Positions 1 through 22,841 of a DNA stretch of 22,841 bases are shown here, piece by piece. Made by a program: the position numbers and the translations under genes. Every line of letters begins with the position of its first letter. Position 1 is the stretch's first letter. The DNA lies in contig JBAXJR010000036.1 of NCBI GenBank assembly GCA_037137755.1, forward strand, positions 1-22,841, given 5' to 3'. The stretch is from Methanomicrobiales archaeon. Lineage in GTDB: Archaea > Halobacteriota > Methanomicrobia > Methanomicrobiales > Methanospirillaceae. Under the pieces are notes generated by a model. That model searched no databases, was not told where the DNA came from, and worked only from the letters and a program-made list of their open reading frames with translations.

Positions 1-1033
1 TGCCGAGGATTGTTCCAATCTTTGGATCTGTTGCTTTCATTGCATATCCCGGCTTGTCAGAGGTGGTTAGTAAATCTCTGGGATGGATCGGTCCATTTGA
101 AGCATCAACCTTACAAGGTACCCGGCCTGCAACGGCAATAATCTGCTCTCCGGGATTTCCATTATTCTTTGTGCCAAGAGTTACCCCGGGGGATGTCGAT
201 ACAATGCCAGCGACCCCAGTATCATACGCCGTCGTCGAAGGCTGGAGTTTCCCATCATCTCCTATGACCATAACAGTACCCGCAGTGACATTCTCAGTTA
301 CCGGCATATATTCGGCGACATCCGAGTTCGGAATCTTTGTACCTTTTGCATAGATATAGTTGGGAGTGTAGATACCGTACCCATTTGGAACATTGGTACT
401 GGCATATAATCCATATGATTGGTTACTGTTTGCGTAGACCCCCCACGCTCCGGGGCCGTAGGTATATCCAACAAGTCCAAAAGCGTTGGCGCCACTGGTG
501 ACTGCAATGACGCCATCGCTGTTATCACCGCTGGTAGCTCCATAGAGTCCGTAAGAGTTGGGGCCGTTGGTAACTGCAATGACCCCATGGCTGGTGGCGC
601 CGGTGGTTTTTGTGTAGACTCCATCGCTGTTGGAGCCGGTGGTTACTGCATAGACGCAATTGCTGGCGGAGCCGGTGGTGTATGCATCGACACCGGGGCT
701 GTATTGGCCGGAGGTGGAGATATAGACTCCATGGCTGTATTGGCCGGTGGCTACTGAAGTGATTCCATAGCTGTCATAACCGGTGGTGGATGCCGTAATT
801 GCAGTTCTGAAGTCACTCGTTGTACTTGCCGATAATTGAGTATCGGTTCCGTATATCCCTGTTGGAGCTGATGAAATATCAGGATGCGATGCTGCAGATC
901 CATTAACGGAGATACTGTTGTTCAACACCGACTGCGTGGTATTATTCTGATTTCCTGTCGATGCGGTACCGATACCTACGATGGCACTGACCAGTGCCAG
1001 CATAACTAAGATAGATACAATCTGTTTTTTCAT
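1..1033 (-). CDS. Secreted 12-aa-repeat (predicted beta-solenoid) protein with C-terminal Peptidase_G2/intramolecular-chaperone-like domain, paralog A; 3' end lies outside the window
   Basis: Not in the ORF track because it has no stop in the window. Manual translation from ATG 1033 (SD GGTGA upstream) gives MKKQIVSILVMLALVSAIVGIGTAST...NSDVAEYMPVTENV...GRVPCKVDASNGP...ATDPKIGTILG, open for 344 codons to the window edge and colinear with 1243..2625. Confidence 0.9.
   Translation of the reverse strand, partial: MKKQIVSILVMLALVSAIVGIGTASTGNQNNTTQSVLNNSISVNGSAASHPDISSAPTGIYGTDTQLSASTTSDFRTAITASTTGYDSYGITSVATGQYSHGVYISTSGQYSPGVDAYTTGSASNCVYAVTTGSNSDGVYTKTTGATSHGVIAVTNGPNSYGLYGATSGDNSDGVIAVTSGANAFGLVGYTYGPGAWGVYANSNQSYGLYASTNVPNGYGIYTPNYIYAKGTKIPNSDVAEYMPVTENVTAGTVMVIGDDGKLQPSTTAYDTGVAGIVSTSPGVTLGTKNNGNPGEQIIAVAGRVPCKVDASNGPIHPRDLLTTSDKPGYAMKATDPKIGTILG
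446..805 (-). repeat. 10 x 36-bp (12-aa) degenerate tandem repeat in paralog A
   Basis: Units such as HGVYISTSGQYS, DGVYTKTTGATS, HGVIAVTNGPNS; consensus xG[VLI]xAxTxGxxS. Confidence 0.9.
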
Positions 1034-1055
1034 GTTAGGTTCACCTACAAGCTCA

Positions 1056-1160
1056 GGGGAAACCGTATATCAAATCGTTTGCACTATGGAAACACCATCA
1101 CTGCTACGGAACCCCAGCCTGAATAAGAGAGGGGTCAGTCATAAAAGTATATATAAATAA
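1056..1160 (-). promoter_or_regulatory. TATA-box promoter and conserved leader of paralog A
   Basis: TTTATATA on the minus strand at 1157-1150; GGAA(A)C motifs (+ strand) at 1058, 1088 and 1108; the region is conserved upstream of paralog B. Confidence 0.6.
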
Positions 1161-1210
1161 TACCATTTGAGCGGAGAATAAAAACATTTATTCCTGCCCT
1201 GATTGGATTC

Positions 1211-1217
1211 AAAAAAA
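1211..1217 (-). terminator. Oligo-T terminator of paralog B
   Basis: T7 tract on the minus strand about 25 nt after the stop codon, typical of archaeal intrinsic termination. Confidence 0.4.
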
Positions 1218-1242
1218 TAGTTCTGTTGATCTTTTTCCATCT

Positions 1243-2625
1243 TTATTGCAGTGTGACAATGACTTCGATCGTCCCGGTACCACTTTCCAGCGTTCCCATC
1301 GCCTTGCCAAGGATGGTTCCAATCTTTGGATCTGTTGCCTTCATCGCATACCCGGGGTTATTGGAAGTGGTCAAAAGATCACCCTCTTCAATCGGCCCAT
1401 TGGATGCATCCACCTTGCATGGCACCCTGCCGGCAACCGCAATAATCGCTTCTCCCGGATTCCCGCCCTCTTTAGCACCGAGCGAGACTCCCGGTTCCGT
1501 AGAAACAATCCCTGCTACATGGGTATCGTTTGCGATCGAGGATGGATGGAGCACCCCGCCTTTACCGATAACCATAACAGTACCGGGTGTGACGTTCTCA
1601 GTTACCGGCATATATTCGGCGACATCCGAGTTCGGAATCTTTGTACCTTTTGCATAGATATAGTTGGGAGTGTAGATACCGTACCCATTTGGAACATTGG
1701 TACTGGCATATAATCCATATGATTGGTTGCTGTTTGCGTAGACCCCCCATGCTCCGGGGCCGTAGGTATATCCAACAAGTCCAAAGGCGTTGGCGCCGCT
1801 GGTGACTGCAATGACGCCATCACTGTTATCGCCGCTGGTAGCTCCGTAGAGTCCATAGGAGGAGGGGCCATTGGTGACTGCAATGACGCCATGGCTGGTG
1901 GAGCCGCCGGTTTTTGCATAGACTCCGTCACTGCTGGAGCCGGTGGTTTGTGAATAGACTCCATGGCTAGTGGAGCCGGCGGTGAATGCATCGAATCCAT
2001 CGCTGTTAGGGCCGGTGGTACCTGCTTCGACCCCACTACTGCCGGTGCCGGCGGTGGATATATAAACTCCATCGCTGCCGATGCCGGTGGTTTTTGCGTA
2101 GACACCATTGCTGTTGGAGCCGAAAGTATATGCATTGACTCCATTACTGAGGGAGCCGGAGGTTTGTGAATAGACTCCAACGCTGCCTTGACCGGTGGTT
2201 TTTGCATAGACTCCATCGCTGCCAGTACCGATGGTTTGTGAATAGACGCCATGGCTGGAATCACCGTAGGTGAGTGCATCGACTCCATCGCTGTATTGGC
2301 CTCCAGTGTATACATCGACCCCATCGCTTCCGGTACCGTGGGTTTCTGCATTAAGACCATAGCTATATTGACCGGAGGTTAATGCTGAAATTGCAGTTTT
2401 ATAGTCACTCGTTGTACTTGCCGATAATGGATTATCGGTTCCGTATATCCCAGTTGGAGCTGAAGAAATACCAGTATGAGATGCTGTAGATCCATTAACG
2501 GTGATACTGTTGTTCAGACCTGACTGCGTGGTATTATTCTGATTTCCCGTCGATGCGGTACCAATGCCGACAATAGCACTGACCAGTGCCAGCATAACTA
2601 AGATAGATACAATCTGTTTTTTCAT
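1243..2625 (-). CDS. Secreted 12-aa-repeat (predicted beta-solenoid) protein with C-terminal Peptidase_G2/intramolecular-chaperone-like domain, paralog B (460 aa)
   Basis: ORF track gives 1243..2637, but the GTG at 2637 is part of the SD (GGTGA) and paralog A starts at the equivalent MKKQ. Sec signal peptide, several N-x-S/T sequons, repeats, then SDVAEY...VAGIVS.PG...GRVPCKVDA..GPI..GDLL...PGYAMKA...GKA. Confidence 0.9.
   Translation of the reverse strand: MKKQIVSILVMLALVSAIVGIGTASTGNQNNTTQSGLNNSITVNGSTASHTGISSAPTGIYGTDNPLSASTTSDYKTAISALTSGQYSYGLNAETHGTGSDGVDVYTGGQYSDGVDALTYGDSSHGVYSQTIGTGSDGVYAKTTGQGSVGVYSQTSGSLSNGVNAYTFGSNSNGVYAKTTGIGSDGVYISTAGTGSSGVEAGTTGPNSDGFDAFTAGSTSHGVYSQTTGSSSDGVYAKTGGSTSHGVIAVTNGPSSYGLYGATSGDNSDGVIAVTSGANAFGLVGYTYGPGAWGVYANSNQSYGLYASTNVPNGYGIYTPNYIYAKGTKIPNSDVAEYMPVTENVTPGTVMVIGKGGVLHPSSIANDTHVAGIVSTEPGVSLGAKEGGNPGEAIIAVAGRVPCKVDASNGPIEEGDLLTTSNNPGYAMKATDPKIGTILGKAMGTLESGTGTIEVIVTLQ
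1750..2397 (-). repeat. 18 x 36-bp (12-aa) degenerate tandem repeat in paralog B
   Basis: Units such as DGVYAKTTGQGS, HGVYSQTTGSSS, NGVYAKTTGIGS. The paralog offset changes from 1592 at the 5' end to 1304 at the 3' end, a difference of 288 bp = 8 units. Confidence 0.9.
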
Positions 2626-2659
2626 GGTAGTTTTCACCCAACAATTAAAACAAGCTTTA

Positions 2660-2762
2660 GGGGAAACCGTTTATAAAATCATTCGCCTTACGGAAACCGT
2701 ATCAATGCTACGGAACCCCGGCCTGATAAGAGACGGTCAGTAATAAAGGTATTTATATAATG
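2660..2762 (-). promoter_or_regulatory. TATA-box promoter and conserved leader of paralog B
   Basis: TTATATAAAT on the minus strand at 2760-2751; GGAA(A)CC motifs at 2662, 2692 and 2712. Confidence 0.6.
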
Positions 2763-3121
2763 CCATTTGATTGGAGAATAAATAAGAGGAAATTAGTAGG
2801 GAGGAGAGCATGCCACCCCCTAACAAAATACAGACTCTCTAGAACCCGGTTACTCATTTAATTCGTACACAAAACCCTAAATCTTCAAGTAGGTTTAAAT
2901 CATCGTTCAAAGGCACGACGAATCTGTGCTCCATTTTGCAGCCCCAAAGAGTGCCCCGCGAATCATTGATCCTTTTCTTTTTCCGACAATTTATGGCAGA
3001 TTCAAGCCCCGTATCGCAAAAATGCCGGAGTTTATCGATAAGGCCTGTATGTCCTTACTTGAGAAATGTGACGAAAACCAATTGCCAACCATTTCGCGGG
3101 GTGCAATGTGACCTATGATAA

Positions 3122-3251
3122 GAGGATGAGCTGAATGATATGATCCGTTGGTTGGTTGATGCCGTGAGTATCAGCCGGTGATTCATATCTTAAGAGTATC
3201 AGCTTTACGATATGTGAATCCCAATCAACCGGACCATATCAATTTCAGTAC
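3122..3251 (-). ncRNA. Candidate structured sRNA, copy 1
   Basis: Closing stem 3248-3221 pairs with 3155-3131; two internal hairpins carry GCUGAUACUC; BRE/TATA (GAAAA-TTATATAT) lies about 30 nt upstream of the stem start. Confidence 0.5.
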
Positions 3252-3272
3252 AGATTTGTTTCTTACCAGATA

Positions 3273-3286
3273 ATATATAATTTTCT
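3273..3286 (-). promoter_or_regulatory. BRE + TATA box for sRNA copy 1
   Basis: Minus strand AGAAAA TTATATAT; predicted +1 near 3251-3249. Confidence 0.55.
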
Positions 3287-3776
3287 ATGTAATTGCCGAC
3301 TTTTCCGGGAACCAGTAAATTCTCTAGCTGAAAAGTGGTTTAAGGATTAAATATCTAATCTTCGCACTATGGAGTCTATAATGACTCGCTGATACGTCGA
3401 AACTTTACTTTTGACCGCGCCTAGCCCTGAAGATAACAGATTACAAGCTCCCGGCCATCTAATTCTGTAAAATACGATGTAATCAAGTTTTCCCACATTT
3501 ATACACTTTATTAGGAATTTCGGTTTCAAGGTTAGAACCAGAATTTGTTCTGATATTTTGAAAGAATTAGATCAAAATTAGGCTTTCTTCCTGACAGTTT
3601 ACTCGCCACAATTTTGAAACAAATTATGTTCAATAGTAGCATTATGGTGGTGTACAATATTGTACATTTAAAAAAAATGCCATTAATGCAGAGAATGACA
3701 AAAATAGTTAGTATAGATTGAGATTTGCTTAACTATATGCCACAATATTTATGTTTACTACTTTATATGCTAATTA

Positions 3777-3790
3777 TTTATATTATATAT
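3777..3790 (+). promoter_or_regulatory. TATA box for sRNA copy 2
   Basis: TTTATATTATATAT; the first TTTATA predicts +1 near G3808. The region is AT-rich, so a chance match is possible. Confidence 0.45.
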
Positions 3791-3807
3791 ACATTTCTTT
3801 AGTATTC

Positions 3808-3950
3808 GAACTATGTTTATTGATTTTTTTAAAAACAATGTGGTGCCACAATATCATCATATCATAAAGCTGATACTCTTAAGATATGAATCACCGGCTG
3901 ATACTCACGGCATCAACCAGTCAAAAGACCATATCGTTCAGCTCATTCTC
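3808..3950 (+). ncRNA. Candidate structured sRNA, copy 2
   Basis: GAAC-TATG-TTT-A-TTGATT (3808-3825) can pair with AGTCAA-A-AGA-C-CATA-TC-GTTC (3919-3939); same two GCUGAUACUC hairpins (3869-3878, 3897-3906). Confidence 0.45.
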
Positions 3951-4063
3951 GCGACTTTCTCCAGATTTCGAAAGCCATTTAGATCTTTTCGGGTATTCCC
4001 GGTGGGCTACCTCGATCTGACGGCTCCTCAGCGGATAGTTAATATTAAGTTGGAATTCGAAAC

Positions 4064-5731
4064 CTATTTGACAAACAATGGTACTTTTTCAAATTTTTCT
4101 ACAGAAAAGAGTCCCCTGACCGTCAGCCGGAGCTGTGGGATTACAGGCAGGCAAAGGAACGAGAGGTACATAAACGGGTCATCTATTCCACCCATCCTGC
4201 GGGTTGCAGAATGGAGCATTCCAAGTTGTTCAACCACCTCTTCATATGGCTTACCTGACATAAGGCCCGCATTTTCAAGTGGCAGCACGGTAACATCATT
4301 ACCATTCACGGCCGCAAGCCCGCCTTTATTACGGATAACTGCAGCTATGGCTTTTCGAAGTTCTTCATCGCTGGTTCCTGCAGCAATAATATTATGTGCA
4401 TCATGCGATACGCTCCCGGCGATGGCCCCCTGCTCAAATGAAAACCCATGTACAAGACCAGTCATATGCACCCCGGGACAATATCGGCTGCAAACCGTGG
4501 TTTTAATGATATCCTGCTCAAGATCAGGCAGTGCTCCACAATGTACGTCACAATGCAGTTCCCGGGTAATAATCTGTCCAGGGACGATCCCGATCACTCT
4601 TGCAAGCCCGGTGCCTGAAAGTGAGAAGTCCGCAACGTCTGGAATAGTTGCCTGCATACCTGGAGGTGCGGGGGGAGTTAAGGGAACGAACTTTGTCAGA
4701 CACTCTTTCCCACGCCGGTATGCCTTTTTCACAACAAATTCTGTTTTGGTGTCTACAATGGAGAAATCGGCCAGCCTACCGGGAGATATGGCACCACGGT
4801 CATGTAATCCAAACATCCCGGCAGCGGACAGGGTAGCCATCCGCAGAGCGAGTTCAAGTTCCAGCCCTTCTGATACAGCAGTCCGGATAACTCCATCGAT
4901 ATGTCCCTGTTTCATAAGAGTATCCGCGTGGCGGTCATCTGTGGAAAAAGAGCACCGTGAAACCGAACAGGGTGTTACAACCGGAAGCAGGGCTGCGATA
5001 TTCTTCTCGGTAGAGCCCTCCCGAAGATAAATGTACATCCCTTTGGACAATTTCTCCCGGGCTTCATCAATCCCAGTACATTCATGATCACTTCCGGGCC
5101 CTGCGAGAATGTATGCATTTAAATCATTGCCGGCAAGCATGGGTGCATGCCCGTCAACAAGGGAGAATATTCCGAGTTTTTCAATGATGCCGGCATCACC
5201 TGACAGAACACCCGGCACATTCATCATTTCACCTAATCCAAGCACACATTCCCTGTCTGAAAACTCAGCAAGATCCGGTGCCTCAAGTGTGGCGCCCCCG
5301 GTGTCAACAGGGGTAGACGGGACACAGGATGGTATCATGTAAAAAAAATCAATCGCTGTGTTTTTCGATGCCTGAACCATATACTCGATCCCTTCTTTTC
5401 CAAGCACATTGCCAATCTCGTGGGGATCCGCGATTACCGTCGATGTCCCATGACGGGCTACCAGGCGGGCGTATTCTGCCGGACAAAGCAGGGAGCTCTC
5501 GATATGTACATGGGAATCGATTAACCCCGGGACAACCTGTGCCCCTTTGCAGTCGATTTCGTGAATGCCGGAATAATTACCTGCTCCAAGCACAATCCCA
5601 TCCTTTATTGCAAAATTTACAAGGTCCCAACCGCAGGTAAACGGGTCGAAGAGTTCTGCATTCCTGACGACCAGGTCCGCAGGGCACAACCCTCTTGCGG
5701 CCCTGATTAAAGATTGCAGGTCAGATTTCAA
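4064..5731 (-). CDS. ade: Adenine deaminase
   Basis: 555 aa amidohydrolase with motifs PGLIDSHVHIESS, ADPHEIGNV, LGEMMN, DGHAP, DHE, REGS, TDD and SHDAHN. The TTG start overlaps the upstream stop. Confidence 0.95.
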   Translation of the reverse strand: MKSDLQSLIRAARGLCPADLVVRNAELFDPFTCGWDLVNFAIKDGIVLGAGNYSGIHEIDCKGAQVVPGLIDSHVHIESSLLCPAEYARLVARHGTSTVIADPHEIGNVLGKEGIEYMVQASKNTAIDFFYMIPSCVPSTPVDTGGATLEAPDLAEFSDRECVLGLGEMMNVPGVLSGDAGIIEKLGIFSLVDGHAPMLAGNDLNAYILAGPGSDHECTGIDEAREKLSKGMYIYLREGSTEKNIAALLPVVTPCSVSRCSFSTDDRHADTLMKQGHIDGVIRTAVSEGLELELALRMATLSAAGMFGLHDRGAISPGRLADFSIVDTKTEFVVKKAYRRGKECLTKFVPLTPPAPPGMQATIPDVADFSLSGTGLARVIGIVPGQIITRELHCDVHCGALPDLEQDIIKTTVCSRYCPGVHMTGLVHGFSFEQGAIAGSVSHDAHNIIAAGTSDEELRKAIAAVIRNKGGLAAVNGNDVTVLPLENAGLMSGKPYEEVVEQLGMLHSATRRMGGIDDPFMYLSFLCLPVIPQLRLTVRGLFSVEKFEKVPLFVK

Positions 5732-6071
5732 AATCCCTGATCACCACCGGATACCGGGTTGACCCTGAACTGACATAGATGAAACACCGGTAATTTCCCT
5801 TTCCGAGTGCAAGCGGTATGGTAACATCATTATCCCCAGCCTTAAGAGGGAAATTTTCAGCATCCCTTGACAGTTCAACCTGTTTATAGTCCTGCAACCG
5901 GAAGACTGCAACCTCAAGCACCCCGTCAGGAATAGGTTCTTCGCTTCTGATCTTGAAGGTCAGGGATCCTGATTTATACGAAACATCCCCGGGTACCAGG
6001 TTCATGCAGCCGCTTCCCAGTACTGAAACGAAAAGGAGAGCAAAAATCAGGAAAATAACCTGAGTGCGCAT
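5721..6071 (-). CDS. Hypothetical lipoprotein (small beta-rich domain)
   Basis: MRTQ, a hydrophobic stretch and the lipobox-like GSGC. The ORF track extends to 6134; the likelier start is 6071 or 6080. Overlaps the ade start. Confidence 0.7.
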   Translation of the reverse strand: MRTQVIFLIFALLFVSVLGSGCMNLVPGDVSYKSGSLTFKIRSEEPIPDGVLEVAVFRLQDYKQVELSRDAENFPLKAGDNDVTIPLALGKGNYRCFIYVSSGSTRYPVVIRDFEI

Positions 6072-6391
6072 ACTATCCATAACGATAGCCGGATTAAAAA
6101 TTATGACGGTATGATCCGGATACAAGGTCATCAAAGCTGAAGGAAGCCTTGGGAGAAACGTGGCTTACTATGAAGGATTTTTACCATAACCGGTAATATT
6201 TTTATTATTTTGGGTGTCGATCTCCAGGTTAGCTGATAAATAATCTAAAAAACATTCCTCAAATTTTAAGGTCGCATTCATTTCATTGTTAAATTAAAAA
6301 AACAGAAAATAGGACTGGGTAATTCAATTCACCTTCCCAAGTAGGTTTTTTTTACAAAAGATTAATGAGGTAGTATAAATATTTATTTATT

Positions 6392-7021
6392 ATGAAATTA
6401 TCGCCAAATCTGATAATAACTATTGTTATTGTCGTCGCAGTCTGCCTGGTCGCGCTCGTTTTCGCATACTCAGTATATTCCCGTGCATTACCCTTATCCC
6501 AGATAACCGTATCACCAACCCCTGTACCTACACCGGAAATTATTCAGCCAACCCCTGAACCTACGTTAATCACACCGGTACCTACATCAGTTTATGCGTA
6601 CCTGGACTACATCCAGTCCGGCACTGATAAAGTGAACCGTGCAAAGAAATCGATTGAAAATGGAAAAGCTTTAATGATTCCGCCGCTTTCCATCAGGTCA
6701 AACTACAATAAAGAGGCCAATGTAGTTTTTAGTGCCAAACAGAATTTCACATTGGCTGAAAACCTCTTTGTGGGTGCGCAGGCAGATTATACCAATGCAT
6801 TGAAAACCGCCCCTGCCTCGCAGGTTGCAACTCTTAATATACTGATTTCATCCTTGAATGCAATTCAAAGGAACTCTGTCACCTATATCCAGTCATCCGA
6901 CTATGCACTTGCAGGCGACTGGTATAACGCAAATAATGCATACAACCAGGCAAATATCGGCTACCAGAGTAATATGGAGAGTGTCAACCAACTATTGGCA
7001 GCGATGAACCTTATCACGTGA
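6392..7021 (+). CDS. Hypothetical membrane-anchored or exported protein with Pro/Thr linker and helical domain
   Basis: 209 aa; N-terminal TM/signal segment, SPTPVPTP...PTPEPT linker, Ala/Asn-rich helical C-terminus; only long ORF in this interval. Confidence 0.8.
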   Translation: MKLSPNLIITIVIVVAVCLVALVFAYSVYSRALPLSQITVSPTPVPTPEIIQPTPEPTLITPVPTSVYAYLDYIQSGTDKVNRAKKSIENGKALMIPPLSIRSNYNKEANVVFSAKQNFTLAENLFVGAQADYTNALKTAPASQVATLNILISSLNAIQRNSVTYIQSSDYALAGDWYNANNAYNQANIGYQSNMESVNQLLAAMNLIT

Positions 7022-7116
7022 ATAATTCTGTGTCTATAATAACACAAGCCCATTTTTTATCAGTTTAAGAAGGAAACCGGGAAATCACCAGTAATCAGAA
7101 TTCACCCGGATATAGA

Positions 7117-7127
7117 TAAAAAAAGGG
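7117..7127 (-). terminator. Oligo-T terminator after pgk
   Basis: CCCTTTTTTTA on the minus strand immediately after the pgk stop, in a convergent intergenic region. Confidence 0.45.
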
Positions 7128-7128
7128 A

Positions 7129-8343
7129 TTAACCATAGATCTGTTTTGACATTTCCAGAGCTTCCACTGCCGGAAGTTTTTTCCCGGTCAGAAACTCGAT
7201 ACATGCCCCACCGCCAGTTGAAATGTGGGTAAAGTGCTTCGCAAGCCCGAGTTTTTCGATTACCGCAGCGGTATGCCCACCCCCTACCACTGAGAAATCG
7301 ACCTGCGACGCAGCCTTCAGGAGTTCATAAGTCCCTGTCGCGAAATCCGGCTCCTCGAATACTCCGGCCGGACCGTTAAAAACAACGGTACCGGCTGCCT
7401 TTAATTGTTTTGACAGTATGCTGATGGCATCCATTCCAAGGTCAAGAACGGGTGCATCACCGGGAATCGCACTGACAGGGAATTCCACACGCCGGTTCCC
7501 TTCCCTGACGGCAACCCAGTCAGGAACTATGATACGCTCCCGGAAACGGTCAAGGAGTTCCCGGGCATGACCAATCTCCTTATCATACTTGAGCTGGTGG
7601 ATCAACTGTGTTGAGGGTGAACCAATATCAAAACCGAGCGCAATAAGAAATACATTTGCAACCACACCGATTACCATTACTTCGTCGGCAATGTCATGTT
7701 CAAGGACATGCCGGGCAACTGCCATCGAATCATCAACCTTTGTTCCTCCCAGCACCATGCAGACTGGTTTTGGTGCCCCCAGGAAGACCCGGCTCAATGT
7801 CAAGACCTCCTTCTCCATCAGGAGACCTGCTGCCGATCTCATGACCAGCGGGAGCCCGACAACGGTTGGCTGCGAGCGATGTGCCGTCCCGAATGCGTCG
7901 TTAATGAATATATCTCCCATACCTGCAAGTTTACGCACAAGATGCGTCTTTTTTGCTTCATCGGGTTTTAATGTCAGGTTCTCTTCTGCATTGAACCTGA
8001 CATTCTCGAGCATGAGCACTTCCCCCGAACGCATGTTCCTGACAGCGTCGCGGGCGGAAGTCCCAAAGATATCGTCAATATAGAAAACCGAGCGCCCGAG
8101 CATCTGGGATAATTTCTCGGCATGGGCTTCGAGAGTCGTGAAATCCTTTTTGCCTGGACGGCTCTGATGTGTCACGATTACGACCCTGCTTCCCTTCAGG
8201 GCCTGTATCGTCGGTATATGTTCACGAAACCGTTTGTCATCGAGAATAAGATTTGAGGTGGGATCGATGGGGGAGTTGAGATCAAGCCTGAGCAGGACCG
8301 TTTTCCCATCAGTTCCCATTTCATTTAGTGTGCCGATCGGCAT
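7129..8343 (-). CDS. pgk: Phosphoglycerate kinase
   Basis: Motifs RLDLNSP, HQSRPG, LENVRF, NDAFGTAHRS, LGGTK, NGPAGVFE, GGGHT and STGGGA. ATG 8343 follows SD GAGGTG (the ORF track starts at the GTG of the SD). Confidence 0.97.
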   Translation of the reverse strand: MPIGTLNEMGTDGKTVLLRLDLNSPIDPTSNLILDDKRFREHIPTIQALKGSRVVIVTHQSRPGKKDFTTLEAHAEKLSQMLGRSVFYIDDIFGTSARDAVRNMRSGEVLMLENVRFNAEENLTLKPDEAKKTHLVRKLAGMGDIFINDAFGTAHRSQPTVVGLPLVMRSAAGLLMEKEVLTLSRVFLGAPKPVCMVLGGTKVDDSMAVARHVLEHDIADEVMVIGVVANVFLIALGFDIGSPSTQLIHQLKYDKEIGHARELLDRFRERIIVPDWVAVREGNRRVEFPVSAIPGDAPVLDLGMDAISILSKQLKAAGTVVFNGPAGVFEEPDFATGTYELLKAASQVDFSVVGGGHTAAVIEKLGLAKHFTHISTGGGACIEFLTGKKLPAVEALEMSKQIYG

Positions 8344-8362
8344 CTGCACCTCATGGTTACAA

Positions 8363-8992
8363 TTATGTTTTCATTCTTGCCTTGATTTTCTTCAGGCGGA
8401 AGAGTTCTTCCCGTTCCATCTCGTCAAGGCGCATTTTGATAAAGTCCCGTGCCTCGGAAAGTTCCGGGATCACCTTGAACTCTAACGCATTAACGCGCCG
8501 CTTCGTGGACTCGATCTCATTGAGGAGTCGTTTCATCGTGGTTTCTATTTCCGCACTTTCGATGATCGCTTCAACGAGCTCCTCAAAGGATGTTGCAGTC
8601 TCGTCGATGATCGAAGTCGTACCGAGGACCCCGTACCCACGGTCAACAAGACTCTTTCTCACCTTCGAAGATTCGATTTTCGGAACAACTACACCCATGA
8701 TATTTTTGGATGAGAGGGTGATCTGGGGAACCTCCTTAACGGAAAATGCCGCTGATTTTACCCCTATAGCCCCTTCTACTGTGTTCGCAAGCGCCATGCT
8801 ATCGACCGCCCTCTGGTATTTCTGCAGCAGCTCTCCACGGCTGTCTTTTGCATCCGCGAGAACCTTGAAAAATTCAAGGATCAGTCCGTCACGCTTCATC
8901 TTGAGAATTTTATAGCCACGCTCGGAGAGCGCAATCCGCCTTTTAAGGTTGATCAGTTCTGAACGTGTCGGCTTAATATCTCTGAGCGCCAT
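8363..8992 (-). CDS. atpD: A/V-type ATP synthase subunit D
   Basis: KPTRSELI, LKMKRDGL and TKRRVNALE motifs; operon position. Confidence 0.97.
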   Translation of the reverse strand: MALRDIKPTRSELINLKRRIALSERGYKILKMKRDGLILEFFKVLADAKDSRGELLQKYQRAVDSMALANTVEGAIGVKSAAFSVKEVPQITLSSKNIMGVVVPKIESSKVRKSLVDRGYGVLGTTSIIDETATSFEELVEAIIESAEIETTMKRLLNEIESTKRRVNALEFKVIPELSEARDFIKMRLDEMEREELFRLKKIKARMKT

Positions 8993-8998
8993 GTGACG

Positions 8999-10387
8999 TT
9001 ACTCCTTTGCAGCCCCGGCTTTAAATTTGGGATGATACTTGCTGATAAGGTCCCGATCGATACGGGTGAGCTGCTCCACGGGTAACGTAGAGAGCAGGTC
9101 CCAGCCGAGATCAAGGGTGTCCACGATCGTCCTGTCCTCGTCATATCCCTGTTTTACAAACCGCTGTTCAAAGAGGTCTGCAAATTCAAGAAGCATCCGG
9201 TCACGTTCTGAAAGGGCATCCTTACCCACAATGGCGACCAGGCCGCGGAGGTCGTTTCCTTCTGCATACCCGGCATACATCTGGTCAGAGACCTTTTTGT
9301 GGTCTTCCCTTGTATGACCTTTTCCGATACCAAGGTTCATCAGGCGGGACAATGAGGGTAGCACGTTGATTGGCGGGTAGATACCCTTCCGGTGGAGCTC
9401 ACGGGAGACCACGATCTGTCCTTCGGTAATGTACCCGGTAAGGTCAGGGATCGGGTGCGTGATATCGTCACCTGGCATCGTAAGGATCGGGATCTGTGTC
9501 ACAGAACCTTTCAGGCCCTTGATGATCCCTGCACGTTCGTAGATGCTTGCAAGGTCAGTGTACATGTAACCGGGGTAACCACGGCGACCAGGCACTTCTT
9601 CTCGGGCAGCGCCGATCTGACGGAGTGCTTCGCAATAATTGGTCATATCTGTGAGGATTACCAGCACATGCATACCAAGTTCGAATGCGAGGTACTCTGC
9701 CGTTGTAAGGGCAAGACGCGGAGTGATAATCCGTTCGACTGCCGGATCATCGGCGAGGTTTAAGAACACCACGGCACGCTCGAGCGCGCCTGTGCGCTCA
9801 AAGTCCTTCATGAAGTGGTTTGCCTCTTCCTTTGTGATACCCATTGCAGCGAAAACCACGGCGAAAGGTTCTGTCGAACCGATCACTTTTGACTGCCGGG
9901 CGATCTGGAGTGCCACATTATTGTGGGGAAGACCTGCTGCCGAGAAAATCGGAAGCTTCTGACCCCTGACAAGCGTGTTTGTACCGTCGATTGTTGAAAT
10001 ACCAGTCTGGATAAACTCGTTTGGTGATGCACGTGCATAGGGATTAATTGCAGCACCGGTGATGTCCAGGCGTTTTTCCGGTACAATTTCAGGACCACCA
10101 TCAATCGGTTTTCCTCCACCGGAGAGGATACGCCCAAGCATCTCCTTTCCGACAGGCATCTTGATGGTTTCTCCCGTGAAACGGACACCGCTGTCCCTTC
10201 CGATACCGGCAGTTGTCTCAAAGACCTGTACCACGACCAGATTATCACTCGTGTCGAGTACCTGCCCACGTTTGACCGTACCGTCAAAGGTCACAATGTT
10301 GACGAGCTCACCGTACCCGATTGGCTCGGTCTTCTCGACAAACACAAGAGGCCCGGCAATTTTTGAAATCGTCCTGTATTCCTTCAT
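8999..10387 (-). CDS. atpB: A/V-type ATP synthase subunit B
   Basis: [30 protein letters not shown] and [15 protein letters not shown]; no intein. Confidence 0.98.
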
Positions 10388-12150
10388 GCTGCCGCCCTCA
10401 GTGTGTTGAATTCTGTGTCCATTGCTTTCAAAATTTTCTCAAGCTCCGGCTTGTAGTCCTTGATGAACTTTATCTGGGGCAGGTCATTCTTCGCTTTGGA
10501 AGCAATAATCTGTGTGGGGGTAACCCCGACTGCCTGGGCTGCCGATGAAAGGTCAGCGAAGAACTTGATCGACTTCATGATATCATACTGTTTCTTCATG
10601 TCACAGAAGGTGTCGACTGCATCGTATGCATTCTGCTGGAGGAAGATTTCACGTATCATGCGGGCCACTTCGATCGTGATCTGTTCCGTCTCAGGCAATG
10701 CGTCAGACCCTACAAGCTGCACGATCTCCTGAAGCTCGGCTTCTTTCTGGAGGACTTCCATTGCCCACGATCTCAACGTGTTCCACTCGGGTGAGACCTC
10801 GCGGTCGTACCAGTCGTGGAGGGTATCAAGATAAAGGGAATAGGAATTCAACCAGTTAATGGCAGGGAAATGACGCCGCTGCGAAAGTTTCGCATCGAGC
10901 GCCCAGAACACCTTGACAATACGGAGTGTATTCTGGGTGACCGGCTCGGAGAAATCTCCACCAGGCGGGGAAACTGCACCAATAACTGAAACGGAACCAT
11001 CTCCACCGGCTAACGTTTTTACAAGCCCTGCACGTTCATAAAATTCTGAAAGGCGTGCCGCAAGGTATGCAGGGTATCCTTCCTCACCAGGCATCTCTTC
11101 AAGACGTGATGAGATCTCACGCATTGCTTCTGCCCATCGCGAGGTGGAATCTGCCATCAGCGAGACATCGTATCCCATATCACGGTAATACTCTGCAATC
11201 GTGATACCAGTGTACACCGATGCTTCTCTTGCCGCCACCGGCATGTTGCTCGTGTTTGCGATAAGAACGGTCCTCTCCATCAGGGGTTTTCCGGTCTTCG
11301 GGTCTTCGAGTTCCGGGAATTCCGTCAGGACTTCTGTCATTTCGTTGCCGCGTTCACCGCAACCGATGTAGACAACGATCTCCGCGTCACTCCATTTTGC
11401 AAGCTGCTGCTGGGTAACGGTTTTACCGCTGCCGAACGGACCAGGGATTGCCGCGGTCCCGCCCTTTGCGATGGGGAAGAGCCCGTCAAGTATCCGCTGG
11501 CCGGTGATCAACGGGATCTCAGGATTCAGCTTTTCTTTCACAGGTCTTGGAACACGCACAGGCCAGCGCTGCATCATCGTAAGCGAAGTGCCATCATCAA
11601 GGACACACACCACGTCATCGACTGTAAAAGAGCCGGATTTAATACTTTTTACAGCACCTCCCTTGAAATTCGGGGGCACCATCACTTTATGGACAATATT
11701 CGTTTCCTGCACTTCACCGATGATACTCCCGCCGATGACCTTGTCACCTTCCTTAACCAGGGGCTTAAATTCCCACTTCTTGTCGTGGGGAAGCCCTGGT
11801 GCAGAAACACCTCTTTCGATGAAATTTCCCATCTTGTCGACGAGGACGCTTAAAGGACGCTGAATGCCGTCGTAGATATTCGTCAGGAGACCAGGTCCAA
11901 GTTCAACCGCAAGAGACAACCCTGTGTTCACTACAGGTTCTCCGGGTTTGATGCCCGAAGTATCTTCATAGACCTGGATGATAGTTTCCTCACCCTGGAT
12001 CTTGATGACTTCGCCCATCAATGCCTCGTTTCCGACTTTGACTACGTCGTACATGTGGGCATCGAAATTCACTGCCGTTACTACCGGCCCTGAAATCCTT
12101 TTAAGAACACCCTTTTTGTCGATTTTTGAATCTTTTTCTTTCACTTCCAC
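10384..12150 (-). CDS. atpA: A/V-type ATP synthase subunit A
   Basis: Walker [27 protein letters not shown] and [12 protein letters not shown]; 588 aa, no intein; GTG start. Confidence 0.98.
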
Positions 12151-12443
12151 AGATCAACACCCACTGATCTCTTGATTCTCTCTCTCATGGACAGCCCACC
12201 TTCTTCCCCGCCGATTGCGATGACCGTAGGTTTTACCGAGTTTTCAAGTTGTGTCCTGAGCCGTCCCGGGATCCGGTTCATATCACTGTTGTTCAGGACA
12301 AGGATCCCGACTTCGTTGTCCCCAAGAACTCCGTTGATATATTCTGTGAGTTTCGCTTCGTTTTCTGCTGCATACGTCTTCCTGATACCGGCAAGCCGGA
12401 ACCCTAAGATGAACTCACTGTTACCTATGACTGCAATCTCCAT
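12141..12443 (-). CDS. atpF: A/V-type ATP synthase subunit F
   Basis: 100 aa; IAVIG...GFRLAG and IKRSVGVDL. Confidence 0.95.
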
Positions 12444-13496
12444 CTACATCACCAGGTACCCTTTTATCCGATCATTGGAAAGTTTTGATTCCTTTCCACG
12501 GGCAATAGCACGCAGATTGAAGACTTCGTACTTTTTCTTCTCGAGATACACGAGGATCGGGTGGATAGAGAACGGGTTTAACTTTGCCATTTTTTCCATC
12601 TGTTCAAGTTGCACCTTGATCAATTCGATCTCGATCTCCCGGATCGGCTTATCTCCCCTGAGCGTATCAAGAACCGCAAGGAGCGTTTTAACTCGGACCC
12701 TTGCCATAAGGGCATCAATAAATTCGTTCTGATCTGTGATTGAATGCAGTTTCTGGAGATCCTCCACCGTGAAGGTCCCCCCGGGGATCATCATTTCCCG
12801 TGCATCTTCCTCAAACGTATCCATACGAAGCCGGAAAAGGTTCTTGATATTGGTGATATCGATATCAAGCCGGATGTAGTTGAGAAACAGGTTCCCGCCC
12901 TTAACCCCGTGTGCCCCCTCGATCAGTTTCGCGTAAAATTGTTTGTACATCTCATTTTCGAGACGGGAGAGGGACCTGCTCGCGGATGCTGCAGGGTATT
13001 CCCTTGAAAGGACGGGATAGAACTTCTTACCTTTCAACGCCTCAACAACCCTGTCAGGTGATTCCTCGAGGAGTAACCGATCAAGGAATACCCGGTCAAG
13101 TTCCCCTGCCGGGACAAGGATTTCCTTGATTTTACCGGGTTTTAAACCCTGGAATTTGCCCCGGATAATGGTGAGTACATTCTGGATATCCCAGCGGCGA
13201 AGGTACGCCCGGGTGAAATCCTTGAGAGTTCCCGGCGTGATATCAATAATTGTCTGGAATTCTTTCGCAAGGTTCCATGAAAGTGCGATCTCAATCAGGT
13301 CTATACCCGAAAAAGATGGACTTAATTCATCAATTTCCCGCTTGTATTCCATTTCTTCAATGGTTCGGGTTATCTCCGGCAGGCCCATGTTGAGCATCCG
13401 CATGTACTCTTCCTTTGGCAGAAGTTTGGACTTCCTTACCCGCATCCGTGTGCCAACGTATATGTAAGGGGCAGGACCGCCAGTCATCTCAGCCAT
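12444..13496 (-). CDS. atpC: A/V-type ATP synthase subunit C
   Basis: 350 aa; RMRVRKSKLL, RRWDIQN and YEVFNLRAIARGK; operon position. Confidence 0.95.
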   Translation of the reverse strand: MAEMTGGPAPYIYVGTRMRVRKSKLLPKEEYMRMLNMGLPEITRTIEEMEYKREIDELSPSFSGIDLIEIALSWNLAKEFQTIIDITPGTLKDFTRAYLRRWDIQNVLTIIRGKFQGLKPGKIKEILVPAGELDRVFLDRLLLEESPDRVVEALKGKKFYPVLSREYPAASASRSLSRLENEMYKQFYAKLIEGAHGVKGGNLFLNYIRLDIDITNIKNLFRLRMDTFEEDAREMMIPGGTFTVEDLQKLHSITDQNEFIDALMARVRVKTLLAVLDTLRGDKPIREIEIELIKVQLEQMEKMAKLNPFSIHPILVYLEKKKYEVFNLRAIARGKESKLSNDRIKGYLVM

Positions 13497-13508
13497 GTTA
13501 GTACCTCC

Positions 13509-14087
13509 TTAACCAAAAAGGATATCAGATGCATCCTTGAGACCTGTTTCCCAGACCATGTTCAGGAATGTGCGATAGCTCTGATCCAGCTGGAGGGTGC
13601 CGTCTTTACTCTCGACCATTACTCCTCCTTCGATATCGACTTCATTCCCGACTGAGTACCCTTTGAATAAATTCTCCTGTGCAATTAGTTCCTTCAGGGC
13701 CTTCATATCACGTGCATTACAGTGCACGATACCTTCAGGGATCTGCTTTTTTGCATCAGACAGGAGCGATTTGATCGCTTCCCTGTGGAAACTGTCAGGA
13801 AGCTTCAGCACTGAATCCAGAGCATTCTGGTATACCTCATCAAGCAGGGCCTTTTGTGTGTTCAAACGTTCCCGTTTGACAACCAGGTTTGCAGCAGAGA
13901 GCTCCTGGCTCTCAATATGCTGCACCTGCTTGGTAACGCTCTCTTCGACCGCCAGTTTAATTTTTTCTGCTTTAATCTGGCTGGTCTGAAGGATCCCGTT
14001 TACTTCGGCTTTTGTTTCCTCACGGATCGCATCAGCTTCTTTCTGCCCTTTTGCCCTGATATCTCCGACGACTGCTTCCAGACCCAT
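13509..14087 (-). CDS. atpE: A/V-type ATP synthase subunit E
   Basis: MGLEAVV, a coiled coil and the GGVMVES...D motif. The ORF track start at 14099 (GTG) is an alternative. Confidence 0.93.
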   Translation of the reverse strand: MGLEAVVGDIRAKGQKEADAIREETKAEVNGILQTSQIKAEKIKLAVEESVTKQVQHIESQELSAANLVVKRERLNTQKALLDEVYQNALDSVLKLPDSFHREAIKSLLSDAKKQIPEGIVHCNARDMKALKELIAQENLFKGYSVGNEVDIEGGVMVESKDGTLQLDQSYRTFLNMVWETGLKDASDILFG

Positions 14088-14099
14088 AGTCTGCCCCAC

Positions 14100-14348
14100 T
14101 TAGAATAAGAGCAGGAGTGCGACCACGAGCCCGAAGATTACAATCGTTTCAGGAATGACCGTGAAGAGTAATGCCAGCCCAAAGATATCTTTATCTTCGG
14201 CAACAGCACCTACCGCTGCAGAACCAATTCCCATCTCGGCAACGCCGGTCCCTATCCCAGCCATACCGACTGCAAGACCTGCGCCTACCGCCTTTAATCC
14301 AACCTGCGATGCCTGTATCATTTCAAGTGTCATTGTTGCATCTGCCAT
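14100..14348 (-). CDS. atpK: A/V-type ATP synthase subunit K (c proteolipid, single hairpin)
   Basis: 82 aa, two TM helices, Gly-rich helix 1, PET carboxylate motif. Confidence 0.96.
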   Translation of the reverse strand: MADATMTLEMIQASQVGLKAVGAGLAVGMAGIGTGVAEMGIGSAAVGAVAEDKDIFGLALLFTVIPETIVIFGLVVALLLLF

Positions 14349-14351
14349 GTT

Positions 14352-16319
14352 TTATTCCTCCGTAAATCTTCTTTTAATTCCAAATGGATTGTATTTCTGG
14401 CCTCCACCTTTGTAGAACTTGGTGAAGAATTCAACATACTGCAACCTGAGGGACTGTAGTGCACCACCAATCAGCCCGAGTGCTGCGTTACCAATATGGC
14501 CCACGATAAAGATGAGCACACCGACGATGATTATCACGATACCCACAATAGAAAGATGCTCAAGCTGAGGCTCGATTATCATTCCTATTGCTATAAAATT
14601 TACTACCATTGCAATTGCCACCGATGAAAGACCAACCGCAACCAGACGGGCATAGGATAGCACATGACTGATGATTGTGGGTAATTCAAAGACATCGAGA
14701 ATATTCTCTCTCGCGATGAATATCACACCAATTACAACCATGAGTATGCCTGTAATAGTAGCGATGTTCAGACCTGCAGCGATCTGCGGGACTTTCATGA
14801 GATCCGGCATGTAAGGAATCGCGAAATAAGACCAGATCGCTACCAGGATTCCCCACATCACAAGTAACCAGCCAAGATTTGCAAACACGGCTTTCACCCT
14901 GTGTGAACCATGATCCATTCTTGCATGGTTGATCATTCCCAGAATTCTACCAAGAGTAATCTGGATTATCCCGATCCAGATAGCCATTACCAGCAGACCG
15001 GGAATTGCGGCTCCTTCTCCACCCTCTCCACCAATATTCATATGGCGGGAGAATATCAGGGGATGCCATAATAATTTGAACCCGAGGAACTCGGAATACA
15101 ATAACCCGAATATTATGGTAGAGATTGCAAAGATCATTAAGATGTTTACCAGCTGGGCACCATCACCACGTTTGAAATACCGGCGCAGGAGCAGGCTGAC
15201 TACTAACAGTAGCAGGCCATACCCGACATCCCCGAGGATCAAACCGAAGAACAGCGGGAATATGAATGCAACGATAAGCGTTGGATCAATCTCCGAGTAT
15301 TTCGGTCTTGAATAGATATCGACGATCAATTGTGTCGGCCTGACAAACGACGGGTTGTCATACTCAACCGGGACAGAATCGTGTTCAAAGTCAATCGGGA
15401 TTTCGGTTATGTAACATTTCCCGCCGGTAGCATCATTAACGGCCCTGGTCAGGGGTTCAACTTCATCAACCGGGACCCAGCCTTCCGCAACAAATGCCTG
15501 GTCTGTCGTCGCGAAACGGAGAGGGGCCTCTGCCTTGGAAACATCTGTGGTAAGGAGCTCATCACAGGCGAGCAGGAACCCGGCATATTTTTCCCGGTTT
15601 TCCGCTAATTTTTTCTTGTTTGCCTCAATCTGCTCTTTGATTGAAATAGTCTGCAACTGGTATGAACTGATCGCATTCGATGCAGGGCCAGTCTCTTCGG
15701 GGATCTGAACCTGCTGGAACATCGCTTCATTGAGAGCTTTTTCCACGGTTACCCGGTGTTCAACCGGTACCGCGATAACAATGAAATTCCCTGCTTTGGA
15801 AGGGTAATAGAAACGATCATGCGGAACTTCCGGGACCACATCGTGGGCGATGAAACCCGCGAATACTACTATTGATTCATATCCGCGTAATAGATCAAGA
15901 TCAACAGGAATATTCTCAAAATGTTTCAGACCCGCGATTTTCTGTTCGAGGTCTTTCTCCTCGTTCTCAAGCCGCGAACGCATCGCGGTAAGGCCCTCGG
16001 TTTCTTTCTCAATTACAGGAAGATCCTGTTCAATCAGGGACCGAATCTCATAAGTACGACGGATTGTTTCCGGTCCTTCATCATCAGGTTTCACCATGTA
16101 TGCTGCCGAAAGCGACCTGATTTTAATGAGCTCGCTTGATACTTCGCTGGCACCTGAAAGAGGCATACCAATACGAAACCCTGCGTATTCCTCTTTGGCC
16201 TGATCAACAAAATCTTCAATATGAAATACATTGTGGCGGTAAAGCTCCTGAATAATCGGCTCCATCTGGTCCTTGGAGGCCGCAATAAACAGGCGGCTCA
16301 TCTGCCTAGGCTTTAACAT
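14352..16319 (-). CDS. atpI: A/V-type ATP synthase subunit I (a)
   Basis: 655 aa; EGWVP, EIDPT, GDVGYG, LSYARL and LRLQYVEFFTKFY. Confidence 0.97.
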   Translation of the reverse strand: MLKPRQMSRLFIAASKDQMEPIIQELYRHNVFHIEDFVDQAKEEYAGFRIGMPLSGASEVSSELIKIRSLSAAYMVKPDDEGPETIRRTYEIRSLIEQDLPVIEKETEGLTAMRSRLENEEKDLEQKIAGLKHFENIPVDLDLLRGYESIVVFAGFIAHDVVPEVPHDRFYYPSKAGNFIVIAVPVEHRVTVEKALNEAMFQQVQIPEETGPASNAISSYQLQTISIKEQIEANKKKLAENREKYAGFLLACDELLTTDVSKAEAPLRFATTDQAFVAEGWVPVDEVEPLTRAVNDATGGKCYITEIPIDFEHDSVPVEYDNPSFVRPTQLIVDIYSRPKYSEIDPTLIVAFIFPLFFGLILGDVGYGLLLLVVSLLLRRYFKRGDGAQLVNILMIFAISTIIFGLLYSEFLGFKLLWHPLIFSRHMNIGGEGGEGAAIPGLLVMAIWIGIIQITLGRILGMINHARMDHGSHRVKAVFANLGWLLVMWGILVAIWSYFAIPYMPDLMKVPQIAAGLNIATITGILMVVIGVIFIARENILDVFELPTIISHVLSYARLVAVGLSSVAIAMVVNFIAIGMIIEPQLEHLSIVGIVIIIVGVLIFIVGHIGNAALGLIGGALQSLRLQYVEFFTKFYKGGGQKYNPFGIKRRFTEE

Positions 16320-16635
16320 GCACCTGCTCCTTGAACCGTGTTACAAGCAGCTCGACTGCACGGTCAAGGTTTTTTTGCCCATGTTCCCTGAGCATCGTAA
16401 TGGATTGCTCACCTTCCTTGATGATCCGGGCATGTGACTCTGCAGCATGTGTCCTGGCATCCGCCATGCGTTTCTTCCTATACTCTTCTGCGTTGCTGCT
16501 TGCCTTGACAATCAGGTTATCCGCTTCAAGTTCCGCATTGGCGAGACTTTTTTTCTTATCTGCCGCTGCATTACGTACCGTTTTACTGTACTCTTCTTCT
16601 GCAGTTTTGATGTCTTTTAAGACCTCAGTCTTCAT
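16306..16635 (-). CDS. atpH: A-type ATP synthase subunit H (G-like peripheral stalk)
   Basis: 109 aa charged coiled coil (EVLKDIKTAEEE), first gene of the operon, SD GAGG. Confidence 0.88.
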   Translation of the reverse strand: MKTEVLKDIKTAEEEYSKTVRNAAADKKKSLANAELEADNLIVKASSNAEEYRKKRMADARTHAAESHARIIKEGEQSITMLREHGQKNLDRAVELLVTRFKEQVHVKA

Positions 16636-16840
16636 CCAACCCTCCTCTCATGATAATAGTACATTTTAGGAAAAACTCTCTTAAATGTGTTGTTATTTAT
16701 TTCAGTGACAGGAAGAGAGAAGCCCGGAACATAAAGTAAATATACATATTAAGGGGATTATTTTTAAAAAAGCCTTATTTATTACCTATTTTCCATGTTT
16801 ACAGTCATCCATACAGGAACAACGGGAACCAAATAATTTT

Positions 16841-17332
16841 TTACCTTGTGTAATGGACCGGGGGAAAAGAATATGTGATGAGCGAAACAGGATGGTCCTC
16901 GTTTAATCCTTCGATACAGACCCCGCCTTTCACCGCCGTAAGCACCAGTCCCATAAATTCCCCGTTGACGCAGAGCACATCCTGCTCCGGATGCGTACCG
17001 CGCTCGATTGAACAACTGAGCCGTATGCTGTCACCCGCTGAAATCACGTATCTGAGCCTTTTTGACCCGGGATGCCCTTTTGGTAACACCATCAGCGGAG
17101 AATGGTAAGTCCTTACAAGTTCGAGGAGCATGATGGCCGGCTCAACCGCACCAGCTTCCGGAGCAGACACAACGATGAGATCATCAGCTGACAATCCCTG
17201 GCAGTATTCATTGCCTGTTGTCTCAATACAGATGCAAAGTTGAGTTCCGGCTTTCCCTATAAGAAGAAAAGAATTGTCGCCCTGGATGAGAAGGTACTCG
17301 TTCCCAAGTCCAAGGTTATGCTTCTTCGACAT
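16841..17332 (-). CDS. Hypothetical protein (163 aa)
   Basis: ORF track gives 16841..17392. ATG 17332 is preferred because the extension lies inside the upstream zinc-ribbon gene. Globular composition with Cys/His motifs (PKGHPGS, CSIERGTHPEQDVLC). Confidence 0.75.
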   Translation of the reverse strand: MSKKHNLGLGNEYLLIQGDNSFLLIGKAGTQLCICIETTGNEYCQGLSADDLIVVSAPEAGAVEPAIMLLELVRTYHSPLMVLPKGHPGSKRLRYVISAGDSIRLSCSIERGTHPEQDVLCVNGEFMGLVLTAVKGGVCIEGLNEDHPVSLITYSFPPVHYTR

Positions 17333-17468
17333 TATCTGACTGGCATGACGGGCAGATTGGTTTTTTCCCAATTCCTTTGAAACGCTCGCCACAATCCCTG
17401 CAACGGTAATCCTTTCCCTTGATACGCTCTGTAAATTCTACATCCATTGGGCCGCCGACACTGCACAT
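17316..17468 (-). CDS. Small CxxC/CPxC zinc-ribbon protein (50 aa)
   Basis: Manual translation MCSVGGPMDVEFTERIKGKDYRCRDCGERFKGIGKKPICPSCQSDNVEEA*; SD AGGTGA upstream; below the ORF track size cutoff. Confidence 0.85.
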   Translation of the reverse strand: MCSVGGPMDVEFTERIKGKDYRCRDCGERFKGIGKKPICPSCQSDNVEEA

Positions 17469-17562
17469 AGTCTGTATCACCTGTTCAATCCTTCATCATC
17501 TGAAGTATTTATTATTATTCCTCATCACTGATATTTTTACAATTGGTGCCCAAAGCACCAGT

Positions 17563-17664
17563 AAAAAAATGCTCCTTGAGGGTATGAATTCAGAGGGGTA
17601 GGTTAATTCCAGTTTTATAGTACCAACTGGGTACTCCTGTTGAATTCATTCCCTAAAAGGACAT
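17563..17664 (-). terminator. Long imperfect hairpin followed by T7 (terminator or palindromic element)
   Basis: TCCTT/AAGGA, AGGG/CCCT, ATGAATTCA/TGAATTCAT, AGGGGTA/TACTCCT and CCAGTT/AACTGG nested; the A7 at 17563-17569 is a T7 on the minus strand. Confidence 0.5.
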
Positions 17665-17731
17665 GTTAAGGGTAAAAATTGGTTTGTTGTTACCTGTGAA
17701 AAAATACAGGTTAAAATCAATGATATATCAA

Positions 17732-18010
17732 TTAAAGGGGAAAATTAAGCAGTTGCAGCAGGATCAGGAGGAGTGCCCCGGGTATTCCTCCAAACAGGCA
17801 GATCAGGAAGGTCAGGGGGGTAATGGGAATATCAGGTTTTCCGACCGCTCCGAGAACATGAAAATAATTCACAAAAAAAAGCAACAAAAGCCCAAGAATC
17901 GAATTAATAACCAGTTTCATGAGGTTTTTAATGATAAAAAAACCTACCACTATCGCTACAATGAGGACCATTATGAGGAATGTGTAGCTGGAAAGAGGCA
18001 CATCGGTCAT
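17732..18010 (-). CDS. BofA-family (pro-sigmaK processing inhibitor-like) small membrane protein
   Basis: 92 aa, about 3 TM segments, NSILGLLLL...IPI.P....C...GGIPG.LLL signature. Confidence 0.8.
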   Translation of the reverse strand: MTDVPLSSYTFLIMVLIVAIVVGFFIIKNLMKLVINSILGLLLLFFVNYFHVLGAVGKPDIPITPLTFLICLFGGIPGALLLILLQLLNFPL

Positions 18011-18180
18011 TATTTATTAAAAAAACCGGATATCATAAAGTATTTTCGGTTTATCGTTTCATTCCGGCTTTTTGTGGAGTGTTTCGGCAACCAGGTTTAA
18101 GATTAAGGATATCGTTGCACGAATGCAGCGAAAAGCCCTGAGTCAGGTTATGAAAAACCAGTAACACCGGTTTAAACAGG

Positions 18181-18208
18181 CCATACAGTTCCTTTTTAAA
18201 CCGTATGG
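18181..18208 (-). terminator. Hairpin downstream of pmbA
   Basis: Minus strand CCATACGGTT-N8-AACTGTATGG, a 10-bp stem with one G-U pair, 7 nt after the stop. Confidence 0.5.
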
Positions 18209-18215
18209 GGCAGTT

Positions 18216-19535
18216 TCATATCCCGATTATCCGCTGCCCTGGCAACCGGACTTCAGGCAGTACCATAGAACCGATAACCCGTTCCCCACATGCTATTCCC
18301 TCAATGTCTTTTAACAGATCGAATACATTTCCTGCATACATTGCTTTCCGTACTGGTTTTCCAAAATCACCGTTTTCAATCCATGAGGGGTTGGAGATTT
18401 CAACCGAAAAATCCCCGCTCATGGGATTAGCGGTATGGGCCCCGACAACATCATGCACATAAATTGCCGGTTCATCCCGGATTTCGGAGCGCGGGCCGTC
18501 AAATACCAGGTTATGATAGCCGATCCCCGGTAATCCCCCGTATCCCGAACGTAATGCACTTCCGGAACTTTTTTTTCCAAACCGGTAACCGGTCTTCAGG
18601 TCATACAGGAATTCAGTCAATACTCCTTCCTTTACGATATCTATACGCCGTGTGGGAACACCTTCCGCATCCCACCAAGTACTACCGGGGCCGTAATTCC
18701 TGAATGGATCATCATAAATCGAAATGCTGGTATCAGCCACTTCTTCACCGAGGGATTTGGCCAGCCTGGACCGTCCTGCATGGACACTCCGCCCGTTTAC
18801 AGCCGGAACAAAAACGTTTCCAAGCAACTGGGCAAATGCCATGGGTGAAAGGACCAGGGAATAGTCGCCTGTCGGCAGGTCCTCACCTGATCTGCCATGA
18901 TGGGCAAAAAATGCAGCCTTTTTTCCGACATTTTCCGGGTCAACCGACATCGTTACAGACTGGTCAAACTCGTACCCTGTCGATTGATCGCTGATTGCTT
19001 CAAGGGAGACAGAAACCATGGATTTTTTTGTGGAATAGCGGACTCCGTGTGAATTTGCCAGCGTTAAATATCCCGTAGAAATATCTGCGGAACCAGACGT
19101 TACATTTACAGGGAATTCCTCTGCACCTTTCAGCATTTTATAAATGGCTTTCTCGGCGATTTCAGCCTCGACCCGTACTTCCGGGTCGAATGAAAGAAGT
19201 GGCCTCTCTTGGAGAGAGGGGCTGGGCAACCCGCCCCATTCCTGCGGGGTGGCAAGGGTCCCGCTTGAAACCGCTGCATCAAGACATTTTCTCCAGGACG
19301 AAGGATCACTGGTACCTGATGACCCGATTCGCCCATGGTCAATCGTACGGATACCAAGGCCTAAAGACTTTGAACCTGTTGCGATGCCGATTTTTTTCTT
19401 CGTTAATTCTGCCGATACCGACTCGCCACCGGTAATATAGACCTCGACTTCCTCAACCAGGGCCTCGCCTGCCCTGATAATGGTGTCAACGAGACCTGCA
19501 ATGTCATCCGGTGACAGGATCTCATTCGGTGCCAC
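18216..19535 (-). CDS. pmbA: TldD/PmbA family protein, PmbA/TldE-type subunit
   Basis: GLGIRTI..GRIG, DAEGVPT and AHTANPMSGDFS; lacks HExxGH. Start uncertain (GTG 19535 preferred; ORF track gives 19553). Confidence 0.9.
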   Translation of the reverse strand: MAPNEILSPDDIAGLVDTIIRAGEALVEEVEVYITGGESVSAELTKKKIGIATGSKSLGLGIRTIDHGRIGSSGTSDPSSWRKCLDAAVSSGTLATPQEWGGLPSPSLQERPLLSFDPEVRVEAEIAEKAIYKMLKGAEEFPVNVTSGSADISTGYLTLANSHGVRYSTKKSMVSVSLEAISDQSTGYEFDQSVTMSVDPENVGKKAAFFAHHGRSGEDLPTGDYSLVLSPMAFAQLLGNVFVPAVNGRSVHAGRSRLAKSLGEEVADTSISIYDDPFRNYGPGSTWWDAEGVPTRRIDIVKEGVLTEFLYDLKTGYRFGKKSSGSALRSGYGGLPGIGYHNLVFDGPRSEIRDEPAIYVHDVVGAHTANPMSGDFSVEISNPSWIENGDFGKPVRKAMYAGNVFDLLKDIEGIACGERVIGSMVLPEVRLPGQRIIGI

Positions 19536-20862
19536 TGCCACCCACCACCGCATTCCGGAGCATTATATATGGTGCCCCGTCACTAACCGGGACACTCTGG
19601 CCTCCTTTTCCGCAATATCCCTGCGACATTTTCCGCTCTTTCCCGCACATTTCGATCGAGTGCAGGGTAGAGAGGATCTCCCCGGAAAGGGATACATCCC
19701 TGACCATCCCTTTTCTCTCCCCCTGTTCAATTAAAAACCCATACTCGGCGTTGAACTGGAATACACCTCTTCCCGGGTCTACCTGCCCTCCCCGGGAACC
19801 GTAGAGAATTATCCCGGTTTTGATCCCTTCAAACATCTCTTCAAGGGATGAATCCCCCTCCTCGATGAATGTGTTGGACATCCGTACCAGGGGGGCTTCA
19901 CCTGGGCTTGCCCTCGCATGGCCGGCGACCCCGTTTCCGACCGATGCAAGTGTTTCCCGGTTATGCAGGTAGGCCCCTACAATCCCGTGGTCAATAATTG
20001 TCGTCCTTCCGACCCTTACCCCCTCGGCATCGACTGGATCAAAACCGAACTCGTGGAGCGAAGGGTCATCTACTATAGTTACCAGACTGCTTCCAATCCG
20101 TTCTCCGATTTTCCCAGAGAGGACTGAATTGCCTTCATGGACAAGGTCTCCCTCGCTTGCGTGCCCTACTGCCTCGTGGGCAAAAACACCTGCAAGTTCG
20201 GGGTCCAGAATTGCGTCCATCTTACCTCCGGTTACCGCCTGGGCATCGATGAGTGACAGTGCCCGAACACCTGCCAACCTCCCCATTTCCTGCTGGTGCC
20301 GGATATTCAATCCATGGATCGAATGCAGGCGTTCATACCCCATCTGGACATTGCCGTCTCTCGAGGCAACCGCCATGATGTTGAACCCGGAACGGCATAT
20401 CTCGTAGGAATATTCGTTCGCGCTACTATCGACAAAATAGACCTGCTCGGCACGCTCAATATACGTTGCGCGTGTGTTCACGATACCCGCAAGACGGGCT
20501 GATGACTCAATCTCCCCAAGGATACCGGTTTTCTCCTCGAGGCTCACATCCCCGGGGTCTTCCTTCATCACTGGTACGGCAAGCACACCATGGGGGGCAT
20601 CTGCAAGCATAACAGGTTCCGTTGTAATATGTGCAAGTGATGCTGCAGACGAAAGGAGCGACGCGAACTCTCCTCCTGTCGGGGACGAGTAATTGTCAAT
20701 TGTCAATATTCCCCAACCTGAAGATCCCAGTACCCTGATCACGGCAGTGCTGAAAAAAGAGGTGCCAGCCGATTCGATAACCGAGTTATCGATATCAATA
20801 TGAGTTGTCTGGCCTTTCACATGCCGGACATCGTAATACCTGATGTCCCCGTTCATATTCAT
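19522..20862 (-). CDS. tldD: TldD-type metalloprotease subunit
   Basis: [24 protein letters not shown] and [15 protein letters not shown]. Confidence 0.93.
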
Positions 20863-22775
20863 ACCAGTGTAGGGGAAACAGGTGTTGTTTCAAGCACCCT
20901 GTTTGAGGTGGTTGCGGCCATTTTCTTCAGCTTGGCAAGGAACCCTTCATTATTTTCAGGGACCAGGGCGTATTTTAAAACGTCCTCGATATGGTCTACC
21001 GGGATAACGTCAATTATAGATTTAAACCGCTCTTCTATCAATACATCATCCACGTTTGACCGTGGAATCAGCACCAGCTTGAGGCCGGCCTTGGCTGCAG
21101 CCTCAATCTTGAAGGTCACCCCGCCAACAGGCAGGACATCTCCCCGGACCGACAGGGACCCTGTCATCCCGATATCCTGCCGGACAGGTATCCCTTCTAT
21201 CGCGCTGATTACTGCTGTTGCTACACTTACAGAAGCAGAGTCCCCTTCGACACCGCCATAAGTCCCGATAAACTGGATATGGACATCCATGTTCCGAATA
21301 TCCTTCCCGGTGAACTTCTTCAGGATAGCACTCACGTTCTTTATGGATTCCTGTGCAATCTCCTTGAGCATGCCAGTTGCGATGACGGTCCCGCTTGCCC
21401 CCTGGGCAGGAGTGACTTCCGCCATGATGGGAAGGACAGACCCCGAATCACTACCCATTACCGCAAGTCCATTAACACGGCCAATCCGGGTACCCTCTAT
21501 AACGGTGAGTTCATACTCACGGTTACGCTTGATATATTCATCTGATACCTGATCCTCAATCGATCTGGCCACAGATTTCCCCGCAATCACATGTTCGGCG
21601 GTTGTAATGTCCACTCCTTCCTGCCTTGCAAGGTCACCTGCAACACGGATCAGGCCACCCATGTCACGCAGTTTTAGGGTGAGATGACCCTTACGACTTG
21701 ATCTTCTTCTAGCCTCCCTGATGATCTCATCAATGGCAGACCTATCAAAATGCGGAATCTTTCCGTCGTTCTTGATCTCCTGGGCGATGAACTTGATGTA
21801 CTTTTCACGGTTCTCCGGGGTATCAGGCATACTCTCGCTCATGTAGACTTCATACCCGTATCCCCGTATCCTTGACCTGAGTGCCGGGTGCATGCCCTGT
21901 ATCGCATCCAGGTTACCGGCCGCAACCATGACAAATTTACAGGGTACTGGTTCTGTCCTGACCATTGCCCCGCTTGACCGTTCGCTCTGCCCCGTTATAG
22001 GAAATTCCCCTTCCTGAAGTGCTGTGAGAAGGTTCTGCTGTGAATGCGCACCCAGCGTATTGATCTCATCAATAAAAAGAACACCTTCATGGGCCCGGTG
22101 AATTGCACCTGCTTCAACACGGTCATGGGACGGTGTCTCAAGACCCCCGCTCTGGAACGGATCATGTCGCACATCTCCCAGTAGCGCTCCTGCATGCGAA
22201 CCCGTGGCATCTACAAAGGGGGCAACAGCATTCACGTCATTTGAAACAAGGAGCTTCGGGACCATGGCCTCTTCTCTCGGCGTGGCATAGCGGAGTGCCA
22301 TGAATACAAACGCCGCTGCAATGATCCCCATCAGCCACTGGAAGGTGATAAACGCATATCCGACGATCCCTATCATCAGGAGGAGCATCAGGGTATTGCG
22401 GAACTGGATCTTCTTGCGTGCTTCGGCCTTGTGAGCGGTGACAATCTGCTTCCCCCTGCTTGCAGGAACGGTCCTAATGACGGGGTTGTTATTATCGTCA
22501 GAATTTGGATAGACGAGTATATCCTGAAGTTCTTCTTTCGGGAGGAGCTCTGCCATTGCTTTGGCCAGCATCGACTTCCCGGTTCCCGGGCTCCCGATCA
22601 TCATCACGTGACGCCGCTGTATCGCAGCCTTTTTTATGACCTCTACCGCGTGTTCCTGGCCGATAACCTGGTCAATCAGCCCGGCAGGCACTTCCACCTG
22701 TGAGGATAACTCTGTCAGCGGTTCTACAACAGGGATGCTATCTTGCGTCTCTGCCTCGATATTTGTGGTTTCCAT
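20859..22775 (-). CDS. lonB: Archaeal membrane-bound ATP-dependent protease LonB
   Basis: Walker [11 protein letters not shown] insert, [12 protein letters not shown], Walker B LFIDE, catalytic GDSAS and KIEAA. Confidence 0.97.
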
Positions 22776-22841
22776 CGTCAGATTTCCCTCTTTCTCACGC
22801 GTAAGTACTGGTATAATTATTTCATGCTAGTTTAAGTACTT

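Follow-up and report, generated by a model that had tools for sequence, protein, structure and literature searches.

At one locus of the window—the whole analysed stretch of 22,841 nucleotides from a Methanomicrobiales archaeon—an intact gene of a small-RNA family and a broken one are probably both present, the resident gene having been split by an insertion; this reading is given a probability of roughly 0.72. The locus contains an inverted repeat whose left arm (3122–3214), the 3′ part of the intact RNA copy, and right arm (3858–3950), within the relic, are each 93 nt long and separated by 643 nt. They are identical at 85 of 93 positions, with a longest perfect run of 55 nt (3153–3207). The repeat is far above chance (E 4e-31 when searched against the complete 2.64-Mb assembly), and the length, identity, and core recorded in the initial annotation were all reproduced. 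It is the overlap between the intact RNA copy and the relic, and its two arms are not equivalent: the left belongs to the intact gene and the right to the relic.

Two unequal arms of the inverted repeat

The left copy is, as predicted from its sequence, an intact member of a structurally conserved small-RNA family. The predicted gene occupies 3122–3251 on the minus strand (around 130 nt) and scores 74 bits at 3128–3248 with R1, a covariance model built from the collected homologs. Its layout comprises a closing stem, P1, around a hairpin H1 with motif 1 and a hairpin H2 with motif 2, and orthologs in eight sister genomes share 81%–88% identity with it. For the 130-nt RNA the computed folding energy is −38.7 kcal/mol (z −3.84), which none of 200 shuffles matches. 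Upstream lies a predicted BRE/TATA promoter (3270–3290, minus strand), kept in orthologs, with a TATA-like octamer at 3281–3274 beginning 33 nt upstream of the closing-stem start; homology to the ancestral upstream spacer extends by BLAST to approximately position 3345. No RNA run was listed as containing the stretch, which bears neither way on expression; the transcript ends are those suggested by this promoter and the T-tract.

The right arm belongs to a relic comprising the 3′ two-thirds of the resident gene (3852–3955, plus strand), as defined by alignment to the sister locus. It contains H1, H2, the 3′ strand of P1, and the tail, without the promoter and the 5′ strand of P1. The alignment runs from RNA position ~40 through the spacer into the adenine deaminase gene (4064–5731, minus strand; Pfam Adenine_deam_C, 7.5e-49), which synteny identifies as the RNA gene's original convergent neighbour in the genus. 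The relic thus sits at the ancestral place, convergent with the deaminase gene. Because RNA-family homology of the right arm starts only at 3852, the supposed 5′ arm and TATA box of a right copy (3777–3851) are unrelated AT-rich DNA of 27%–30% GC. A TATA box about 30 nt before a stem, proposed for both copies, is therefore retained for the left one only. The same is true of the long closing stem: the RNA proposed for the right copy (3808–3955, 148 nt) folds at −25.7 kcal/mol with a z of −1.13, and 30 of 200 shuffles are at least equal.

Since this right-copy fold is no better than that of shuffled sequences, the covariation-like matching reported between the two copies amounts to no more than chance. 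Relative to the genus consensus the right arm has four changes, each lying either in the junction beside the closing stem or in that stem's 3′ strand, whose 5′ partner is missing. The genuine covariation of this RNA is visible only between species and not between the two copies in the window, a caution for genome scanning in general: an inverted repeat with apparently "compensatory" differences between its copies can be a gene and its relic.

That the locus instead encodes two functional, divergent paralogous small RNAs, the right one equipped with a promoter from the AT-rich spacer and a new 5′ arm, is improbable. R1 still awards the right arm 51.6 bits, both motif hairpins are unchanged over 55 nt, and a weak stem can be drawn; against this, the private substitutions of the arm break P1 pairs, and its fold, as noted, does not exceed the shuffles. 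TATA-like strings do occur upstream, the best octamer lying 45 nt before the model start, but such strings are expected by chance at 27% GC, and the DNA beyond the end of homology at 3852 has no relatives anywhere searched. The family is, moreover, single-copy in nearly all matching genomes. With one copy in each sister genome and a truncated right arm, the pair of paralogous RNAs, each with promoter and closing stem, gives way to a single structurally selected, promoter-equipped small-RNA gene on the left. The relic may nevertheless have residual function, both motif hairpins being perfectly kept within the 55-nt core.

The probable split gene and its inserted block

Sister species have the RNA gene flanked by a REC-PAS-TPR gene on one side and the adenine deaminase gene on the other. 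Here the resident gene would have been cut at TATCATCATATCA, a 13-bp segment (3852–3864, plus strand) that ends both split-gene fragments and has its second copy at 1276–1288 of another contig, C6. C6 carries the matching promoter and 5′ arm of the resident gene beside the ancestral REC-PAS-TPR neighbour. On the sister locus, the reverse complement of C6 aligns up to position 4802 and the window aligns from 4784 on; past the shared 13-mer, both sequences continue into unrelated DNA. The C6 fragment matches orthologs at 62–64 of 71–72 positions, compared with 51–56 of 71–72 for the left copy. In the 2.64-Mb assembly only the two arms and one 81-nt fragment are homologous to the repeat, the fragment being present because the gene is split.

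We infer that C6 and the window contig are adjacent and form the two ends of one insertion. Foreign DNA of at least 5.1 kb would then interrupt the gene, so that the promoter and 5′ arm remain beside the REC gene on C6 and the 3′ part (3852–3955) beside the deaminase gene. The inserted block would contain at least three surface-protein genes in tandem, along with the complete RNA gene, inverted and placed at the end nearer the deaminase gene. This intact copy would have brought around 100 nt of native upstream spacer with it and would preserve the function of the RNA. Alternatively, the arrangement may reflect an inversion with one breakpoint inside the RNA gene rather than an insertion.

Under the insertion reading, the right end of the inserted DNA is an AT-rich spacer (3346–3851; GC 27%–36%) that is unique in the assembly, with a small palindrome, TGTGGTGCCACA, just inside the junction. 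The cargo includes surface-protein paralog 2 (1243–2637, minus strand), a 464-residue protein with a signal-peptide-like N terminus, Gly/Ser-rich repeats, and no Pfam family; its gene is co-directional with the left RNA gene and lies 485 nt downstream of it. Paralog 1 (2–1033, minus strand) is cut off by the end of the contig. The assembly has just three surface-gene pieces, located at C6:6–752 and at the left extreme of the window contig; joining the two contig ends makes them co-directional. The surface gene was found in none of the 12 sister genomes. Comparison with the Atlas placed the surface protein nearest to bacterial hypothetical proteins (0.94), with tail-fibre-like families reaching only 0.87, and these similarities serve as leads only. 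No integrase or transposase turned up in the assembled 5.1 kb of the insert or in the window ORFs scanned with Pfam, which include nine ORFs added in a further scan.

The junctions recur outside this assembly. Contigs from public runs include one of 575 nt (X8) over 3689–4263 together with a C6-type junction, and one of 717 nt (X1/X2) over 3178–3894. A 99.7%-identical stretch of a 173-kb metagenome contig (L142) has the same arrangement as the window and ends within the same repeated surface gene. A decayed adenine deaminase fragment to the left of the left copy was also considered, and a tblastn search of the deaminase against 2600–3300 returned nothing. Separately, an 18-nt match between 2927–2944 and 4201–4218 (E 0.019 in a tiny search) is taken as chance.

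An invertible switch is very improbable. In such a system the 93-nt arms would recombine and the 643-nt promoter segment would flip, linking the promoter and 5′ arm with one 3′ half or the other and turning read-through into the surface genes on or off. The geometry is suggestive, with inverted repeats around an AT-rich segment whose promoter points at the surface-protein array, and flipping would restore an entire gene, oriented as in the ancestor. Yet the repeat is fully explained by a conserved gene overlapping its relic, the window ORFs scanned with Pfam contain no recombinase domain, and the window and L142 share one orientation. Strand-changing joints were likewise absent from the public-run contigs, though contigs built at k = 31 cannot span the 55-nt core; the parts of the stretch that lack cover in X6 and X8 were left aside.

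On the reading of a resident gene split by an insertion, the surface-protein block would have interrupted the gene and the genome would have kept an intact copy nonetheless, which argues that the RNA is needed and makes the locus a natural experiment.

Structure, strand, and distribution of the RNA family

Homologs collected for R1 display covariation between species. In a MAFFT alignment of 71 distinct sequences, 12 of the 16 P1 pairs are changed on both sides, and 85.4% of P1 cells are paired. The whole structure is 82.2% paired as against 21%–42% when the partners are slid, a comparison that favours the tested structure because it was derived from the same sequences. The covariation score of 0.260 (shuffled, 0.158 ± 0.006) is reached by none of 500 shuffles, although related sequences can beat every shuffle even without structure; a 43-sequence alignment gives the same covariation picture.

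The strand of the RNA is set by P1, in which G.U outnumbers A.C by 56 to 14. Upstream, a TATA-like octamer is present in 41 of 47 R1 matches, and 37 of these 41 octamers start 27–33 nt before model position 1. Downstream, a run of at least four T directly follows P1 in 20 of 34 B-type genes (the subtype whose loci carry the protein described below), whereas a clear T-tract is found in only 1 of 13 genes of the genus to which the window belongs. The RNA would be transcribed independently from its BRE/TATA promoter to a length of around 110–130 nt. Its predicted shape is a rod, the two ends forming the long closing helix P1 and the interior displaying CUGAUACUC twice in single-stranded form. In the genus of the window both CUGAUACUC copies occupy hairpin loops, and in Methanolinea and Methanoregula one lies in an internal loop and the other in the apical loop of a hairpin.

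These strand signals also bear on whether the conserved entity might act as DNA or from the other strand, either as paired protein sites (GAGTATCAGC twice) or as the 3′-UTR or terminator of the convergent gene. The two identical 10-mers are 28–32 bp apart, and the element is invariably found immediately beyond the stop codon of a convergent gene, encoding adenine deaminase or a DUF2070 protein. In this genome, furthermore, the opposite strand of the left copy folds better, at −50.5 kcal/mol on the plus strand vs −39.4 kcal/mol on the predicted strand. Such a role is nonetheless highly improbable: the excess of G.U over A.C favours the proposed strand, promoter geometry and T-tract match it, compensatory changes maintain a pairing that DNA sites would not need, and the convergent gene varies between subtypes. 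A MITE or IS remnant with terminal inverted repeats, as 93-nt inverted arms around 643 nt of non-coding AT-rich DNA might suggest, can be dismissed, since the assembly contains no further copies beyond the split-gene fragment of 81 nt (dispersed copies having been named beforehand as the sign of such an element), sister genomes hold a single arm only and in the syntenic place, and the bases flanking the arms do not match and hence form no target-site duplication.

R1 matches 54 of 151 genomes of the archaeal family, about a third, and nearly always once per genome. The matches are concentrated by genus, with 11 of 12 genomes in g1, 17 of 19 in g11, and 13 of 17 in g18, vs 0 of 31 in g6 and 0 of 14 in g7. 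Among metagenome loci selected by pattern, 67 of 70 match. BLAST located a single homologous site in each of 9 genomes out of the 12 from the same genus, and both motifs are retained in all 12 homologs found by similarity; most sequences of the large alignments were gathered by a pattern requiring both motifs, so that motif invariance there arises by construction. Across 185,579 species genomes the two-motif pattern yields 46 matching stretches, 45 of them in MAGs named as Methanoregulaceae or Methanomicrobiales, and the sole bacterial stretch fails R1. As far as searched, the family is confined to part of the archaeal family that public records name Methanoregulaceae, comprising Methanolinea, Methanoregula, and further genera. 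Sample labels for the RNA-bearing runs and contigs name lake water, sediment, wetland, peat, and activated sludge; Methanoregulaceae are hydrogenotrophic methanogens common in such habitats.

The element matches no Rfam 15 family, in line with the novelty initially supposed. Over 2600–4100 of the window at E ≤ 10, the only hit was the Dianthovirus 3′UTR, at 14.9 bits against a gathering score of 100, and four homologous loci (32 kb) gave nothing at the element at E ≤ 1. Of the known classes set aside in the initial annotation, tRNAs and C/D and H/ACA guides were likewise not recovered. ARAGORN found no tRNA or tmRNA gene in 2400–4300. C/D box sRNAs have a box C (RUGAUGA) close to the 5′ end and a box D (CUGA) close to the 3′ end that together form a K-turn, with a guide between the boxes; CUGA is present inside both motifs, and the 71 sequences have no conserved RUGAUGA on the RNA strand and no Rfam C/D match. 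In H/ACA sRNAs a hairpin contains a pseudouridylation pocket, and an ACA box follows directly on the 3′ side of its lower stem; here P1 is followed by GGUC(N)UUU or GCUCAUUCU, with no conserved ACA. A small protein-coding gene was also rejected: the frame from model position 1 spans only 1–42 amino acids in the 71 sequences, with no conserved ORF, and a 10-codon frame has its sole ATG lost in two orthologs.

In the publications searched, no RNA of this kind is described for Methanoregulaceae, although supplementary sRNA lists could still hold one, and the same searches turned up nothing on RNA-level regulation in these methanogens. A single-copy, promoter-equipped, and strongly covarying predicted RNA gene with no Rfam match is carried by about one-third of the sampled genomes of a family.

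Twin motifs, candidate partners, and known systems

Motif 1 (GCUGAUACUC, 3194–3203, minus strand) lies in the apical loop of H1 and motif 2 (GCUGAUACUC, 3166–3175, minus strand) in that of H2. Their mean unpaired probabilities are 0.60 and 0.75, respectively, as against 0.31 for the rest of the RNA. Two identical exposed motifs suggest the working contacts of a trans-acting regulatory RNA. Binding of the motifs to two sites of a protein is slightly favoured, if only tentatively, over pairing with GAGUAUCAG-like sites in other RNAs, neither reading being more likely than not. The exact 9-mer complement of the motif has 33 sites in the genome, four of them in the element itself, where around 20 are expected, and enrichment is not clear. 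These sites are mostly inside ORFs and follow no start-codon pattern, and the 7-mer complement occurs in none of 38 tRNAs.

A candidate partner is a conserved, beta-rich protein of around 105 residues, encoded divergently beside the RNA in 27 of 46 genome-derived loci; it is a neighbour of the RNA in B-type loci. It contains the motif ARRSGRG and a weak internal repeat (hhalign E 0.043). No Pfam or NCBIfam family matches at E ≤ 1 except noise, and Foldseek against the PDB gives nothing at E ≤ 0.001. A wider VIA structure search returned the SsgA-like 3cm1 as best match (Z 5.7; rmsd 3.4 over 84 residues), and comparison with the trypanosome guide-RNA-binding protein MRP1/MRP2 gave a Z of 4.6; both scores are below the level that would mean more than a common beta arrangement. 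It is unlikely that RNA and protein form a clade-specific module in which each half of the protein grips one CUGAUACUC and the RNA titrates or guides the protein, the RNA gene having moved away and ARRSGRG having been lost in the genus of the window. An RNA remnant was also sought, with filters off, where the B-type gene ancestrally stood in this genome and around the protein gene in two genera that lack the RNA; nothing came out below E 0.25. If true, such a module would represent an archaeal parallel to the logic of CsrB/CsrA. The RNA family comes with R1 ready for use, one sharply defined motif as its functional candidate, and a candidate protein partner.

Intergenic trans-acting sRNAs have been described in the archaea Methanosarcina mazei and Haloferax volcanii. 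The RNA of the window shares with these a stand-alone intergenic gene, its own BRE/TATA promoter, a length of around 100–130 nt, a stable fold, and conservation within a lineage. It differs in having no Rfam 15 match and in its limitation to part of Methanoregulaceae, and it is unusual in presenting one 9–10-nt sequence twice.

Genomic islands are known to insert into tRNA, tmRNA, or sRNA genes. Foreign DNA within a gene, a 13-bp direct duplication, and the keeping of a functional gene copy are features held in common—granted the adjacency of the two contigs, which we infer. Here, however, the retained copy is complete and inverted and lies ~0.6 kb into the insert instead of being reconstituted at the junction, and the assembled 5.1 kb of the insert includes no integrase. 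Invertons such as fimS and the Bacteroides capsule promoters likewise have inverted repeats that bracket a promoter segment adjoining surface-protein genes. The repeats of the window differ in being 93 nt long and derived from a conserved gene, with no recombinase in the scanned ORFs and a single orientation in the window and L142, the k = 31 contigs being too short in reach to span the 55-nt core.

A likeness in working principle may lie with the bacterial CsrB and RsmZ, protein-titrating RNAs with repeated loop motifs (GGA). In both cases one short motif is repeated in the single-stranded loops of a structured RNA; the RNA of the window has only two copies, the motif is CUGAUACUC and not GGA, and its partner protein is a candidate only. 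By analogy, the likeness may describe how the RNA works and not the family to which it belongs.

Two unequal arms of an inverted repeat

The inverted-repeat arms lie at 3122–3214 and 3858–3950, each 93 nt long with 643 nt between them, and both the 85/93 identity and the 55-nt perfect core described in the initial annotation were reproduced, the core at 3153–3207. The repeat is housed in a 1.4-kb intergenic gap, with a surface-protein gene (1243–2637, minus strand) on one side and the 3′ end of an adenine deaminase gene (4064–5731, minus strand; Pfam Adenine_deam_C, 7.5e-49) on the other; archaeal content elsewhere in the window includes A-type ATPase subunits, phosphoglycerate kinase, and LonB. 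The left arm belongs to an intact gene (~3251 to 3122, minus strand) of a real small-RNA family without an Rfam match, the transcript itself being predicted, and the right arm is a gene relic (3852–3955, plus strand). A relic beside an intact copy accounts for the inverted repeat.

The initial annotation had proposed two paralogous structured sRNAs. This stands for the left copy, which shows family-wide covariation and a fold z of −3.84 (0/200 shuffles as good), but not for the right: the proposed RNA (3808–3955) folds at −25.7 kcal/mol (z −1.13), which 30 of 200 shuffles equal or better. The block homologous to relatives spans 3115 to ~3345, covering the left copy and its upstream region, whereas homology of the right arm runs only from 3852 onward. 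Differences between the arms had also been taken as covariation-like; however, the four private departures of the right arm from the genus consensus (AACC to AGUC, ACGG to AAAG) all fall in the 3′ strand of the closing helix P1 or the adjoining junction and, since the partner strand on that side is gone, look like decay and not compensation.

A search of the 871-nt region against the 106 contigs (2.64 Mb) of the same organism's assembly returned the region itself, its two arms, and a single 81-nt piece on a different contig, C6, with nothing further; the idea of a mobile repeat was rejected on this count, the many dispersed copies of a MITE being absent. ARAGORN finds no tRNA or tmRNA in 2400–4300, in line with the earlier view that the element is not a tRNA. 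A permissive Rfam 15 scan of 2600–4100 returned noise alone (14.9 bits vs a gathering score of 100) and scans of four homologous loci gave no match at the element, an outcome that had been named in advance as supporting novelty; membership in a curated RNA family was thus tested and none was found. No account of such an RNA was found in the literature searched.

A 405-aa open frame (3813–5030, plus strand) begins within the relic and crosses the adenine deaminase gene in antisense, as a shadow frame of the latter and not a gene owning the repeat. An 18-nt inverted match (89%; E 0.019 in a small search) links 2927–2944, downstream of the left copy, to 4201–4218 in the 3′ portion of the deaminase coding sequence, with no protein-level similarity behind it; it is probably due to chance and possibly the trace of a longer, old duplication.

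Distribution, structure, and strand of the RNA family

BLAST against 60 relatives placed the element in 9 of 12 same-genus genomes, at one place per genome, to which both window arms match. In eight sister genomes it sits between a divergent REC-PAS-TPR gene and the 3′ end of a convergent adenine deaminase gene, and per-column identity among the nine genus orthologs is 92%, their flanks being unalignable. Three more distant homologs found by similarity (in genomes G009, G014, and G028) keep both copies of GCUGAUACUC, termed motifs 1 and 2, and have stems altered in compensating fashion. As a pattern, the two motifs matched 46 stretches in one-genome-per-species data—45 named Methanolinea, Methanoregula, Methanoregulaceae, Methanomicrobiales, or Methanobacteriota, and one from an Acidobacteriaceae genome—and 70 stretches in metagenomes.

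The initial annotation had suggested collecting homologs and building a covariance model, and this recovered the family. The model, R1, built on a 46-sequence MAFFT alignment, matches all 45 archaeal pattern loci, misses the bacterial one and the C6 fragment, and finds 67 of the 70 metagenome loci (L088, L108, and L128 are missed) and 54 of 151 sampled genomes of the taxonomic family, that of the window included. By genus, matches number 11/12 (g1), 17/19 (g11), 13/17 (g18), 3/4 (g13), and 2/2 (g9), with none in g6 (0/31), g7 (0/14), or g14 (0/11). The gene is single-copy in nearly every R1-positive genome. No reading frame is conserved across the RNA family, frames from model position 1 running 1–42 aa.

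The RNA is a rod in which P1, of up to ~29 bp in Methanoregula-type sequences, is formed from the two ends. In this genus, P1 is followed by two hairpins with GCUGAUACUC in each loop; the other (Methanolinea/Methanoregula) type places motif 1 within an internal loop on the 5′ side and motif 2 at the tip of a conserved hairpin, in the apical loop. The two 9-mers have mean unpaired probabilities of 0.60 and 0.75, vs 0.31 elsewhere in the RNA (43 sequences). For covariation, matches from genomes (46) and full-length ones from metagenomes (62) were pooled, and the 71 sequences that were distinct were aligned with MAFFT; excluded were the relic of the right arm, two matches from L142 (a metagenome contig that repeats the window), and four truncated at contig ends. 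In this alignment, 12 of the 16 P1 pairs show both-sided changes, and pairing holds in 85.4% of P1 cells. Over the whole structure tested, the figure is 82.2%, vs 21%–42% with partners slid by 1–3 columns, a comparison favouring a structure derived from the same sequences. The covariation score of 0.260 exceeds that of shuffles (0.158 ± 0.006; 0/500 reach it), which kinship of the sequences by itself can also do. A first alignment of 43 distinct sequences gave the same covariation picture.

Within P1, G.U cells outnumber A.C cells by 56 to 14 (43 sequences), an excess that argues for the RNA being read from the minus strand at the left copy. Upstream of 41 of 47 R1 matches lies an octamer differing from TTTATATA at no more than two positions; in 37 of the 41 it begins 27–33 nt before model position 1, with a purine-rich BRE-like stretch ahead of it. 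A run of at least four T directly follows P1 in 20/34 genes of the Methanolinea/Methanoregula type and in 1/13 of this genus's type, in which the tail is pyrimidine-rich; the primary transcript is predicted to span ~110–130 nt. The strand assignment rests on the cross-species G.U counts, promoter, and T-tracts, and not on the fold in this genome. For the left copy (3112–3256), the non-RNA strand gives the more stable fold, at −50.5 kcal/mol (z −5.5), compared with −39.4 (z −3.3) for the RNA strand.

The resident gene and the DNA between its pieces

Both contigs were aligned to one sister locus with the RNA sense set to the plus strand. Up to reference position 4802, the match is to C6 (reverse complement), which contributes the REC gene, the promoter, and the RNA as far as that position; from 4784 onward it is to the window, which supplies what is left of the RNA, then the spacer, and continues into the deaminase gene. 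At single-base resolution, the C6 piece terminates ...GGTATCATCATATCA before unrelated DNA, and the window piece follows unrelated DNA with TATCATCATATCATAAAGC...; 13 bp are common to the ends of both. The alignments and this 13-bp overlap thus indicate that the resident RNA gene is split. Contigs from public sequencing runs support both junctions—575 nt over 3689–4263 plus a contig with the C6-type junction in run X8, 717 nt over 3178–3894 in X1 and X2 (with a 55-nt core contig at ~2× depth), and one over 3213–3919 in X6. L142 is 99.7% identical over 284–9000, has the same arrangement, and likewise ends inside the repeated surface gene. Some of the run contigs and L142 may stem from the window's own source sample.

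The DNA between the pieces (C6:1–1275 plus window 1–3851, at least 5.1 kb) holds all three surface-protein-family pieces of the assembly: tandem paralogs (window 2–1033 and 1243–2637; C6:6–752) that look secreted, with Gly/Ser repeats and a conserved C-terminal domain. These match no Pfam family, and the surface-protein family is found in 0/12 other genomes of the genus. Two of the pieces are cut off by the left ends of C6 and the window contig and would be co-directional if those ends were joined. Insertion into the resident RNA gene is the simplest reading; as C6 and the window contig are not joined, an inversion with one breakpoint in the RNA gene may instead have produced the split.

On the insertion reading, the inserted DNA carries the intact left copy in inverted orientation, ~0.6 kb in from the end nearest the deaminase gene, where it precedes the surface genes and points the same way as they do. 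At 62–64 of 71–72 positions the C6 fragment agrees with orthologs, compared with 51–56 of 71–72 for the left copy, a greater likeness that fits the C6 fragment being the resident allele. Both copies in this genome have one common derived base (CUCACGG for CUCCCGG), and hence the intact copy may come from local inverted duplication or gene conversion rather than from outside.

Further features accompany this DNA. Both contigs break inside surface paralogs, the upstream regions of which (2650–2782 vs 1047–1182) are 82% alike; Atlas look-alikes of the surface protein are bacterial hypothetical proteins, with tail-fibre-like families as weak leads only. A small GC-rich palindrome lies beside T/A runs at each end of the inserted DNA: GCCGTGGTGTCACGGC at C6 ~1240–1275 and TGTGGTGCCACA at window ~3825–3851. 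At the C6 end, a hairpin and T8 directly downstream of the truncated 5′ fragment could terminate its transcript.

A neighbouring protein, possible function, and known systems

In 27 of 46 genome-derived loci (L063:2575–2919, minus strand, and 26 others), mostly of the Methanolinea/Methanoregula type, the RNA gene has as its immediate upstream neighbour a divergent gene for a conserved protein of ~105 aa. Its G.ARRSG.G stretch is invariant or nearly so, and it matches no Pfam or NCBIfam family. AlphaFold (AF2) predicts a beta-rich fold (pLDDT 83.5) whose two halves are alike, the internal sequence repeat being weak (E 0.043), and fold searches gave nothing firm, the best Z scores being 5.7 (SsgA-like protein) and 4.6 (trypanosome guide-RNA-binding MRP1/2). 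The protein occurs in 63/151 family genomes with a genus distribution parallel to that of the RNA, except in g14 (protein 9/11, RNA 0/11) and g19 (2/2, 0/2), a parallel that kinship by itself could yield. It is a lead as a candidate partner of the RNA.

In Methanolinea/Methanoregula-type genomes, the RNA gene occupies the spacer between the small-protein and DUF2070 genes. In the window's genome, the protein gene (contig C3:12449–12763, i.e., L072:2947–3264, minus strand) also adjoins a DUF2070 gene, and its ARRSGRG stretch is changed; the spacer there (L072:3265–3463) is only ~200 nt and has no R1 match, and the RNA gene thus appears to have moved in the lineage of this genus. G014, from another genus, carries two full-length RNA genes (L033 and L034) ~95 kb apart, one at the small-protein/DUF2070 site and one elsewhere.

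Beyond the conservation, covariation, strand, promoter geometry, and exposed duplicated motifs established here, the two identical GCUGAUACUC motifs would be the contacts of the RNA. Tentatively, and slightly in preference to base pairing, they may bind a protein with two equivalent sites; a slightly less favoured role is pairing with RNAs bearing GAGUAUCAG. The search for pairing targets gave this role no backing: the genomic count of such sites is near expected, the sites lie mostly inside ORFs, and no tRNA is complementary to the motif.

In exposing a motif twice, the RNA resembles protein-titrating RNAs; the split gene is reminiscent of islands in tRNA or tmRNA genes, and the inverted repeats flanking a promoter are reminiscent of invertons. 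These are resemblances rather than assignments. Among known kinds, the RNA comes nearest to the intergenic, independently transcribed sRNAs of archaea.
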